Shown here: piece by piece, positions 1-64,000 of the stretch
Numbering within the stretch: position 1 is the first letter of the stretch
How the letters are laid out: each line of letters starts with the position of its first letter
Sequence record: PP301341.1
DNA length: 64,000 nucleotides
Reading direction: 5' to 3' (one strand)
From: Escherichia phage UE-S5b
The notes under the pieces: model-generated
Told to the model about the DNA's origin: nothing
Seen by the model: the letters and a program-made list of their open reading frames with translations, nothing else
The model's database searches: none
Made by a program: the position numbers and the translations under genes

Positions 1-259
1 TATCCTTACAGAATTCTTCAATACTTTTCTTACGCAGAGTCTCAGTCATAGCTGTCTCCTCTGCCAGTTTATTAACAAAGGTATGCATTTCTAATTTAGT
101 ACGGATGGCTTGTTTCTCTGCCATAGTACTTACATATGAATTAAGCATACCTACTGCTTTAGTTGCTGTACCGAATGTATCTGCAACAGTAGTAGCAGCT
201 GAGTTAACAGTACCAAGTAAAGTTCCTGCGGTCATACGTACAGTAGCTTGAGTAGTCAT
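1..259 (-). CDS. hypothetical protein, partial (ORF runs off the window start)
   Basis: Minus-strand ATG at 259-257 preceded by GGAG about 9 nt upstream; open to position 1 with no stop (MTTQATVRMTAGTLLG...). Not in the ORF track because it is truncated by the window edge. Confidence 0.4.
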   Translation of the reverse strand, partial: MTTQATVRMTAGTLLGTVNSAATTVADTFGTATKAVGMLNSYVSTMAEKQAIRTKLEMHTFVNKLAEETAMTETLRKKSIEEFCKD

Positions 260-647
260 GATGATAGCTCCAATAGTTGATGATAGGACGACATGTCCAT
301 AACATGCGGAGCATGTGTAACGTGTAAGGTGGGGTAGGGTAGTGGCTACACCGTCAACATACCGGGGGGGNTNGTTGAGTGTAAGGGTGTAGCCCCAGCC
401 ACAACACTGCTGCTGTATATAGCTATCACAATTTTGACATGCAAAAATATTATAGGCACTATCTCTATAAGCAGATAACTTTGAGGTACTAACATGAAAG
501 ATGGTTGGGGTAATTACAATCCTACAGACCCTTAGAACTGGCTTCACTTTATTGCCTGTGCCTTCGCTATAGGATTCATAGGTATTGTACTCTTGTCACC
601 GGTTCTGCCTTATTTATAAATATTATGAGAAGGTATATATCTACCCT

Positions 648-920
648 CTATTTAGTTCTATATAACATCTTCTCTGCTCTATGCCCATTAACTGCTAAGA
701 AGTAGCATGGGCCAGATACATCGGATACCCTATCCCATGGTTCTAGTTTTATGAAGTTAACTATCATATTTCTAAGTAAGCACTCGCCTCTTAACCAGTG
801 ATAGTCTATATCGGAGTGAACATATACAGGTACATTGGGAATATTGTTACATATCCAATTCCATAGTATACCCTCTCCTACATGTAACCTTCCCATATCT
901 GATAGGAAATATAATCTCAT
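648..920 (-). CDS. hypothetical small protein, possible weak member of the paralog family
   Basis: 90-aa ORF packed head-to-tail with neighbouring minus-strand ORFs; N-terminus MRLYFLSDMG resembles MRIYMRVHD of 2454..2744. Confidence 0.4.
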   Translation of the reverse strand: MRLYFLSDMGRLHVGEGILWNWICNNIPNVPVYVHSDIDYHWLRGECLLRNMIVNFIKLEPWDRVSDVSGPCYFLAVNGHRAEKMLYRTK

Positions 921-921
921 G

Positions 922-1251
922 CTAATCCTTATAAGCAGTTAAATAGGAGGAAGGAATCTGGGAGAGGATGTGGTCATAGTAATAGCAATATGCTTCACTA
1001 TTGGCAGAGTTTATAGGCATACCTATGTAGTCAAACGCCCACAAACAGAAATGGTTGAGTTCGTGGATGAGTGTATGTAAAGGTTCCCTAAAGATACCAA
1101 TCAATACTCGATTGCCAGAATAAGAAGTATACCCCTTACAACCATCCAAGTCTGGCTCATGCCCTTTAAGTTTCTTATACTTTTTAATGAAGGTATCCTG
1201 GTCGAATACTACTTCTAACTGTACCGGGTAGGGTGATGTGTTTAGTTTCAT
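922..1251 (-). CDS. small HExxH-motif protein, putative zinc metallopeptidase-like
   Basis: 109-aa ORF containing LIHELNHFCLWAF (HExxH); stop/start abutting neighbours. Confidence 0.5.
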   Translation of the reverse strand: MKLNTSPYPVQLEVVFDQDTFIKKYKKLKGHEPDLDGCKGYTSYSGNRVLIGIFREPLHTLIHELNHFCLWAFDYIGMPINSANSEAYCYYYDHILSQIPSSYLTAYKD

Positions 1252-1571
1252 TAGAGACTCTCGTCGCTAGATAAATATGAGGTAGAAGGATAGAGGGTAA
1301 TAAGTCTACCAGTAAGGGTAGTTACTACCATAGGTTCACTCTCTGACAATATGTACACACTGGTGTGTTCCGGTATTTCTACGGAATCTACTATCTTAAT
1401 GAATTGGATAGGTTGCCCCAACATTAAGCAAGTACCTATGAACACATCTGCATCTTCACTTGGCTCATACAGGATGGTGGTAACTCTCCCCTTACCTGCC
1501 AGGATATTATCCAATGTATATGGAGACAAATAGCAAGTAGTAGCAAAGCTACTAAGGCAATACAGATGCAT
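1251..1571 (-). CDS. hypothetical protein
   Basis: 106-aa ORF, start codon overlaps the upstream stop (coupled arrangement). Confidence 0.4.
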   Translation of the reverse strand: MHLYCLSSFATTCYLSPYTLDNILAGKGRVTTILYEPSEDADVFIGTCLMLGQPIQFIKIVDSVEIPEHTSVYILSESEPMVVTTLTGRLITLYPSTSYLSSDESL

Positions 1572-1574
1572 ATC

Positions 1575-1952
1575 TTACTTCCTTATATAGTAGTAACAGT
1601 ATTCATCATTTACATACCGACTATCCCATTGGTAGTCATTAGATACCAACATATATGGGATAGGGTCACCTGCACTGTAGTTGGTATAGACAGAGGGTGG
1701 AATAATACATACAACCTTACGATCATTACCTGCTAAGAATAGTTGTCCCCTTACTTCATGGTAGTCCTCTAAGGTAGGAACCAGGATTACTTGCTGGGGG
1801 TTGCTGTTCATTACTTCTTCTAAAGAGAAGTCAGTTGTATACATAGATTCCCTTTCAGCAAAACTGGGGATGGTCATTATGAATTTCATGATTAATTTTC
1901 CTTCCTTTAGGAATAGGTCTGAAGTAAATGGAAAGTGTTTTATTAAAGACAT
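1575..1952 (-). CDS. hypothetical protein, paralog family member (start probably at an internal Met)
   Basis: Contains QQVILVPTLEDYHEVRGQLFLAGN, shared with 1855..2253 and 2454..2744; the track ORF overlaps the upstream gene by ~100 nt, so the true start is likely Met22 or Met26. Confidence 0.45.
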   Translation of the reverse strand: MSLIKHFPFTSDLFLKEGKLIMKFIMTIPSFAERESMYTTDFSLEEVMNSNPQQVILVPTLEDYHEVRGQLFLAGNDRKVVCIIPPSVYTNYSAGDPIPYMLVSNDYQWDSRYVNDEYCYYYIRK

Positions 1953-2253
1953 TATGGTCAGCTATCAATTCCCAACCAGGTATTTTATAGAACCTAACAC
2001 CAGGGAAAATCATACTAAAGTCGCTGTAAAAGGAGAGGTCATACACCTTTGGTTCAGTGAGTATCTTAGTATTGAGTTGCAGGTTGGATAGGAAAAGAGA
2101 ACCAATAACCTCGTGTGACTCTTCACAGTCAGGTAAGAATACTGTTTGCCATGGGGTAATGAACTTACTTACTACTTCTGGTTCCCCAAGGTAATAAGGT
2201 TCTTGATTACGAAGTATCCCAGTAATATCAATATCAAAAGCGTAGATGCTCAT
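1855..2253 (-). CDS. hypothetical protein, paralog family member
   Basis: 132-aa ORF with WQTVFLPDCEESHEVIGSLFLSN motif. Confidence 0.5.
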   Translation of the reverse strand: MSIYAFDIDITGILRNQEPYYLGEPEVVSKFITPWQTVFLPDCEESHEVIGSLFLSNLQLNTKILTEPKVYDLSFYSDFSMIFPGVRFYKIPGWELIADHNVFNKTLSIYFRPIPKGRKINHEIHNDHPQFC

Positions 2254-2453
2254 ATTTGCATACCTCCTGAAAAAGAAATGGGGTAGAGCCTCTCGACTCT
2301 ACCCCTTACCGTTTTCAATCACGGGTCAGTTCATCACCCTAGATACATGTGTATCGTTAGCCTACTAGGTAGGAAAGGAGCCGGGTAACCCTGACTGTAG
2401 AAGTTATTAACTCTTTACGAGTACCGCCACTGTCTACTAGGCGGCATGACTAA

Positions 2454-2744
2454 TCACATCGTCACCATCATCCGAACACTATCTTTGCTTCGCCTGACGG
2501 AGACACTATGAGGTAATTTTGTGAAGAACACAAGAGCTGAAAGTCTCTTTTCTAAAGAGTAAGTTTCTCTTGGTTCTAAGATCTTAATGCCTGGACGATT
2601 CTCTAACAGCATCATCCCAGCTAATTCATGGTAGGAATCTTCATCATGTGTAATGATAATATCATCTGAAAGAATACCAGCCTTGGTATGGTCTAGTTCT
2701 TTGTATTCATCTTTGGAGTCGTGGACTCTCATATAGATTCTCAA
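2454..2744 (-). CDS. hypothetical protein, paralog family member
   Basis: 96-aa ORF with IIITHDEDSYHELAGMMLLEN motif; first gene of the minus-strand block, divergent from the late module. Confidence 0.5.
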   Translation of the reverse strand: MRIYMRVHDSKDEYKELDHTKAGILSDDIIITHDEDSYHELAGMMLLENRPGIKILEPRETYSLEKRLSALVFFTKLPHSVSVRRSKDSVRMMVTM

Positions 2745-2915
2745 ATGTTACTCCTTTTAGGAATAGGGTCATCGGAACATTACATACTATTTAGTATCAT
2801 GAACTTTTTCTATATCATGACTAAAGTGTAACTGTATGGTATGGTTTCTTCAAGGGGTAACTCACCCCAAGAAAAGAATCTTCTTTAATAGACATAACTT
2901 TGTAGCGAGATAAGT

Positions 2916-3605
2916 ATGAGTGAACTAACTAAGCAGCAGATTGTTAATGCCCTACCTGCTAACTTCAAGAACAGTGTAACCCAGGAGTTGGTGGACACGA
3001 TCAACAACATTACCCAAGACCAACTGGTTGCTGAGTCCTTCCGTGAAAACTTTATCTCCTACTCTGGTGTAATGAAGGAAGGTAAGTTTAAGACACAGGA
3101 TTACATGAATGCAGTTCAGTATGTGACTTACAAACATATGGGCTATTCAAATAAGGAAGCCTACTTCAAAACATTCCCTAACCGACAGGCAGAACTTGTA
3201 GCACGAGGAACCAGTGAGAAAGATATCAGTGCTTATGTATCTGCTTACCATAGGGGTAAATTGGTTAACCTCATCATGGAACAAAGTTTGGTTCCAGTGT
3301 GGATTGTGAACCAGGACAATTATCAAAAGGCTATCAACGTTCAGGTTGAACTAATGACCACAGCAGCAAGTGAGAAAGTAAGATGTGATGCAGCTAACTC
3401 TATCCTTACTCACTTGGCTAAACCGAAAGACCAGGTAACGAANATCAATCTGGACTTNAGAGAGAACTCCGGNTTAACTGACCTCAAGGCAACACTTGCT
3501 GCATTGGCTGAACAGCAGATTAATGCAATCAATAGTGGAGTACCTACTAAAGAGGTTGCTGGTTCTAAACTAGTACGTGCAGATGAGGACATTACAGATG
3601 TCTGA
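2916..3605 (+). CDS. putative terminase small subunit / DNA-packaging accessory protein
   Basis: 229-aa ORF immediately upstream of, and coupled to, the terminase large subunit (ATGTCTGA overlap). Assignment is by position only. Confidence 0.45.
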   Translation: MSELTKQQIVNALPANFKNSVTQELVDTINNITQDQLVAESFRENFISYSGVMKEGKFKTQDYMNAVQYVTYKHMGYSNKEAYFKTFPNRQAELVARGTSEKDISAYVSAYHRGKLVNLIMEQSLVPVWIVNQDNYQKAINVQVELMTTAASEKVRCDAANSILTHLAKPKDQVTXINLDXRENSXLTDLKATLAALAEQQINAINSGVPTKEVAGSKLVRADEDITDV

Positions 3606-5187
3606 GTTAATTAAACAGGAACTGGATGAATGGCTGGACCAGGTGGACTACTCCCACCTTAATTCATCTAACTATGTTCCTAGTCAGTTTGCTCTTACCT
3701 TTGCCAACTTTATTAAGTTGGTTAATGGCAAAGAAGGTGAATCCAACAAAACACCTCCAGTTCACTTGAAGATGTTGGATAAGATGATTAGCCCGAACCA
3801 GTATGTAGTTAACCTGTGTTTCCGTGGTGCAGGTAAAACTGCTGTGTTCATGGAGTACTTTACTTTGTTCCTGGCAGTGTTTGGTCATTTACCAAGCCTG
3901 GGTAAGGTAGAAGGAATGATTTACGTATCTGACTCAATGGATAACGGTGCTAAGTCTGCACGTAAGAACATTGAGTTCCGTTACAAGAATAGTGAGTTCC
4001 TTCAGCAATGGATACCTGAGGCTACATTTACAGATAACCTTCTGGAGTTCCGTAATGTAGAAGGACATCGACTTGGTGTTAAGTTGTTTGGTGCTAAGAC
4101 AGGTCTTCGTGGTACGAAGATATATGGTAAACGTCCAACACTCTGTGTACTGGATGACTTGATTAGTGATGGTGATGCTAACTCCAAGACAAGCATGGAA
4201 GCTATTAAGGATACCGTCTATAAAGGTGTGAACCATGCTCTTGACCCAACCCGTCGTAAAGTAATTTTCAATGGTACTCCCTTTAATAAGGAAGACATTA
4301 TCATTGAAGCAGTTGAGTCTGGTGCATGGGATGTCAACGTATGGCCTGTATGCGAGAAGTTCCCCTGTAGCAGGGAAGAATTTCAGGGTGCATGGGATGA
4401 CCGTTTCTCTTATGACTATATCAAAGCCCAATACGATATGGCAGTTAAGACGGGTAAGCTGGCAGGCTTCTATCAGGAACTTATGCTTCGTATTAGTTCT
4501 GAAGATGAGAGACTGGTTCAGGATAGTGAAATTAGGTGGTATAGCAGACAACAACTATTAAGGATGAAGTCCTGCTACAACTATTACATTACAACTGACT
4601 TTGCTACTTCGGAGAAACAGACCAGTGACTACAGTGTCATTTCAGTTTGGGCTTATAGTTCTAATGGAGATTGGTTCTGGGTTGATGGTGTGGCTAATCG
4701 TCAGCTTATGGATAAAAACTTTGATGACTTATTCCGTCTGGTTCAGGAATACCAACCACAAAATGTTGGGGTCGAAACCACAGGTCAACAAGGTGGATTC
4801 ATCTCACTCCTTCAAAAAGAAATGATTAACCGTAATGTCTTCTTTAACTTTGCATCCTCTGAAGGTGGTAAGCCAGGCATACGTCCTGTAACCTCTAAGC
4901 TGTCACGCTTTAACCTGGTAGTTCCATGGTTCAAAGCTGGTAAGATGTACTTCCCGGAAGAGTTGAGAGATTCAACTATTATGGGTTTGTTCATGGGCCA
5001 GATTAAATTAGCTACCATTAATGGAATCAAAGGTAAGGATGACTGTATTGATACTATCTCTATGCTGGGTTATCTCAATCCCTGGAAACCACAGGCAGGT
5101 ATGACTATGGTGGATAACAAGGGTGACCCGATGTGGGACGATGAAGAAGAAGATAGTGTTAACCCCCTACGTTCATATATTGTGTGA
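3598..5187 (+). CDS. terminase large subunit
   Basis: About 530 aa; P-loop-like FRGAGKTAV near the N-terminus, acidic LCVLDDLISDGD segment, C-terminal nuclease-like region. Start taken as ATG 3598 (track begins at a GTG at 3577). Confidence 0.7.
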   Translation: MSELIKQELDEWLDQVDYSHLNSSNYVPSQFALTFANFIKLVNGKEGESNKTPPVHLKMLDKMISPNQYVVNLCFRGAGKTAVFMEYFTLFLAVFGHLPSLGKVEGMIYVSDSMDNGAKSARKNIEFRYKNSEFLQQWIPEATFTDNLLEFRNVEGHRLGVKLFGAKTGLRGTKIYGKRPTLCVLDDLISDGDANSKTSMEAIKDTVYKGVNHALDPTRRKVIFNGTPFNKEDIIIEAVESGAWDVNVWPVCEKFPCSREEFQGAWDDRFSYDYIKAQYDMAVKTGKLAGFYQELMLRISSEDERLVQDSEIRWYSRQQLLRMKSCYNYYITTDFATSEKQTSDYSVISVWAYSSNGDWFWVDGVANRQLMDKNFDDLFRLVQEYQPQNVGVETTGQQGGFISLLQKEMINRNVFFNFASSEGGKPGIRPVTSKLSRFNLVVPWFKAGKMYFPEELRDSTIMGLFMGQIKLATINGIKGKDDCIDTISMLGYLNPWKPQAGMTMVDNKGDPMWDDEEEDSVNPLRSYIV

Positions 5188-5193
5188 GGAACC

Positions 5194-5904
5194 ATGCAAA
5201 AATTATCGGAAGTATACCGTGGCTTGGCACTAAGTACCTTGAAGGGTACTGGTGCAGTCACGGATGACAGATTGGGTATTGAGCCTGATAGTAAGCCTGA
5301 GATACTGGCAGCTATTAATGAAGGATTGGTTCGACTGCATAGTCGTTTCCCTCTCAGAACTAATAGTTGTATTGTGGAGATGAAAGAAGGGCGTACCGAT
5401 TATCCTCTTCAATCCAGATATGCTTACTCCAGATTTACTAAGCCCACTCTTGAGGTTCAGTATCCATACATCATGGATGGGTTCATGAAACCTTTCCAGG
5501 ATGATGTTATTAAAATCTTAAATGTATTTGATAACTCAGGGAACCGACGTAGACTGAACGATGATTCGGACCCTCGTGCTATCTTCACTCCACGGCCTGA
5601 TACTATTCAGTGTATGCGTCCTCGACACTTTGAGGCACTTAACGTAATGTATCAAGCCAAGCACCCAGTGCTTACGGGTGATGAAGAACAGGAAGTTGAT
5701 TTAGCTGATACGCTAATGACGGCACTTCATAACTGGGTGGGTTATCGTTACCACACCGGTTTGAATACTCCGGAAGCTAACGCTAAAGCAGCAGAGCATC
5801 TGCAAACATATGAAAGCATCTGTGGTGAGGTTGTTGATTACGACCTGGCTAATGGAAGTATTTCAATTACCGAAACTAAATTTGAACAACGAGGATGGCG
5901 ATGA
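5194..5904 (+). CDS. virion structural protein (tail/adaptor-associated, unknown function)
   Basis: 236-aa ORF between terminase and tailspike, overlapping the next gene start. Confidence 0.5.
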   Translation: MQKLSEVYRGLALSTLKGTGAVTDDRLGIEPDSKPEILAAINEGLVRLHSRFPLRTNSCIVEMKEGRTDYPLQSRYAYSRFTKPTLEVQYPYIMDGFMKPFQDDVIKILNVFDNSGNRRRLNDDSDPRAIFTPRPDTIQCMRPRHFEALNVMYQAKHPVLTGDEEQEVDLADTLMTALHNWVGYRYHTGLNTPEANAKAAEHLQTYESICGEVVDYDLANGSISITETKFEQRGWR

Positions 5905-8900
5905 ACGCACATACCCCCTTTGATGCAAATCAGGATTGGACCAATCCATATTGTCATAACAGTTCCAATGACCAAATGGTGGATGCACTGCTTGGTAATG
6001 CTTACCATGTGGTTCGTACTGTGTACTGCAACCTGGGTAATCTTAAACTCCTGTATGATTTCCTGAACCAGTATGGGATGGTCATCGGTGTAAACTCTGA
6101 AGAGGAATTGAAGGCATTATCCACGCAGGTTAAATATTCCCGTATCTACGGTTTCTCCCGTGCAGGTGACCGGCAGGTAACTGATTACTTGTACGTAGAA
6201 GGTGATCGTACTGGCATCATCCCAGATGACTCAGAAGCAACTGGTTCGTGGATTACTGTTGCTACTTCTGGTTCCAATGGTGGTGGTACTTCTTCCAGTG
6301 AAGGTGCTTATATTCCTTGGGTATACAGCAATGGTTCTGCTACTGGTGGGGAAACCACAATCAACGTACCAGATGGTACGGTGGGTGTACCTTTCATTAT
6401 TGTTAATGGCGACATGCAGTATGTAGGTCGTGGATTTGAGTTCAACGTAGACAGCCTGTCCGTAACTCTGGCNCAACCTTTAGAGGAAGGNGATGAAGTA
6501 GTATTCCTTCTGACTGGTGTTCCTGCTGTACCGGATAATCCTAACATTAATGACTGGATTCAGATCAATTGGTTGTACAACAATGGTGCTGCTGTAGGGG
6601 GTGAGCAGGTTATTGCTATTCCGTATACCTTCCAGTCTATTCCGGCTGTGTATAAGAATGGTCTTCGTTTGTATAAAGGATTAACTACTGAGTCTTATAC
6701 TGCTGACCCAGATAACCAACGTATTTTTCTTACCGAACCACTGACAACCAATGATCGTTTGATAGTACAGATTGGTGGTGAAGCACGAGTATTGGAAGCA
6801 ACAGATCGTACTCTACAGGAAGTGGCTCGTGCGGCTAATGTAAAAGATTCTGAGGTTATTCTCAGTACTAATACAGTACAATCCTTAAATAACAAAAAAG
6901 TTATTTATAATCCCGATAATCAGCAGATTTACGTTATTCCAGAATTACCAACTAATGTGTATATATCCAGCGTAGTTGGTAATATCCTTACATATACTCC
7001 AGGTAACATTCAGGTTGAGTTACTAACCAAAAAAGAAACTGACCAAAATACCCTATGGCGTAATCAGGGAGATGTCCGTGGTTGGGGTGTTAAAGGGGAC
7101 GCTGTGCATGATGATACAGTAGCATTAACGAACGTATTAAACGACACACCAGTTGGACAAAAGATTAATGGCAATGGGAAGACATATAAGGTCACATCCT
7201 TGCCTGATATTAGTCGATTCGTCAACACTCGTTTTGTTTATGAGCGTATTCCTGGTCAGCCGCTTTATTATGCCTCTGAAGAATTTGTTCAGGGCGAGCT
7301 TTTCAAAATAACGGACACCCCTTATTACAATGCGTGGCCACAGGATAAAGCGTTCGTTTACGATGATGTTATTTACTGCCCGTTCATGGCTAGTGATAGA
7401 CATGGGGTCAGCAGGCTGCATGTATCCTGGGTTCGTTCAGGGGATGACGGACAGACCTGGACAACGCCGGAATGGTTAACCGACCTACATCCTGATTACC
7501 CGACAGTTAACTACCACTGTATGAGTATGGGGGTGATGCGTAATCGTCTCTTTGCGATGATTGAGACACGTACTTTAGCATCTAACGCACTGGTGACCTG
7601 TGAGATATGGGACCGTCCTATGTCCCGTAATTACCATCCGACAGGTGGTATCACAAAAGCCGCTAATCAGCCTGTGGCTGTAATTACTATTCCTGACCAT
7701 GGATTGTTTGCCGGAGATTTTGTTAACTTCTCGAACTCTGGGGTGACTGGTGTTTCGGGGAATATGACTGTAACTTCAGTTATTGACCGCAACACATTTA
7801 CTGTCACCACGCCAAATCAACAGGAATCTGACCAAAATAACTCTACCAAAGTCTGGCATATGGGGACATCGTTCCACCAGTCACCTTGGCGTAAAACCAA
7901 CCTTGGACTGATTCCCATGGTTACCGAGGTTCACAGTTTTACCGCCATCAATAATGATTCATTTATGATGGGATATCACCAGGGTGATGCTGCTCCACGT
8001 GAAGTTGGTATGCTGTATTTCCCGGATGCATTTAACAATCCTGGGCATTATATAAAACGACGTATCCCTGCTGAATATGAGCCAGATGCGGCAGAACCCT
8101 GTGTTAAATATTTTGACGGTGTTCTTTATGTTGTAACCCGTGGAACTCGGTCGGATCGTCTGGGTAGTTCACTACATCGTAGTAACGATTTGGGTATATC
8201 CTGGCAATCATTGAGGTTCCCGAATAATGTCCACCACTCCACCCTGCCATTCGCTAAGGTAGGAAACGAACTCATTCTTTTTGGAACAGAACGTGCGGAC
8301 AACGAGTGGGAAGCAAACGCACCCGACCAGCGATATTTCAGTTCTTACCCGCGAACGTTTTACACACGAGTGAACTTAGACACCTGGAATCTGGATAATA
8401 CTCAGTGGGTGAATATCACTGACCAGATATATCAGGGTGGCATTGTCAACTCTGGCGTTGGTGTTGGCTCAGTGGTTGTTAAGGATAGTTATATCTATTA
8501 CATGTTCGGTGGGGAAGACCATCTGAACCCCTGGACATATGGAGATAACTCATCGAAAGACCCATTCAAATCAGATGGTCATCCATCAGATTTGTATTGC
8601 TACAAAATGAAGATTGGTTCAGACAATCGTGTTTCCAGGGATTTCAGATATGGTGCTGTACCTGACAGAGCTGTCCCCGTGTTTTTTGATACAAATGGGA
8701 TTCGCACTGTTCCTGCTCCAATGGAATTTACAGGAGATTTGGGTTTAGGTCATGTGACCCTTAGAGCCAGCACCAGTAGTAACATTCGCTCTGAAGTTTT
8801 AATGGAAGGTGAGTATGGGTTTATCGGGAAATCTGTACCGACTAATAACCCAGCAGGGCAGCGCATCATATTTTGCGGGGGAGACGGAACCAGTTCTTCT

Positions 8901-9548
8901 ACTGGTGCACAGATTACGCTTTACGGTGCGAGCAACACAGCTTCTCGCAGGATAGTTTACAACGGAAATGAACATCTGTTTCAGGGTGCTGATGTTAAGC
9001 CTTATAACGATAACGTCATTGCGCTTGGTGGACCAAGTAACCGTTTCACCACTGCATACCTCGGAAGTAACCCTATTGTTACTTCTAACGGGGAGAAGAA
9101 AACAGAGCCGGTAGTTTTTGATGATGCTTTCCTGGATGCCTGGGGTGACGTTCACTACATCATGTACCAGTGGTTAGATGCTGTTCAACTGAAAGGCAAT
9201 GATGCTCGTATTCACTTCGGGGTTATTGCTCAACAAATTCGTGATGTATTCATTGCACATGGTCTGATGGATGAAAACAGTACGAATTGTCGTTATGCTG
9301 TTCTGTGCTATGACAAGTATCCACGGATGACCGATACGGTATTTTCACACAATGAAATCGTTGAACACACTGACGAGGAGGGTAATGTCACTACTACGGA
9401 AGAACCTGTATACACCGAGGTGGTTATTCATGAAGAGGGTGAGGAGTGGGGTGTTCGGCCTGACGGAATTTTCTTTGCTGAAGCCGCTTATCAGAGAAGA
9501 AAACTGGAAAGAATCGAAGCCAGACTTTCTGCTCTTGAACAGAAGTAA
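5895..9548 (+). CDS. tailspike / tail fibre with C-terminal intramolecular chaperone (peptidase S74-like) domain
   Basis: 1217 aa; WRNQGDVRGWGVKGDAVHDDT (pectate-lyase-3-like start of a beta-helix); C-terminus PVVFDDAFLDAWGDVHYIMYQWLD...HFGVIAQQIRDVF matches the self-cleaving chaperone module of endosialidase-type tailspikes. Confidence 0.75.
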   Translation: MAMNAHTPFDANQDWTNPYCHNSSNDQMVDALLGNAYHVVRTVYCNLGNLKLLYDFLNQYGMVIGVNSEEELKALSTQVKYSRIYGFSRAGDRQVTDYLYVEGDRTGIIPDDSEATGSWITVATSGSNGGGTSSSEGAYIPWVYSNGSATGGETTINVPDGTVGVPFIIVNGDMQYVGRGFEFNVDSLSVTLXQPLEEXDEVVFLLTGVPAVPDNPNINDWIQINWLYNNGAAVGGEQVIAIPYTFQSIPAVYKNGLRLYKGLTTESYTADPDNQRIFLTEPLTTNDRLIVQIGGEARVLEATDRTLQEVARAANVKDSEVILSTNTVQSLNNKKVIYNPDNQQIYVIPELPTNVYISSVVGNILTYTPGNIQVELLTKKETDQNTLWRNQGDVRGWGVKGDAVHDDTVALTNVLNDTPVGQKINGNGKTYKVTSLPDISRFVNTRFVYERIPGQPLYYASEEFVQGELFKITDTPYYNAWPQDKAFVYDDVIYCPFMASDRHGVSRLHVSWVRSGDDGQTWTTPEWLTDLHPDYPTVNYHCMSMGVMRNRLFAMIETRTLASNALVTCEIWDRPMSRNYHPTGGITKAANQPVAVITIPDHGLFAGDFVNFSNSGVTGVSGNMTVTSVIDRNTFTVTTPNQQESDQNNSTKVWHMGTSFHQSPWRKTNLGLIPMVTEVHSFTAINNDSFMMGYHQGDAAPREVGMLYFPDAFNNPGHYIKRRIPAEYEPDAAEPCVKYFDGVLYVVTRGTRSDRLGSSLHRSNDLGISWQSLRFPNNVHHSTLPFAKVGNELILFGTERADNEWEANAPDQRYFSSYPRTFYTRVNLDTWNLDNTQWVNITDQIYQGGIVNSGVGVGSVVVKDSYIYYMFGGEDHLNPWTYGDNSSKDPFKSDGHPSDLYCYKMKIGSDNRVSRDFRYGAVPDRAVPVFFDTNGIRTVPAPMEFTGDLGLGHVTLRASTSSNIRSEVLMEGEYGFIGKSVPTNNPAGQRIIFCGGDGTSSSTGAQITLYGASNTASRRIVYNGNEHLFQGADVKPYNDNVIALGGPSNRFTTAYLGSNPIVTSNGEKKTEPVVFDDAFLDAWGDVHYIMYQWLDAVQLKGNDARIHFGVIAQQIRDVFIAHGLMDENSTNCRYAVLCYDKYPRMTDTVFSHNEIVEHTDEEGNVTTTEEPVYTEVVIHEEGEEWGVRPDGIFFAEAAYQRRKLERIEARLSALEQK

Positions 9549-9732
9549 TAAACAAAACCATTTTGCCATTAAGTTGGTGGAGGGGTGGATACGGTATTAG
9601 TTATGAGAAATCTCCCGTACTTAAGTGTGCATTTCTTCGTCGGCAATTGGAAAAATTTAAATAATCTTCCAATGTGTACATAAGGATATATTCGGCAAGG
9701 ACGCCATTAACCAGAAAAACAAAGAGGTTCTT

Positions 9733-12087
9733 ATGAACGAAATGTTCTCACAAGGTGGTAAAGGCTCCACTGGTATTCTTACCAACAAACAAGCCATTGC
9801 CCGTAAGTTTGGTGTTAAGCAGAATGAGGTTGTTTACTTTGCTGTAGGTGTAGACTTAGGGGAATACAAGGTCATTTATGATAAGACTACCCAGCGAGCT
9901 TACTCATTACCTGCAGACCTTGGTTCAGGGGTTACTGCTGTAAGCCTTAATACTGCCGGTGTGTTAGTTCACTCTACTGGTAATGTTGACCTGGGTGCAC
10001 TAGCTGTTTCACGAGGAGAGTTTATAACAGTCCCTGGGTCCTTCTCTTTGGGTTATGAGATTAAAGTAAAGAATGAATGTCTTGAATACCAGGGTGGGTT
10101 GTATCGATGGGATGGCGCACTGCCAAAGGTTGTAGATGCTGGGTCTGTTCCTGATATTGGTACAGGAAAGTGGCTGAGCGTCGGTGATGCAGCCCTGCGC
10201 AGCCAGATTTCAGACCCGGATGGTGCGTCCAGTTACCCTGAATTGCAGATGGCAAGATGGCGTGATGAGGGTGATGTTCGAGGCTGGGGTGCTAAAGGGG
10301 ATGGTGTAACAGATAGTACGGAGAATATAGCTGCTTCACTAAATTCTCAAAAAGCTGTCGTAGCATCAGACGGTGTATTCTCTAGTTCTGGTATTAATAG
10401 TAATTACTGTAACTTAGACGGTAGAGGCAGTGGTGTACTAAGTCACCGTTCAAGTACAGGTAACTACTTAGTATTTAACAATCTACGCTCAGGTCGCTTA
10501 AGTAATATTACGGTAGAAAGTAATAAGGCGACCGATACCACTCAAGGGCAGCAGGTATCTCTTGCTGGTGGCAGTGATGTTACTATAAGTGATGTTAATT
10601 TCTCAAACGTTAAGGGCGCTGGTTTCAGTTTAATCACATACCCTAATGATGCACCCTCTGATGGGCTTATGATTAAAGGCATTCGAGGTAGCTACTCCGG
10701 CTATGCTACTAATAAGGCGGCTGGATGCATACTTGCTGATTCCTCGGTTAACTCCCTCATAAATAACGTCATTGCTAAGAACTACCCTCAGTTCGGGGCT
10801 GTAGAACTGAAAGGTACAGCCAGTTATAACATAGTCAGCAATGTTATAGGGGCAGACTGCCAGCATGTAACTTACAACGGTACAAAAGGGTCAATAGCTC
10901 CCTCTAACAACCTTATCAATGGGGTAGTGGCTAATAATCCTAAATATGCAGCGGTTGTTGCAGGCAAAGGTAGTACCAACTTAATCTCAGATGTGCTTGT
11001 AGATTTCTCAATCTCTGACGCTAGTCAGGCTCACGGTGTTACAGTAGAAGGCTCTGATAACGTAATAAGCAATGTGCTTATGTCAGGATGTGATGGTACT
11101 AACTCTTTAGGGCAAGCTCAAACTGCTACAATTGCGCGCTTTATAGATACAGCTAATAACAACTATGCGTCTGTATTTCCTAGCTACAGTGCTACAGGTG
11201 TTATTACTTTCGAATCAGGTTCTACCCGTAACTTCGTAGAGGTAAAGCATCCGGGAAGGAGAAACGACCTTCTCAGTGCTACTGGTACTATTGAAGGTGC
11301 AGTTACTATTGACGGCACTAGTAATAGCAACGTAGTGCACGCACCTGCCTTAGGACAGTACATAGGTAGTATGTCAGGTCGGTTCGAATGGCGGATTAAG
11401 TCCATGTCACTTCCGTCAGGCGTTCTTACCTCGGCTGATAAATACAGAATGCTTGGGGATGGTGCTGTGTCATTAGCTGTAGGCGGGGGTACTTCTTCTC
11501 AAGTTCGCCTATTTACTTCTGATGGTACTTCTCGGACAGTATCACTCACCAACGGTAACGTGCGTCTTCCTACCAGTAGCACAGGTTATTTGCAGTTAGG
11601 TTCTGATGCAATGACCCCAGATAGTACTAATACATACGCATTAGGTTCCGCAAGTAGAGCATGGTCTGGCGGTTTTACTCAATCAGCATTCACTGTTGTC
11701 TCAGATGCTAGGGATAAAACAGAGCCTCTTAATATCTCAGATGCTTTACTGGATGCTTGGTCTGAAGTTGACTTTGTGCAGTTTCAGTACTTGGACAGGA
11801 TTGAGGAGAAGGGTGCAGACTCAGCCAGATGGCACTTTGGTATCATCGCTCAGCGAGCTAAGGAGGCTTTCGAACGTCACGGCATAGATGCACATCGCTA
11901 TGGCTTCCTGTGCTTCGACAGTTGGGATGATGTATACGAGGAAGATGCCAATGGCTCTCGTAAACTGATTACACCAGCAGGTTCCCGCTACGGTATTCGT
12001 TACGAGGAAGTACTGATATTAGAGGCTGCGTTGATGCGGCGTACTATTAAGCGTATGCAGGAAGCATTAGCTGTTATGTCTAAGTGA
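9733..12087 (+). CDS. second tailspike, putative polysaccharide depolymerase (parallel beta-helix) with C-terminal S74-like chaperone domain
   Basis: 784 aa; RWRDEGDVRGWGAKGDGVTDST motif; repetitive beta-helix-like segments (NITVESN.., VTISDVNFSNVKG..); C-terminus SDARDKTEPLNISDALLDAWSEVDFVQFQYLD...HFGIIAQRAKEAF. AAAGAGG RBS before the ATG. Confidence 0.8.
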   Translation: MNEMFSQGGKGSTGILTNKQAIARKFGVKQNEVVYFAVGVDLGEYKVIYDKTTQRAYSLPADLGSGVTAVSLNTAGVLVHSTGNVDLGALAVSRGEFITVPGSFSLGYEIKVKNECLEYQGGLYRWDGALPKVVDAGSVPDIGTGKWLSVGDAALRSQISDPDGASSYPELQMARWRDEGDVRGWGAKGDGVTDSTENIAASLNSQKAVVASDGVFSSSGINSNYCNLDGRGSGVLSHRSSTGNYLVFNNLRSGRLSNITVESNKATDTTQGQQVSLAGGSDVTISDVNFSNVKGAGFSLITYPNDAPSDGLMIKGIRGSYSGYATNKAAGCILADSSVNSLINNVIAKNYPQFGAVELKGTASYNIVSNVIGADCQHVTYNGTKGSIAPSNNLINGVVANNPKYAAVVAGKGSTNLISDVLVDFSISDASQAHGVTVEGSDNVISNVLMSGCDGTNSLGQAQTATIARFIDTANNNYASVFPSYSATGVITFESGSTRNFVEVKHPGRRNDLLSATGTIEGAVTIDGTSNSNVVHAPALGQYIGSMSGRFEWRIKSMSLPSGVLTSADKYRMLGDGAVSLAVGGGTSSQVRLFTSDGTSRTVSLTNGNVRLPTSSTGYLQLGSDAMTPDSTNTYALGSASRAWSGGFTQSAFTVVSDARDKTEPLNISDALLDAWSEVDFVQFQYLDRIEEKGADSARWHFGIIAQRAKEAFERHGIDAHRYGFLCFDSWDDVYEEDANGSRKLITPAGSRYGIRYEEVLILEAALMRRTIKRMQEALAVMSK

Positions 12088-12169
12088 GTAATACTGGTAC
12101 GGTTAGATCAGTAGAGTTGGTTAACAGTAGCCTACGTACTACCAGGCTATTACTTATCTAGGTATAAAA

Positions 12170-12194
12170 CCCCGCTCAGGCGGGGTTTGTTTTT
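12170..12194. terminator. bidirectional rho-independent terminator
   Basis: AAAA-CCCCGC-tcag-GCGGGG-TTTGTTTTT between convergent genes 9733..12087 (+) and 12213..12840 (-). Confidence 0.6.
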
Positions 12195-12212
12195 ATCTAT
12201 TAATAATATTTC

Positions 12213-12840
12213 TTATATAGAGTTTACTGTTTGCATTGCCCTAATTGATACTGCTGTTAGGGTAATTACTTGTCCTGAGATATTAAACATACCTAACTGA
12301 ATACCGTCTACCATGAAAGGGTCAGTTGAACCAAGTGTGTAAGTAGCCAGTACGTTATCTCTGTTAGCAATGTCTGTACCCTGTACTTTAACACTAGCAT
12401 CTGAACCTACTATCGTAATTCCATTGGTTCGTCTTGTTTGTGTTCTCCATTCCCTTGCTGTACCTGCACCACCTGCAATAATTCCTGATATACGAACACT
12501 GAACATTACCTGGGTATTCCTGGTTCTAATGGGGAACTTAAGATTTCCTTCTTCAATTGTTAGTGCTGCTGTACCTCCAGGTGATTTAGTTATCCCTGGT
12601 AATGAAAAGTAATTGAACCAGGATTGGTCATTTACTGCCTGGCTCCCGGTCCATGTATACAAGTCCAGAAGNAATGTGTCTTCTAACTCTGTTGGTGGGA
12701 AAGGTAGTAGTTCTGGGGGGATCTCTGAGATGTTATTAGCAGAAACTATTCGTTCCCCATAACTTCCCACGACCAACAATCCCCCCTTCATTTTGCACAC
12801 AACATCCNTACCACTTTGGAAAATATCTTTAATAGACATA
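12213..12840 (-). CDS. hypothetical protein on the opposite strand inside the late module
   Basis: About 209 aa from ATG 12840 (MSIKDIF...) with GAGGT RBS; beta-rich, Gly/Thr-rich; contains two N codons. Confidence 0.5.
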
Positions 12841-12858
12841 GTTACCTCGCAGTTGATA

Positions 12859-12875
12859 CCAGACACTATGTCTGG
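12859..12875. promoter_or_regulatory. perfect palindrome CCAGAC-actat-GTCTGG in a divergent intergenic region (candidate operator)
   Basis: 17-bp inverted repeat read directly, between the minus-strand gene start and the lysis cassette. Confidence 0.3.
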
Positions 12876-12963
12876 ATGTATCCCATCATACTAAGTATTA
12901 TCTAAGAGTCATCTTATGATACGACCCTATTGGGGTTCTTAACTTTACAACTACGGTAATATT

Positions 12964-13293
12964 ATGAATGAATCGGGCGAACTGCTTCTAGTCAGACTGG
13001 AGGAACGATTGAAGACTCTGTTTGAGAATCAGACGAGAGACAGACAGGACCGTGAGAAACTGGAGGAAACTCTGGGAGAATTACGGGATTCAATCAATGA
13101 CATAGGCAATAGACTAAAAAATGTGGAGGATAGCTTAGCTAAGAATGAACCTACTATTGAAGAGTTCATCACCATTAAGCATAAAGTTGTTGGTGCTGGA
13201 ATTTTTGGTAAGTGGGTATGGGCTGGAGCAGGTGCAATTATTGGTGTATTGGCTGCTGCAAGACGGGAGATATTCGCATGGTTCGCAGGCTAA
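12964..13293 (+). CDS. putative lysis-associated membrane protein (N-terminal coiled coil, C-terminal transmembrane segment)
   Basis: 109 aa; charged heptad-like N-terminus, then VVGAGIFGKWVWAGAGAIIGVLAAA hydrophobic stretch; first gene of the lysis cluster. Confidence 0.45.
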   Translation: MNESGELLLVRLEERLKTLFENQTRDRQDREKLEETLGELRDSINDIGNRLKNVEDSLAKNEPTIEEFITIKHKVVGAGIFGKWVWAGAGAIIGVLAAARREIFAWFAG

Positions 13294-13538
13294 AAAGAAA
13301 AGTAGAGTTAGTACCTAACTGGAAAAGNTGNTGGAANTGGGCATCCATTCANATTAGTACNNTTGGTTTANTTCTATTNTCNGCTNTAGATATNATCCAA
13401 CCAATGGTGACAGGATTACCTCGTCACATCTTGGAAGATATTCCCCATGGTTCCAATATTGCAATCGCACTGTTTGCCTTAAACATCATAGGCAGATTAA
13501 TACGATTCCGACCAAAGGAAGATTCACATGAAAGCTAA
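13278..13538 (+). CDS. putative holin (small membrane protein; sequence heavily N-masked)
   Basis: About 86 aa from ATG 13278 (MVRRLKRK...); hydrophobic segments; directly upstream of and overlapping the endolysin start; many N bases at 13328-13394. Confidence 0.4.
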   Translation: MVRRLKRKVELVPNWKXXWXWASIXISXXGLXLXXAXDXIQPMVTGLPRHILEDIPHGSNIAIALFALNIIGRLIRFRPKEDSHES

Positions 13539-14163
13539 ACAGAAACTTGCTGCAAAAGGTGGTGCAGTGGGAGGGGTTATCGCTGCTATTCTGGGGGCAG
13601 TGTTCTATATGGAAGGAGGTTATGTAAACAATCCTCGTGACCCAGGTGGGGAAACTAATCATGGTATTACCCAATCAGTAGCTAAGACTCATAAAGAAGT
13701 TCTGGCTACTGAGTANGGTTGGGATGGTTCTATGAAGGGTTTATCTAAAGAGATGGCTGCTGAGATATACATTGATGACTATGTACTTAAACCTAACTTC
13801 GTAGCCTTCGCTGATATATCTCCTGCTGTAACGCATAAGCTAGTAGATGCTGGTGTTAATACTGGTGTAACCCGTCCTGCTAAGTGGTTGCAGATGTCTC
13901 TTAATGAAATGTCACGTAATGGCAAAGACTACCCTAAAATACAGGTTGATGGTAAAGTCGGTACAAGTACTGTTAATGCATATAAAGCATTACAGAAAAA
14001 ACGGGGCAAAGTTGCAGCATGTCAGGTAATGATTAAGCTGCTTGATGCTAAACAACTGAACCACTATACCTCATTAAACATGCCAGACTTTACGTATGGT
14101 TGGGTAGCTAACCGAATAGGCAATGTGCCACTGGAGGCATGTAATGAAGATGCTAATCTCTAA
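13528..14163 (+). CDS. endolysin, GH108-type N-acetylmuramidase with an N-terminal SAR-like segment
   Basis: 211 aa; EGGYVNNPRDPGGETNHGIT is the hallmark N-terminal GH108 motif; preceded by a Gly/Ala-rich weakly hydrophobic stretch (GGAVGGVIAAILGAVFY) typical of signal-arrest-release domains. Confidence 0.8.
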   Translation: MKAKQKLAAKGGAVGGVIAAILGAVFYMEGGYVNNPRDPGGETNHGITQSVAKTHKEVLATEXGWDGSMKGLSKEMAAEIYIDDYVLKPNFVAFADISPAVTHKLVDAGVNTGVTRPAKWLQMSLNEMSRNGKDYPKIQVDGKVGTSTVNAYKALQKKRGKVAACQVMIKLLDAKQLNHYTSLNMPDFTYGWVANRIGNVPLEACNEDANL

Positions 14164-14650
14164 AGGTTGGCCTTATCTTCTGGTGGTGGTCCTTGGGGCC
14201 ACCATTTACTTTTGGGGCAATTCCAATGGGCAGTCTACTGTTCAAAAGAAATGGGATGCCCAAAAGGTCGAAGACCAAAAGGCAACGCAAAAATTACAGG
14301 ACAAATACAATGCTCTCCAAAGAAACCATAGTTATGAAGTCGGGTTACTCACTTCCCGGTTGCAGACGGCTGAGAGTAATTACGCAAGCGAGCTTGCTCG
14401 CGTTAGCAGTGATTACGACAGCCGGATGCAACAGTCTGAAAGACGAGCATCGGTATATAAACGTCAAGCCGAAGCCGGAACCCTTGAGTGCAGAAGTCTT
14501 GCAAGCCATGCAGCCAGACTCGACAATAGTCTTGAAGAAGGCAGACGTTTGGTTGAAGAACTCCGGGCAACTGTTAGACTCCGTGACAGCCAACTAATTG
14601 AGTTGGGTAAACAGATTCAGGCTGACCGTAAACTTTTTGAACAGGAATAA
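14144..14650 (+). CDS. i-spanin (Rz-like)
   Basis: N-terminal TM ([16 protein letters not shown]), then a charged coiled-coil-like periplasmic domain; overlaps the endolysin stop. Confidence 0.6.
14334..14597 (+). CDS. o-spanin (Rz1-like lipoprotein) embedded in the i-spanin gene in another frame
   Basis: Alternate-frame ORF fully inside the i-spanin; lipobox-like LAVITTAGC with Cys after a hydrophobic signal; Pro-rich mature part. Confidence 0.55.
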   Translation: MKSGYSLPGCRRLRVITQASLLALAVITTAGCNSLKDEHRYINVKPKPEPLSAEVLQAMQPDSTIVLKKADVWLKNSGQLLDSVTAN

Positions 14651-14652
14651 CT

Positions 14653-16923
14653 ATGGAACACCAAGACACTTTTAAGCCTTTACCAGACCCGGCTCAATCA
14701 GAGAAGTTAACGGACTGGAAGAAGGAACCAAGTATCCAATTACTGAAGGGTGATTTGGAATCTGCTAAACCTGCTCACGATGCAATCATGGCACAGATTC
14801 GTGAGTGGAATGATTTAATGGAAGTAAAGGGTAAGGCTAAACCCCCAAAGGTTAAGGGACGCTCGCAAGTCCAGCCTAGACTGGTTCGCCGTCAGGCAGA
14901 GTGGCGTTATGCTCCATTGTCTGAACCATTCCTCTCGTCTAACAAACTATTTAAGGTAACTCCGGTTACTTTTGAAGATGAGTTAGCTGCACGCCAGAAT
15001 GAGCTAGTTCTTAACTACCAATTCCGTACTCAGCTTAATAAAGTAAAACTGGTAGATGATTACGTGCATAGTGTCGTAGATGACGGTACTGGTATTGCTC
15101 GTATCGGTTGGGAACGTAAGACTATTAAGATTAAAACAGAAACTCCAGTCTTCCAGTTGTATCCAATTGAGAACCAGGAACAAGCAGATGTTCTCCAACA
15201 GGCTTTGCAGCTTCAGGCAGAGAATCCCCGTGAGTATGACGAAACAATGCCAGAAGATATCAAAGAAGCTGTTAACTACTTCAATGAAACTGGAGAAGCT
15301 ACTTATGCAATTCAGACAGGGGTCACTGAAGTAGAAGTAGAAAAAGCACTGGTTAACAGACCTACCGTTGAAATGCTTAATCCTAATAACGTAGTTATTG
15401 ACCCGAGCTGCAATGGTGATTTGGATAAGGCTCTGTATGCAGTCATTTCCTTTGAGACTTGCAAAGCAGACCTTATGAAAAACAAAGACCGTTATCACAA
15501 CCTAGATAAAATTGACTGGGAGAGTTCCAGCCCCATTACTGACCCAGACCATGAAAGTAAAACCCCTAGCGATTTCCAGTTTAAGGATGCACTTCGTAAG
15601 AAGGTAGTTGCTTATGAGTACTGGGGATTCTACGACATCAATGATGATGGTTCACTGGAACCAATTGTTGCTACCTGGATTGGTTCTACTCTTATTCGTA
15701 TGGAGAAGAACCCATTCCCAGATGGTAAGTTACCATTGGTAGTTGTTCCTTATATGCCTCGTAAACGTGAACTCTATGGTGAAGCTGATGCTGAATTGCT
15801 AGGAGATAACCAAGCAATTCTTGGTGCAACCATGCGTGGGATGATTGACCTGTTGGGCCGAAGTGCAAATGGTCAACGTGGTTATCCTAAAGGGATGTTA
15901 GATACCCTGAACCGTCGTCGATACGATGATGGACAAGACTACGAATATAACCCAATGCAGGGCAATCCTAGTCAGGCCATTATGGAACACAAGTTCCCTG
16001 AGTTACCCCAGTCGGCAATAGTAATGACTCAGATGCAAAACCAGGAAGCAGAAGCACTAACGGGTGTTAAAGCATTCTCGGGTGGTGTAACTGGTGAAGC
16101 TTACGGAGATGTAGCTGCTGGTATTCGTGGTGTACTAGATGCAGCATCCAAACGTGAGATGGCAATCCTTCGTCGATTAGCTAAGGGTATGGCAGACATT
16201 GGTACTAAGATTTGTGCAATGAATGCTGTGTTCTTATCTGAGAAAGAAGTAGTACGTATTACTAACGAGCAGTACGTAGAGATTAACCGTGAAGACCTTA
16301 AAGGTAACTTCGACATTGAGGTTGATATTAACACTGCTGAAATTGATAACCAGAAGTCCCAGGATTTGGGCTTCATGGTTCAAACACTAGGCAACACAGT
16401 TGACCAGTCTATTACGTTATCTCTTGTAGCTAAGATTGCAGAACTTAAACGTATGCCAGACCTTGCTCATGAGTTACGTACATGGCAACCACAACCAGAC
16501 CCTATGGAAGAACAGCTTAAGCAATTGGCAATTCAGAAAGCACAGCTTGAGAACGAAGAGCTGCAAAGTAAGATTGCACTCAATATGGCTAAGGCTAAAG
16601 AGGCTGCTTCTAGTGGTGACCTTAAAGATCTGGATTATCTGGAACAGGAATCTGGTACTAAACATGCTCGTGACATGGAAAAACAAAAAGCACAATCTCA
16701 AGGAAACCAGAACCTTCAGATAACTAAGGCGTTGACAACACCTACTAAAGAAGGTGAAACTACCCCCAACATATCTGCTGCTGTTGGATATAACGCTTTG
16801 ACTAATGGGAACTCTATACCAGAACGTGACTTAGCTGCACAACAAGACCCAGCTTATTCACTTAGTTCCCAATTCTATGACCCTAGCCAAGACCCAGCAT
16901 CGGCTCTTGGCATGAACTTGTAA
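14653..16923 (+). CDS. portal protein
   Basis: 756 aa, immediately after the lysis cassette and before scaffold and capsid genes; size and position fit a podovirus portal. Confidence 0.65.
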
Positions 16924-16936
16924 GGCAGACCTTCAC

Positions 16937-17281
16937 ATGAGTAAAGAATCAACAATCGCAGGACTGGAACATCGACTGGAAGCTGCTAAAGGTGCAGTTG
17001 CACACGCAGAAGATGTACGTAAACTTTTGGAGTATCCACTGTTCCGTAAAGTAATTCTTCGTCAGTTCTGTGTGGAAGATTGTGCACGTTACGTGCAGGA
17101 GTCTGGTGACCCACTGCTTGAACCTAATAACCGTGCAGATGCATTGAACATGGCTCAAGCTGCTGGTCACTTACGTCGTTGGCTCGACCTCGCCATTCGT
17201 ATGGGNGAAAANGAAGCTGACGTTATTCTNCAGGTAGAAGAAGAACTCGANGCAGTTCGTGCTGAACCTGAAGANGAATAA
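16937..17281 (+). CDS. hypothetical protein (head-assembly region)
   Basis: 114-aa ORF between portal and scaffold; N bases in the 3' end. Confidence 0.45.
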   Translation: MSKESTIAGLEHRLEAAKGAVAHAEDVRKLLEYPLFRKVILRQFCVEDCARYVQESGDPLLEPNNRADALNMAQAAGHLRRWLDLAIRMXEXEADVIXQVEEELXAVRAEPEXE

Positions 17282-17300
17282 TTAACCGGAGATATTTCCT

Positions 17301-18521
17301 ATGACTACGGAAGCTGCAACCACAGCTTCCGACATTCTCGCAATGTCGGATGATGAGATTCTGAATATGGAAGCCCCAGCAGTTATCGCTGAGGAAGATA
17401 CTTCCACTCAGAACAACCCAGAAACCAACGGCGTACAGACTCCTGATGAAGAAGTTGACACCTCTGCTGTTGAAGACCTACCAACCGAAGAAACCTCCCC
17501 TGAAACCGAACCAGTTGAAGAAGATGNAGCAAATTCTTTAACTTCTGATAAAGTTGATGATAAAGTTGTTGACACAGAAGTTGATAGTAACGGTAAGCCG
17601 ATTACTAAAGCTGAACCTTCTACTNCTGAACCNGGCCAGGAACAGAAAGAAGAAGGCAAACAGTCTGAAGGTCTGCCTGCTGACTTCAACTATAAGGAAG
17701 GTTACGAGAAGTTGATGGCTCCTTTTAAAGCTAACGGCAAAATGATTACTCCCCGTTCACCGGAGGAGGCCATTAGCCTGATGCAGATGGGTGCTAACTA
17801 TACTCGNAANATGCAAGAACTNCAGCCNTACCGTAAGGTAATGCTGATGTTACAGAACAACGGTTTAATGGATGAGGACAAACTCTCTTTCCTGATTGAC
17901 CTGGATAAGAAGAATCCTGAGGCCATTAAGAAGTTGCTCAAAGACTCTGGTACAGACCCTCTGGACTTTAACCCAGATGAGGAAATTAACTACCAGGGTG
18001 GCAATCACCGTGTTACCGACACCGAAGCAGATTTTGCAACCGAAATTGACGACTTAAAGTCTACTCAAGAAGGACAAGCTACATTAGGTGTTATTGGCTC
18101 GACATGGGATGCTGCCAGTAAAGATGCTCTTTATCAGAATCGTGGCTTACTCCATACGATTCACGAACAGCGTGAGAATGGTATTTATGACACCATTGCT
18201 AACGAAGTGAATCGTCTTCAGATGTTAGGTCAGATTCCGGTAGGTACTCCGTTCATTCAGGCTTATAACTACGTTGGCAACCTCCTTGCACAACAGGGAG
18301 CATTTAACCAAGTAGCTAAGCCTGAGCCGGTACAAGCAGTTAAACCAGCGGTTCAGCCGGTAGTGCGTGTAGCACAACCTAAGCAGACTCTGGCTAACAA
18401 CGAGCAAGCTAAAGCAGCTTCCCTTAATCGGGCTGCTACACGCAAAGCAACACCTATTGTAAACCCACTCGCCATGAGTGATGAAGATTTCGCTAAACTC
18501 CCAGTACCGGGTAGTCTTTAA
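17301..18521 (+). CDS. putative scaffolding protein
   Basis: 406 aa, strongly acidic low-complexity N-terminal third, directly upstream of the capsid gene. Confidence 0.55.
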   Translation: MTTEAATTASDILAMSDDEILNMEAPAVIAEEDTSTQNNPETNGVQTPDEEVDTSAVEDLPTEETSPETEPVEEDXANSLTSDKVDDKVVDTEVDSNGKPITKAEPSTXEXGQEQKEEGKQSEGLPADFNYKEGYEKLMAPFKANGKMITPRSPEEAISLMQMGANYTXXMQEXQXYRKVMLMLQNNGLMDEDKLSFLIDLDKKNPEAIKKLLKDSGTDPLDFNPDEEINYQGGNHRVTDTEADFATEIDDLKSTQEGQATLGVIGSTWDAASKDALYQNRGLLHTIHEQRENGIYDTIANEVNRLQMLGQIPVGTPFIQAYNYVGNLLAQQGAFNQVAKPEPVQAVKPAVQPVVRVAQPKQTLANNEQAKAASLNRAATRKATPIVNPLAMSDEDFAKLPVPGSL

Positions 18522-18537
18522 ACAGGAATAATACGAT

Positions 18538-19740
18538 ATGTTAAACTATAACGCTCCAATTGACGGTCAGAAATCTAGCATTGATGGTGCTGGTTCCGAT
18601 CAGATGAATACCTTTTACTGGCTGAAGAAAGCTATTATTCAGTCTCGTAAAGACCAGTACTTCATGCCACTGGCTAACACCATTAACATGCCTAAGAACT
18701 ATGGTAAGACTGTTAAGGTGTATGAGTACGTTCCACTGCTCGACGATAAGAACATTAACGACCAGGGCATTGATGCTAATGGTGCTACCATCGTTAATGG
18801 TAACCTGTATGGTTCTTCTAAAGACGTAGGTAACATCACTTCCAAACTGCCTCTGCTGACAGAGAATGGTGGTCGTGTTAACCGTGTAGGCTTTACCCGT
18901 CTGTCTCGTGAAGGCTCCATCCATAAGTTCGGTTTCTTCTACGAATTTACCCAAGAGTCCCTGGACTTTGATTCTGATGATCAACTGAAAGAACACCTGT
19001 CTCGCGAACTGATGAACGGTGCTGTACAGTTGACTGAAGCTGTTCTCCAGAAAGACCTGCTTGCTGCTGCTGGTACTGTATTGTATGCAGGTGCTGCTAC
19101 TTCTGATGCTACCATCACCGGTGAAGGTTCTACTCCGTCTGTAGTTTCTTATAAGAACCTGATGCGTCTTGACCAGATTCTTACTGAGAACCGTACCCCG
19201 ACTCAGACTACTATTATCACTGGTTCTAAACTGACTGATACCAAAGTACTTGGTGGTACTCGTGTAATGTACGTTGGTTCTGAATTGGTTCCAGAACTGA
19301 AAGCGATGAAAGATCTGTTCGGTAACAAAGCATTCATCGAAATTCAGCACTATGCTGATGCCGGTACTCTGATGAATGGTGAAGTTGGTTGTATCGACAA
19401 GTTCCGTATTATCCAGGTTCCTGAGATGCTGCATTGGGCAGGTGCTGGTGCTCAGGCTACTTCTAACCCAGGCTATCGTTCTACTATGGTTGGTGGTCAG
19501 GAACACTACGACGTATTCCCGATGCTGGTAGTTGGTGATGACTCCTTCTCTACCATTGGCTTCCAGACTGATGGTAAGTCTGTTAAGTTCTCCATCATGA
19601 CTAAGATGCCTGGTAAAGAAACTGCTGACCGTAATGACCCGTATGGTGAAACTGGCTTCAGTTCTATCAAGTGGTACTACGGTATCCTGGTTAAACGCCC
19701 AGAACGTCTGGCTATGATTAAGACTGTTGCTCCTCTGTAA
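18538..19740 (+). CDS. major capsid protein
   Basis: 400 aa after the scaffold gene; strongly biased codon usage (CTG, GGT, CGT, AAC) typical of a highly expressed gene; followed by a hairpin. Confidence 0.7.
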
Positions 19741-19758
19741 TAGTCCGAAATAAAACAA

Positions 19759-19780
19759 GGGGGACTAATGTCCCCCTCTT
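19759..19780 (+). terminator. hairpin after the capsid gene (putative terminator or attenuator)
   Basis: GGGGGAC-taat-GTCCCCC followed by TCTTAATAAAA; the T-tract is weak. Confidence 0.4.
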
Positions 19781-19807
19781 AATAAAACTGAATGAACCAC
19801 AGGAAAT

Positions 19808-20449
19808 ATGAACATGAGCATTAACGATAAACCGACCACTGACGTAGAAGTGAACGTACAGGGCAACGAAGATACCGTTAACGATATTGCAATGCCTAGC
19901 GAACTTGAAGTTCTTAAGCAACGTGCAACGTTGATGAATATCAAGTTCTCTAACAACATTTCCGTTGAAAAGCTTCGTGAGAAGATTGAAGCTGCACAAG
20001 TAAAAGATGAACCAGTATTAGAAGAAGCTGCCGTTAATCCGCTGGGTGAAAAACAGGAAGCTGGTGTTAAGAAGATGACTCTTGGTCAAAAGATTCGTGC
20101 AGAACAGACTCGACTGATTCGTGTACGTATCCAGAACCTTGACCCTAAGAAGAAAGACCTGCCAGGTGAGATTATCACCGTAGCTAACGAATATATGGGT
20201 ACTGTGCGTAAGTTTGTTCCATTCGGTGAAGTAACCGACAATGGTTATCACATTCCGTATTGTATCTANGAGTTCCTTAAAGAGCGTAAGTTCATCAACA
20301 TTACGACCCGTAAAGGTAAGAATGGCTTACCGGATATTCGTGCAACTGAAGCACGAGAGTTCTCCATTGAGGTACTGCCTCCGTTGACTGAAGCTGAATT
20401 AGCTCAACTAGCTCAGGCACAGATTGCTGCTGGTAGCCTGAACGATTAA
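19808..20449 (+). CDS. virion-associated protein (possible decoration / head protein)
   Basis: 213-aa ORF downstream of the capsid gene; one N codon. Confidence 0.5.
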   Translation: MNMSINDKPTTDVEVNVQGNEDTVNDIAMPSELEVLKQRATLMNIKFSNNISVEKLREKIEAAQVKDEPVLEEAAVNPLGEKQEAGVKKMTLGQKIRAEQTRLIRVRIQNLDPKKKDLPGEIITVANEYMGTVRKFVPFGEVTDNGYHIPYCIXEFLKERKFINITTRKGKNGLPDIRATEAREFSIEVLPPLTEAELAQLAQAQIAAGSLND

Positions 20450-20474
20450 CGTATAAGCTACAGTTCAACACGGC

Positions 20475-20512
20475 TCACTGGGGTAACTCCGTGGGCCGTT
20501 TCTTTTTGAACC
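20475..20512 (+). terminator. putative rho-independent terminator
   Basis: GGCTCAC...GTGGGCC stem (one G-U pair) followed by GTTTCTTTTTG. Confidence 0.45.
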
Positions 20513-20519
20513 AAGAGGA

Positions 20520-21362
20520 ATGATTATGTCTTGTTCTGCTGAGGTAGAAGCTAACCGACTCCTAGAAGAGTTAACTAAGGGTGATGACTTTACCCTTCCT
20601 GATGTTGATATGACTGGCCCCGAATGGGATATCCCTGGTGGGGATGCTTCCCCAATCTTTGGTGCTATTGATAAAATATCCAATGAATCACTCACTACCC
20701 GTGAAGTTGGTGGTAGTGGTACGTTTGATGCATTAATGGAATCTGCACACAATCATCTGAAAGCTGAGTTTAAAGCTAACCGTATTACCGGTGGTGAATA
20801 TACCAAAGCATACATTGCTATGATGGAATCTTGCATGAGCAATGCTGTTCAGTTCTTACTTGGTCGTGACCAGGCATACTGGGCTGCTGCTATGGCACAG
20901 ATTCAGGCAGTTACTGCTCGTGTTCAACTGGCAACGTCTAAAGCACAGTTTGTGCTGGCTAAGATTCAGGCACTGTCTGCTAAGAGTGAGTATGCTCTTA
21001 CTAAGATGAAGATTGCTACTGAGTCTGAAACATACTGTGCTGCATTGTTTAATGTTAGTCAGATGTTACCTCAACAGCTTAAATTGCTTACTGAGCAGAC
21101 TGAAGCACAACGTGCACAGACACTTGATACCCGTAGTGATGGAGCTACTGTTACTGGTTCTGTAGGTAAACAGAAAGAGTTGTACTCACAACAGATTACT
21201 TCTTATCAACGTGATGCAGAGGTTAAAGCATCTAAGCTGTTTACTGATGCATGGATTACTCAGAAGACTATTGATGAAGGCTTGAATCCACCAAATGGTT
21301 TCACTAACGCAAGTATTGACACCATTCTGACCAAGCTGAAGTCTAACAACGGGCTGAACTAA
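20520..21362 (+). CDS. internal virion protein (unknown function)
   Basis: 280-aa ORF, Ala/Gln-rich helical repeats, GGAA RBS. Confidence 0.5.
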
Positions 21363-21363
21363 T

Positions 21364-24018
21364 ATGGGCTTATTCAGTGGGAAGACCAAAGTATACGTAG
21401 CATCCTCTGTCTATAACATGGCAGGGGATATACATAAACGCCCTAACTATATGAAGACTGTAGTTATAGGTAATATTGTTTCCAATACAGGATTCACTAT
21501 GGCAGATACTATCTCTGATAGTTATCTGAATGGGCCAGGTATTCGTATGCGACTGTTCTCCAGCTGGAGTAAGAACCACTATGATTCAGTAGTTGGTATG
21601 GCTGGTTCTTCATTGGGTGTATTGGCTAAGATTGACCCTACCGTTATAGAGGGTCAAATTACACCCCCTGCTGGTGAATCAGTCTATGTTCAGGCAGCAG
21701 AGATTGGCTTTGCTGACTTTGAGCAATGGTGTGACCAGTATCTTTATGAGAATGCTCCAAGTCGAATCATGGAACGATTCGACATAGATATTGATGAAGA
21801 TACTAATGAAATCACTATGACCTCCTTAGATGGGGGCTCTACTATTACATTCACACCTACTAACTTTGAACCAGGTGCTTTATATCTCTATGCTGATTAC
21901 TCATTCTATAAGNCCCCTTCTACTAATCCTCCGGTAGTAGGACCGACTACTGTCTATGATGATGAGGATGACTTACCTTCCACTTTGTTATGGACTACCG
22001 TCTCAAGTGATACGACGGCTAACACAACCAATCTTACTAAGACTATACATACTCATTCTGTTTACTCTGATGGCAGACCGGATGAAGACAGTACTGTCAC
22101 AGAACCAAGTGTGGATAACTGGAACTCTTACGTTAAAGTTTATCGTAGAGGATTCACTGAGAAACCTGATGATGTGACTGTAGTTGTATCTGACAGGGTA
22201 ATGACTCATACAAAATTTGGTGAGATTCAATCCAGTACTTCTGTAACTACTAATGTGGTTGATATAGGTGGAGGTGTTACTCGTACAGATACAATCACTA
22301 CAACCACAGAGACACTGGTTCGTAAGTACTCATCCCAGACTACCCGTACTGATACCGAGATGACTGCTGTTAGTACACCTAAAATGCTTATTTATAAGCA
22401 GAACTCCGGTAACGTTGCACTGGATTCTTTGTTCGAGACTGAAGCTACTGATAACCGATTCTACCCATTCATTCCAATCAGAAATGATAAGCAATGGGTA
22501 GAGAATGACCCAATCTACCCACACTGTAAGAAAGCCCTTTATAAAGCTACTGGTGGAAAAATTGATAAAGTAGTCACAGAGCTTAAGAAGAATGATGACA
22601 TAGGTGATATTCAGTACATCTATGGTTCATTTGGTGTATCCCTTAATACCCCCGAGGATAGTGCTAAGGAATACATCTATCGTTTCTTTCAGATGGCTAC
22701 TGAAGCATTCCCACCTGACCCAACCTACCCAACACTGGAAGCAGTGATTGCAGGCTATCAGGCAGCAAATGATGCAGTTGACGCATATGTGGAATGGTGG
22801 AACAGGACTGAAGGGCATATTATTGGAACACCTCCACCACTGCCAGAATACCCAGTTATACCTAAGCGAGAGTTTAGGGTGCATAGTAATAAGCAGTACA
22901 AGTACGACATGACTATTGGCTGGAACTATGTATCTGAAACTACCCATTCAGGTCAAGCATGGTCTGGTGCTAAGCAGGGGCAACTTCGAGCCAGGTATGC
23001 AGGAGATATAACCCTTACTCGTAAGAACATAAGGACAGCTTCCAACTCCGGTTCTGCTAAGAAACTTGAGGTAACATACACATTCTATTCAATGCAGGAA
23101 TACGAGTTGCTTTGGCAGGATGGTAATAATACCTATCGTAAACTTAGAGTACTGGGTCTAAATCACAACAACAGGGTATATAAAAATAAGTCAGTGCACA
23201 TTGATGTTGCCGAAGCAATGGGTGATGCAGAGGAGAGTGGATTCATTATTCCACTGCACACCAATATCTACCGTTCAATGCCACTGGTTCGTAGCACTCA
23301 GTTATCCACTGCCTGCTCCTACTTAGTGATGAACTCATATAAGAAGGTTAAGCAGAAGTGGTATCAGACTGGGGCATTTAAAATTGTTGTTGTAGTGGTA
23401 GCTGTAGTTGTCTCTGTATTTACAGCAGGTGCTGGTGGTGCAGGTATACTTGGGGCATACGGTGCAGTCGGTGCATCACTTGGTTTTGTTGGATTAGCTG
23501 CTGTAATAGTTGGTGCTGTAGCAAACGCCATAGCTGCAATGATTCTGGTATCCATTATTACTAAAGTATCTACTTCACTGTTCGGTGATAAGCTAGGTTT
23601 TATCATTGCTGCTATTGCCTCAATGGTAGCCATGAACGTTGGTACTGCTTTGTCTACTGGTACATCCTTATCCTCTTTAGCTGGTGAAATGATGAATGCT
23701 CAAAACATCATGCAACTTACCAGTTCAGTGGGTAATGGCATTAGTCAGTATATTAATGCATCCACGGCTGCTACTATTCAGAAAGCAGAGAGTGTAATGC
23801 AGCAGTACAATACTGATATGATGGCAATCAATAAGCAGTATGAAGAGATGTTCGGTACTGCTGGACAGGGTGTGATTGACCCCATGCAATTCGTGTCAAT
23901 GGAGTCGTTGGATTCATTCTTGTCACGTACTCTCATGACTGGTTCAGATATAGCTGACTTGTCTTTAGACATGGTTGGCAACTACTCTGATATGACTCTT
24001 AATACTGACCTTGTTTAA
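21364..24018 (+). CDS. large internal virion protein with a C-terminal cluster of transmembrane-like helices (candidate ejection-channel protein)
   Basis: 884 aa; residues ~680-760 strongly hydrophobic (FKIVVVVVAVVVSVFTAGAGGAGILGAYGAVGASLGFVGLAAVIVGAV...). Confidence 0.55.
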   Translation: MGLFSGKTKVYVASSVYNMAGDIHKRPNYMKTVVIGNIVSNTGFTMADTISDSYLNGPGIRMRLFSSWSKNHYDSVVGMAGSSLGVLAKIDPTVIEGQITPPAGESVYVQAAEIGFADFEQWCDQYLYENAPSRIMERFDIDIDEDTNEITMTSLDGGSTITFTPTNFEPGALYLYADYSFYKXPSTNPPVVGPTTVYDDEDDLPSTLLWTTVSSDTTANTTNLTKTIHTHSVYSDGRPDEDSTVTEPSVDNWNSYVKVYRRGFTEKPDDVTVVVSDRVMTHTKFGEIQSSTSVTTNVVDIGGGVTRTDTITTTTETLVRKYSSQTTRTDTEMTAVSTPKMLIYKQNSGNVALDSLFETEATDNRFYPFIPIRNDKQWVENDPIYPHCKKALYKATGGKIDKVVTELKKNDDIGDIQYIYGSFGVSLNTPEDSAKEYIYRFFQMATEAFPPDPTYPTLEAVIAGYQAANDAVDAYVEWWNRTEGHIIGTPPPLPEYPVIPKREFRVHSNKQYKYDMTIGWNYVSETTHSGQAWSGAKQGQLRARYAGDITLTRKNIRTASNSGSAKKLEVTYTFYSMQEYELLWQDGNNTYRKLRVLGLNHNNRVYKNKSVHIDVAEAMGDAEESGFIIPLHTNIYRSMPLVRSTQLSTACSYLVMNSYKKVKQKWYQTGAFKIVVVVVAVVVSVFTAGAGGAGILGAYGAVGASLGFVGLAAVIVGAVANAIAAMILVSIITKVSTSLFGDKLGFIIAAIASMVAMNVGTALSTGTSLSSLAGEMMNAQNIMQLTSSVGNGISQYINASTAATIQKAESVMQQYNTDMMAINKQYEEMFGTAGQGVIDPMQFVSMESLDSFLSRTLMTGSDIADLSLDMVGNYSDMTLNTDLV

Positions 24019-24475
24019 CAGGAGAATCCCCATGGATTTGTCATTCTTAACAGGCAACCCAACTCCACAGCCAGCTGCTATGTCTTGGATGTCTAATAAC
24101 AATCAGAACTTTAATACCCCGGCTATGAACTATAACCCAGGTGCAACTATTGGTATGGGGGCAAATACAGGAGTAGCCTCCCCTACTTCTTTCCTGTCTG
24201 GTTCAGCTGATCAGTTGGGATTGAATGTACCTACCTTCCAATTAGGACTGGGTGCACTTGGTTCATTAGCTAATATCTACAGTGGTTTCCAGGCTAATAA
24301 GTTAGCCAAAGACCAGTTGAACTTTACTAAGAGTGTTACTAACACTAACCTGAATAACCAGATTAAGTCTTATAACACTGCACTGGAAGATCGTGCTCGT
24401 AGCCGTGCTACAGCAGAGAACCGTGACCAGTCTACTGCTGATGCTTATATTGCAGCTAATAAATTAACCCGTTAA
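24011..24475 (+). CDS. virion protein (unknown function)
   Basis: 154-aa ORF overlapping the upstream stop. Confidence 0.45.
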   Translation: MFNRRIPMDLSFLTGNPTPQPAAMSWMSNNNQNFNTPAMNYNPGATIGMGANTGVASPTSFLSGSADQLGLNVPTFQLGLGALGSLANIYSGFQANKLAKDQLNFTKSVTNTNLNNQIKSYNTALEDRARSRATAENRDQSTADAYIAANKLTR

Positions 24476-24487
24476 TAGGAAACCATC

Positions 24488-26452
24488 ATGGCTCAAATTA
24501 CATGGCGTAATGTTGATGCACCTAACTTCTCTGGAGTAGGTGACAGCATTCGCACATTTGGTAGCATGATAGGTAACGCCACCTCCGGCTTAAGTGATGC
24601 ACTGGGTAATTTCCAGAACGCTGCCAAGCAGGAGGCTGGCAATGCCGTCATGATGAATGCTATGCAGTATCAAGATCCTACTGAGTACCGTAATGCTTTG
24701 GCATCAGGTGCACTGTTTCAGGGGGTTGACCCTTCATTGGTAAACCAGCGTACTCTCCAGAATCTGGATGAGCGAGCAGGTACACTGCTGACTCAACAAG
24801 GACAGCAGGGAACCAATGACTACATTGCATATCGCTTTGGTCGCTTAAAGGATATTAACTCAGCACTAGATAATGCTTCTCCGGCTATTCGTTTATTGTC
24901 TGAGGCTTATCAGTCTGGTGACCAGAATCGTATTAATACTGCATTGGGTCAGACTCGTGAGGCATTATCTACGCTCCCAGCTGACCAACAGTTAGAATTG
25001 TTAGGTAGTTTACAAGGACAGGGTAGTGCTGCTATTAATCAGGCGAGCAATCGTTTTGATTTGGGTGTTGCTCAACGTAATGATGCCGATAGTCAGGCAG
25101 CTATGGGTGTAATGGCACAGATTACCCGTGGTGCTGAGAACCCTAATGATGCCCGTCTGTTGGCAGAAGCATACAGTAAGAACCTGTCTCCAGTTGCACA
25201 GGCACGCTTGCAGGGATTACTGGCTAATGCTTACCCGGGTGTTTACGGTAATGGTGTAGGTGCTACGTCTGCTCCTGGTACTGCTGGTACTCGTCAGGGT
25301 TCACCTTACGATGTTACTTATCAGTTTGCTGGTACATCTACTCCTATTACTCAAATGAGTATTGGTGATGTAATTAAACACCAGGATGGTATGAAATCGA
25401 ACCAGGGTGCTTCCCCTGTTGGTGCATTCCAGATTAACCAAGCTACCTTGAAAGACTTTGCCCCCAAAGTTCTTGGTTCAGATTGGCAGAACCAACCTCT
25501 TTCCCCTGAGAACCAGGAGAAGATTGGTAAGGCTATTTTTGAGGCTCGTAAGAATGGTAACCTTAAAGATACCTGGGCTGCTCTTCCTAACTCTACCCCA
25601 GGTGCTTATAAGGATATGACTTGGGAACAGATTAAACCTGTTATTGCCCAAGCTGAAGTAGGGGCTGACCCATTCGCTCTGATTCAGAATAATCAAGGAA
25701 ATCAGGCAGTATCCACTCTGGCTCAGGGTATGATTGGTACTCGTTCTATGCAGGATAATACCGGTAGTCTTAATACTGACTTCCTTGGTACTGTCACTGA
25801 TAATACTCCAGTAGGTGAAATTGCTAACCGTCTATTAGATGGTGACTTTAAAGGTGCTGACCGTAACTGGGTACTGAACCGACTAACTGATATTTCTCAA
25901 CGTGGAAATATGTCACCAGCTATGGCTGCTGCTGTTATGCAGCGTGCACAGACTGGTGTACCGGAAGGTTACATTAGCCGTGCTATTGATGCAGTTAACC
26001 CATTCATTACCAACGAAGCCGGTAATGGTATGCGTCTTAATGACCGTTTGGTAGATCAGTTAATTGAGGGTGTACAACGTGGTGAACCACTGGAAGGCAG
26101 TGTGCGTAATCTTGGACGTGCTCAAGCTATGCAGAACATTCAGGCAGCACAGACTGCTTATGATGCTGCTGTAGCTGCACTGACAAATACTCAGAACAAG
26201 ATTAACACCGGACAAACAGGACTTACTGCATTGTTACCTGCACGTCAGGAAGCTGTTACTAAAGCTGCTGCAATGCTTCAAGCTGCACAAGCCCAAGTGC
26301 AAGCAGACCCAGCTAACCTGGCTCCAAGAGGTTTTCGGTCACAGGNTAGTGTGGACAGAGCACGAGCCAAGGAAGATGAAGAACGTGCTGCACGTTANCT
26401 ACGTCAGGCACANGGTTTGCCTGAGTATATGCAACCNAGACAAAATCGGTAA
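24488..26452 (+). CDS. internal virion protein, possibly with a muralytic-like domain
   Basis: 654 aa; low-complexity Q/A/N-rich N-terminal half; central segment ...GASPVGAFQINQATL... loosely resembles GxxQ motifs of transglycosylase-like folds (weak). Confidence 0.5.
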   Translation: MAQITWRNVDAPNFSGVGDSIRTFGSMIGNATSGLSDALGNFQNAAKQEAGNAVMMNAMQYQDPTEYRNALASGALFQGVDPSLVNQRTLQNLDERAGTLLTQQGQQGTNDYIAYRFGRLKDINSALDNASPAIRLLSEAYQSGDQNRINTALGQTREALSTLPADQQLELLGSLQGQGSAAINQASNRFDLGVAQRNDADSQAAMGVMAQITRGAENPNDARLLAEAYSKNLSPVAQARLQGLLANAYPGVYGNGVGATSAPGTAGTRQGSPYDVTYQFAGTSTPITQMSIGDVIKHQDGMKSNQGASPVGAFQINQATLKDFAPKVLGSDWQNQPLSPENQEKIGKAIFEARKNGNLKDTWAALPNSTPGAYKDMTWEQIKPVIAQAEVGADPFALIQNNQGNQAVSTLAQGMIGTRSMQDNTGSLNTDFLGTVTDNTPVGEIANRLLDGDFKGADRNWVLNRLTDISQRGNMSPAMAAAVMQRAQTGVPEGYISRAIDAVNPFITNEAGNGMRLNDRLVDQLIEGVQRGEPLEGSVRNLGRAQAMQNIQAAQTAYDAAVAALTNTQNKINTGQTGLTALLPARQEAVTKAAAMLQAAQAQVQADPANLAPRGFRSQXSVDRARAKEDEERAARXLRQAXGLPEYMQXRQNR

Positions 26453-26457
26453 TACTA

Positions 26458-26482
26458 ANAAAAGCCCTTCGGGGCTTTTTTC
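26458..26482 (+). terminator. rho-independent terminator
   Basis: AAAAGCCC-ttcg-GGGCTTTTTTC immediately after the stop of 24488..26452. Confidence 0.6.
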
Positions 26483-26528
26483 TTACACAGGCTTACTGTA
26501 GAGTAAGCTTCCTATATACGATATAAGT

Positions 26529-29500
26529 TTGAACAGGAAACATGCTATGTCAACATTTGACCGTCTGGCAGGTTTCGCAGACAGCATCACTAATGCTAAG
26601 CAAGTCGATGTCTCTACTGCAACCTCTCAGAAGCAAGCTGCACAAGGGCAAAGCCCTTCCCAATTAACCCCAGAGAATGCTTACAATCTCCAAACTGGTC
26701 GTGTAGGTAATCTTGGAATCGGTGCATTCGAACCAGGTTCACTTCAGGCAGATTTCACGCAAGCCTCCCCATTAGAAATTCTTAATAAATACGGTAATGA
26801 GCAAGGTCTACAGATTCTTAATAGCCGGGCTAATGCTGCTGATGCTGTACGTCAGGACTTATCTAAACAACGTACTAACGCAGAAGCATTTGGTGATACT
26901 CTTTCTGGTGTTGGTCTTGGTGTTGCTAATACCCTTGGGGGCATTGCTGCTCTTGGCACAGGTCTGGTCAATGATAATGCCGGGGCATCCATTGCTTCCG
27001 GTATGGATTGGCTGAATGAAGGGGTACACAATCTACAGTCTGATGCTCTGAATGCTACCCGTAAGGTTGTTCAGAATCAGAACCAGATTTCTGCACAAAA
27101 GAACCAGAAACTCTACGAAGAAGACATTAAAAATGGAGAGAGCAGTTTGGTTGCCTCTCTGTCTCGTATTGGTCGTGATGCTTTTGATTCTGTTGCTAAT
27201 ACGCTTGATAATGGTATGGCTGCTACTGATGGGCTGAGTGAAGGTGTTGGTTCTCTCTTTACCGGTGGTCCATTAATTCGTGGTGTATCTGCACTCGGTA
27301 AAGTAATGGTAGGTGGTGATAAAGCTGTTAAGGGTATTACCTTAGCTGCTGAGTTAGGTTCACGTCCTGCACAGGTTGCATTGTCTGCTGGTCGTGTTGC
27401 TGCACCTGCTATTGCAATTGGTGGTATGGAAGCTGGTGGTGCATACCAACAGACTGCTTCCGAAATCATGAAGATGTCCCATCAAGAATTGGCAAGTAAG
27501 TCTCCTGTTTATCAACAGCATATCGCTGATGGTTTATCTCCTGATGAAGCACGTCGCCAAACTGCATCTGAAACGGGTATCATTGCTGCTGGCTTAACTG
27601 CTCCGGTTGCTGCTGCTACTGGTCCTCTGGTATCCAAATTTGAACTTAACCCACTTAAGGTAGGTTCGCTGGCTGGTGCTGGTTCTAACATGCTACGTGA
27701 AACAGTAGAAGAAGGTATTCAGTCTGGTACAAGTCAGTTTGCACAGAACAAGGCAATTCAGGGTAATGTAGATGCTAAGCGTGATTTGCTTAAAGGTGTC
27801 GGTGAGCAAGCAGGTCTTGGTGCACTCTACGGCTTCGGTAGTGCTGGTGTTGCTCAGGCTCCAGGTACAACTGTTAAAGCTGTTGGTGCTTCTGCTGGGC
27901 CTGCTTTACGTACTACTCTGGCTGGTGCTTCTCTGGTTGGTAGTGCATTAGCAAAAGCTGCCTCTCCTATTACTAACATCCTGGTTCAGCGTGGCGAAGA
28001 AGTTGCTAAGCGTAATGAACAAGCTTCCCCTGTATCTGATGCTACGGTTAATGCTGCTGCACAAGAAGCTACTGCTCAAGCAGAACAAGCACAAGCAACT
28101 GTACAAGAAGCAGTAGATGCAATGGATATTTCTCCTGAAGAGAAAGCTGCTGCTACTCAGTATGCTGCTGACTTAACTCAGGCAATGAAATTTGACCCAG
28201 TAGAACTGGAACAAGCTAACCCAGCAATCCGTGAAGCTGTTTCTGGTTCCACTAACCGTGTTGAAGCTATTCAGAAGATGGCTGACCTGGTTAATACTGC
28301 CGAAGACCCTAACGTTCAAATGGAAGCTGCAATCCAGATGTATGACAACATCATGTCTATGGATAGCTTCATTAACCGTGATCCTGGTGCTTTAGCTAAT
28401 CTGGAACAGGGTTCTCCTGCTGCTAATATTGTTGACCAGTTCTCCGGCCTGATGGCTAACGTTCAGAATACACCAAAGGTACTTCGTGCATTCCGTGCCA
28501 TCCATTCTATGATTCAGGAACAGGCTGAAGCAGGTAAACTGAAAGCTACCGAAGAAGCTAACCAAGCCCAAGCAAACAACATTGCTATGGCTGCTGATAT
28601 GTCTCCAGAAGTACTGGATGCAGACTCAGTGAACATGGTTCTGAAACATGCAAGTGAAGGTAAGATTACACTGGGGAATCGTCAGCGTGCTGCCCTGCAA
28701 TCTGCTGCTGCTCTATTGCAAGGAGCACGAGAATTTGACGCTAAAGCAGAAGAACTAGGCTTACGTCCTCAAGACATTGTTAGTAAACAGATTAAAACCG
28801 ACGAGTCTCGTTCTAATGAAGGTCAGTACTCTGCGTTGCAACATGCTAAACGCATTCGTTCTGCGTACAACTCTGGTAACTTCGATTTGGCTTCCGCTTA
28901 CCTCGACGACTTTATGAAGTTCGCCCAGCACATGCAGAATAAGGTCGGAGCGTTGAATGAGCATCTGATTTCTGGGAATGCGGATAAGAATAAGTCTGTC
29001 CATTATCAGGCTCTTACTCCCTCCCGTGAATGGGTACGTAGTCGTACTGGTCTTGGTGTCAATCCGTATGATACCAAGTCGGTTAAGTTTGCCCAGCAAG
29101 TAGGACTGGAGGCCAAAACCGTAGCTGATATTGCTAACGCACTTGCTACGGCTTACCCGGAGCTTAATGTTTCTCATGTGAAGGTTACTCCATTAGATTC
29201 ACGTCTGGACAAGCCTGCTGCCCAGGTAGTTAAAGAGTTCCGTCAAGGTGGTCTTGATGCCACTCAGTCTCAACAGACCAATGAACCAGTGAATCAGGTT
29301 GATGAAACTCCTGCACCAGCGCAAGAGACTACTACTACTGTACAGCCTAAAGCTAAACCAGTGGTAGAAAATAAGACTGTTCCTGTTAAAGAGGCTAGTT
29401 CAAAAGCAGAAGAAGTCTCTACTACTAAGTCTGAAACAGTAGATGCTACCCTCACCAATGAGGATACCACTCAAAAAGTAGCTGAAACTAAAACGGAAAT

Positions 29501-32500
29501 GGAAACAGTTTTCCCTGTCTATAACAATGACAAGACACCGAACCAGTTCCTGAAATCATTTACCCTGCCGGAAGAACCTAAGTCTCGCACCATTGGTTCT
29601 GAATCCCCTTTGACTGATATTAAGCAAGCACTGTCTTCTACTGCACGCTTTGAAGCATTCACTCAAAAAGAAAATAACGCTCTCACAAGTGATGTGATTA
29701 AGCGTTATCAGGACTTAATGGGCTTTGGTGAAACTCTGAAGACTACTCTGTCTGATCGTCTGGCTAAGTTTCTTGCTAATAAGAACGTTGGTAAACGCTT
29801 TGCAGAAGGCACAGAGGCTAACCGTTGGGTAGGTGGTAAGTTACTTAATATCGTAGAGAAAGACGGAGACACCTTTAAGTTCAATGACCAGTTGTTAGAG
29901 ACTGCTGTACTTGCTGGTCTGCAATGGCGACTGACTGCTACACAGAATGCTGCTGTTAAAGACATGAAAGATGTAGCTGCTATTACTGGAGTAGAAGCAT
30001 CCTTGTTACCTGAAGGTATCCTGGCTGAATTTGAGAATGCTCAGACTCTGGTTGAAGCTACTAACTCACTGGCTCAAAAGATTGAATCTTACTGGGGATT
30101 GAATCGTAATCCTAATGCACCACTGGGTTATACCAAAGGTATTCCAATGGCAATGGCTACAGAGATTCTGTCTTCTCTCATTGAGATGGGTGAAGTTAAA
30201 GAGTCTATGCTTGATGTGTCTGAGATTGACCCAGACTCTAATAAGACCGTCGGTCTGTATACCATTGAGAAGCTGGATGATAACGATGCCATTAACAAGT
30301 TCCCTACTGCTATCGAGGAAGCTGTTCTCGTAGAACCAGAAGAGAAAATGTACTTTGGTGATGATATTCCTTCCGTGGCTCAAACTCAGTTACGTAACCC
30401 TGCTGTTAAGAATACCCCAGAGCAGAAAGCTGCTCTTAAAGCAGAACAGGCTACCGAGTTCCGTGTACACATGCCGATGGTTAACTTCTATGAAGCATTA
30501 GGTCGTGACAACATTCTGGAACTGATGGGTGCTGGTACTCTTAATCCTGAACTGCTGAACGTGAACACTGCTAAGTCACTGGAGGGTAAAAACCTGTCAG
30601 TGTCTATGGCATATGATTCCCTGTTCGGTGTAATCAACCAGTTACAGGAACAGGAGAATGGTCTGGATACGCCTATTCACTATGGTTACAACATGACCCG
30701 TGTAGGTCGTATGCAGATGTTAGGTAAGAACAACCCACAGTCCAGCAAGCTGGTTCGTGAAGCAATTCTGCCAACCTTCTCTACTATCGACTTAAGTAAT
30801 GAAAACAGTCAGACGTTCTCTGATTTCCAGTTAGGTCTGTCTCAGGCATTAGGTATCAAGGTTCATAATATGTCCCGTGAAGCTATGTCTGAAAAACTGA
30901 CCAAAGCTCTGGAAGGTAATTTGAAACCTGCTGTTGATATGATGGTTGAGTTTGATAAGTCCGGGCACTTACCAGCCGATGCAGTAGATATTCTTAAGAC
31001 ATCTCTGGGTGGTGATAAATCATTCGTAGCTCTTATGGCTCTTATGGAGTATGCCCGTTACCTGAACAGTGATGACCGTGCCAACTTTAATACCCCACTG
31101 TACGTTGAAGCCGATGGTGTAACCAACGGACCAATCAACGCAATGGTATTAATGACTGGTGGTAAGTTCACTTCAGACTGGATTAAGAATACTGCTAAAG
31201 GTGGTCTGTTCTTCGGTAAAGCTGGTAAGACTATGAATGAACATCGTTCACAGGATGACAGTGTTGACCTGTATGAAGCATCTACCAATGGTCTGCAACA
31301 AGCACTTAATGAGTTACGTACTACTTACCGTAACAACGTTCCGGTTATGAACCAAATGAATCATCTTCAGAAGTTAATGGACCTGTTTATTAAAGACTTT
31401 AACCTGAATGAAGACGGTACTCTGGACCTGAAACGTGGTATCGCTAAAAACCCACTGACCATTACCATCTATGGTTCAGGTGCTCGTGGTATTGCTGGCA
31501 AGATGGTTAGTGCAATTACTGACACCATCTATGAACGATTCAGTGATGTTCTGCAAGCTCGTGCTGCTGACCCTAGTATTTCCCCAGCTATGGCAATGTT
31601 TGGTAAGGAGGCTGCGTCTGAGGCTGATGCTCAGGCTATGCTGGATACTTTCCTTACTTCTATGGAAGCACTGACTGGTAATGTTCCAGTTATGCGTAAA
31701 GGTGAATTGTCTATTCAACAGGTAGAAGGTGCTCTGACTGGTAAGTTAGACCCTCAGAAGTTTACCGTATCGGGTAATGCCCTGAAGAACTTACAAGAGA
31801 ACATGCTTCACCTGTTCGTTGAACCAATGCGTACTGGTATCCGGAATACTGTTGGGGAAGGTCTGATGCATTCTACTGAGAACTTGCAGAAGGCTACCCA
31901 GATTCAGTCTTTGGTTCTACAAGACATGTTCCAACAAGCAGTACAGGCTAAGCTGGCAGAAAAAGAAAAAGACCCAACCTGGAAGAAGGGTGATTTCTTA
32001 ACACAGAAAGAACTGAATGAAATTCAGGAATCATTGTCTCCACTGGCTCCAATGATTGAGACTGGTTCACAGACTTTCTATATTGCTGGTAGTGAGAATA
32101 CTGATGTTGCTAACCAGGTACTGGCTACCAACTTAGATGACCGTATGCGTGTGCCAATGAGCATCTATGCTCCTTCTCAGGCAGGCGTTGCAGGTATTCC
32201 ATTTATGACCATTGGCACTGGTGATGGCATGATGATGCAGACCCTTTCTACTATGAAAGGTGCTCCGAAGAATACCCTGAAAATCTTTGATGGTATGAAC
32301 ATTGGTATCAACAACATCACTGATGCAAGTCGTAAAGCTAACGAGGCTGTATACACTTCCTGGCAGGGTAACCCTATCAAGAATGTTTATGAGTCTTTTA
32401 CTAAGTTCATGAAGAACGTAGACTTCAGCAAACTATCTGATGAAACCAAACAGGCTATCGCTAAATCTGCTCTGGAATATGACCAGCGTGAAGGTGCTAC

Positions 32501-35500
32501 CGATGACCTGTTACGTGTTGGTGCTGAACAGATTGAACGTAACCTGCGTAATATTGCTCTGGGTGTAGATATTCGTCACAAAGTAATGAACCAGGTACAG
32601 ACTACTGTTGACCAGATGGCTGCTGTTGGTGCTCCTTATGTGAACAACGGTAAAATCTCTCTGGAAGGTCTGACCGTAGACCAACAAGTAGCTAAGCTAA
32701 ATGAACTGTTCGATGCTGAATTAAACAAACGTCGTGATGCAGTACGTGCTGCTAAAGTAGAACCAGTGAAAGAAGTGCCAGCAATGGAACAGGTTGGTCG
32801 TGTACTGAAGTCTGGTGTACGCCTACTGTCTAATACTGCTATCTCTAAGCTGGCTAAAGAGATGTCTCCGGAACAGCAAGCAGTACTGAAAGAAGTACAG
32901 AAATCCCTTGCTGCTAAAGACTATAAGGTTGTTTACGGTACACCTTCCCAACTGGATGCTTATGCTATTGAGAAGAATATTACTCGCCCAGCACCAGAAG
33001 ATATTGAAGCTGCTGAAGCTGGTAATGCGTATGGTTGGACTAACTTTGAAGATAAGACCATCTACTTAGTTACCCCTTCCTTAGAGACTCTGGTTCATGA
33101 ATTGGTGCATGCTTCTACTTTTGAATCTGTACTGGCTCACTATGAGGGTACTCCTAATGAAGCGGTCCAGAACATTGAAGACCTGATGAACCAGTTCCGT
33201 GCTCTGGATGTTAAGGATGAATCCCCGGCAGTTCGGGAAGCATATGCAGATGCTCTTAATACTATTAACGGTCATTTATCTAATGGCTTTATTGAGCCAG
33301 CAATGGCTAAAGCTGCTGCACTGAATGAGTACATGGCATGGGGTTTAACCAACCGTGAACTGATTAGTAAGCAGAAGAAAACCACTGCACTTAAGACTAT
33401 GGTTCAGGCTGTATATGAAGCAATTAAACGTCTGGTATTCGGGCGTAAGAAAGCACCAGCTAATGCAGATGATATGTTCTCTGGCTTACTGTTTAACTCG
33501 TCCGTAGTTATGCGTGGGCAAGCTCCTACTGCTGCTGTAGCCAAAGATACTACTCTGTTCCATAACAAAACGTATGGTGACAATACTCGTCTGGAAGAGC
33601 TAGGGAAAACCTTCGATAAACTGATTACTGACTACATTGGTTCTGAACCAGTACAGCAAGTAATTCGTAAAGGTAAGTTCTCTGATGCAGTGGTTAATGC
33701 GACTAAAGTAACTCGTGATGTTCAGGCTCATGGCTTCACTATGAATATGCAGGAACAACGTCTCTTTACTAACATTGTTGCTGCTCTGGCTACTGAGGCT
33801 GCTATTAATCCTGCTGCTCTGGCTCGTGCGCAGGAATACTACACACATGTTACTAAGAACCTGACCGTTGAGTCATTCATGNCTGACCCAGATAGTACTA
33901 ACCCTGCTGACCGTTACTATGCACAGCAGAAGTTCGATACCATCATGGGTGCTAACAACATTGAGTTTGATTCACAAGGTCGTTCCTCCTTACTGCCTAC
34001 CTTTATTGGTCTGGCGATGGTAAGTGAAGAGGTACGTAAAGTGCTGGCTGATATTCCAGTTATGAAAGTAGACAAGAAATCTGGCAATACCGCTGATGCA
34101 ATGCTGACTAACATCGGTACTGCTGCAATGGCTAGTCTGAATGCTCGTGTAGCAGGAGATACTAAAGCTACCAACGTACAGGAAGGTATGGATGCACTGG
34201 CTCAGACAATCATGCAGACCAGTCTTAATGCACAATCCTTCTATGATTCCGTTGCTACTCCTACGGGTAATGCTATTGATCGTGCTAACCAGTATCTGGT
34301 GGACTCTATTGATGTACTGTCTACCCGTGCTTTAGAAGGTGCTCGTGAAGTTGCAGCTAATACCAAGAACCCGTTGGTTAAAGGTGCTGCCCATGCTGCA
34401 CAATTAATAGCTGCTATTGCTACAGAGAAGAATGGTGCAATCGTAGCCGAAGGTGTTATGGCTGCAATGAACCAGGGTAAGGTATGGCAACCTTTCCATG
34501 ACCTGGTTAATGACTTAACTGGTCGTACTAAGAGCAATGCTTCTGTATATGATTTGATTAAAGCAGTGCGTGCACAGGTACAGGCTGACCGTCAACAGTT
34601 CCGTGAACATCTGCCCACCACTATTGCATCTAAGTTCAGCCGTAAGCTTACTAATGATGAGTGGAAAGCAATGCATACCGGTATGGGTAAAACCGACTTA
34701 GCTGTTCTGCGTGACACTATGTCTCTGGGTGAAATTCGTGACTTGCTGACTGACCAAAAGATTGTTGACCGTGAAGTGAATAAGCTGGAAGCAGATTTGC
34801 AGAAACAAGCAGGACGTAACTGGCCTTTGATTAGCCGTAAATCTAAGCAACTGGCTCAGTACATGATTAATGGCACAGTTGGTAATAACTTGCTGCGTAA
34901 TGCTACTGCAATCTCTCGTATGCTGGGTGAACGACAGGCTGCACGTTCTACTGTAGACGTAGCTCAACTGGATAAACTGATTACTCTGTATGCACTGGAA
35001 GCAATGAGTAAGACTGACCGTGAGATGTTATCTTCACTGGCTCAATCAGAGATTGAAGGCATGGACTTCGCTACTTCTTATCTGGTTGGTCAGCGTAAAG
35101 ATGAAATGGCTAAAGCCAAATCTGATACTCGTGCAACTCTGAACCAGTACAAAGGGTATATTCCTGGTGAGACTAAACAGGGTGTTAACTTGATTGTTGC
35201 TGAAGATAGTCAGTTTGCTGATTTGATTGAGAAGTCCTATGTACGTCTGGGTACTTATCAGGGTAGCTCTGCTAATCGTGGTCCAGCACGTAGCTACTAC
35301 TTTGCACCGGTACAGGCACAGGCTCCATTCTCGCAAGGTATCTTACAGAACGTTCGCAATACTGCTGGTGGTGTAGACCTTGGTACAGGCTTTACGATGG
35401 GTACAATGGTAGCTGGTCGTATCACTGACAAGCCTTCTGTAGACCGTATCACTAAAGCACTGGCTCGCGGTGAACGTGGTAATGAACCACTGCTGCCTGT

Positions 35501-36899
35501 ATATGATGATAAAGGCAATGTGGTTGCTTATGAGCAATCTATTGACCCTAACATGCTGAAGCACATTGAGGGTGAGAACCATCTCGCTCGTGCAATCGGT
35601 GTATGGCGTGGTCGTCAGGTAGAGGAAGCTAAGGCTCAGCGTTTCAACGATATGCTGATTGAGAACCTGCATAGCATGTATAAAAACGACATTAAAATGT
35701 CTGCCTCTAACAAGTCACAGTACGTTAACCTTCTTGGTTCTAAACTGGACCCAGTAACTGCTGATGCCCTTAAGCTGATGAACAGTGAAACTCGTCAGAA
35801 AGCAGAAAGTCTGTTTGGTCCTGGTGAGTTGTGGGTACGTCGTGACATGCTGAATGATGCACTGGGCTATCGTGCAGCTTCCGTAGGTGATGCCTGGTCT
35901 GGCAATTCTCGTTGGTCACCAGAAACACTGGATACCTTCAAGAAAGCTATGTTGGGTGTATTCGGCAACCGTGCTTATAAGTATGTAATGGGTGGTGAGA
36001 ACCTGGTTCAAAACTTAGTTAAAGAAGCCAAAACTCTGATTGTAGTTAAGTCAGTAGTTGTTCCTGCTGTTAACTTCCTGGCTAACCTTTACCAGATGGT
36101 TGGTCGTGGTGTACCTGTTAAGAACATTGCTAAGAGCATTCCACAGAAGACTGCTGAGATTAACCAGTACCTGAAATCTCGTCTGCGTCAGGTAGATGCA
36201 GAAGCAGANTTACGTGCAGCTACTAACCCGAACCAGATTCGTAAGCTTAAGGCTGAAATTCAGTCCATCACTGATAGTCATAAGCGTATGAGTATCTGGC
36301 CTCTGTTAGAAGCTGGTGAGTTTTCTTCAATTGCAGATGCTGGTATTGGACGAGATGACATCCTGATTACTGAAGGTAAACTTCACGAATACATGGATAA
36401 ACTGGCTGATAAGTTACCTAAGTCTGTACGTAATGCTGGACGTTATGCCCTTATCACCAAGGATACTGCTTTATTCCAGGGTATCCAGAAGACGGTTGAG
36501 TACTCTGACTTTATTGCTAAAGCAATCATCTATGATGATTTGACTCAGCGTAAAGGTAAGACTCGTGAAGAAGCACTTGGACGTGTAACGGAAGAGTTCA
36601 TTAACTATGACCGTCTGCCTGGTCGCTTCCGTGGGTATATGGAAAGTGTTGGTCTTATGTGGTTCTATAACTTTAAGATTCGTTCTGCAAAAATTGCAGT
36701 ATCCATGATTCGTAACAACCCGGTACACGCAGCTATGGCTATGTTGGCTCCAACTCCTACCATGTTTGGTAATGTTGGTTTACCTATTCAGGACAACATC
36801 TTCAGTATTGCTGCACAAGGCAATCTCGGTTACTCCTGGGGCTTCGGTCAGGGACTTCGTGCCCATAACCTTAACCCTTGGCTCAATCTAGCTAACTAA
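26529..36899 (+). CDS. giant virion-encapsidated RNA polymerase (N4 vRNAP-like)
   Basis: Single 3456-aa ORF; central region has a T7-class motif B with exact spacing R-x3-K-x7-YG (RGIAKNPLTITIYGSG, ~nt 31430) and a downstream motif-C-like KIFDGMNIG; lies at the end of the structural module as in N4-like phages. Confidence 0.85.
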   Translation: MNRKHAMSTFDRLAGFADSITNAKQVDVSTATSQKQAAQGQSPSQLTPENAYNLQTGRVGNLGIGAFEPGSLQADFTQASPLEILNKYGNEQGLQILNSRANAADAVRQDLSKQRTNAEAFGDTLSGVGLGVANTLGGIAALGTGLVNDNAGASIASGMDWLNEGVHNLQSDALNATRKVVQNQNQISAQKNQKLYEEDIKNGESSLVASLSRIGRDAFDSVANTLDNGMAATDGLSEGVGSLFTGGPLIRGVSALGKVMVGGDKAVKGITLAAELGSRPAQVALSAGRVAAPAIAIGGMEAGGAYQQTASEIMKMSHQELASKSPVYQQHIADGLSPDEARRQTASETGIIAAGLTAPVAAATGPLVSKFELNPLKVGSLAGAGSNMLRETVEEGIQSGTSQFAQNKAIQGNVDAKRDLLKGVGEQAGLGALYGFGSAGVAQAPGTTVKAVGASAGPALRTTLAGASLVGSALAKAASPITNILVQRGEEVAKRNEQASPVSDATVNAAAQEATAQAEQAQATVQEAVDAMDISPEEKAAATQYAADLTQAMKFDPVELEQANPAIREAVSGSTNRVEAIQKMADLVNTAEDPNVQMEAAIQMYDNIMSMDSFINRDPGALANLEQGSPAANIVDQFSGLMANVQNTPKVLRAFRAIHSMIQEQAEAGKLKATEEANQAQANNIAMAADMSPEVLDADSVNMVLKHASEGKITLGNRQRAALQSAAALLQGAREFDAKAEELGLRPQDIVSKQIKTDESRSNEGQYSALQHAKRIRSAYNSGNFDLASAYLDDFMKFAQHMQNKVGALNEHLISGNADKNKSVHYQALTPSREWVRSRTGLGVNPYDTKSVKFAQQVGLEAKTVADIANALATAYPELNVSHVKVTPLDSRLDKPAAQVVKEFRQGGLDATQSQQTNEPVNQVDETPAPAQETTTTVQPKAKPVVENKTVPVKEASSKAEEVSTTKSETVDATLTNEDTTQKVAETKTEMETVFPVYNNDKTPNQFLKSFTLPEEPKSRTIGSESPLTDIKQALSSTARFEAFTQKENNALTSDVIKRYQDLMGFGETLKTTLSDRLAKFLANKNVGKRFAEGTEANRWVGGKLLNIVEKDGDTFKFNDQLLETAVLAGLQWRLTATQNAAVKDMKDVAAITGVEASLLPEGILAEFENAQTLVEATNSLAQKIESYWGLNRNPNAPLGYTKGIPMAMATEILSSLIEMGEVKESMLDVSEIDPDSNKTVGLYTIEKLDDNDAINKFPTAIEEAVLVEPEEKMYFGDDIPSVAQTQLRNPAVKNTPEQKAALKAEQATEFRVHMPMVNFYEALGRDNILELMGAGTLNPELLNVNTAKSLEGKNLSVSMAYDSLFGVINQLQEQENGLDTPIHYGYNMTRVGRMQMLGKNNPQSSKLVREAILPTFSTIDLSNENSQTFSDFQLGLSQALGIKVHNMSREAMSEKLTKALEGNLKPAVDMMVEFDKSGHLPADAVDILKTSLGGDKSFVALMALMEYARYLNSDDRANFNTPLYVEADGVTNGPINAMVLMTGGKFTSDWIKNTAKGGLFFGKAGKTMNEHRSQDDSVDLYEASTNGLQQALNELRTTYRNNVPVMNQMNHLQKLMDLFIKDFNLNEDGTLDLKRGIAKNPLTITIYGSGARGIAGKMVSAITDTIYERFSDVLQARAADPSISPAMAMFGKEAASEADAQAMLDTFLTSMEALTGNVPVMRKGELSIQQVEGALTGKLDPQKFTVSGNALKNLQENMLHLFVEPMRTGIRNTVGEGLMHSTENLQKATQIQSLVLQDMFQQAVQAKLAEKEKDPTWKKGDFLTQKELNEIQESLSPLAPMIETGSQTFYIAGSENTDVANQVLATNLDDRMRVPMSIYAPSQAGVAGIPFMTIGTGDGMMMQTLSTMKGAPKNTLKIFDGMNIGINNITDASRKANEAVYTSWQGNPIKNVYESFTKFMKNVDFSKLSDETKQAIAKSALEYDQREGATDDLLRVGAEQIERNLRNIALGVDIRHKVMNQVQTTVDQMAAVGAPYVNNGKISLEGLTVDQQVAKLNELFDAELNKRRDAVRAAKVEPVKEVPAMEQVGRVLKSGVRLLSNTAISKLAKEMSPEQQAVLKEVQKSLAAKDYKVVYGTPSQLDAYAIEKNITRPAPEDIEAAEAGNAYGWTNFEDKTIYLVTPSLETLVHELVHASTFESVLAHYEGTPNEAVQNIEDLMNQFRALDVKDESPAVREAYADALNTINGHLSNGFIEPAMAKAAALNEYMAWGLTNRELISKQKKTTALKTMVQAVYEAIKRLVFGRKKAPANADDMFSGLLFNSSVVMRGQAPTAAVAKDTTLFHNKTYGDNTRLEELGKTFDKLITDYIGSEPVQQVIRKGKFSDAVVNATKVTRDVQAHGFTMNMQEQRLFTNIVAALATEAAINPAALARAQEYYTHVTKNLTVESFMXDPDSTNPADRYYAQQKFDTIMGANNIEFDSQGRSSLLPTFIGLAMVSEEVRKVLADIPVMKVDKKSGNTADAMLTNIGTAAMASLNARVAGDTKATNVQEGMDALAQTIMQTSLNAQSFYDSVATPTGNAIDRANQYLVDSIDVLSTRALEGAREVAANTKNPLVKGAAHAAQLIAAIATEKNGAIVAEGVMAAMNQGKVWQPFHDLVNDLTGRTKSNASVYDLIKAVRAQVQADRQQFREHLPTTIASKFSRKLTNDEWKAMHTGMGKTDLAVLRDTMSLGEIRDLLTDQKIVDREVNKLEADLQKQAGRNWPLISRKSKQLAQYMINGTVGNNLLRNATAISRMLGERQAARSTVDVAQLDKLITLYALEAMSKTDREMLSSLAQSEIEGMDFATSYLVGQRKDEMAKAKSDTRATLNQYKGYIPGETKQGVNLIVAEDSQFADLIEKSYVRLGTYQGSSANRGPARSYYFAPVQAQAPFSQGILQNVRNTAGGVDLGTGFTMGTMVAGRITDKPSVDRITKALARGERGNEPLLPVYDDKGNVVAYEQSIDPNMLKHIEGENHLARAIGVWRGRQVEEAKAQRFNDMLIENLHSMYKNDIKMSASNKSQYVNLLGSKLDPVTADALKLMNSETRQKAESLFGPGELWVRRDMLNDALGYRAASVGDAWSGNSRWSPETLDTFKKAMLGVFGNRAYKYVMGGENLVQNLVKEAKTLIVVKSVVVPAVNFLANLYQMVGRGVPVKNIAKSIPQKTAEINQYLKSRLRQVDAEAXLRAATNPNQIRKLKAEIQSITDSHKRMSIWPLLEAGEFSSIADAGIGRDDILITEGKLHEYMDKLADKLPKSVRNAGRYALITKDTALFQGIQKTVEYSDFIAKAIIYDDLTQRKGKTREEALGRVTEEFINYDRLPGRFRGYMESVGLMWFYNFKIRSAKIAVSMIRNNPVHAAMAMLAPTPTMFGNVGLPIQDNIFSIAAQGNLGYSWGFGQGLRAHNLNPWLNLAN

Positions 36900-36905
36900 A
36901 TGAAA

Positions 36906-36930
36906 AAGCCCCTCATTAGAGGGGCTTTAA
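36906..36930. terminator. bidirectional rho-independent terminator
   Basis: AAAAGCCCCTC-atta-GAGGGGCTTTAATTTTT between convergent vRNAP (+) and 36937..37437 (-). Confidence 0.6.
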
Positions 36931-36936
36931 TTTTTA

Positions 36937-37437
36937 CTAAACTAACACCCAGTCTTCAGCTAATATATCTGATTGGGATGGGACCCAAGGCATAAACTGG
37001 TCATCAACAGTTTTGATTCCTAACCATGGACGAGGTTTCAATTCATCAGCAAGTCCTGGACGCTCTAAGCTACTGCTATTCCATTCTTGAGCAGCAACGT
37101 ACTCAATGTACATTCCTTTACCATTCCAGCCTTTACGGGCTAGTTTGAAGCCGGATTTGAGAAGCTCTACTGCATGACCAAAGGTGCAACCTTTTTCTAC
37201 GTCATGGTACGCAGTTTCAAATGCAGATTTAGGTGACCAGCTAATATAGCCACGGAACTGAGGATGGTTAGACTTAGAGTCTGGGTACTCTACTAAGTAA
37301 CCTTCTTCTAATGGGTCTTCATTAGCAGGTACATCCCAGCCACGAAGTTTGCAGTATGTTTCTTTGTTCATTCGGAAACCATTTACACACTTGGTTCCGA
37401 TATAATTGGTAAAATGGACTTTAATTTCTTCTGACAT
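36937..37437 (-). CDS. DUF2829-like protein, candidate Tad2-type anti-defence signal sponge, with an unknown N-terminal domain
   Basis: About 166 aa from ATG 37437 (GAGGT RBS); C-terminal half AVELLKSGFKLARKGWNGKGMYIEYV...PWVPSQSDILAEDWVLV matches the K-G-W-N-G-K-G ... LAEDW pattern I recall for DUF2829. Confidence 0.5.
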   Translation of the reverse strand: MSEEIKVHFTNYIGTKCVNGFRMNKETYCKLRGWDVPANEDPLEEGYLVEYPDSKSNHPQFRGYISWSPKSAFETAYHDVEKGCTFGHAVELLKSGFKLARKGWNGKGMYIEYVAAQEWNSSSLERPGLADELKPRPWLGIKTVDDQFMPWVPSQSDILAEDWVLV

Positions 37438-37450
37438 AACTACCTCAAAT

Positions 37451-37480
37451 GAGAAAGCCCTCACTAGGAGGGCTTGTTTT
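37451..37480 (-). terminator. hairpin between minus-strand genes (putative terminator / attenuator)
   Basis: AGCCCTC-acta-GAGGGCT; on the minus strand it is followed by TTTCTCATTT. Confidence 0.35.
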
Positions 37481-37555
37481 GTTTTGGCTTCATGAGCCTT
37501 ACCACATGTCGGGTAGTTCAGTACCTTTCGGTAAAAACTACCTTACACTTTTGAA

Positions 37556-37936
37556 TCAGATTGTACAACCACCACCATCACAGGTGTTGTTTTCTGCAAA
37601 GGAAGCCAGAGCTTTAGCAGTCTCTTCTTTCTCATGCAGTGCCTGACGTAGCAGGTAACCTTCTAATTCCCAAATCTTATTGAATGCATTTTCATATGCA
37701 TACTGACGGCCTTTTTGCTCATCATAGATAGCTGGGTCAACACAGGCAGATACACCTTCAACTTTGAAGCCATTTTCCAAGATGATAATGCAATAGGTTA
37801 TNAGACCCAGGTTAGCCAAATCATCTGCCGGGAGTGCAGATGGATCAACAAATGCAGACTTCACTGCATCAGCTCCATTAAAATAGTAGACGCTCTTAAT
37901 CTTAGCTTCGATTGCTTCTTTACTTACTGTTGCCAT
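37556..37936 (-). CDS. conserved phage protein, N4 gp49 / Sf6 gp66-family-like
   Basis: About 126 aa from MATVSKE; segment ...ENGFKVEGVSACVDPAIYDEQKGRQYAYENAFNKIWELEGY... resembles this family as recalled, and the gene sits next to the vRNAP terminus. Confidence 0.5.
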   Translation of the reverse strand: MATVSKEAIEAKIKSVYYFNGADAVKSAFVDPSALPADDLANLGXITYCIIILENGFKVEGVSACVDPAIYDEQKGRQYAYENAFNKIWELEGYLLRQALHEKEETAKALASFAENNTCDGGGCTI

Positions 37937-38105
37937 TATTAGCCTCATAGAGTGGTTTGAGTTTGTACTTAAACATGACTGCGTTGTTATAGGCTACGCT
38001 ACCTGCAAACACCAAAGACTTGCGTCCTCGATTATCCGTTACCTCATAGGCATACGGGGTTGAGATTAGGTCAATCATATTGATTATCCAATTATTAATA
38101 CTCAA
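37920..38105 (-). CDS. hypothetical small protein
   Basis: 61-aa ORF continuing the minus-strand operon. Confidence 0.3.
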   Translation of the reverse strand: MSINNWIINMIDLISTPYAYEVTDNRGRKSLVFAGSVAYNNAVMFKYKLKPLYEANNGNSK

Positions 38106-38386
38106 ATAAAAAAGTCCCCCAGAGTGACGGCTCCAGGGGACTTAGTACTATTTACCCATAGCTGGGAGGCTTTTGGTTCTTACCACGAAGACAGTCCACG
38201 CTGACNAGNCTTGGGATTGATAGTCCCGTTCCTGTGGTAATTACTCAGGCTAGGATTTAAGGAGTTCCTATTCTCCAGCGAAATTCCCGTCGANGGGAAT
38301 AACAATACAATAGCAGNCACTGGACTGTCTTACCAGTGTTGTCTTTAGAGTGCNATGCAATCAGGACTATGTTACTGCTGAATGGG

Positions 38387-38460
38387 TGTCCACTACTGGA
38401 TTTGAACCAGTGACTTTCCGATTATTAGTCGGTTGCTTTCCCCGTCTAAGCTAAGTGGAC
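38387..38460 (-). tRNA. tRNA (anticodon loop CUAAUAA; anticodon reads AAU, unusual, assignment uncertain)
   Basis: Reverse complement folds as a cloverleaf: perfect 7-bp acceptor stem GTCCACT/AGTGGAC, D-stem GCTT/AAGC, T-arm ACTGG-TTCAAAT-CCAGT; 74 nt. Confidence 0.6.
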
Positions 38461-38466
38461 TTATTA

Positions 38467-38542
38467 TGGTTACCCAGGCAGGATTCGAACCTGCGTCCTA
38501 GTTGGTTTACTAGTGGGGCTTTACCACTAAGCCTACTGGGTA
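38467..38542 (-). tRNA. tRNA with encoded CCA (anticodon unresolved; anticodon arm has a 6- or 8-nt loop, possible indel)
   Basis: Perfect 7-bp acceptor stem TACCCAG/CTGGGTA, D-arm GGCT-TAGTGGTAA-AGCC, T-arm GCAGG-TTCGAAT-CCTGC, 3' ACCA. Confidence 0.6.
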
Positions 38543-38842
38543 TTAATAGGGGAGTCATGCCAGGCTTTAACTGGCTCCTTCTTCGCAATCCTTACATACC
38601 CCTACATAATTATTGCGTTAAGCTTTTTTGTTTAAGTTTAAGTGAAGGCGTTCTTGCTGACTCATAATAGAGTGGGCGTTTGACGAATGACTAGTTCGTT
38701 ACTACCCGTTTGCCATAAGTACCTGGCGACTTTGGTTTGAGGTGGGAGTCCGAGTCCTGTACAGCCTTACCGTTCACACATTGGCAGCGTATCTAGAGTT
38801 GCACTTCCGGCAACTGGATTTAACTGTTACACCTCAAATAGG

Positions 38843-38954
38843 CAGTGGGGGATGGAATCGAACCATCAGTATTAAGTCTTATTCGTGCACCAAGCACGCT
38901 AGTAGATTACTCTACCGGAGGGAATCGAACCCTATCTACTTCACCAGACCCACC
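38843..38954 (-). ncRNA. long tRNA-like element (~112 nt) containing two T-arm-like motifs
   Basis: T-arm GATGG-TTCGATT-CCATC with a 3' acceptor strand CCCCACT; the only complementary 5' strand (GGTGGGT, 6 of 7 pairs) lies ~105 nt upstream; a second TTCGATT motif sits inside. Confidence 0.3.
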
Positions 38955-39039
38955 ATAATTCTTCCAATTTAGAGTAGCATTGTCACGGTGGGTGCTTTAA
39001 ATGCCGGGAAACATTTAAATATACAATGCTACTTTGAAT

Positions 39040-39163
39040 TGGTTATCAGTGAAGGATTCGAACCTCCGGTTGGAGTCTATAGCTTACCGCAGCAGCCCTC
39101 CAATCTAGCGGTGTCACACTTAGTCCAAACTTGAACATGTCAAGCCATCTCGTGCAACTGATA
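39040..39163 (-). ncRNA. long tRNA-like element (~121 nt) with perfect acceptor stem and encoded CCA
   Basis: T-arm GGAGG-TTCGAAT-CCTTC + ACTGATA-A-CCA; the perfectly complementary 5' strand TATCAGT is 114 nt upstream; internal 6-bp stem TTGGAG/CTCCAA. Confidence 0.35.
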
Positions 39164-39165
39164 AT

Positions 39166-39231
39166 TGGTTCCGGCGTCTGGACTCGAACCAGAACACTCA
39201 TGCCGTGCACGACACTAGTACCTACACCGGA
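39166..39231 (-). ncRNA. short tRNA-like element (~63 nt + CCA)
   Basis: Acceptor stem TCCGGTG/CGCCGGA (one G-U), T-arm TCTGG-TTCGAGT-CCAGA, encoded CCA, but only ~31 nt between acceptor and T-arm, too few for standard D and anticodon arms. Confidence 0.35.
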
Positions 39232-39298
39232 ATTAATTGCCAGGGATTCCACCTGGCTCCATCTGTTTTTATAGTCACTCAGATATCGTCTGGACTGT

Positions 39299-39376
39299 AG
39301 GCATGGGTGGGAATCGAACCCACAAACCATTCAGCACTGTAGCCTCACGCTCTACCTATTTGAGCTATCACATACC
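39299..39376 (-). tRNA. tRNA-like gene with canonical D-arm and T-arm but unresolved anticodon arm
   Basis: D-arm GCTC-AAATAGGTA-GAGC, T-arm GTGGG-TTCGATT-CCCAC, acceptor GGTATGT/CCATGCC (6 of 7 pairs); no clean 5-bp anticodon stem found. Confidence 0.4.
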
Positions 39377-39639
39377 ATTGATTAACTCCCCGTTTCTAAT
39401 ACATGGACGGGGACACTCCACGGTCGTTTGATAATCAGGACGACTCACTCCTGACTGACGCTTGGCTTATTAGGCTGCCATCAGAACAACATCATCGTTT
39501 GCATTTATGTTATTGGTTCGTTTCTAAAAAACCGCATAATCGCTTACGAAAACTATCAAAGAGTACACTAGCTCTGGGCCACGCTTGTGGANATCGGCCT
39601 ACCTTCCACAGCTAATCAACTAATGCACTCACTGATAGC

Positions 39640-39880
39640 CCATAATAGGGGGGAGGGGACGAATCCTCCCTTTATACCCTATATTGCATGTAAGATCTAA
39701 CAGTTCGATGTTGTAGGTAGCTAGGCTATCCGACATTTAACCCAGCCCATATAGGGGCTTATGTGATTAGAATGCTCAACATTGAGCGGTTAGTTTGATA
39801 AGGGATCTGAAGCCTTATCCTAAAGATACTAACCTTTGGGATATAGCCTAAGATTCAGAAATGGCCCCTATAGGAAGAGG
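39640..39880. repeat. three copies of a GC-flanked TATAGG motif (AGCCCATA(A)TAGGGG / GGCCCCTATAGGAAGAGG) in a non-coding region
   Basis: Seen at ~39641-39660, ~39742-39757 and ~39863-39878, spaced ~100-120 bp, all in the same orientation; CCCTATAGGG core is palindromic. Confidence 0.4.
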
Positions 39881-40050
39881 CCATTGATTAACCCGAATGT
39901 TGCTTTACATTTTCTGTGATAACCGATTCTTAAAATAGTCTGTCTGACGGATGGGGGGCCACCCCTAGCGTCAGTGCCATACGGCAAAGATTAAGTTAAG
40001 AAAGGTTATGATAGGAGTTCCTATCTCAAAGGATTCTAACAGAACCCTTC

Positions 40051-40227
40051 ACGATATTAACTACTCTTTTTTAATGCCTTTACTTCACCATCTTTATACC
40101 AAGCATATGGTATTAAGATTTTGCAACCTTCTGAATCAATGTGGAATGCTTTGTTCCCTTCAACAGGTTCTCCACCCACGAAAGAACTAACCTTTCCATT
40201 GAGCCAGTGAATAGTAAATTTGTTCAT
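40051..40227 (-). CDS. hypothetical small protein (58 aa)
   Basis: Hand-translated minus-strand ORF MNKFTIHWLNGKVSSFVGGEPVEGNKAFHIDSEGCKILIPYAWYKDGEVKALKKSS; below the 60-aa track cutoff. Confidence 0.25.
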
Positions 40228-40458
40228 GTTAACCNNGTTTGAACCAATCCCCTTCNGAGAGTATTAAAGGGGACTGGTTCGGTTGTTGTTATTCTGGCGG
40301 CTTGTCACCACCGTGTTTACCACTGCATTTCCACAGGATAATGACAGTGATGATAAAAGCTATGTATGGAGCCGACACGTCTATAATCCTGACCAGTAGT
40401 AGCATCAGGACTATAAACACTACCACACCTAGCAGCAGCTTCTGAGCCACCTACCAGA

Positions 40459-40902
40459 TTAACTACGTTTAAGGCCAGCGAACAGTGAAGGTTTCGCAGC
40501 AGGTTTCTCTGCTGGTTCTTCAGCCTTAACCTCTTCCTGCACAACTTCTTCTTGTGCTTCTGGTTCAGTTACTGCTTCTTCTTCAGGTTCCGGCGTAGAA
40601 CTCTCGTTCGGACCACCAGTAGAGGTCTGGATTTCTTCTCCCTTTACCNCTTCAACCACTTCTTCTGGTTCCGGTTCTACCGGACGGTGTTTAGCTTCCT
40701 GAGGGTTCTTACGAGAACGACGTGTCTTCTTCTCTACCAAGGGCGGAGTATCATCGTTATGACTTACCTCTTCGTTAATACCAACGGAGGCTGTACCATC
40801 TGCATTGATGACAATACTAATGTCTCCAGCAAGATTGATTTGATCATCGACATAAGCCTGTACAGCAGCTTCTACTTCGGACTGGTTCAAAATGATTTGC
40901 AT
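40459..40902 (-). CDS. acidic Pro/Glu-rich protein (unknown function)
   Basis: 147-aa ORF, folded N-terminal ~50 aa then a low-complexity PEPEEE-rich tail; abuts the resolvase gene. Confidence 0.45.
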   Translation of the reverse strand: MQIILNQSEVEAAVQAYVDDQINLAGDISIVINADGTASVGINEEVSHNDDTPPLVEKKTRRSRKNPQEAKHRPVEPEPEEVVEXVKGEEIQTSTGGPNESSTPEPEEEAVTEPEAQEEVVQEEVKAEEPAEKPAAKPSLFAGLKRS

Positions 40903-40903
40903 A

Positions 40904-41458
40904 TTACGCCTTTATTAAATTAAGAAGGTTTTGGAAAGCTGGGAGATTTACACCAGCGTGGATTGCACCGATTGCATCTGCTAAGTGCTCATTCTTATTC
41001 AGAAGTTTACCTTTTTTATCTGTGAGCCAGTTGGCTTCTGGATAGATAGCATGGGCAGCACGAATCATCGTGTCTTTGGATGCAGTTTTATCACCGACCA
41101 GTGCAAGTTTATTTTCAATTGGGGATACTTCAAAGATTGGACAACCCAATGCACGAAATGCACCAATTAATCCTACGCATACGCCATAGGATTTCATACC
41201 GTTAGCAGACTGAGAGCCTACTGGTACTTCTACGAATACTGCTTTAGCAGACCGTAACCATTCTTCACAACCAAGAAACAAATCGTGAGCGGCTTGTATA
41301 TCTTTGGAGTTGGTTCGAACTTGTTTGTTGTGGTCAACTTCAGTTTGAACCAGTTTAAGTTCGACCTGCTCGAAGACGCCGGACTCAATGTCCAGCATCC
41401 CACGAGCTAAACCCCAATTGCGGAGACTAATGTCTGCACCAACAATTGGGATTTTCAT
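40904..41458 (-). CDS. RuvC-like Holliday junction resolvase
   Basis: 184 aa; MKIPIVGADISL (first-strand Asp), VFVEVPVGS (Glu), C-terminal HLADAIGAIHAG (Asp) fit the RuvC-fold catalytic layout. Confidence 0.55.
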   Translation of the reverse strand: MKIPIVGADISLRNWGLARGMLDIESGVFEQVELKLVQTEVDHNKQVRTNSKDIQAAHDLFLGCEEWLRSAKAVFVEVPVGSQSANGMKSYGVCVGLIGAFRALGCPIFEVSPIENKLALVGDKTASKDTMIRAAHAIYPEANWLTDKKGKLLNKNEHLADAIGAIHAGVNLPAFQNLLNLIKA

Positions 41459-42255
41459 TAACGTTTACCGAACAGTGATTTACCACCAGCAGGAGCAGTA
41501 CCCGTGCCAGCACTTGGTTTAGGAGGCAAGCCACCTTTGCCATTACCACCAGCAGAACCCTTGGTCTTATCACGGGTTTTACCCTTGTTCTTTTCTAACC
41601 ATGCTGCATAAAATACAGCCAGTTCTGGGGTCAGTTCTTTCTCAGCCTTCTCTGCTTCCTGAGCCTCGACGACTGTGACCAGCAGTTCCGGGTGAAACAC
41701 TTTCTGAATCTCGTTTACTTCACGGGTTTCACCGGAATCAACGTAACCGTTGTCACCCTTAACCTGCTTAGATTCCAGAACCTTTTCCAGGGCGAAGGTA
41801 ACAGTCTGACCAACCAGGTCTACTGGAACCATGACAGATTTATTAACTTCTGCTTTAGCATCGAAGTCATAGACTTTAACAATCTTCTCTTCGAAGTCAG
41901 CTTCAGGCAGTTCCGTACCGGTAGCCATCAGCATCATGTCGTTAATGACGGTGTATCCCGGCAGGAAGTATTCTTTACCGTTCTTCTCGTAAGTAGGCTT
42001 ATTGCCTTTAGAATTACCAGAAGTGAAGTACACCTGTGAACGGAACTCGCCAGCATCATTACCATCAGAACCTTTCAGGTTTTCAATGATTAACTGCATC
42101 CAGTCTGCACCAGAGTCAGCTTTACCTACGTAAGCTACTTTTACAGTACCGGTGTAGATATCTGACTCCTTTGCACCGAAGCCACCACCACCAAGGGAGT
42201 CTTTTACAGCTTCAACGTTTTTGGTTTTTTCTTTCAAGTTACTGAACAGTGACAT
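41458..42255 (-). CDS. putative single-stranded DNA-binding protein (N4 SSB-like by size and position)
   Basis: 265-aa ORF with a Gly/Pro-rich flexible C-terminal tail ending ...SLFGKR; sits between resolvase and Sak4-like ATPase genes. Confidence 0.45.
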   Translation of the reverse strand: MSLFSNLKEKTKNVEAVKDSLGGGGFGAKESDIYTGTVKVAYVGKADSGADWMQLIIENLKGSDGNDAGEFRSQVYFTSGNSKGNKPTYEKNGKEYFLPGYTVINDMMLMATGTELPEADFEEKIVKVYDFDAKAEVNKSVMVPVDLVGQTVTFALEKVLESKQVKGDNGYVDSGETREVNEIQKVFHPELLVTVVEAQEAEKAEKELTPELAVFYAAWLEKNKGKTRDKTKGSAGGNGKGGLPPKPSAGTGTAPAGGKSLFGKR

Positions 42256-42295
42256 AATATTTTTCCTAATAAGTGATTAACAACCAGGCAAACGC

Positions 42296-43048
42296 TTAAG
42301 CGTAGTATTCAGCCAGATGGTCTAAGAGTTTCTGGGCATCATTATCAATGTAAGTCTCAGACTTATCGAACATACCCATTGGGGAACGTAGACGTTTACC
42401 AACAGACTTCTTGGTTGGGCGAGTCTGGAATACGTGCTTATAACCTAAGTCACGTTCTTCTTCGGTAATTTCAAGCATCTTGTTGCCATACTTCTCCAGC
42501 TCTTTAATGTCTACACGCTCTGCGTAAACCACTGTAGAGAAGTAAGCCTCAAGACCATTGTTCTTCAGAGAACCTTTCACTGGGATGAATGTTTTAATCA
42601 CACCAGCAGCTTCGTCGAGTTCATCTTTGGCATGGGCAGTAATAATTACTGGCTTACCAAATTTAACAACTTTCTGTTGCAGCAGTATTTTAAAGAACTG
42701 TGCAAAATCTCCCCATGCCTTCTGAGTATTAGCAGATGGCAGTACATACTGAGATTCCAGCATATCCATCATGAAGGTAGCAGAGTCGATAATGATTCCA
42801 TCAACATCGTCTGCCATTTCACCACCTGGGGATGCAACATCAAATGCTTCCCAAATCTGATATGGGTCTTCAATGTTGTAGGTATTGAATTTGTTACGGA
42901 AGGGTAGACGTTTGCCCGCTTCAGTATTCAGATATAGCCAGCGTTCCTGGTTCCTGATGTTACGCAGTGATGCTGATTTACCACTCGCTGAGAATCCTGC
43001 AATCAGGATTAGCTGAGTGTTCATATCATTGGAGATTTCTTCGGACAT
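42296..43048 (-). CDS. RecA-like minimal ATPase (Sak4-like recombination protein)
   Basis: 250 aa; Walker A GFSASGKS, Walker-B-like IIIDSATFM; small RecA-core size; adjacent to SSB. Confidence 0.55.
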   Translation of the reverse strand: MSEEISNDMNTQLILIAGFSASGKSASLRNIRNQERWLYLNTEAGKRLPFRNKFNTYNIEDPYQIWEAFDVASPGGEMADDVDGIIIDSATFMMDMLESQYVLPSANTQKAWGDFAQFFKILLQQKVVKFGKPVIITAHAKDELDEAAGVIKTFIPVKGSLKNNGLEAYFSTVVYAERVDIKELEKYGNKMLEITEEERDLGYKHVFQTRPTKKSVGKRLRSPMGMFDKSETYIDNDAQKLLDHLAEYYA

Positions 43049-43104
43049 TATTTTTCCTCGTTTAATTTAGGAGTCCTTCAAACCAAAGAAAGACTCCTGT
43101 TTAC

Positions 43105-45258
43105 TTATTTGCCAGCGTAGCGTTTAGCCACGGTGACCATTACGGTTGCATTCAATTCATCATCTGGTAATGGATTAGCCAGTTTCTTATTGAATGTGTG
43201 GACGGCTTGCTGTACTTGAGCAAAGTCCCAACCACTGTCAACCAATGCCAGTGCGTACTTAATCATTTGATTATTACGATTACCGGAGGCAATACGACTA
43301 GCGAACCAACGCTCCAGATTATCCAACGACTGTACTTCCTTCATCTGGTTCTGGAACTGCTCGTTCTTACTAGTACGAGGAATAAAGTCACGCACATCTA
43401 ACAGATTCGCATCAAGATTGTAATGATAGGAACCAGTCTCACAGGACATCCACTTCTTGGCTCGTTGGTTAGCAGACTCATCTGTTTCAAATGGTAGCCA
43501 AGCCATAACGTTATTCATGAACTCTTTGTATTCCTCAGTGTCGAGGTGTAACTCATAGTTCATTGGAATAATCAGACGGAAGCGGTTCTCTTCATCAGTA
43601 TGACGCTTGGTGGTATAGGTCATGAACTTATATTCCTTCATTAGTTCATGGCACGTATGCAGGGGTACTCCACCATCACAGTCAATAACAATCATGTTAA
43701 ATCCTGGGATAACATTTTCTTCAGAACGATGCCCATTCTTCATGTGATGGTTTACCCAGTGCATACCGGGAGCTTGGGTTAATACATGCAACTGGTCGAA
43801 CGGTACACGTTCACCAATGTAGTCATAAGCAAAGCTATCACTATACGCCACAATCATCTCATTGATGTCTGTCTCTTTAAGAGTTTCACCACGGAAGAAC
43901 TCAATACCTTCATTGAAGGTCTTCTTAATGATGATGTGCTGCTTGTAACCCCATGCTGTAGCAAGAGTCATCATCTCATTACGAGCTGCATTACCACTCT
44001 TATAGAATGGTAAAGACTCCACCAAATCAGCATGGGTTACTTCTTTACCTACAGAAGCAATGTACTTAGCCAGCTTCACATAAGCCTTCTCACGATTGAG
44101 GATTGTCTGAAATGCTGCTCCAGATTCTTCTACAAGCAGAATTGCTTGTTTAAGGTGGGTCATCTCAATGAATGAACTTTGGTCAACAAACGCCAGTGCA
44201 CCTGCCAGCTTAAGTGCTTTGAAATAACGGTGAGAAATTTCAGCTTTACGAATATCTTCATGGTCAGCCATAGCTTCTGCTTGCTTCTCACAATCAATTT
44301 TGTAAGCAATCAGAGCAATACCCACGGCATCTTCTACAACCATCTTAAAACCAAACAGGTTTGGGTCAGCCAGACTATGGAAATGGTTAGCCCACTTATC
44401 AAGAGTCTGTACGTTATCTTGTTTAATCAGGTTACGGTAGATTTCTTCCGGGGTTAGTGTTGCATGTGCTCTCTTGTCTAAGTGACCAGTAGCAAACAGA
44501 CAGCGACGTGCATACCCTATATCGAGAAAGCCATAGAACTGGTCTTCAGTCTGACCACCATCCAGCAGCTTACTCGGAGTACCGAACAGCAGCAGGTTAG
44601 TTGGAGTTTTTCCATCCAATTCTTCACCACGAACGCTTTCAGCAGTATTCTTGGTTAGCTTCTGTTTTACTTTTCCCTGGTCATATAACTCCAGGAATAG
44701 GGTTAGTACATCCATGTTAGCCAACAGGTTCGAACCAATTTCATCAATCTGAAGATTGATTGAACCACACCCAGCCATTAACAGCTTATGCCGTAGCTGT
44801 TTAACTGCTGGTGGAGTACCAGAGTCAAACGTAAACGGATATGCCCCGGCACGTTTATACTCTGCTTCAACTTTATCAAACTCTTCCTGCTGGTCAGTAC
44901 CCTGACGAGCAGAACGTTCGTTAGCAATCTTCCATAGACGATCATTTGCAATGACGGGCATGGTGTCTTCCATAAAGCGTTTACGGAAGCCAGACATGAA
45001 CCCGTCTTCAATGATATTTACTGAGTGACCTTTACCGAAACCAGATGTAGCCAACGCTATAGCGTAGATGTTTACCGGCAGGTCACCACGGTCTTTAGTT
45101 ACAATGGTTGCACCCATGCAGGATGCCATTTTAGCCAAGAAGTAGGCTACTTCGACACGGAAGAATCCCCGGTCATTATTCTGGGTTTTATTGCAGAGCA
45201 CATCTACGATTTCTTCAATCGCCTGATGATGCACTACTCCGGTAAGGTCAATACTCAT
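43105..45258 (-). CDS. putative DNA primase (primase-polymerase-like) / replication initiation protein
   Basis: About 717 aa from MSIDLTGVV (ATGA overlap with the upstream gene); MIVIDCDGG resembles an AEP DxD motif; position between nuclease and Sak4/SSB genes. Confidence 0.5.
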   Translation of the reverse strand: MSIDLTGVVHHQAIEEIVDVLCNKTQNNDRGFFRVEVAYFLAKMASCMGATIVTKDRGDLPVNIYAIALATSGFGKGHSVNIIEDGFMSGFRKRFMEDTMPVIANDRLWKIANERSARQGTDQQEEFDKVEAEYKRAGAYPFTFDSGTPPAVKQLRHKLLMAGCGSINLQIDEIGSNLLANMDVLTLFLELYDQGKVKQKLTKNTAESVRGEELDGKTPTNLLLFGTPSKLLDGGQTEDQFYGFLDIGYARRCLFATGHLDKRAHATLTPEEIYRNLIKQDNVQTLDKWANHFHSLADPNLFGFKMVVEDAVGIALIAYKIDCEKQAEAMADHEDIRKAEISHRYFKALKLAGALAFVDQSSFIEMTHLKQAILLVEESGAAFQTILNREKAYVKLAKYIASVGKEVTHADLVESLPFYKSGNAARNEMMTLATAWGYKQHIIIKKTFNEGIEFFRGETLKETDINEMIVAYSDSFAYDYIGERVPFDQLHVLTQAPGMHWVNHHMKNGHRSEENVIPGFNMIVIDCDGGVPLHTCHELMKEYKFMTYTTKRHTDEENRFRLIIPMNYELHLDTEEYKEFMNNVMAWLPFETDESANQRAKKWMSCETGSYHYNLDANLLDVRDFIPRTSKNEQFQNQMKEVQSLDNLERWFASRIASGNRNNQMIKYALALVDSGWDFAQVQQAVHTFNKKLANPLPDDELNATVMVTVAKRYAGK

Positions 45259-46384
45259 GATGGAAAATATCTCTCTCTTTGTTTGCAAATGGATGCGACA
45301 GGGCAGTATAAACAACGCTTAACCTGCCCCTCCACGACCTTGATAGCACCCTTGCCACCTTTTTCAGCCATGAAGATACGAGCAGATGCCATATCGTCAA
45401 AGTTTTTGGTACTTCTGGCTCCAGGCATATCTACCTTAGAAGCATCAGAGAAGTATTTGAACTGTGGCTCTGTTCGCCACAACTCCTCGTCAGTACATTC
45501 AGGAATTTCCTCTTCAGGAGCATCCCAGTACTTTTCGATGAGATGTATCTTCTCTTCTACCCAACGTTCAGTCTTATCGACAGATAACAACGGAATATCC
45601 TTATGCATAATACGATTAGCAGGATAGTTCGGATTGCTATTAGCCATGTGTTTCATGAAGTCAGTGAAGATGTAGTTAATACGGATTACATCCTCGGTAA
45701 TGATGTCGTTGTGAATCCAACGGTACAAGCTACCTTGCATCTTGTGTTCATCATCACGGGAACCAGCAACCCAGGAATAGGTTGAGGTAGACTTAAAGTC
45801 TTGCAATAGACCTTCTGTTACGATGTCGAACTTACCCCCGATAGTCCAACCCTTAACTACCCTGGTTCCACGTTGTTCAATGTAGATTGGGATAAGGTCA
45901 GGGTTAGCATCAAAGTCTGCTTTGGTTGGGTTAATGACTACTGCATCAATTACTCGCTGAGGGTAACCCAACTTCTTCAATGCAGTCTTATGTCCTAGCT
46001 TCCAGGCTTTCTCGATAGAATCATGCAAGCCAGTACCCATTGATGTGGAGACNTAGCATCAAAGTCTGCTTTGGTTGGGTTAATGACTACTGCATCAATT
46101 ACTCGCTGAGGGTAACCCAACTTCTTCAATGCAGTCTTATGTCCTAGCTTCCAGGCTTTCTCGATAGAATCATGCAAGCCAGTACCCATTGATGTGGAGA
46201 CGAAATCCATAACATCAATAGACTGGTCACTAAGGTCTACACGATGTTTCATGACGATTTGCTTAAGTGGCTTAAGCAATGTAGTTACAGACAGATACTT
46301 GGGATTGTCTACATAATCATACTCGTCATGTAATAGCCATACAGCCAGGGCCAGCGAGACATCATGGTTGTTGGTTATCTTCAT
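45255..46384 (-). CDS. PD-(D/E)xK-like nuclease with C-terminal Cys cluster; reading frame split by a 149-bp tandem duplication (probable assembly artefact)
   Basis: Track ORFs 45255..46040 and 45995..46384 repeat the same peptide (GTGLHDSIEKAWKLGHKTALKKLGYPQRVIDAVVINPTKADFDA); removing one repeat copy restores a single ~330-aa ORF ending ...RCLYCPVASICKQRERYFPS. Confidence 0.45.
45905..46201. repeat. exact tandem duplication, 2 x 148 bp separated by a single N
   Basis: 45905-46052 is repeated at 46054-46201 with N at 46053; period 149 bp, not a multiple of 3. Confidence 0.85.
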
Positions 46385-47114
46385 CAGTAAGTAATCCTGT
46401 ATCTATGCACCTGGTTCCAACGAATACTCTCTACCTCATCGAAGCTATAGCTGACTATGTTATCTAGTTCACCTTTGTACGCTACCTCAATGAACTGAAA
46501 GTTCACTGTTAGATAAGGCTTTCCATTCCCCGGGTAATGCCAGCATCTCCCAGTAGCAGTGATATCTGTGGCAGGTAATTCATCTACTAACTTCTCTTTA
46601 GTAAGAATACGATTAGCGTAATGAACCAATTTCTCACAGTCATAAACTGAAGTGTTTCCAGGTTTACCATTACCCATACGGGCAGCAGCATTTCGCCATA
46701 GAGCTTTAAAGGCACAACCTTCATCGAAGGTCATGCCCAGTGCTTGGATAATATCCTCACACTCTGCTNTGTTAGATAAGGCTTTCCATTCCCCGGGTAA
46801 TGCCAGCATCTCCCAGTAGCAGTGATATCTGTGGCAGGTAATTCATCTACTAACTTCTCTTTAGTAAGAATACGATTAGCGTAATGAACCAATTTCTCAC
46901 AGTCATAAACTGAAGTGTTTCCAGGTTTACCATTACCCATACGGGCAGCAGCATTTCGCCATAGAGCTTTAAAGGCACAACCTTCATCGAAGGTCATGCC
47001 NAGTGCTTGGATAATATCCTCACACTCTGCTTGGTATGGCTCTTGCTCTTTCCGTTGGGGATTCTTAATTGTAACTACATAGTAGTTATTAAGACCACCG
47101 GAGAGCTTAGTCAT
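46384..47114 (-). CDS. hypothetical protein; reading frame split by a ~261-bp tandem duplication (probable assembly artefact)
   Basis: Track ORFs 46384..46809 and 46731..47114 share an identical 70-aa segment (QAECEDIIQA...GNGKPYLT); collapsing the repeat gives one ~160-aa ORF. Confidence 0.4.
46508..47031. repeat. exact tandem duplication, 2 x ~261 bp with an N at the junction
   Basis: 46508-46768 is repeated at 46771-47031; N at 46769 and a further N at 47001. Confidence 0.85.
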
Positions 47115-47419
47115 TATTCCCCCTTGGGAATCATGTTTGCCTGGAACTCTGGTTCAGACATCAGGCCCAGGTTGTTAATAGATAGATAAACAATATCTTT
47201 CAAATCAACTGAGGTATCGAAACGCTGATCCAGACTAATCTTCAGTGAGTGATTGGCACGAGCCAAATCTTTATAGGTCACATGAGGTTCGTCAGTGAGC
47301 AGCATTGTGTTCATGGTAAGCAGGGAGCCATCATCAGCTTTAGGAAGCTGGAAGATTACCTGTGCTGCCACCATCCAATGATACTTTTTGACTACAGTTT
47401 CTTTAGTACTTTTGGTCAT
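47114..47419 (-). CDS. hypothetical protein
   Basis: 101-aa ORF directly downstream of, and overlapping the stop of, the DNA polymerase gene. Confidence 0.45.
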   Translation of the reverse strand: MTKSTKETVVKKYHWMVAAQVIFQLPKADDGSLLTMNTMLLTDEPHVTYKDLARANHSLKISLDQRFDTSVDLKDIVYLSINNLGLMSEPEFQANMIPKGE

Positions 47420-49995
47420 GCGAATGCCTTTTGAATTATTTGATGAACTTCTTCTGGGGTAGCGTGATTTGGAATTTCAATCTCGTTAGCCCACGTTGGG
47501 TAAAACAAGGATAGTTCCCCACCCAAACCAACTTCTGGATGAGCAATATCAGGATGATCCTGCCAGTTAACGGCTTCAACCAAGTGCTTGTTCGTATACT
47601 GCAAGGTGTCCATGTTATCGCGAATCATGAAGTATTGGGCATCATGAATGTGAATACAAGGGCGTATATCTAACCTGAACTCACTGGTTCTGACTTTACG
47701 CATAAACTCTGAGCCAGCACGGTTATTCAGTAGACACCAGCTTTGACCTAATGCGTTACCAGCAGTTCTGCCTTCTGCTTCTGCTTCATATGGAGTCTTA
47801 CATGTCCCACGTAATACCTGAGCCAGTAAAGGAGTACGCACTCTCAAACCAAATGCAGCAGTTACATAACCAGTCTTAGCAGCTTCATCTAGCTTAGCCT
47901 GAACCCACATATCACTAACTACATAGAGATCGTGATAACGTTTCTCTGTAGTCTTAGCCTTCTCTTCGGAGAAGCCACAGTTTTTCATTAAGCCCATATA
48001 AGTACCACCATAGGTAAGTAAGAAGGTTGGAGCCTTCGAGTCACTACGCAATGATTTGTACTTATGCTGAATGGAGTTAATGGATTCTACTGTGTCTTCA
48101 ATGTCTGGCATCTGCTCACCAAAATAAGCATATGCGCGAAGACTATGACCGTCATAACCATCGGTATATACCTTAAGCTTCTGTGGGTCTTTAGTCGTCA
48201 GTGCAGAGATTCTGTCTTCCAGCGAGGCGAAATCCAAGCCGCAAAATATCCAGCCTGGAGGAGCTTCGAAGCATTTCTTAATCTTCTTGGCATATTTAGA
48301 GCCGGATGGANTTGTTTGTAGATTTGGCTCTGAAGCCGATAACCTACCGGAGACTGTGCCTCCCAGATTGAGGTTACCGAACAGGTAGTGCCAGCCATCT
48401 GGTCCCGGTTGGGCATTCCTGAAAGCTGGTATAAAGCTAGTGATAATCTTATCCACGAGCTTATAGTCGATAAGTGCATTGAGCAGTTCCTTAACATCTT
48501 CACTCTGCGTATGTGTACGCAGTGCTTTAATAGTGTCACCGTCAGTAGCAGGTTGCTTGCTCTTAGTAAGACCAAGAACCGGTAAGCCGATATAATCAAA
48601 TAACAACTTCTGTAGTTGTGGACCAGAGTTAGGATTAAACTCGATGTCACAATCAGCCAGTGTTACCTGTTTCTTTTTCAACTTAGCATTCTTATCGTCT
48701 ACCCATTCCTGACGAAGCATCAGGGTAAAGTTCTTCATGAGGTTAGACTCACGAATAGTTTTCAGAGCCTGGTTCCTGTCAGTTTCCATTTCTTCAGCTA
48801 CTTGGTTAACGGTTTCCATATTCATGGGCATACCGGTTAACTGCATCTGAATAATGTCTTCACAGGCTGGTTTAAAGATGTTGTTGTAAACATCTAGTTG
48901 GTCATCGGCAATGAGAGTATCCCAGTGCTTCTCATAAGTGTACCAAGTACACAATCCATCAATGAGGTTGTAGCGTAGCAATTGCTCATTGGGTATAAGA
49001 CGTATGTCTTTAATATCATCCTGAGCATAGTTACCAGCATATTCCTGAGCCTGGTCTTTCAGACTAAGGTGATTACCAGCACAACTGTTAGTAGCCAAGT
49101 AGGTAATTAACTTAGTACAGTCCCAATTGCGTAGCATGATCTCCATGCCGTGCAGTAAGCCTTCCGTATCAATCAGGTTATCCATGAACAGCTGATAGAT
49201 AAGTATGTACACGTCATAGCTAATGTTGTGATACATCTGCCGTTGGGTGTACTTAATGAAGAACTCACGCAGAAGGTTTCGAACAATATCATTACGGTTG
49301 ATACGCCCGTATGGTGCTTCTGTAGCCCCAGGAATTGGCTCGTAGTCCACATTAAAGGCTATGCCTTGTGTCTTACTCCAACAGAATGTAATTGTTCCTA
49401 TACCAGCGTTATAATGCTTTAAACCGAATGCTTCGATGTCTATAGCCAAAGGCTTATTCATCTCAAGCAACTGGTCTAACCAGGCTTTAATCTTCTCAGG
49501 AGTATCTGGATAGGCTTCAAACTCAATGATTCCCTGACCTGGTTCAGCATACTGCCCACGTATATGGTTGAGTAATGCATCCATACCCTGAGCAATCTTG
49601 GATTTCACTACAGGTGGGTCATAAAATACCTGCCTGTAGCTAGGCGTATAGATAACCTTCTGCTTACCCCATACTGAGTCACAAACATAGCCGAGGTTAG
49701 CCTCTGCTTTAGCTTCCTTAGTCAGTATTTTAAAGTAGTCAGAATCGGTACAGATAATGTATTGAGTTTCCGCATCATCCAGTACTTGTTGCAGTTCCTG
49801 CTGTATGAACTCCTTAATCTCCCTTGCAGGAGTCTTCTTCTTGCCTGGAGCAGAATGAAGTTCAATGAAGATGAAGTCTTCCATGCTTAGGTCATAAGGC
49901 AGCAGGTAGGTTTTAATCATCTCCTCCCTTCGGATTTGATGACCGAGGATAGCAATAGGATACTTACCAGTATCCTGAGAGGTGATGTAACGCAT
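47416..49995 (-). CDS. family A DNA polymerase with 3'-5' exonuclease domain
   Basis: 859 aa; exo-I-like LAIDIEAFG; motif A GLDFASLEDRI; motif B RSDSKAPTFLLTYGGTYMG (K...YG); motif C CIHIHDAQYF. Confidence 0.8.
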   Translation of the reverse strand: MRYITSQDTGKYPIAILGHQIRREEMIKTYLLPYDLSMEDFIFIELHSAPGKKKTPAREIKEFIQQELQQVLDDAETQYIICTDSDYFKILTKEAKAEANLGYVCDSVWGKQKVIYTPSYRQVFYDPPVVKSKIAQGMDALLNHIRGQYAEPGQGIIEFEAYPDTPEKIKAWLDQLLEMNKPLAIDIEAFGLKHYNAGIGTITFCWSKTQGIAFNVDYEPIPGATEAPYGRINRNDIVRNLLREFFIKYTQRQMYHNISYDVYILIYQLFMDNLIDTEGLLHGMEIMLRNWDCTKLITYLATNSCAGNHLSLKDQAQEYAGNYAQDDIKDIRLIPNEQLLRYNLIDGLCTWYTYEKHWDTLIADDQLDVYNNIFKPACEDIIQMQLTGMPMNMETVNQVAEEMETDRNQALKTIRESNLMKNFTLMLRQEWVDDKNAKLKKKQVTLADCDIEFNPNSGPQLQKLLFDYIGLPVLGLTKSKQPATDGDTIKALRTHTQSEDVKELLNALIDYKLVDKIITSFIPAFRNAQPGPDGWHYLFGNLNLGGTVSGRLSASEPNLQTXPSGSKYAKKIKKCFEAPPGWIFCGLDFASLEDRISALTTKDPQKLKVYTDGYDGHSLRAYAYFGEQMPDIEDTVESINSIQHKYKSLRSDSKAPTFLLTYGGTYMGLMKNCGFSEEKAKTTEKRYHDLYVVSDMWVQAKLDEAAKTGYVTAAFGLRVRTPLLAQVLRGTCKTPYEAEAEGRTAGNALGQSWCLLNNRAGSEFMRKVRTSEFRLDIRPCIHIHDAQYFMIRDNMDTLQYTNKHLVEAVNWQDHPDIAHPEVGLGGELSLFYPTWANEIEIPNHATPEEVHQIIQKAFA

Positions 49996-50004
49996 AGCTT
50001 TACC

Positions 50005-50535
50005 TTAGAAAATCAGATGGGAAGCTGCATAGTACTCAATAGAAGGCAGAATCTTCTCATACTGCTTAATTGCCATAGCATCACCAGCAAGTGTCCAGGC
50101 TGCTTCACGAATACGTGGCAGTTCCTTGTACTTACCAGTCTGGTCTTGGGCTACCAGACACTCAGGTAAAGCATCACGTACATCCTGATAGGACATACAA
50201 CCACGAACCAGACGATATACAGTCTGGTTCACAAGGTGTACTTCCATAATCAAACGACTGGAGGCTTTCAGATACTTGTCCATTGCAGGCCATAGTTCTG
50301 GATTAAGAGTTAGCCGCTCACCGTAGGTGGGAGGTCTGGTAGCATTAGAACGCTGATAGAACTCTCCCTGGTGAAGGAATCCAGCCGATACATCTACACC
50401 GTTAATACGGTCATTCTTATCAATAATACTGTTTAACACACCATCAAGACGAACCAGTTCTGCTAAGAACAGGTGTTTGACTATCTCGCTGCTATTGGCA
50501 ACCTGACCAATAGTCGCTGAACCAATCTGAGGCAT
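50005..50535 (-). CDS. hypothetical protein (replication module)
   Basis: 176-aa ORF between helicase and polymerase genes. Confidence 0.45.
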   Translation of the reverse strand: MPQIGSATIGQVANSSEIVKHLFLAELVRLDGVLNSIIDKNDRINGVDVSAGFLHQGEFYQRSNATRPPTYGERLTLNPELWPAMDKYLKASSRLIMEVHLVNQTVYRLVRGCMSYQDVRDALPECLVAQDQTGKYKELPRIREAAWTLAGDAMAIKQYEKILPSIEYYAASHLIF

Positions 50536-50545
50536 ATATCCTCCC

Positions 50546-51856
50546 TTAGAAAGTTAGACCACCATACTTACTGGCAAGATTGCCATAGAACACTACACGC
50601 TTACGAGCGCGAGACACAGCGACGTAAAGCAGACGGGCAACCATATCTGGTTGGCGACAGCTTGAGAGGTCATTTGCATCAATGAAGATTGTGTCGTAAG
50701 TAGAGCCTTGTGATTTATGGACAGTACATGCATGAGTAGCACGCAGGTCTGGAATGGTTTCTTTAAGACGGAAGTAAGGTTCCCAGTTCTTCTCCTTACC
50801 TAACCACTTAACCAAACGGTTGAAGTAGTCTGGGTCAGTAGGTACTGGAACTTCACTTACAATGCCACCATAGCCTAGGTCAAGAGTACTATCACGAACT
50901 TCCAGTTCCAGGTCACCTGTAACCTTAATCATGCGAGTACTACTATCCTGGTCAATGAGTTTTACGTCCTGTTCAATAGATAAACGATTATCCACACCCA
51001 AGCGAACAGCAGAGTTAGAAACTAACTGTTCACCGATGGAGTATTCACCCACATAACCGTTAGCTTCACGAATGTAGTTATTGTAATTAATAACCTGGTC
51101 ATTTGTGTAAGCAACAATACGGCTGTTGGTAGGTTGAGTGAAGTGACTGAGAACCAATTTCTCCATCTCTTCCTCCTGTACCCAGTCAATGATACCTGGG
51201 ATACATTTAATTGGCAGGAAGCCTGTCTTACCTTCCACCGTATCACGCAATTGCTGGTGCAATACTTTAAGTTCCGGTGCATCAGTACGCATCTGTTCAG
51301 TCAGATAGTGTGTTGGGATATTACCTGCGTATACCGGAGACTTATTCTCTTTAACAGGCAAAAGCTGAGAAGCATCACCTACAAATACCAGTTTGCACTG
51401 GTGAGTACCTTCACGAGCATACTTAAGTAACTGACGGTCAATCATGGATGCTTCGTCTACGAAGATGATTTTGTTCTTCTTAATATTGAATGATTTAGAC
51501 GGCACTACGTTAGCCTCACCAGTCTTAAAATCATTCTTAACAATCAGACCCTGGAAGGAGTGATAGGTAGATGTTGGACGTCCTGTAGCTTGAGCCAGTA
51601 CTTCAGCAGCTTTGTTCGTGGTCGCAGTCATGACAACTTCGTTATACAGAGGCTTGGTTCCCATAAGGGAGCAAGTTTCCATATATGCAGGCATAGTGTC
51701 ATCAATGAGGTGCGACATCAGGAATGTCTTACCAGTACCACCTGGGCCTGAAATTCCAAATTCGGTAGCATTAGGGTCGAGCAGGAAGTCGAAGAACTCC
51801 TTCGCAACCGCTTCTTGCCCCTTGTTCAGTGGGGCTTTGGTAGGTTTGGAAAACAT
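50546..51856 (-). CDS. SF1 DNA helicase (Dda/RecD-like)
   Basis: 436 aa; Walker A GPGGTGKTF, Walker B IIFVDEASMI, motif VI-like CTVHKSQGSTYD. Confidence 0.8.
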   Translation of the reverse strand: MFSKPTKAPLNKGQEAVAKEFFDFLLDPNATEFGISGPGGTGKTFLMSHLIDDTMPAYMETCSLMGTKPLYNEVVMTATTNKAAEVLAQATGRPTSTYHSFQGLIVKNDFKTGEANVVPSKSFNIKKNKIIFVDEASMIDRQLLKYAREGTHQCKLVFVGDASQLLPVKENKSPVYAGNIPTHYLTEQMRTDAPELKVLHQQLRDTVEGKTGFLPIKCIPGIIDWVQEEEMEKLVLSHFTQPTNSRIVAYTNDQVINYNNYIREANGYVGEYSIGEQLVSNSAVRLGVDNRLSIEQDVKLIDQDSSTRMIKVTGDLELEVRDSTLDLGYGGIVSEVPVPTDPDYFNRLVKWLGKEKNWEPYFRLKETIPDLRATHACTVHKSQGSTYDTIFIDANDLSSCRQPDMVARLLYVAVSRARKRVVFYGNLASKYGGLTF

Positions 51857-51860
51857 TAAA

Positions 51861-51891
51861 ATCTCCAGTAAAAAACCCTCCGTAGAGGGTT
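51861..51891 (-). terminator. putative rho-independent terminator / attenuator upstream of the helicase gene
   Basis: Minus-strand AACCCTC-tacg-GAGGGTT followed by TTTTACTGG; overlaps the stop codon of 51890..52357. Confidence 0.45.
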
Positions 51892-52357
51892 AGATGTAAG
51901 GGGTTAAATCCGGGGGAGTGTAGTCTTTCCCCTTCATGACTTTCTTATTCTCATTGAAGACAGGTTCCCCATCTTCAAACTTAGAATAGTTAGAGCGATT
52001 GACTTCATTCAATGCTCCAGGGACATTCATCCCAAGGAAAGTACCGACGCCGGTTGCTGTAACAATCTGGTCAGCAAGACTATCAAGGATAGCTAAACGA
52101 TGGCTGTTCGGTGCATATACCTCTTTGTCATCTTTTTTCATTAAATCAGACAATTCGGTTAATGCTGCAATGGCATTGTGAAGAATATCGTAAGCATCTT
52201 CTGAGTTAGCGTATAACTCGTCTAGCATCTCTACTACTTCTTCCAGATGACAACCAATCTGGGTACTAATATTCTTACTCGTCGGATTTGGTACTGCTTT
52301 CCGGAACCAGGCTTCCGTATTTGCCAGCGTACAAACGGATGAACTTGTCATGCTCAC
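51890..52357 (-). CDS. putative nucleotide pyrophosphohydrolase-like protein (MazG-like; weak)
   Basis: 155 aa; acidic helical segment HLEEVVEMLDELYANSEDAYD is compatible with an all-alpha NTP-pyrophosphatase fold. Start uncertain (overlaps upstream ORF). Confidence 0.35.
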   Translation of the reverse strand: MSMTSSSVCTLANTEAWFRKAVPNPTSKNISTQIGCHLEEVVEMLDELYANSEDAYDILHNAIAALTELSDLMKKDDKEVYAPNSHRLAILDSLADQIVTATGVGTFLGMNVPGALNEVNRSNYSKFEDGEPVFNENKKVMKGKDYTPPDLTPYI

Positions 52358-52670
52358 TCTCTTGGTTAAGGTGGCGATTATTATATGCCTCCAGAATTAA
52401 GTCTCTTACGTATGAGCGAATCTCATAAGCAGGACCAACTTGTTCTGATAGCCAATCAGCCACATGGGTTGGTAAAGGACGTAATACGTTTTCCATGAAT
52501 GTCCGACGTGTGTCGGCTGGTTCAATGTTTAAAGAACGCAATCGCAAAGTAACCGTAGTGGGGTGAACCCCCAACGTCTTAGCGATAGTTGCGAGGGATA
52601 GCCCAACAGCATTCATACGAATGATGTCTTCATCAGTTGCTTTGCGATTACTTCTGAATACTTTACTCAT
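52275..52670 (-). CDS. putative helix-turn-helix DNA-binding protein
   Basis: About 132 aa from MSKVFRS; segment GLSLATIAKTLGVHPTTV resembles an HTH motif. Confidence 0.4.
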   Translation of the reverse strand: MSKVFRSNRKATDEDIIRMNAVGLSLATIAKTLGVHPTTVTLRLRSLNIEPADTRRTFMENVLRPLPTHVADWLSEQVGPAYEIRSYVRDLILEAYNNRHLNQESEHDKFIRLYAGKYGSLVPESSTKSDE

Positions 52671-52732
52671 AGTACAATTCCTCTTCAAATTTACCCTCAC
52701 TTTATTACAAGTGAGGGCATTTGAACAGGCTA

Positions 52733-54793
52733 TTACTTAACTGCTTTAACCAGCTTGGTAGCTAATTTAGCTTCTTCTTCAGTCAGACCCATTGCAGTGA
52801 ATGACTTCTTAGCATGACGTTTATAGTCTTGCAGAGCATGGCCTTTCTGATAGTCAGAATATGACGTATCGTTCAGGATGCTACGCAGATTATCAACGTG
52901 TTTACCAGAAGGAGCTACTTTAGAAGCAGCAGCAGAACGTGTAGGTTTAACTGTCTTATCCTGCTTAACAGCTTTAGGTTTACCAATAGGCTTAATTGTA
53001 TAGGTAGCACGTACATCAGCAATCTTAGCTACCACGTCACTACCTACATCAAATGCAGCCCAAGGCTTACGAGCTTTGGAACGCAGTTCTACCAGAAGGT
53101 CAGCAGCAGCTAACTTATCTTCTGGTGTTGTTGCATTAAGGAACTCTTTAACCAGTTCCTGGATTTGTTCTTTCACAGTAGGAGCCTTCTTAATAACGGG
53201 TTTAAGGTCAGTAGCCTTCACTGGTTCAGCAGCTACAGCTTCATTCAGTGACTCTTCCATGTCCAGTGCTTCTTTGCTAGCAACTGTACGGAATTGTTCT
53301 ACAGAACCAGATGTGAGATTGGTGTATTTGAGGTTAGTACCACGATGTCCACCAACCATAATAAGTGTGGTAGGTGAACTATGGTTCCCAACGATGGCAT
53401 CATTAAGTAGTTTCTTACCTACTTCAGTTTTAGACAAATAGATACCACTGTTAACGTTATTACGTTCCTCTTCCGGCAGTTCAGCAATAATGTGATACGC
53501 AGATACACGCATCTTATTAGTGCTGTACTGAGGAACAGCAAATACATCTTCTGGTGCTACTTTACCAAGGATAGTTACGTTACCACCGAAGCTACGAATA
53601 TAGCTCATGGATGCTACATGCAGACCGTTAGAACAGTCCTGACGACGGTCAGGATCTACCAGGTCTTCCCGTACCTGCACTTTACAGCCTACCCACTGTT
53701 TGATGTTACCTGAGTGACAGTCAACGAATACACGTTTACCATCTTCTTTCCCTTTATACTGAAGGCGTTTAAGGAACAGGATTGAACCATCATCAGCGAT
53801 AGGCAATTCAGCAGTTTCCATGAACTTCATCAGGTCTTCTACTGAGTGCAGACGGTCTTTAATAACCGGAGCCAGACGCTCAAGGAACTTAGTGAAGCCC
53901 TTGTAGTCTTTCAACTTGGCAGACTGACGTAAGTGACGTTGCAGGTTCTCAACTCCAGGGATAACCCCATCGTTGGTAACAGCAACAACCACTTCATCTT
54001 CCTTCACATCAGTGTGAAAGTTAGCGTTATCAGTACTAATAGCACCTAATGCAGCTAATTTCTCGGATGCAGCAGCCAGCTTATCCTGGTTCGTAGTTTT
54101 AGCTACTTCAATGTAAGGTGGTGGGGTATGTTTACGGCTGGTAAATACAATATGTACACCTTTGATATGCTTGGCTTGTTTAGCAAACTCACCCATTTCA
54201 TCATCGGATACTGCACGAACTGCAACAGGCCATTCCTGTCTGAGCATGGTGTTGGTTTGTTCATACCCCCAACCCATTACGTCGTTAATAAAACGAACCA
54301 GTGCAGGATAGTTATGGTCCTTATCCCAGCCAGTAATCCACATCAGATTGTCACGTCTGTCGTAGCAACCATCTGATACTGTTACTTCTGGTTCATTAGC
54401 TTGTACAGCCAGGAATGTATCCATAGCTTTAGATACTAATGTCTTGGTGGGATTGCCTAGCTTAATATCAGAAACGGCTTGGGTAGGTTGAACATCTGTA
54501 CCATCCTGGAAGAACTCTTTGAGTTTAGCTTTAGCTACCTTGAAGAAACGGACGAATCCATTAGTGTTCTTCTCTGCTTCCAGATACTCATTACGCAGTG
54601 ATACTTCTGGTGCAATGTTTACTTCTATCAGGTCTTTGGTAATTCCCAAGCCTTTGGTTTGTGCTTCAGATACGATACGAGCAACCCGTGGGTCGCTCTG
54701 TGGATATACAATTGTGGAGCCATCAGGCTTCCACAATGTTAAGTTTCGACTGTCAACTGCCAGTGCGATGATAGAAATCAGTTCGATTTTCAT
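52733..54793 (-). CDS. rIIB-like protein (by position next to the rIIA-like gene)
   Basis: 686-aa ORF immediately downstream of the GHKL-ATPase rIIA-like gene. No motif evidence. Confidence 0.4.
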   Translation of the reverse strand: MKIELISIIALAVDSRNLTLWKPDGSTIVYPQSDPRVARIVSEAQTKGLGITKDLIEVNIAPEVSLRNEYLEAEKNTNGFVRFFKVAKAKLKEFFQDGTDVQPTQAVSDIKLGNPTKTLVSKAMDTFLAVQANEPEVTVSDGCYDRRDNLMWITGWDKDHNYPALVRFINDVMGWGYEQTNTMLRQEWPVAVRAVSDDEMGEFAKQAKHIKGVHIVFTSRKHTPPPYIEVAKTTNQDKLAAASEKLAALGAISTDNANFHTDVKEDEVVVAVTNDGVIPGVENLQRHLRQSAKLKDYKGFTKFLERLAPVIKDRLHSVEDLMKFMETAELPIADDGSILFLKRLQYKGKEDGKRVFVDCHSGNIKQWVGCKVQVREDLVDPDRRQDCSNGLHVASMSYIRSFGGNVTILGKVAPEDVFAVPQYSTNKMRVSAYHIIAELPEEERNNVNSGIYLSKTEVGKKLLNDAIVGNHSSPTTLIMVGGHRGTNLKYTNLTSGSVEQFRTVASKEALDMEESLNEAVAAEPVKATDLKPVIKKAPTVKEQIQELVKEFLNATTPEDKLAAADLLVELRSKARKPWAAFDVGSDVVAKIADVRATYTIKPIGKPKAVKQDKTVKPTRSAAASKVAPSGKHVDNLRSILNDTSYSDYQKGHALQDYKRHAKKSFTAMGLTEEEAKLATKLVKAVK

Positions 54794-54797
54794 CAGA

Positions 54798-57365
54798 TTA
54801 GTTACCTTTCAGTTTATTTAGACGATTACGGTAGAGGGACTTAAACCCAGGAATATCCTCTGGATTTTTCTTGAGGTGTTTAACTAAACTCCCCAAGTCC
54901 AGACTCTGTAGTATGTCACCAGCACTCCAGCTATAGCTGAATAACCCCTTGTACTGATTAAGTATTTCAAAGTACTTATGATTACGCGGATTAACCATCA
55001 TTGTATATGGCTCTAAGTCATCAACTGACTTAATACAACCCATTTCAACAAGTTTTTCTTTGTTGTTATGTGGTCGATTCCGTAGAAAGTCATATGCCCA
55101 TTCATACTCTGGTTTAAAAATCAGATTCTGTAATGGTTTGAATGTTAGACCAAGAATATCGAGGATTTCCCAGTATTCCCTGTCATCTAATCCTACATAT
55201 TCCAGAATACCAATACGGTGTTCAGTAACATATTTCTTGAAGCCTTTGCTGGTAATAACTGGCATCAGCTCCATAAAACGAACGTCATCAATGTGAATAG
55301 CACCACGTCGTTTAGCTTTGTTAGCTTCAATTTGATTGCGACAGACAACAGTCTCTGCTTTCATCTCGTCAGATAACTCATACCATTTCCACATGGTTCC
55401 AATCCGAGCAGTTACAGGACTACCAGAACTAACCTGATTGGCTAGTACGTAGTACTTAGGCTGTTCCACTTCAACGAAACCGTACTTCTCATGGAAGCTT
55501 GGGTCAGTAAAATCCTTGTCAATGTACGGCTTAGAATCCCAATCCCCACTTTTATTTCGTACAGGAGTAGTACCGAGAACTGCATTCAACGAAATCAGAG
55601 CATTAGTTTTACCCCCTGCTTTGGTTTTATTGGCAGCTATCGTCTTAGCTCGTTTCTCAGCAGCTATCTTAGCTTGTTCTCTGCGGTAGTTAGTTGGTTT
55701 GTCCCACTCATTATATTGAGTGAGGTCAATTACCCGATAACCCATAGCAGTGAACTTAGCTACAGCTTCTTCTGCTGCACCCTTTTTAGGACTAACGACG
55801 TGAACAAAAGCTGTACGCTCCAGGTCACCTCGGTTGTACTCAGGGAAGTATGAGAAAGAGTCTGCACAGTCAGATAAACGTCGAGTAACTACAACGTTCT
55901 TGGTAGTGAATATACCAATACTCTGGTGGGAGTTATGGTACATCTTAAAGTAGTCAGTAAGTTTGCCTTTTATCAGGTCTACAAAGTTACCCTGGTTCAT
56001 TATGTAACCAGACCATTTAATGCCAGTAGCTTTTAAATCAGCAAGCTGAGGTAAGTGCAGATGACGATATACTAATTCCTGGAATGAGGAATATGTATTT
56101 GCTTCACGAGTATCCTTAAGGGCACGCATAGCCTTACCATACAACTTCTTAAGACCTGCATATTCGGGACGAGCTAGTAATGCTTTGTTAGATAAGTTAC
56201 GCCAGTGCTTGATGTGATGCTTACGTTGCTTAGCCCATAAACTAGAGGACATATAACTTTGAACAATTGGGTCTGTAACAGCAAGTAGGAAAGATGGATA
56301 CTCCCAAAAGCGAGTAGAGGATTTAGAGGCGTATTCTTCAACCTGCTTAATAGCTTCAGGAATTTTAGCCCTAATCTCTTTCTCCATACGGTCTACTAAA
56401 TCTACACACAGAGTAGTAATACCATCGTCAGTTAACTTCTGGTTAGACAGTGTTTCTCGACTAGGAGCAATAGCTAGAGTATCAGGTGCAGCCTGAACCA
56501 CCAGATTAGAAGCACCAATGATATTCATAAAGTTGAGGATAAGACCTACAGCCTCTTCACTAGCTGGGCTGGATACAATTGGGTACATTACGTTACCGTA
56601 ACGAACGAATATGTTACTGTTACCCATATAGCCTTGATACCATCTATCAGACATATCGTATGAACCAGGTTCAAATGACATTCCTAGTGTATTCAGTAGA
56701 GTGTAGTCACCTTGCTGAATACTATTACCTTCTTCTGTTTTAACGAGTTTAGGGATACTAAGTTCAGCTTTAATCTCACCGTTAAATACTATTGATGTGA
56801 TGTAATGTACAAAGGTATTTAAATCATGCTTGCCTAACTGGAATTTAACTTCCAGCCCAGATTCCTCAGTAGGAATATTAGTAACAATAGGAACAATGCC
56901 TGGTTTACCGTCATTCTCAATCGCAGCTTTAGCTACGTTATATACCGACATCTTTCCCTGGTTCCATGAAGTAACCTGGAAGCTATCTGTATAAGCGAAC
57001 GGGGATTTACATCCCAGACCAAAACCACCAGTAACACTACTGTTGGCTTTCTTAGTAGATGCACCATAGACACCATAAATGGAACCAATGAGTTCATCGG
57101 GGATGCCATTACCAAAGTCACGGAAGGTAATAAAGTTGTCTGTATCAATAGTGATACGAATAGGGGTATCAGTCTTACCTGCTTCAATATGAGCATCCCA
57201 ACTGTTACAGATAGTCTCACGGACTACTGCCAGAGTAGGATTGTTATATAAGGAAGTACTTAATACATGGAAGAATGCCGGGTCATCAGAGATGCCAAAG
57301 GCAATTGTTTCTTTGCCACCCAGTGTCGCTGAGGTAGCTACTTCATTGGTATCTGCAACTAACAT
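54798..57365 (-). CDS. rIIA-like protein with N-terminal GHKL (Bergerat-fold) ATPase domain
   Basis: 855 aa; N-box VRETICNSWDAH (E..N..DA), G1 box ITFRDFGNGIPDE (DxGxG), G2 box TGGFGLGCKSPF. Confidence 0.55.
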   Translation of the reverse strand: MLVADTNEVATSATLGGKETIAFGISDDPAFFHVLSTSLYNNPTLAVVRETICNSWDAHIEAGKTDTPIRITIDTDNFITFRDFGNGIPDELIGSIYGVYGASTKKANSSVTGGFGLGCKSPFAYTDSFQVTSWNQGKMSVYNVAKAAIENDGKPGIVPIVTNIPTEESGLEVKFQLGKHDLNTFVHYITSIVFNGEIKAELSIPKLVKTEEGNSIQQGDYTLLNTLGMSFEPGSYDMSDRWYQGYMGNSNIFVRYGNVMYPIVSSPASEEAVGLILNFMNIIGASNLVVQAAPDTLAIAPSRETLSNQKLTDDGITTLCVDLVDRMEKEIRAKIPEAIKQVEEYASKSSTRFWEYPSFLLAVTDPIVQSYMSSSLWAKQRKHHIKHWRNLSNKALLARPEYAGLKKLYGKAMRALKDTREANTYSSFQELVYRHLHLPQLADLKATGIKWSGYIMNQGNFVDLIKGKLTDYFKMYHNSHQSIGIFTTKNVVVTRRLSDCADSFSYFPEYNRGDLERTAFVHVVSPKKGAAEEAVAKFTAMGYRVIDLTQYNEWDKPTNYRREQAKIAAEKRAKTIAANKTKAGGKTNALISLNAVLGTTPVRNKSGDWDSKPYIDKDFTDPSFHEKYGFVEVEQPKYYVLANQVSSGSPVTARIGTMWKWYELSDEMKAETVVCRNQIEANKAKRRGAIHIDDVRFMELMPVITSKGFKKYVTEHRIGILEYVGLDDREYWEILDILGLTFKPLQNLIFKPEYEWAYDFLRNRPHNNKEKLVEMGCIKSVDDLEPYTMMVNPRNHKYFEILNQYKGLFSYSWSAGDILQSLDLGSLVKHLKKNPEDIPGFKSLYRNRLNKLKGN

Positions 57366-57408
57366 TTATTTACTCTCCAGATTAAATGTTGCTTCTTGGT
57401 TATGACTA

Positions 57409-57633
57409 TTAAGAATCTAATGCTGATTTACAGGCTTCAAAGATTACTTTACGTAATTCCCGTTCTTTTTCCGGTTCCTCGTGGGGACTGTAACCAAAGG
57501 GACTGTTTTGCATAAAACTAGCCAGAATTAGTAAATCTTCTTCAGATAGACCATCAATAGCGATGGAGTATTGGTTTTTGCTTTTTACTGTAGCGTTAGC
57601 CATTTCGTTTCTCCGCCATTGCTTGTAGTACAA
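57409..57633 (-). CDS. hypothetical small protein
   Basis: 74-aa ORF (likely start at MANATVK) in a run of tightly packed small minus-strand genes. Confidence 0.35.
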   Translation of the reverse strand: MYYKQWRRNEMANATVKSKNQYSIAIDGLSEEDLLILASFMQNSPFGYSPHEEPEKERELRKVIFEACKSALDS

Positions 57634-57958
57634 ATACTACAGCATCTGAAATTTGGTCATCGGTTGGTTCAACTAATTGACCATTCTCATCATACATTTC
57701 TTTCAGAAGTGCATTCAGTTCAGCCATACCAGCCAATACCATTTCCTTACTTGGTTCCAGCCATAACTTACGTTCCTCTGCCAATGCAGCAATGCACATA
57801 CACAGGGACGCAATATTTGCTGGGCAAGCAGCAATATCACCAGTTACCACAATTTCACTAAGTGGAACAGCTTTACCGGTTTTACTATGAATAACTTCAG
57901 GATTAATCATGGATTTGCTCCAGGTTATGAGCAGGAATAGGGAAGCATGGATAGTCAC
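57596..57958 (-). CDS. hypothetical small protein
   Basis: 120-aa ORF (likely start at MINPEVI), overlapping neighbours by a few codons. Confidence 0.4.
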   Translation of the reverse strand: MTIHASLFLLITWSKSMINPEVIHSKTGKAVPLSEIVVTGDIAACPANIASLCMCIAALAEERKLWLEPSKEMVLAGMAELNALLKEMYDENGQLVEPTDDQISDAVVFVLQAMAEKRNG

Positions 57959-58145
57959 CGGTAGGGTCCAGTGTTACTGATACATGCAGTGTATTTGTCA
58001 TTTGGGTTAACATCAGAGCAGCATTGAAATCGTCCTGGATACAGGCATATACAATGTCACCCTTCTCTCCCTCACACATTACAGGTGTGTCTTTGATACG
58101 GTATTTAGCAGGCATATGCCCTCCTAAAAGAGTTAATAGAATCAA
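57903..58145 (-). CDS. hypothetical small protein
   Basis: 80-aa ORF (likely start at MPAKYRI). Confidence 0.35.
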   Translation of the reverse strand: MILLTLLGGHMPAKYRIKDTPVMCEGEKGDIVYACIQDDFNAALMLTQMTNTLHVSVTLDPTGDYPCFPIPAHNLEQIHD

Positions 58146-58174
58146 AAAAAGACCTCCCGGAGGAGGTCTTAGGT

Positions 58175-58414
58175 TTACTTACGACTTCCTTCTACGAAAA
58201 GTCGTATTTGTTTTTTCACTTCTTCTTTCTCACGTATTGCTTCGTAGTCACGAGCAAAGTAGTAAACACACCATAATCCAATTTCACTTACAAAGAACAG
58301 AATACTAGCTCGAATGAACTGCATATCTGTTTCTACTACAAAGGCAACTTTGTATGCGTAGGTAAGTGTTAATAGGGTACTAATTAGCATTGCGTACAGA
58401 GCTAGTTTTTTCAT
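58175..58414 (-). CDS. small membrane protein
   Basis: 79 aa with two hydrophobic segments (LALYAMLISTLLTLTYAY; ILFFVSEIGLWCVYYF); ATGA overlap with the ThyX-like gene. Confidence 0.4.
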   Translation of the reverse strand: MKKLALYAMLISTLLTLTYAYKVAFVVETDMQFIRASILFFVSEIGLWCVYYFARDYEAIREKEEVKKQIRLFVEGSRK

Positions 58415-59355
58415 TCAGTAATAGTCTCACCAGGAATTAACTTACGGAATTGGATAAAGTGAAGCAGGTTACCTGAGTACAGATTCCCTTCTTTATCCAT
58501 GGATGTAACACCTTGTTCCCATGTAACTGGGTTCATGTTATTTACATACTTCTCACCAAGGTTCATAGGTGTAGCCTGATGTTCCGTTGGGGAAGCATGA
58601 ATAGGTTGGTTTTCCACTAACTTAGCGAATAAGCCAAGGTCTTCCTCGATAGTAGATGGTCGTCCTTCGAAGTTGTTATAGGAAGCACGAGCACAGCGTG
58701 CAGCACTTACTTTGAGAAGTAGTCCATGCACTTCTGCATCACTTGGTTCATCGCGTGTAACTCGATTGCGTTTGCAGAAATTGTAAGCCCCAACACGGTC
58801 AATATGAGCAATNTANGGCANATGCCATTGCCCATATGGTAATGCTCTNGGTGTNCTTTCTTCCTGTGCCTTACGCATTGCTTGAGCCAGTTCACGAATC
58901 TCTGGTTGTGCATCTTTGTGGTCACGCAGTCCATAGAAATTAGCCCAGCTGGTTGAAGTTACCACTACACGAATATGCGTGAATGGTTCCAGAATACGGT
59001 TAACAATCTGCTTATGTACTTGCCCACGTCGTAGCTGTTCTGCATACACAGCAGCAGCAGATGCAGCGTTATCCCAGATAAACTTAGCATCCTCAATCTC
59101 CATAGGAGTGAGTTCTTCTTCTGCTTGCATACCTTTCTGGTTCTTGCCCCAGTGACTAGGCATCACTGGTTCATTACGAACTTGTTCGATGAACTTAGCC
59201 GTGGGAATAGCACGACTGCTTGANGCATTACGGTTGAATACACGGTGNGTCATAAACTCACTGTGAATGAATCGGGGATAAACCAATTCAAAGGTAGTAA
59301 TACGAGTTCCTGTTTCTGGGTGAACGGAATCTGCAATGACAGTTGCCTTAATCAT
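58411..59355 (-). CDS. flavin-dependent thymidylate synthase (ThyX-like)
   Basis: 314 aa; xHRVFNRNxSSSRAIP fits the ThyX RHR-x7-S signature if the ambiguous residue is R (N-masked codons). Confidence 0.45.
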   Translation of the reverse strand: MIKATVIADSVHPETGTRITTFELVYPRFIHSEFMXHRVFNRNXSSSRAIPTAKFIEQVRNEPVMPSHWGKNQKGMQAEEELTPMEIEDAKFIWDNAASAAAVYAEQLRRGQVHKQIVNRILEPFTHIRVVVTSTSWANFYGLRDHKDAQPEIRELAQAMRKAQEEXTXRALPYGQWHXXXIAHIDRVGAYNFCKRNRVTRDEPSDAEVHGLLLKVSAARCARASYNNFEGRPSTIEEDLGLFAKLVENQPIHASPTEHQATPMNLGEKYVNNMNPVTWEQGVTSMDKEGNLYSGNLLHFIQFRKLIPGETITE

Positions 59356-59687
59356 TAGAATGACCTTAGATAGTTGGTGATACCACTACGGTTTTCTGTA
59401 ATTTTCTTAACCTGAACATATACCAGCTTAAACTCACTACGGGGTAGTTCTTGTAATACTGCTACACCTTCAGTAAGGGCCACAGAACACGCTACAGCGG
59501 TTTCTTTTTTAAAGGAGTATAAGTCTTCATACATGAGGGCTTCATACTCCCTGCGGAGCATACAGAGAGCATCTCTTGCCTTATCACTTACTTCTTGTGA
59601 ACCAGCAGACATAGCTAAGCTGTATATGATAAAGATTTGTTCAAAAACAAAGTCCAGTAATCGCTTTACGGTTGAGTTCATACTCAT
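59355..59687 (-). CDS. hypothetical protein
   Basis: 110-aa ORF, stop/start abutting the ThyX-like gene. Confidence 0.4.
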   Translation of the reverse strand: MSMNSTVKRLLDFVFEQIFIIYSLAMSAGSQEVSDKARDALCMLRREYEALMYEDLYSFKKETAVACSVALTEGVAVLQELPRSEFKLVYVQVKKITENRSGITNYLRSF

Positions 59688-59750
59688 CCTCTATGCCTTT
59701 ATTATAAAGAACAGGATTTCGCTCCCTTTTCCGTAGGAATGGGATACGCA

Positions 59751-60131
59751 TTAGTATTTACTACCTCTTCTATACCAAGGGTAATGATGGGTAGTGCTCT
59801 TGCCTTTGAATACATCCTTAGTACGAGGATTCTTTTGTATTTGAGCCAGGTAAAGATACGTATCATCCCTACATGGGCTAAGCCAGAACTTATCTATGAT
59901 TCGGTCTACCTTAGATTTCAGATGAGGTTCCGGAGGAATGTATGAAGGAAAAGGTCTGCTAATAGTCCATCCTTTTTGAACAAGAGCCTGCATTGTCGTG
60001 TAAAGATCTAACTCAATTTCATTCTCTACTTGATCATGGATAGTTTTACCTAGAGTAAGCATTGCAGTTTGTTCTAGCTTACTTAAGTCCAGCCCTTGCA
60101 GGATAGACTTACCATTTTGTCTGCTTGACAT
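59751..60131 (-). CDS. hypothetical protein
   Basis: 126-aa ORF. Confidence 0.4.
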   Translation of the reverse strand: MSSRQNGKSILQGLDLSKLEQTAMLTLGKTIHDQVENEIELDLYTTMQALVQKGWTISRPFPSYIPPEPHLKSKVDRIIDKFWLSPCRDDTYLYLAQIQKNPRTKDVFKGKSTTHHYPWYRRGSKY

Positions 60132-60225
60132 AAGAGTACCTGTAAATAAAAAAGCCCACGGGTTAGGTGGGCTTGGGTTAGGAGATGGATAAGCAATGAG
60201 CTGGAAGTAACTTCCACAAGCATCA

Positions 60226-60492
60226 CTATGTAATGATGCTTAGGTTAGTTACTCTGANTTTACTGCCACCATTGGTTTGAACAACAGTTACGTTTGTAAC
60301 TTGGTTCTGACCTTTGTTGGACAGTGACCAAATCAGTGCTACTACCCAGAAGACTAAAGACCAGCCTAATACAATATTAAGCACACCAATGCCCCACTTG
60401 GAGGCATGGCCTCGTGCAAAAGCAATGATAGTAGGGATGAGGTATACAGCTAATACAAACAACATAACAAGGATTGCTGCTAAAGATTCCAT
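60226..60492 (-). CDS. Imm-like superinfection-immunity family membrane protein (candidate)
   Basis: About 88 aa from MESLAAIL (AGGAA RBS); two TM segments and a C-terminal NIVLGWSLVFWVVALIWSL motif resembling the conserved LGW...GW..AL.W signature recalled for this family. Confidence 0.45.
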   Translation of the reverse strand: MESLAAILVMLFVLAVYLIPTIIAFARGHASKWGIGVLNIVLGWSLVFWVVALIWSLSNKGQNQVTNVTVVQTNGGSKXRVTNLSIIT

Positions 60493-60565
60493 GATGGTTC
60501 CTATGTGAGGTTGAGTTAGTTTCTTCACAAATAGCCCAACTATGCTGGGCTATTTAGGCAGCTAC

Positions 60566-60775
60566 TTACTCAGCATCTTTGCTTGCAGGAGCAAGAGCTT
60601 TCTTCAGGTAATTGCGTACTGAACGATAGGTTTCTTTAGTATCCATAGCACTATCATTTACGAAAGTGATACGTGCACAATCAGACAGCGGAATCTGCTC
60701 CACTGCAATTACATTTGCAGCATTAATGGTTACACGTACATCTGAGGTTGCATGAGTTACTTGAAATACTGACAT
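60566..60775 (-). CDS. hypothetical small protein
   Basis: 69-aa ORF; hairpin TAGCCCA-N7-TGGGCTA lies just downstream. Confidence 0.35.
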   Translation of the reverse strand: MSVFQVTHATSDVRVTINAANVIAVEQIPLSDCARITFVNDSAMDTKETYRSVRNYLKKALAPASKDAE

Positions 60776-60805
60776 GTTGTTTCCTTAATTAAGCCGGATA
60801 GCCTT

Positions 60806-61312
60806 TTATTTTGAAGGTCTAGCAGCTACTGGTTTGTTTTCCTGATTCTGATACTTACCATTGTAATTAGCAGGTTCTTGAACCAGATGAAATAATACTT
60901 GAGCTATCCCAGCACCAGCCGGGATATGCAATTTCTTACGACCGTGATAGACCAGTTCGAGGGTAAGATACCCTTTCCATCCTGGTTCTATTACGGTATT
61001 GAACACTGATAATGCACGTCTTGCCCATGTAGACTTATCGTGAACGATTGCTACACAGGACGGGGACATGTTGAACTTCTCAATTGCTGAGGCCAAGGCG
61101 AACTTACCGAGATGGCGTGATACTTGATTTCCATCAACGACTTTCACCATTGGAATCAGCCCAAATAAGCGATAGAAGGTAATATCTTGTTTGATACGAA
61201 TATCATAACCAGCTTCACCTAATCCATAGCTTACACCATGCTCTGATACCTTATGGTCTGGGACATCCAGCAACTGAGATGAACGGTATAGAGAATTACC
61301 ATTAACAACCAT
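60806..61312 (-). CDS. dCTP deaminase / dUTPase-superfamily protein
   Basis: 168 aa; GLGEAGYDIRI and VFNTVIEPGWKGYLTLEL resemble the beta-barrel nucleotide-binding motifs of this superfamily. Confidence 0.55.
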   Translation of the reverse strand: MVVNGNSLYRSSQLLDVPDHKVSEHGVSYGLGEAGYDIRIKQDITFYRLFGLIPMVKVVDGNQVSRHLGKFALASAIEKFNMSPSCVAIVHDKSTWARRALSVFNTVIEPGWKGYLTLELVYHGRKKLHIPAGAGIAQVLFHLVQEPANYNGKYQNQENKPVAARPSK

Positions 61313-62487
61313 TATTTCATTCCTTTAGGGATATGAACTACCTCCCCAAAAGGTACGGTAGCATTGGGATTATTCAGAACACACCAGATGATAGGAATAT
61401 CAAATGGTAATTCTTCCATTGGACGAACATACATATCGGAGAATATGATTGCAGCGGTTGGTTTATTCTTAATAATCCACTCGCGTACTGGTTCCAGGTT
61501 TGTACCACCACGACCGGTAATCTTAATCTCTTCAAAAGTATCTTCTTCAGTGATGTCTATCTCTTCTTGGATAATATCGTCGAAGGTAATTAAGGACATC
61601 TTCTTAGGATTGAACTGGCTCTTAACGTAGGCAACCTCTGAGTTAAAACGCAGAGAGTCAGCACTACTAATAGAACCAGATACATCCTCAAAGTAGGCTA
61701 AGTGTCGTAAGCGTCCTTCATCATCTTCCATGGAAGGTAGATAGATGTCAGTAAAACGACGGTTAGGTCTGGCCCACGTATAATGAGTATCGTCAATGTC
61801 GGTAAAGAAGTTCATGAGGACTTCCTGCCATGGAACCACTGGTTTAAGGAATTGGGTAATAACCTCTTCCATACGACCAGCACCCTTACCGGGCATCTGT
61901 CCACCAGCCATTTTCTGGCTCTGCATTGCTCGTACTACGTTGTTGACGACAGCACCCTGGGACTGCCCCGAAGTGGGGGATTTCATGTCGCCAGCAAGAC
62001 CTGCTCCAGCACCCCCTGACGGCTTCTGCCTTTTCTGAGGGTTCTTCATCAGGTCATCGTAGATGTCTTCTTCGACCCATCCTTTATATTGAGGGTCTTT
62101 GCAAATACCTTTATCAATGCCAGTGAACTTATAACCATCTTCTTCTAACTGAAGGTTAATGAAGTGGTCACACGCCTGGTTCCAGATTTCTGGGTCACGG
62201 CTTCCACGACGGATGCCATGCAGATATGCCACATGCCAAAGTTCATGCATTAACACTGTTTCTCTGGCATCTGGACACATCCAGATAAAGAAATCTGGAT
62301 TGAAGTGAAGTTCTATCCCATCAGTACATGCAGTGGGACAATTCTCACGTTTCCATGAGAACTTAAGACTACATAGTAATGAACCAAAGAACGCAGCACT
62401 GCGTCCGAGAAATGCGTTGGCCTGTATTCTATCGTATTCCCTCATTAACTGTTCATCAGTGAGGTTATGTGGTGGTATGTTATTCAT
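61312..62487 (-). CDS. VWA-domain protein with N-terminal HExxH metallopeptidase-like domain (partner of the MoxR-type ATPase)
   Basis: 391 aa; MHELWHVAYLH (HExxH) in the N-terminal half; MIDAS motif DVSGSIS (DxSxS) in the C-terminal half. Confidence 0.6.
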   Translation of the reverse strand: MNNIPPHNLTDEQLMREYDRIQANAFLGRSAAFFGSLLCSLKFSWKRENCPTACTDGIELHFNPDFFIWMCPDARETVLMHELWHVAYLHGIRRGSRDPEIWNQACDHFINLQLEEDGYKFTGIDKGICKDPQYKGWVEEDIYDDLMKNPQKRQKPSGGAGAGLAGDMKSPTSGQSQGAVVNNVVRAMQSQKMAGGQMPGKGAGRMEEVITQFLKPVVPWQEVLMNFFTDIDDTHYTWARPNRRFTDIYLPSMEDDEGRLRHLAYFEDVSGSISSADSLRFNSEVAYVKSQFNPKKMSLITFDDIIQEEIDITEEDTFEEIKITGRGGTNLEPVREWIIKNKPTAAIIFSDMYVRPMEELPFDIPIIWCVLNNPNATVPFGEVVHIPKGMK

Positions 62488-62963
62488 TAAGATGCTCCAT
62501 GATTTATATGGTAACCCAATAATTTTTCTGCTTCCTTTCTGGCTGTAATGGCCTCTTGTTTACTGTTAAACTTTCCTAAGTAAATTTGTTTACCATTATC
62601 ATTTATATGGGCAGCCCAGATTTTATCTCGGGTGTGCCAGTAAACTCCTGTCACACCTGATGTATTTGTAATTCTCTTGGTTTGATTTTTGCAATTAATC
62701 GAGTTTGTTACTAAACGGAAATTGCTTGGGTAATTATTTAATCTATTATGGTCAATATGGTCTACCTGCATACCGTCAGGAATTGGTCCAATCTCCATTT
62801 CATAAATTATGCGGTGAACTAAATGCATTTTCTTGTTACATTTAACACGCAAATACCCACTGTTATCCAAACAACCGGCAATGGCACCTGCTTTTACGCA
62901 GCCCCTGCTTACTTTCCAGTAGAGGGAACCATTGCTATAAACAAATAGTTCATGCCAATTCAT
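62487..62963 (-). mobile_element. HNH-AP2 homing endonuclease gene inserted between the VWA and ATPase genes
   Basis: 158 aa; HNH core LVHRIIYEMEIGPIPDGMQVDHIDHNRLNN; C-terminal AP2-like GVYWHTRDKIWAAHINDNGKQIYLGKFNSKQEAITARKEA; start and stop abut both neighbours. Confidence 0.7.
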
Positions 62964-62967
62964 TATT

Positions 62968-64000
62968 TTATCCGTGAATGTAACGAGAGATATTAGCAGC
63001 AGCCTTACGCCATTCAGGTGTAGCCTGAAGTTCTGGCAATGCTCTGCCTACTGTACGGAAGTACAGAATCTTATGGGTGAACGTTTTAAAGCGTTCAATG
63101 TACTGAAGAACATCAGAGAAGTTTTCTTCAGTAGTTTTGTTAGCCAGGTGGTTAACAGTAGCCCAACACAGGTTGTTATCTTCCGGTAGTGCACAGCCCA
63201 GAGGGTCTTTGACTACTTTCTCAATCGTAATCATACGATTGTATACCTGAGTGAATTGAACAAACTCTGTAGCCTTACCAGCAGTAACATGTCCTGCGTA
63301 GTAGATAGAATCTTCATCTGGCAGAGCACCTTCAGGACGGTTCTTGAGGTCTTTGTTAACAAAGTCCCAGGTGCGTGGGCAACAGAACGTTTTGTTCTTA
63401 TGGGCTGGGTCGAAGTCATGCAGATAACCTGGGTTAGCATGTAAGAATGCAACCAGACGTTCATCCCATTCTTGTGGAATCATTACATCTTCAACAAAGA
63501 TGTCGAAGTTAAGTTCCATTTCGAAGTGAACCACGCGAGACTGCATTGCAGTGCCCAGTGGGTTAACAATGGCACGGTCAGTAGCTTTGTTACCAGCACA
63601 TATAATCATCACATTAGGATGGAGTTTTTTCTGACCAGTCATACGGTCCAGAATCAGTTTGTATGCAGCAGCTACTACTTCTTTTCTGGCTGAGTTGAAC
63701 TCATCAAGGAACAGGAGCCAACCATTATATCCTTCCGGTATCTCATCCCCCTCAATAGGGAATAAGTCAGCGAATGGGATAAACTCTGCACGGTCACCAT
63801 TACGGAATGGTAGACCAGACAAATCCTCTGGGGCAGAAGTAGACAGACGATGGTCTATCAGTTTCATACCAAATTCTTCTGCAACAGAGCGAATAATTGC
63901 AGATTTACCCATTCCCGGTGATGAAGTCAGGAACGGTACGTTACCTGCTTGCAGGGCACGGATAATAAAGTTACGGGCCTGACGTGTATTACATACGGTC
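62968..64000 (-). CDS. MoxR-like AAA+ ATPase (N-terminus beyond the window end)
   Basis: Walker A ...TSSPGMGKSAII; Walker B WLLFLDEFN; the ORF stays open upstream of the track start at 63912 through to the window end. Confidence 0.65.
   Translation of the reverse strand, partial: TVCNTRQARNFIIRALQAGNVPFLTSSPGMGKSAIIRSVAEEFGMKLIDHRLSTSAPEDLSGLPFRNGDRAEFIPFADLFPIEGDEIPEGYNGWLLFLDEFNSARKEVVAAAYKLILDRMTGQKKLHPNVMIICAGNKATDRAIVNPLGTAMQSRVVHFEMELNFDIFVEDVMIPQEWDERLVAFLHANPGYLHDFDPAHKNKTFCCPRTWDFVNKDLKNRPEGALPDEDSIYYAGHVTAGKATEFVQFTQVYNRMITIEKVVKDPLGCALPEDNNLCWATVNHLANKTTEENFSDVLQYIERFKTFTHKILYFRTVGRALPELQATPEWRKAAANISRYIHG

Follow-up and report, generated by a model that had tools for sequence, protein, structure and literature searches.

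A MoxR-type AAA+ ATPase and a zincin-like VWA protein encoded as a conserved gene pair in N4-like Escherichia phages

The gp24–gp25 locus and the gene between the partners

The window analyzed here is a 64,000-nucleotide stretch of Escherichia phage UE-S5b (PP301341.1), and all genes of the locus under study, at its distal end, lie on the minus strand. This region is 100% identical to that of Escherichia phage UE-S5a (Gamaleyavirus, Schitoviridae) and 92.5% identical to that of phage G7C. The two genes of principal interest correspond to N4 gp24 and gp25, of which they are the orthologues in Gamaleyavirus (G7C-like, N4-like phages), and the G7C record names its copies gp24 and gp25, "similar to N4 gp24/gp25". 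The pair is an already-known architecture, its genes being identical to deposited, annotated ones. A preliminary description of the window had placed the open reading frames and the Walker A, Walker B, HExxH, and MIDAS motifs at positions that the sequence confirms. However, it treated the interval as two genes, whereas three are present. The ATPase gene passes the window end, leaving 343 of 350 residues inside. The complete ATPase gene was accordingly taken from UE-S5a, in which it is identical. The features, in window coordinates, are as follows.

62968..>64000, minus strand: MoxR-like AAA+ ATPase, N4 gp24 orthologue (residues 8–350 and the stop codon in the window; first 7 codons beyond 64000)
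63901..63921, minus strand: Walker A of the ATPase, SPGMGKS, residues 34–40 (K39), from sequence
63694..63711, minus strand: Walker B of the ATPase, FLDEFN (D106, E107), from sequence
62487..62963, minus strand: HNH_3 + AP2 homing endonuclease, G7C gp24.1 orthologue (Pfam, PHROG 99, PADLOC)
61312..62487, minus strand: zincin-like + VWA protein, N4 gp25 orthologue, 391 aa (ORF, Pfam DUF2201_N + DUF2201, G7C/N4 gp25 annotation)
61729..62439, minus strand: DUF2201_N "putative metallopeptidase" of gp25, residues 17–253 (Pfam)
62218..62250, minus strand: MHELWHVAYLH of gp25, HExxHxxxxH (H81, E82, H85, H90), from sequence
61330..61701, minus strand: VWA domain of gp25, residues 263–386, with complete MIDAS
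61672..61686, minus strand: MIDAS D268-x-S270-x-S272 (DVSGS), from sequence
61501..61503, minus strand: MIDAS T329
61435..61437, minus strand: MIDAS D351
60806..61312, minus strand: dCTP deaminase, N4 gp26 orthologue (Pfam DCD 4e-16, annotation), neighbor 3' of the VWA gene and outside the pair

In the sequence TAATG, the VWA gene's stop codon and the ATG of the dCTP deaminase gene overlap. Sigma-70 promoter-like sites are rarer between 60000 and 64000 than in shuffled sequence (5 versus 10.3), a deficit that carries no inference because N4 middle promoters are of another type.

The open reading frame between the partners (62487..62963) is matched by the Pfam models HNH_3 (2.6e-18) and AP2 (2.8e-7), belongs to PHROG 99, and matches the PADLOC homing endonuclease model. 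Upon alignment with the HNH-free relative PGN829.1, the insertion falls exactly at the gp24/gp25 junction. The extra gene, gp24.1, is also found in G7C and is absent from PGN829.1, ECBP1, and many other relatives. The homing endonuclease is a mobile insertion that separates the partner genes and is no component of their machine. None of the three proteins (ATPase, homing endonuclease, and gp25) was matched by NCBIfam, and PADLOC identified no known anti-phage defense system in the pair; its match of the ATPase to DolB was non-significant (E 0.006, 13.8 bits), while gp25 and the three-gene module of plasmids described below were without a match among its models.

Domain architecture of the ATPase and its partner

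Walker A, Walker B, sensor 1, and a candidate arginine finger and sensor 2 are all intact in the ATPase. Across 25 phage homologues, G38, K39, and S40 of Walker A show no variation and D106 and E107 of Walker B are invariant; among aligned bacterial orthologues, K39 is kept in 64/64 and D106 in 66/66, with either E or D at position 107. N144, R162, and R216 likewise do not vary in these 25 homologues or in any of the bacterial orthologues aligned, R162 being the candidate arginine finger and R216 the candidate sensor 2 as judged by position. When the phage ATPase is compared with Pfam by itself, generic AAA alone passes (28.8 bits), and the protein falls under the cut-offs of AAA_5 (17.5 < 22) and AAA_3. 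In contrast, the gp24 orthologous group is matched by AAA_5 in 36 of 42 members (best 1e-11), by AAA_3 in 19 of 42 (best 6e-9), and by bpMoxR in 5 of 42. Alignment of the ATPase family by hhalign gave 87.6% probability over 194 columns with E. coli RavA, as compared to 61.9% over 81 columns with a ClpX control. As judged by these profile comparisons with RavA and ClpX, the ATPase is nearer to bona fide MoxR proteins than to other AAA+ clades, and the NCBI product name of the orthologue on Synechocystis plasmid pSYSA is "MoxR family ATPase". The MoxR-type assignment of the preliminary description is thus borne out for the orthologous group rather than for the phage protein alone. A search of solved structures with the ATPase returned midasin as the sole match (E about 1e-4). 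In the gp24 model, a long insert (residues 59–99), modeled with low confidence in part (pLDDT <50 at 63–82) and containing an invariant DHRLSTSxPxDxxGLP block, lies between strand 2 and Walker B, and a strand pair (131–133/137–144) precedes sensor 1; the two are candidates for the helix-2 insert and the pre-sensor-1 beta-hairpin of the MoxR clade.

The partner, gp25, is accounted for over its full length by DUF2201_N (3.3e-56) and DUF2201 ("VWA-like"; 1.7e-34), and domain searches therefore support both the VWA and the metallopeptidase-like assignments that had been read from its motifs. An AF2 model of moderate confidence (pLDDT 75, pTM 0.54) exhibits three strands followed by the HExxH-bearing helix (72–87) within a compact zincin-like part spanning residues ∼30–150, and a Rossmann-like VWA fold in the C-terminal half. 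Between them, residues ∼150–260 form a linker rich in Gly, Ala, and Gln, modeled with low confidence, which holds a conserved acidic residue, D167; conceivably, this residue binds the MIDAS in cis or works as a latency switch. In the N-terminal half, H81, E82, and H85 are unvarying across 20 phage homologues, and 150 family representatives retain H81 in 140, E82 in 136, H85 in 141, and H90 in 136 cases; H81, H85, H90, and D107 are near-universal in the family, the latter two being candidates for the third metal ligand. Conservation of the MIDAS is more complete still, with no change at D268, S270, S272, T329, or D351 in the 20 phage homologues, the DxSxS..T..D pattern in 150/150 representatives (T329 in 149), and near-complete retention in 80 aligned bacterial copies (D268, S270, and S272 in 80 each, T329 in 79, and D351 in 77). 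Neither single-sequence nor profile search identified a sequence relative of gp25 among solved structures.

This architecture bears on how the family is labeled. The description of PHROG 1314, to which gp25 belongs, reads "HNH endonuclease", and the gp25-type product is so named in many RefSeq phage records. We regard the possibility that gp25 is such an enzyme as practically nil: no HNH Pfam model matches it, the two DUF2201 models leave none of its length over, its C-terminal half is a VWA fold, and genuine HNH genes are separate open reading frames, often beside or within gp24/gp25-type genes. An HNH identity is ruled out by these domain and fold results; the neighboring true HNH frames probably seeded the wrong label, which needs correcting in PHROGs and RefSeq.

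Distribution of the pair and its proposed function

Homologues of both proteins are widespread. In a set of 5.8 billion proteins the VWA protein had 942 homologues and the ATPase 2943, and 13,349 cluster representatives (50% identity) matched the VWA protein, numbers well above any chance expectation. In phage records the ATPase (806) and its partner (696) occur in the same genera. The ATPase gene also precedes the zincin-VWA gene in further phage groups, on conjugative plasmids, and at hundreds of loci in bacteria; examples are jumbo phage K64-1, cyanophage S-TIM54, pSYSA, and conjugative plasmids of Burkholderia. In 70 of 80 bacterial loci the zincin-VWA gene is preceded, on its own strand, by a gp24-like ATPase gene, and most of the remaining 10 are too short upstream to judge. 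A third gene of ∼290 aa, DUF3150-like, stands beside the pair in 56 of the 80 bacterial loci. An HMM of 55 such bacterial sequences (E <= 10) found no match in the window or in those portions of related phage genomes that were retrieved, and the protein had no relative in PHROG or PDB. The two-gene version is the form found in phages and also in pSYSA. Among N4-like phages, gp24 and gp25 belong to the 14 core genes (PMC4193335), a level of conservation shared with DNA polymerase, portal, and terminase.

The preliminary description had held the function of such pairs in phages to be not established, and the literature on these families, which yields no functional study, agrees. Searches covering N4 gp24/gp25, DUF2201, DUF3150, phage MoxR-VWA pairs, and CRISPRi-ART/transposon screens found no experiment on any member, the relevant literature consisting of a core-gene listing, a description of N4 middle genes, and a 2021 prediction for jumbo phages.

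We infer, with moderate confidence, that the most likely mechanism is a machine for ATP-driven, MIDAS-targeted remodeling and cleavage. In such a machine gp24, a MoxR-clade AAA+ ATPase, would probably assemble as a hexameric ring with which gp25 would interact physically as partner, the MIDAS metal site of its VWA domain gripping an acidic residue of the client and/or docking on the ATPase ring. After ATP-driven remodeling or exposure, the N-terminal HExxHxxxxH zincin-like domain would cut the client, and the two polypeptides together would constitute an ATP-dependent, substrate-targeted metalloprotease or remodeler.

A different use of the same residues would be metal insertion, in which the pair acts as a chaperone like NorQ/NorD, CoxD/CoxE, or CobS/CobT-type chelatases and the HExxHxxxxH motif holds metal without hydrolysis. 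Characterized MoxR-VWA pairs often drive metal-cofactor insertion (PMC7159879; PMC9976466, PMC13036017). Furthermore, the catalytic Glu is missing from 9 of the 80 bacterial copies aligned, which nonetheless retain the putative metal ligands H81, H85, H90, and D107, so that hydrolysis cannot be a universal property of the gp25 family. However, the catalytic Glu is present in 20/20 aligned phage homologues as well as in the 136/150 representatives given above, and Pfam places the domain among metallopeptidases, with weak cross-matches to the peptidase families SprT-like and M48 only (sub-threshold and seen with a single gp25 homologue). Nor does an obvious metalloenzyme client recur beside the pair in phages, plasmids, and islands, and we consider a role in metal insertion improbable.

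A second alternative is a role in virion morphogenesis, in which the pair would chaperone the assembly of virion parts (tail, portal, or internal proteins) and trim structural proteins. The proposal was made for the jumbo phages of group 2.2; as a precedent, Acidianus two-tailed virus needs a MoxR-VWA system to develop its tails (PMC7824862). Gene neighborhoods offer some agreement: the pair adjoins virion structural genes in K64-1 and S-TIM54, the latter also with Hsp20, the head-decoration gene gp17 precedes the pair by a few genes in G7C-type genomes, and on Burkholderia plasmids the module abuts genes for type IV secretion, another large DNA-translocating assembly. In contrast, plasmids and chromosomal islands without virions carry the same module, and type IV secretion genes are close by in only 6 of the 80 bacterial loci, all from Burkholderia or Paraburkholderia, for which reason this linkage was dropped as a general rule. 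In N4 itself the pair is transcribed with the middle genes, outside the late structural block, and a virion mass-spectrometry table of N4-like roseophages does not list gp24/gp25 homologues (PMC4193335). Taken together, morphogenesis appears an unlikely, though not far-fetched, function.

The presence of the module in virulent phages, conjugative plasmids, and integrated elements, and its place among the N4 middle genes, beside nucleotide-metabolism genes, instead favor an intracellular or DNA-translocation client. The substrate of the putative metalloprotease is therefore more likely to be an intracellular protein handled while a mobile element is established or replicated, or part of a DNA-translocating machine, and less likely to be specific to the capsid. 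More tentatively, gp24–gp25 could be the minimal phage form of a widespread mobile-element machine, an ATP-driven, MIDAS-targeted metalloprotease that consists of a MoxR ATPase and a zincin-VWA protein and in bacteria usually gains a DUF3150-like third subunit. Such a machine would be essential to every N4-like phage and would process a specific protein while incoming DNA is being established or replicated, or while DNA-translocating apparatus is assembled. Identifying the client of this presumed ATP-driven protease would close a gap in what is known of a phage family often chosen for therapy studies, and would also account for a module that is common in mobile elements: the wider family exceeds 13,000 sequence clusters, spread over phages, plasmids, and bacterial islands.

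Relation to known systems

The direct orthologues, N4 and G7C gp24–gp25, have the same order and strand as the pair in the window, and their neighborhood is as observed here (RNAP1/2 ... gp17 ... gp24, gp25, dCTP deaminase gp26, ThyX gp30, rIIA/B). In functional terms nothing sets the window's pair apart from that of N4; like G7C, however, the phage of the window has an added gp24.1 between gp24 and gp25. The three-gene module of bacteria and plasmids (AAA ATPase, DUF3150-like, and DUF2201 proteins) is more distant, with 24–33% identity for the ATPase and 25–35% for the zincin-VWA protein, and keeps the gene order and every catalytic residue of the phage pair.

The same fused architecture has been described in group 2.2 jumbo phages, where a MoxR-like ATPase accompanies a protein that has a metallopeptidase at its N terminus and a vWA domain at its C terminus (Iyer et al. 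2021, PMC7824862). The fusion was predicted to join chaperoning with proteolysis, and the virion-assembly role in these phages is likewise a published prediction (PMC7824862). The jumbo phages K64-1, PA5oct, 7t3, and fHe-Yen9-04 have recognizable homologues of the VWA protein of the window, which are longer (about 430–460 aa) and 22–33% identical; in K64-1 the ATPase gene lies directly upstream of the zincin-VWA gene, as in the window.

MoxR-VWA pairs act as chaperone and co-chaperone (PMC7159879). Docking of the VWA/MIDAS face on the ATPase ring has a structural counterpart in the NorQ-NorD VWA complex (PDB 9qh8). RavA-ViaA, NorQ-NorD, CbbQ-CbbO, and midasin share the AAA+ clade of gp24, and these systems resemble gp24–gp25 in having the VWA domain C terminal in the partner, a complete MIDAS, and the ATPase gene directly upstream. 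Unlike gp25, however, none of the partners in these four systems contains a zincin domain, and members of the gp24 family continue into a long, conserved, helical extension at the C terminus (∼170–350, with the motif KTFCCPRTW) that is unaligned past the lid in RavA.

FtsH and Wss1/SPRTN-Cdc48 couple an AAA+ motor to an HExxH zincin. The likeness of gp24–gp25 to these systems is one of shared logic, with homology no deeper than superfamily. The gp24 motor and the putative peptidase gp25 are separate polypeptides that the VWA domain and its MIDAS would bridge, and the proposed machine would amount to an FtsH-like logic assembled out of MoxR, VWA, and zincin parts.

Gene order at the gp24–gp25 locus and recurrent homing insertions

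All coding in 60.8–64.0 kb lies on the minus strand, which carries four genes there:

Genes of the 60.8–64.0 kb interval
beyond 64000 down to 62968, minus strand: AAA+ ATPase (gp24), 343 of 350 codons inside the window
62963..62487, minus strand: free-standing homing endonuclease, 158-aa ORF (Pfam HNH_3 2.6e-18 and AP2 2.8e-7)
62487..61312, minus strand: zincin-VWA protein gp25, 391 aa (Pfam DUF2201_N and DUF2201)
61312..60806, minus strand: dCTP deaminase

The preliminary description had placed a MoxR-type ATPase and a VWA partner in 61312–64000. Both genes are present, but the HNH gene, missed in that reading, separates them, and the window edge cuts the ATPase gene, whose full sequence was taken from the identical phage UE-S5a. 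A 4-nt spacer divides the ATPase gene from the HNH_3/AP2 ORF, the stop of which shares one base with the gp25 start (TAATG, at 62487), and the gp25 and dCTP deaminase genes have a one-base overlap of the same kind; these stop/start overlaps, at positions 62487 and 61312, are suggestive of coupled translation. The first convincing terminator-like site downstream of the four-gene string is an 8-bp GC-rich hairpin followed by a T-run (60174..60152, minus strand), resembling an intrinsic terminator. An ORF for ThyX (flavin-dependent thymidylate synthase, N4 gp30 orthologue) occupies 58411..59355 on the minus strand and contains several X in translation, reflecting N bases in the window sequence. 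In three unrelated phage lineages (S-TIM54, region L085; K64-1, region L087; and the window) the pair is followed within a few kb by a ThyX or ThyA gene, a proximity that may be accidental, given that these are early and middle genes.

Across its 3 kb the region matches Escherichia phages UE-S5a and UE-M3 at 100% identity and vB_EcoP_G7C (Gamaleyavirus, Schitoviridae) at 92.5%. The G7C record names gp24 (ATPase), gp24.1 (HNH) and gp25 (VWA-like) and describes the genes as 'similar to gp24 / gp25 of Enterobacteria phage N4'. A comparative study counts N4 gene 24, labelled 'unknown', and gene 25, labelled 'vWFA domain', in the 14-gene core of N4-like phages, and assigns N4 gp24 and gp25 to the middle-gene transcripts (PMC4193335).

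In phage PGN829.1, which has no HNH ORF here, 4 nt separate the ATPase stop from the gp25 ATG, and it is exactly at this junction that the ORF is placed in the window and G7C. Comparison of these sequences identifies the HNH_3/AP2 gene (62487..62963, minus strand) as an insertion between the ATPase and VWA genes. PGN829.1, ECBP1 and many other Gamaleyaviruses have no HNH gene between gp24 and gp25, and some 40 related records give two-part alignments with 81–86% coverage, consistent with a missing insert. Homing elements have targeted this locus repeatedly, making it a homing hot spot: an HNH gene annotated 'phage intron' splits the ATPase gene of phage U1G (region L089, 2669..3609), an I-HmuI-like gene splits the ATPase match in Pseudomonas phage ZC08 (hit H156), and five small ORFs, one an HNH gene, lie between the ATPase and gp25-like genes of an Acinetobacter element (region L083, 6996..8956). 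This last record (NZ_CP110465.1; A. baumannii 'plasmid' pRBH2-3, 75,126 bp) is filed as a non-mobilizable plasmid. It encodes a single-subunit RNA polymerase of phage type and a toprim protein, carries the AAA ATPase, HNH and VWA-like genes, and has the appearance of an N4-like phage genome entered under plasmids.

Catalytic signatures of the two proteins

The motifs reported in the preliminary description were all found, both in the ATPase (SPGMGKS, 63901..63921; FLDEFN, 63694..63711) and in gp25 (MHELWHVAYLH, 62218..62250; DVSGS, 61672..61686). Its proposal of a VWA domain joined to an HExxH metallopeptidase-like N-terminal half agrees with Pfam, which assigns DUF2201 'VWA-like' (1.7e-34) to residues 263–386 and DUF2201_N 'putative metallopeptidase' (3.3e-56) to residues 17–253. 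Sequence and profile searches returned no solved-structure relative of gp25, and the only cross-family signal was a sub-threshold SprT-like/M48 match in one homologue. In an AlphaFold2 model (pLDDT 75 overall) the N-terminal part, at pLDDT ~90, forms three short strands and then a helix (72–87) bearing the HExxH, an order that, as modelled, is consistent with the expected zincin arrangement.

An alignment of 20 gp25 sequences showed H81, E82, H85, D107 and E140 to be invariant, as were the MIDAS residues D268, S270, S272, T329 and D351. Conservation was also scored in a wider set of 150 distant representatives and 82 bacterial ORFs, 80 of the latter being aligned at the scored positions. The MIDAS positions are kept in 150/150 representatives (T329 in 149/150) and, in bacterial copies, DxSxS in 80/80, T329 in 79/80 and D351 in 77/80; H81, H85, H90 and D107 are nearly universal. 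In contrast, HExxH keeps its catalytic Glu in 136/150 representatives and in 71/80 bacterial copies, the other nine bacterial copies (among loci L003–L082) having I, L or T in its place while retaining every His/Asp ligand and the MIDAS. These Glu-less homologues appear, from their sequences, to be pseudo-peptidase variants, and they leave some room for metal insertion as the role of the pair, which we regard as very doubtful. The interdomain linker is Gly/Ala/Gln-rich, modelled with low confidence and otherwise variable, except for an acidic residue, D167 (61987..61989, minus strand), kept in 121/150 representatives and 71/82 bacterial copies; more speculatively, D167 might serve as a MIDAS ligand in cis or as a latency switch.

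The catalytic set of gp24 (K39, D106/E107, N144, R162 and R216) is invariant in phage and bacterial orthologues, and its helix-2 insert region is a conserved but poorly modelled block. By itself gp24 matches only generic AAA among Pfam models, with a midasin match by sequence at 9.6e-5, and Foldseek did not discriminate between AAA+ clades. Across 42 orthologues, Pfam returned AAA_5 in 36, AAA in 30, AAA_3 (the MoxR model) in 19 and bpMoxR in 5. The orthologue profile aligned with E. coli RavA at 87.6% probability over 194 columns, through the lid and PRSW/DRRW motif, as compared to 61.9% and 81 columns for a ClpX control. The orthologue matches and the RavA result therefore support the MoxR-type assignment made in the preliminary description, with modest margins.

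Distribution, synteny and annotation of the module

Relatives of gp25 numbered 942 in a set of 5.8 billion proteins, the best 120 of them being 47–96% identical and many lying on ~70–77-kb contigs; an exhaustive search matched 13,349 cluster representatives. The gp25 family occurs in 696 phage records and the gp24 family in 806, with matching genus profiles; among them are N4-like phages infecting many hosts, as well as the jumbo phages K64-1, PA5oct, 7t3 and fHe-Yen9-04. In rV5-like phages the match is confined to the query's N-terminal peptidase portion, and a MoxR ATPase is encoded ~4 kb away; cyanophage S-TIM54 has the order Hsp20, MoxR-like ATPase, gp25-like.

PHROG 1314 names the gp25 family 'HNH endonuclease', a name repeated in dozens of RefSeq phage genomes (e.g., NC_070871, L088 813..1988; NC_027399, L087 3938..5323). 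We rejected this label as a propagated annotation error, since gp25 has no HNH domain.

At least 585 bacterial loci in GTDB genomes encode a gp25 relative. A gp24-like ATPase gene lies upstream on the same strand in 70 of 80 loci examined (most E 1e-24 to 1e-70), most of the other ten having too little upstream sequence to judge. A DUF3150-like gene (~290 aa; e.g., L014 3991..4929, L084 8013..8942) accompanies the pair in 56/80 loci, in most cases separating the two genes but in some preceding or following them; searches of the window and of the examined parts of related phage genomes did not detect it, and its product has no relative in PHROG or PDB. Neighbours in the bacterial loci are of mobile-element type, among them an integrase, Rad52, RadC, AbiEi/AbiEii, Mom, Sipho_Gp157, a PD-(D/E)XK nuclease, DUF4942 and DUF5983; PADLOC has no model for any component. 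The family occurs on 92 plasmids. Synechocystis pSYSA has a two-gene form whose ATPase is named 'MoxR family ATPase', and a Burkholderia pseudomallei conjugative plasmid has the three-gene module directly upstream of virB11/B2/B3/B4, traI and traD. Linkage to virB/tra-type genes is limited to 6/80 bacterial loci.

Proposed role and relation to known systems

A MoxR-clade motor is always encoded together with a partner in which the MIDAS is complete and the HExxHxxxxH site conserved, and strong constraint acts on catalytic residues in both proteins. By analogy with established MoxR-VWA pairs (PMC7159879) and a fused peptidase (PMC7824862), the ATPase ring would bind gp25, whose MIDAS would take hold of a client protein by an acidic residue; the client would be remodelled through ATP hydrolysis and cut by the zincin domain. 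We lean slightly towards this mechanism as a whole. A role in virion assembly has a precedent in ATV and is consistent with some structural-gene neighbours, but we consider it rather unlikely; an intracellular client is favoured, because the module is also carried by plasmids and islands that do not produce virions and because N4 gp24 and gp25 are expressed in the middle phase.

Five features may be new within the literature searched: the three-gene form, predominant in bacteria and absent from the examined phage sequence; the contrast between a universal MIDAS and a catalytic Glu that is dispensable; the conservation of an Asp in the linker; the locus as a hot spot for homing; and the systematic 'HNH endonuclease' mislabel. 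The pair itself is already known, with a function that is predicted only, since the window genes are identical to deposited, annotated genes, gp24 and gp25 are a published core-gene pair covered by Pfam and PHROG family models, and the fused peptidase-VWA architecture has already been described.

Follow-up and report, generated by a model that had tools for sequence, protein, structure and literature searches.

A probable free-standing HNH-AP2 homing endonuclease gene at the ATPase/VWA junction of a G7C-like coliphage

Our analysis of a 64,000-nt stretch of Escherichia phage UE-S5b (PP301341.1; here, the window) indicates that a small gene at the junction of an ATPase gene and a VWA gene is, with good probability, a homing endonuclease gene (HEG) that is free-standing, belongs to the HNH-AP2 family, and would spread by intronless homing. 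The window belongs to a Gamaleyavirus phage, i.e., a G7C-like coliphage of the N4 family, and is 100% identical here to Escherichia phage UE-S5a. This is a known kind of element, and the gene itself is real, apparently mobile, ordinary, and already annotated in public records. More specifically, UE-S5a record PP175015 labels it UES5a059 (WVP99889), an "HNH homing endonuclease," and for the UE-S5a and G7C copies together the annotation is "(putative) HNH homing endonuclease." These records offer annotation only, and the paper on the UE phages (PMC11927229) does not discuss a homing endonuclease. The coordinates of the gene, its domains, and its neighbors are collected in Table 1.

Table 1. Features of the endonuclease locus (window coordinates)
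Feature	Position	Strand	Basis or remark
Putative free-standing homing endonuclease gene, 158 aa, ATG to TAA	62487..62963	(-)	ORF call; Pfam HNH_3 and AP2; PHROG 99
N-terminal beta-strand region, aa 1-47	62823..62963	(-)	Counterpart of the I-HmuI N-terminal DNA-binding sheet
HNH (beta-beta-alpha-metal) nuclease core, aa 48-90	62694..62822	(-)	Pfam, alignment to I-HmuI, homologue conservation
AP2-type DNA-binding domain, aa 102-149, three strands and a helix	62517..62660	(-)	Pfam, profile, model, Foldseek
Spacer AATA, 4 nt, from ATPase stop to endonuclease ATG	62964..62967	(-)	Sequence comparison
GGAG Shine-Dalgarno-like motif within the last endonuclease codons	62495..62498	(-)	Read from sequence
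Recoded block, VWA gene nt 1-72	62416..62487	(-)	Carrier versus empty comparison
Metallopeptidase (DUF2201_N) and VWA-like (DUF2201) gene, 391 aa, downstream, N4 gp25 homologue	61312..62487	(-)	
AAA+ ATPase gene, upstream, N4 gp24 homologue	62968..64000	(-)	5' end ~20 nt past the window

A first-pass annotation, made from the letters alone, had placed the ORF between the stop of the ATPase gene and the start of the VWA gene. This placement is correct, and its boundaries can now be given exactly. The ATPase stop codon (TAA, 62968-62970) is separated by 4 nt from the endonuclease ATG (62961-62963), and at the other end the endonuclease TAA (62487-62489) shares a single base with the VWA ATG (62485-62487), forming a TAATG stop/start overlap that joins the two genes. 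The GGAG motif lies 7 nt upstream of the VWA start, and the region around it reads AATCATGGAGCA in four of the five aligned carrier lineages and AATCATGGGGAA in G7C. Judging from their sequence and position, GGAG and the TAATG overlap should keep the VWA gene translated. Genomes without the endonuclease gene have the spacer AACA before the VWA ATG, of the same type as the AATA before the endonuclease ATG; because the two spacers are alike, we conclude that the endonuclease ATG occupies the place of the VWA ATG. In addition, a short ATGAAY motif is present at both ends of the insert. A tblastn search with the protein found no second copy below E = 1 in the 64-kb window. Scans limited to sigma-70 promoters and terminators revealed none inside the gene on the coding strand, with counts not above those of shuffled sequences.

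The two flanking ORFs are full-length and align collinearly with their counterparts in relatives that lack the insert. The first-pass annotation had described them as a MoxR ATPase/VWA pair, of which the VWA part stands: the downstream protein matches PF09967 (DUF2201, VWA-like) with 119 bits as well as PF13203 (DUF2201_N, putative metallopeptidase) with 191 bits. The term "MoxR" fits more loosely, with PF07728 (AAA_5) at 17.5 bits against a cut-off of 22; PF00004 (AAA) passes its cut-off with 28.8 bits, and the sole match of the ATPase among PDB sequences is a midasin AAA module (E = 9.6e-5). NCBIfam returned no match for the endonuclease, the ATPase, or the VWA protein, and a literature search turned up nothing useful on what the DUF2201/ATPase pair does in phages. 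We also observed a spreading annotation error, in which the VWA/metallopeptidase protein is labeled "HNH endonuclease."

The endonuclease combines an HNH nuclease of the I-HmuI type with an AP2 domain at its C terminus, as the first-pass annotation had recognized from its HNH core and AP2-type region. Pfam HNH_3 (PF13392) matches aa 48-90 with 65.8 bits (E = 2.6e-18), well over its cut-off of 24.8 bits, and Pfam AP2 (PF00847) matches aa 102-138 with 31.2 bits (E = 2.8e-7), slightly under its 33.3-bit cut-off, while being a precomputed match in many homologues. The protein also matches PHROG 99, "HNH endonuclease" (E = 2.4e-63). A family profile built from 47 sequences and searched against the PDB found I-HmuI (1U3E; E = 3.2e-12; profile positions 7-107) as well as the AP2 domains of WRI1 (E = 8.3e-7) and TEM1 (E = 8.9e-4). 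The AlphaFold model (pLDDT 93.4) has N-terminal strands at aa 7-10, 13-16, 38-42, and 45-48; an HNH core of strands 65-69 and 82-86 and helix 87-92, i.e., a beta-beta-alpha fold; and an AP2 region of strands 107-110, 115-122, and 125-132 followed by helix 135-149. Foldseek with this model again revealed I-HmuI 1U3E as the best match (E = 1.7e-4), with plant AP2/ERF domains next (7ET5, 7WQ5, and 1GCC); AtERF1 (1GCC) superposes with an rmsd of 1.2 A over 50 columns and a target TM-score of 0.67. Residues D68-H69, N81, and N90 align with D74-H75, N87, and N96 of I-HmuI, which are reportedly its catalytic and metal-binding residues (Shen et al. 2004). All 47 homologues have H69 and N81, and at least 90% of them retain D68 and N90.

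We compared the junction across the genus, as the first-pass annotation had recommended. An endonuclease gene is present there in nine distinct phages, namely, UE-S5a, UE-M3, UE-M6, G7C, Mimir124, PD38, Bp4, Uz-1, and Moonfish, whereas the junction is empty in about 31 of the 40 distinct Gamaleyavirus phages, with match spans of 1123-1128 nt versus ~1600 nt in carriers. UE-S5a, UE-M3, and UE-M6 have the gene at 100% nt identity, and G7C gp24.1 (YP_004782150), the same gene at the same junction without structural difference, is 92% (nt) and 93% (aa) identical. A near-isogenic empty genome is that of PGN829.1, which lacks the gene, has flanks 99.0-99.4% identical, and reads TAA-AACA-ATG at the junction, i.e., a precise empty site. 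The ATPase/VWA pair is uninterrupted in most relatives. The first-pass annotation had set a mobile insertion into a coupled operon against a long-resident gene found in all relatives with matching codon usage; with ~31 of 40 relatives empty, the former description is the one that agrees with the data.

Beyond the genus, the endonuclease gene is absent from the junction in all 10 more distant N4-like contigs, 8 of which have the ATPase and VWA genes directly adjacent; a directly adjacent pair is found even in N4-like phages only 45-76% identical. Another N4-like contig has a 50%-identical copy ahead of its DNA polymerase gene, and homologues occur in 3,607 phage records, both in keeping with a mobile family. 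The junction is open to other DNA as well, in that unrelated small ORFs are found there in two distant relatives. In addition, other HNH genes, probably intron-borne, split the ATPase gene in phages with an empty junction. One empty phage, NAN33P5, has a span of 1,993 nt owing to a separate insert within its ATPase gene.

The carriers share a further feature, a recoded block that extends no further than ~60-72 nt into the VWA gene. Between UE-S5a and PGN829.1, we found 27 differences in VWA nt 6-72, none in nt 73-588, and 4 across the 3'-terminal 940 nt of the ATPase gene (27/67 nt in the block versus 4/1,456 flanking nt; Fisher p = 1.9e-35). A comparison of five carriers with nine empty genomes uncovered 11 fixed differences, all of them within VWA nt 7-60 (window 62428-62481), and none in the 400 nt upstream. 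Carriers and empty genomes are 66% identical over VWA nt 1-60 and ~93% identical elsewhere. Much of the recoding is silent, with ~9-10 synonymous changes in the stretch encoding DEQLMREYDR. We predict that the block is either the target site in a resistant form or a donor tract acquired by co-conversion; it has the form of the usual footprint of self-immunity and co-conversion and would point to a target site in VWA nt 7-60 of the empty alleles. It could also be mere donor DNA carried along with the gene rather than selected for resistance. None of the nine sequenced empty genomes has the recoded block without the gene, and a search of IMG/VR for "resistant but empty" alleles with a degenerate 30-nt pattern from the block matched only G7C itself. 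As expected, the empty-type target sequence does not occur in the window at up to 3 mismatches, which shows only the lack of a self-site.

At least three diverged endonuclease lineages (93%, 81%, and 60% aa identity to UE-S5a) share identical boundaries in different backbones. These HNH-AP2 lineages at the same junction each have their own variant of the recoded 60-nt "immunity" block. The backbones closest to UE-S5a are empty (PGN829.1, 98.4%; PBM-2/3, 95%), and the carrier G7C is 92.7% identical; since the nearest backbones are empty, the cassette appears to be exchanged as a unit. Between UE-S5a and Mimir124 the synonymous sites of the endonuclease gene are saturated (pS 0.77) at a flank dS of 0.30-0.44. 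On both counts the histories of backbone and cassette disagree. Decay is also seen: the Moonfish copy is truncated, and the Bp4 copy is possibly frameshifted, although the same record also has frameshifts in its ATPase and VWA genes, so that a sequencing error may be at work. Both copies would suit the phase of the HEG life cycle in which the gene decays. We considered a Logan contig (L029) as a candidate for recent transfer between backbones and rejected it, as the contrast between its endonuclease gene (96.6% identical; block, 100%) and its flanks (93-96%) is too small.

We infer the following course of homing from these comparisons. The gene would be co-transcribed with the operon, taking over the ribosome-binding context and the start-codon position that serve the VWA gene in empty genomes, and its own 3' end would supply the GGAG motif and TAATG overlap through which VWA expression continues. 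In a mixed infection with a relative lacking the gene, the protein would bind the empty allele of the rival through its N-terminal sheet and AP2 domain, at a predicted site no more than ~60 nt into the VWA gene, adjoining the insertion point. The I-HmuI-like HNH center (D68, H69, N81, and N90) may then nick or cut the rival DNA, and recombinational repair from the carrier would copy the endonuclease gene together with the ~60-72 nt recoded VWA segment, so that transfer would run from carrier to empty genome ("intronless homing" with co-conversion). Recoding of its own site, mainly by synonymous changes, would spare the carrier genome.

The rate and pattern of substitution bear on this model and on its rivals. 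The gene is under purifying selection, with a dN/dS of 0.095 between the UE-S5a and G7C copies. For the same pair, dS is 0.37 in the endonuclease gene and 0.33-0.38 in the flanks, and this equality argues for long vertical residence rather than recent invasion. Local GC and codon usage, which the first-pass annotation had proposed to check for deviation, gave a divided answer: the GC content of the gene is low (36.9%; z = -2.1; third lowest among 56 ORFs), whereas its GC3 is unremarkable (z = -0.75), and its codon usage does not look clearly foreign. Such data could also describe a domesticated resident gene, i.e., an AP2-mediated regulator, a nuclease directed against host or competitor DNA, or a replication/packaging accessory, inherited vertically, with the empty genomes arising by repeated loss. 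The strong purifying selection, the synonymous divergence equal to that of the flanks, the ordinary GC3, and the seamless fit of the gene into the translation signals of the operon all favor this explanation. In addition, AP2 domains serve phage DNA-binding regulators and anti-CRISPR proteins (bioRxiv 10.64898/2026.02.23.707548), and an "HNH endonuclease," the gene meant being unstated, is among the proteins identified by LC-MS/MS in UE phage preparations (PMC11927229). We nevertheless regard domestication as improbable: the gene is missing from roughly three of every four phages in the genus as well as from the junctions of the ten distant N4-like contigs, one copy is truncated, the intact catalytic residues speak against a purely DNA-binding role, and the gene does not adjoin terminase or packaging genes. 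Moreover, homing or co-conversion, unlike random deletion, predicts just such a combination of an exact empty site in a backbone 99% identical and a recoded block limited to the cassette. The UE-S5a/PGN829.1 pair taken by itself is compatible with both gain and loss of the gene.

The gene might instead have arrived once by illegitimate recombination and now be an inactive, decaying passenger that hitch-hikes with its neighbors, the recoded block being the edge of the incoming DNA. The UE-S5a, G7C, and Logan copies diverge roughly with their backbones, the Moonfish copy is truncated, and the ATGAAY motif at both insert ends is compatible with a microhomology-mediated origin. However, the dN/dS value and the conserved catalytic residues indicate that the protein is maintained, at least three diverged lineages share the exact boundaries in different backbones, and the empty state of the nearest backbones suggests exchange of the cassette as a unit; we therefore give this explanation little credence, no more and no less than domestication. 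That the gene is part of a self-splicing intron or intein is highly implausible, even though related phages have HNH genes within the ATPase ORF and the insert of phage U1G matches a group I intron below threshold (23.7 bits; E = 0.0014), as the ORF is confined to the interval from the ATPase stop codon to the VWA start codon with both flanking ORFs complete, the intron-associated HNH proteins are only ~34% identical to this endonuclease, and no Rfam family, group I and II introns included, matched at gathering score in the whole UE-S5a locus. An intron or intein in the window was accordingly ruled out, in agreement with the free-standing gene of the first-pass annotation.

The homing model has precedents among characterized systems. 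I-HmuI is an intron-encoded HNH nicking endonuclease of Bacillus phage SPO1; it is the best match in both sequence and structure and shares the N-terminal DNA-binding sheet, the HNH core, and the D-H...N...N residues, but its gene is harbored by a group I intron and its C-terminal module is helical/HTH, whereas the window gene is free-standing and encodes a C-terminal AP2 domain. For the free-standing T4-type HEGs SegF, SegG, and MobE, intronless homing or marker exclusion has been proven experimentally; SegF and SegG are GIY-YIG (Seg) proteins, whereas MobE belongs to other HNH (Mob) proteins. Like the window gene, these HEGs are inserted between conserved genes and have their target in the neighboring gene of HEG-less relatives, as we predict here. 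In T4-type systems, the carrier is protected by co-converted flanking polymorphisms, and comparative sequence suggests that the same mechanism may operate at the junction. The T5 proteins F-TflI to F-TflV and the T1/TLS-like "EndZ" HNH proteins are homologous near full length (32-48% aa identity), but they belong to other phage families and occupy other insertion sites; the G7C record cites TLS EndZ. HNH-AP2 proteins are a recognized HEG family (Magnani, Sjolander and Hake 2004, as cited in PMC10448857), and the "IPA-HNH" HEGs of Barth et al. 2023 (PMC10448857) likewise combine an N-terminal HNH with a C-terminal AP2 domain, stand free beside essential or core phage genes, and are patchily distributed. 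The ICP1 "IPA-HNH" proteins are too divergent for Pfam HNH_3 (PMC10448857), whereas the window protein is a canonical HNH_3 member.

Collectively, the gene is of little importance beyond housekeeping, and it shows cleanly, in natural genomes, a free-standing endonuclease gene alongside its empty site and a linked, presumably resistant block, in a genus under therapy development. The comparative footprint yields a target that can be tested directly, namely, nt 7-60 of the VWA gene in empty alleles, and the enzyme could extend the characterized set of sequence-specific HNH-AP2 nucleases or nickases by one. A more speculative idea, which we put forward with some reserve, is that the ATPase/VWA locus of Gamaleyavirus is a small arena of competing selfish nucleases. 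Should the lineages differ in specificity and cleave one another's alleles, this locus would be a driver of marker exclusion and of recombination boundaries between co-infecting phages, which would include therapeutic-candidate coliphages of this genus. When related phages co-infect, for instance in phage cocktails, elements of this kind skew inheritance and determine where recombination boundaries fall.

On the minus strand of the UE-S5b window, the endonuclease gene lies between a gene for an AAA+ ATPase (the N4 gp24 homologue) and one for a metallopeptidase/VWA-like protein (the N4 gp25 homologue; hereafter, the VWA gene). Four bases (AATA) separate the ATPase stop codon from the endonuclease ATG, and the last A of the endonuclease TAA is the first base of the VWA ATG (TAATG). 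ORF calling and reading of the sequence showed that the first-pass annotation had placed the gene correctly, between the ATPase stop and the VWA start. The surrounding 3.2 kb is 100% identical in UE-S5a and UE-M3, 99.8% in UE-M6, and 92.7% in vB_EcoP_G7C, all of the genus Gamaleyavirus (Schitoviridae, Enquatrovirinae). Existing records label the ORF "HNH homing endonuclease" (UES5a059) or "putative HNH homing endonuclease" (G7C gp24.1), where ".1" denotes a gene between gp24 and gp25 that is absent from N4. Separately, 65 single N bases are scattered in clusters across the window (e.g., 13328-13394, 17206-17828, 26346-26459, 38206-38354, 58813-58855, and 60258), several within ORFs (X in the ThyX translation) and none within 60600-64000; they may be masked polymorphic positions or stem from a consensus assembly.

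Features at and near the ATPase/VWA junction in the window and in compared loci (L-numbers), and an endonuclease homologue at a different site (L031)
Feature	Record	Position	Strand	Detail	Basis
Endonuclease ORF, 158 aa	window	62487-62963	minus	ATG-to-TAA	ORF call
Upstream gene, AAA+ ATPase	window	62968 to beyond 64000	minus	TAA at 62968-62970	ORF call
Downstream gene, metallopeptidase/VWA-like, 391 aa	window	61312-62487	minus		ORF call
Small ORFs at junction, 50 + 82 + 64 aa	L023	2380-2980			
Small ORF at junction, 82 aa	L020	2699-2947			
ATPase split	phage U1G (L004)	3852-4790		after aa ~99	
ATPase splits	NAN33P5 (L008)			after aa ~99; second interruption near aa 209	
ATPase split	pSb-1-like UViG (L017)			after aa 60	
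41-aa AP2-end stretch, 3' of VWA gene	L015, L026	4710-4832			
HNH homologue P0009	L031	3001-3477			

Pfam HNH_3 matched aa 48-90 of the endonuclease with 65.8 bits (cut-off, 24.8), and AP2 matched aa 102-138 with 31.2 bits (E = 2.8e-7), slightly below its 33.3-bit cut-off for the single sequence; PHROG 99, "HNH endonuclease", was matched at E = 2.4e-63. The single sequence also matched I-HmuI (1U3E), the SPO1 intron endonuclease, with D68-H69, N81, and N90 aligned to its D74-H75, N87, and N96. Across 47 aligned homologues, H69 and N81 never vary, and conservation is at least 90% at D68, N77, N90, and N93; the family profile matched 1U3E (3.2e-12) as well as two Arabidopsis AP2 domains, those of WRI1 (8.3e-7) and TEM1 (8.9e-4). 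The AlphaFold2 model built from this alignment (mean pLDDT 93.4, i.e., confident) has an N-terminal sheet, a beta-beta-alpha core, and three C-terminal strands with a helix; Foldseek ranked I-HmuI first, then AP2/ERF domains, with the AtERF1 GCC-box domain superposing at an rmsd of 1.2 A over 50 columns. Taken together, the domain, profile, model, and Foldseek results therefore identify an I-HmuI-like HNH nuclease, bearing out the HNH core and AP2-type DNA-binding domain proposed initially. The likeness to I-HmuI lies in the N-terminal sheet and the HNH core with its aligned catalytic residues, whereas the C-terminal DNA-binding module here is AP2. HNH plus AP2 is a recognised architecture of homing endonuclease genes (HEGs) (Magnani et al. 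2004, as cited in PMC10448857).

The junction was compared in related phages, as the first-pass annotation had suggested, using a 1.6 kb query spanning it, which matched 56 records. Nine distinct phages are carriers (match span, about 1600 nt), i.e., UE-S5a, UE-M3, UE-M6, G7C, Mimir124, and a more divergent lineage of PD38, Bp4, Uz-1, and Moonfish. About 31 distinct phages are empty at the junction (1123-1128 nt), NAN33P5 excepted, whose 1,993-nt span is due to a separate insert in the ATPase gene. Protein identity to UE-S5a is 93% in G7C, 81% in Mimir124, and 60% in PD38. Every copy begins where the empties have the VWA ATG and has a TA/ATG stop/start overlap, the 3' end reading AATCATGGAGCA-Y-C-Y-TA/ATG in four of five aligned copies and AATCATGGGGAACCCTA/ATG in G7C. 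The PD38 ORF is intact; the Moonfish copy has lost much of the AP2 domain through a deletion and frameshift, and the Bp4 copy is frameshifted. The last may be a sequencing error, because the ATPase and VWA genes are also split or frameshifted in the Bp4 record; together with the intact endonuclease ORF of PD38, a close relative, this suggests homopolymer errors rather than real pseudogenes.

PGN829.1, a near-isogenic empty phage, has flanks 99.0-99.4% identical to UE-S5a. The two show 4 differences over the final 940 nt of the ATPase gene, 27 in VWA nt 6-72, and none in VWA nt 73-588 (Fisher's exact test, p = 1.9e-35). Among 5 carriers and 9 empties, no fixed difference occurs in the 400 nt upstream, and all 11 downstream fall within VWA nt 7-60. 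Identity between carriers and empties is 66% in VWA nt 1-60 and about 93% elsewhere, compared with 87% and 94.5% within the groups over nt 1-60. The recoding is largely synonymous (carriers encode DEQLMREYDR as GATGAACAGTTAATGAGGGAATACGATAGA, empties as GATGAACAACTCATGCGTGAGTATGACCGT), and PD38 and two further carriers from public assemblies (L029 and L030) have the same block. Such a pattern would be expected if the VWA 5' end of empties were the endonuclease target and carriers held a resistant, co-converted version; alternatively, the block could be plain donor DNA travelling with the gene. Under either view, the exchanged unit is the endonuclease ORF plus about 60-72 nt.

Between UE-S5a and G7C, endonuclease dS (0.37) equals that of the flanks (0.33-0.38) and dN/dS is 0.095; the gene has long been vertically inherited under purifying selection. 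Between UE-S5a and Mimir124, its synonymous sites are saturated (pS 0.77) against flank dS of 0.30-0.44, so that the endonuclease lineages must predate the local backbones. The closest backbones to UE-S5a are all empty; thus, the cassette and its surroundings have had different histories. In composition the gene stands out only slightly: GC is low (36.9% versus 42.7 ± 2.8% across 56 ORFs; z = -2.1), but GC3 is near the mean (0.34 versus 0.377 ± 0.05). Homologues are spread over 3,607 phage records of many genera. In another N4-like contig, the homologue P0009 (50% identical) lies closely 5' of the DNA polymerase A gene; it is a member of the endonuclease's own family at a different site, adjoining an essential gene, and its other neighbour is a 176-aa ORF, itself preceded by a PIF1-type helicase gene.

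Of 10 more distant N4-like contigs (45-76% aa identity), 8 have the ATPase and VWA genes as immediate neighbours, in agreement with the coupled pair proposed earlier. The other two have unrelated small ORFs at the junction, which therefore tolerates other insertions too; tblastn with the window endonuclease found no match in these contigs at an E cut-off of 1e-4. The ATPase product matched PF00004 above threshold and AAA_5 below it, and its sole match among solved structures in a sequence search was a midasin AAA module; it is an AAA+ ATPase, for which the earlier MoxR label is thus plausible but unproven. The VWA gene product contains DUF2201_N (putative metallopeptidase) and DUF2201 (VWA-like), with no HNH match in Pfam, and falls in PHROG 1314, labelled "HNH endonuclease". 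Hence the protein bears that name in many Gamaleyavirus records (e.g., RefSeq NC_070871 gp13), in what looks like a spreading mis-annotation that can mislead endonuclease gene counts.

In some phages with an empty junction, other HNH genes, whose products share ~34% identity with the window protein, interrupt the ATPase ORF itself. The U1G insert matched the group I intron model RF00028 at full length with 23.7 bits (E = 0.0014), below the gathering score of 50. These inserts are probably HEG-bearing introns, which would make the locus a selfish-nuclease hot spot. In two relatives with 76% identity (L015 and L026), a 41-aa stretch 46% identical to endonuclease aa 118-158 may represent a further endonuclease gene or what is left of one.

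On the coding strand, a scan detected neither a sigma-70-like promoter nor a terminator within the endonuclease gene. Its ATG takes over the spacer and upstream context used by the VWA gene in empties, and GGAG in its last codons (62495-62498) lies 7 nt 5' of the VWA ATG; given these features, the insertion looks non-disruptive to the operon. The empty site and the linked block support the mobile insertion envisaged in the first-pass annotation. In line with that annotation, the gene is typical of free-standing HNH-AP2 HEGs; it has an empty-site counterpart and a linked block, predicted to be resistant or co-converted. Public records already carry it as an HNH homing endonuclease, and its family is well described; the sole added value here is a sharply defined, testable target-site prediction.
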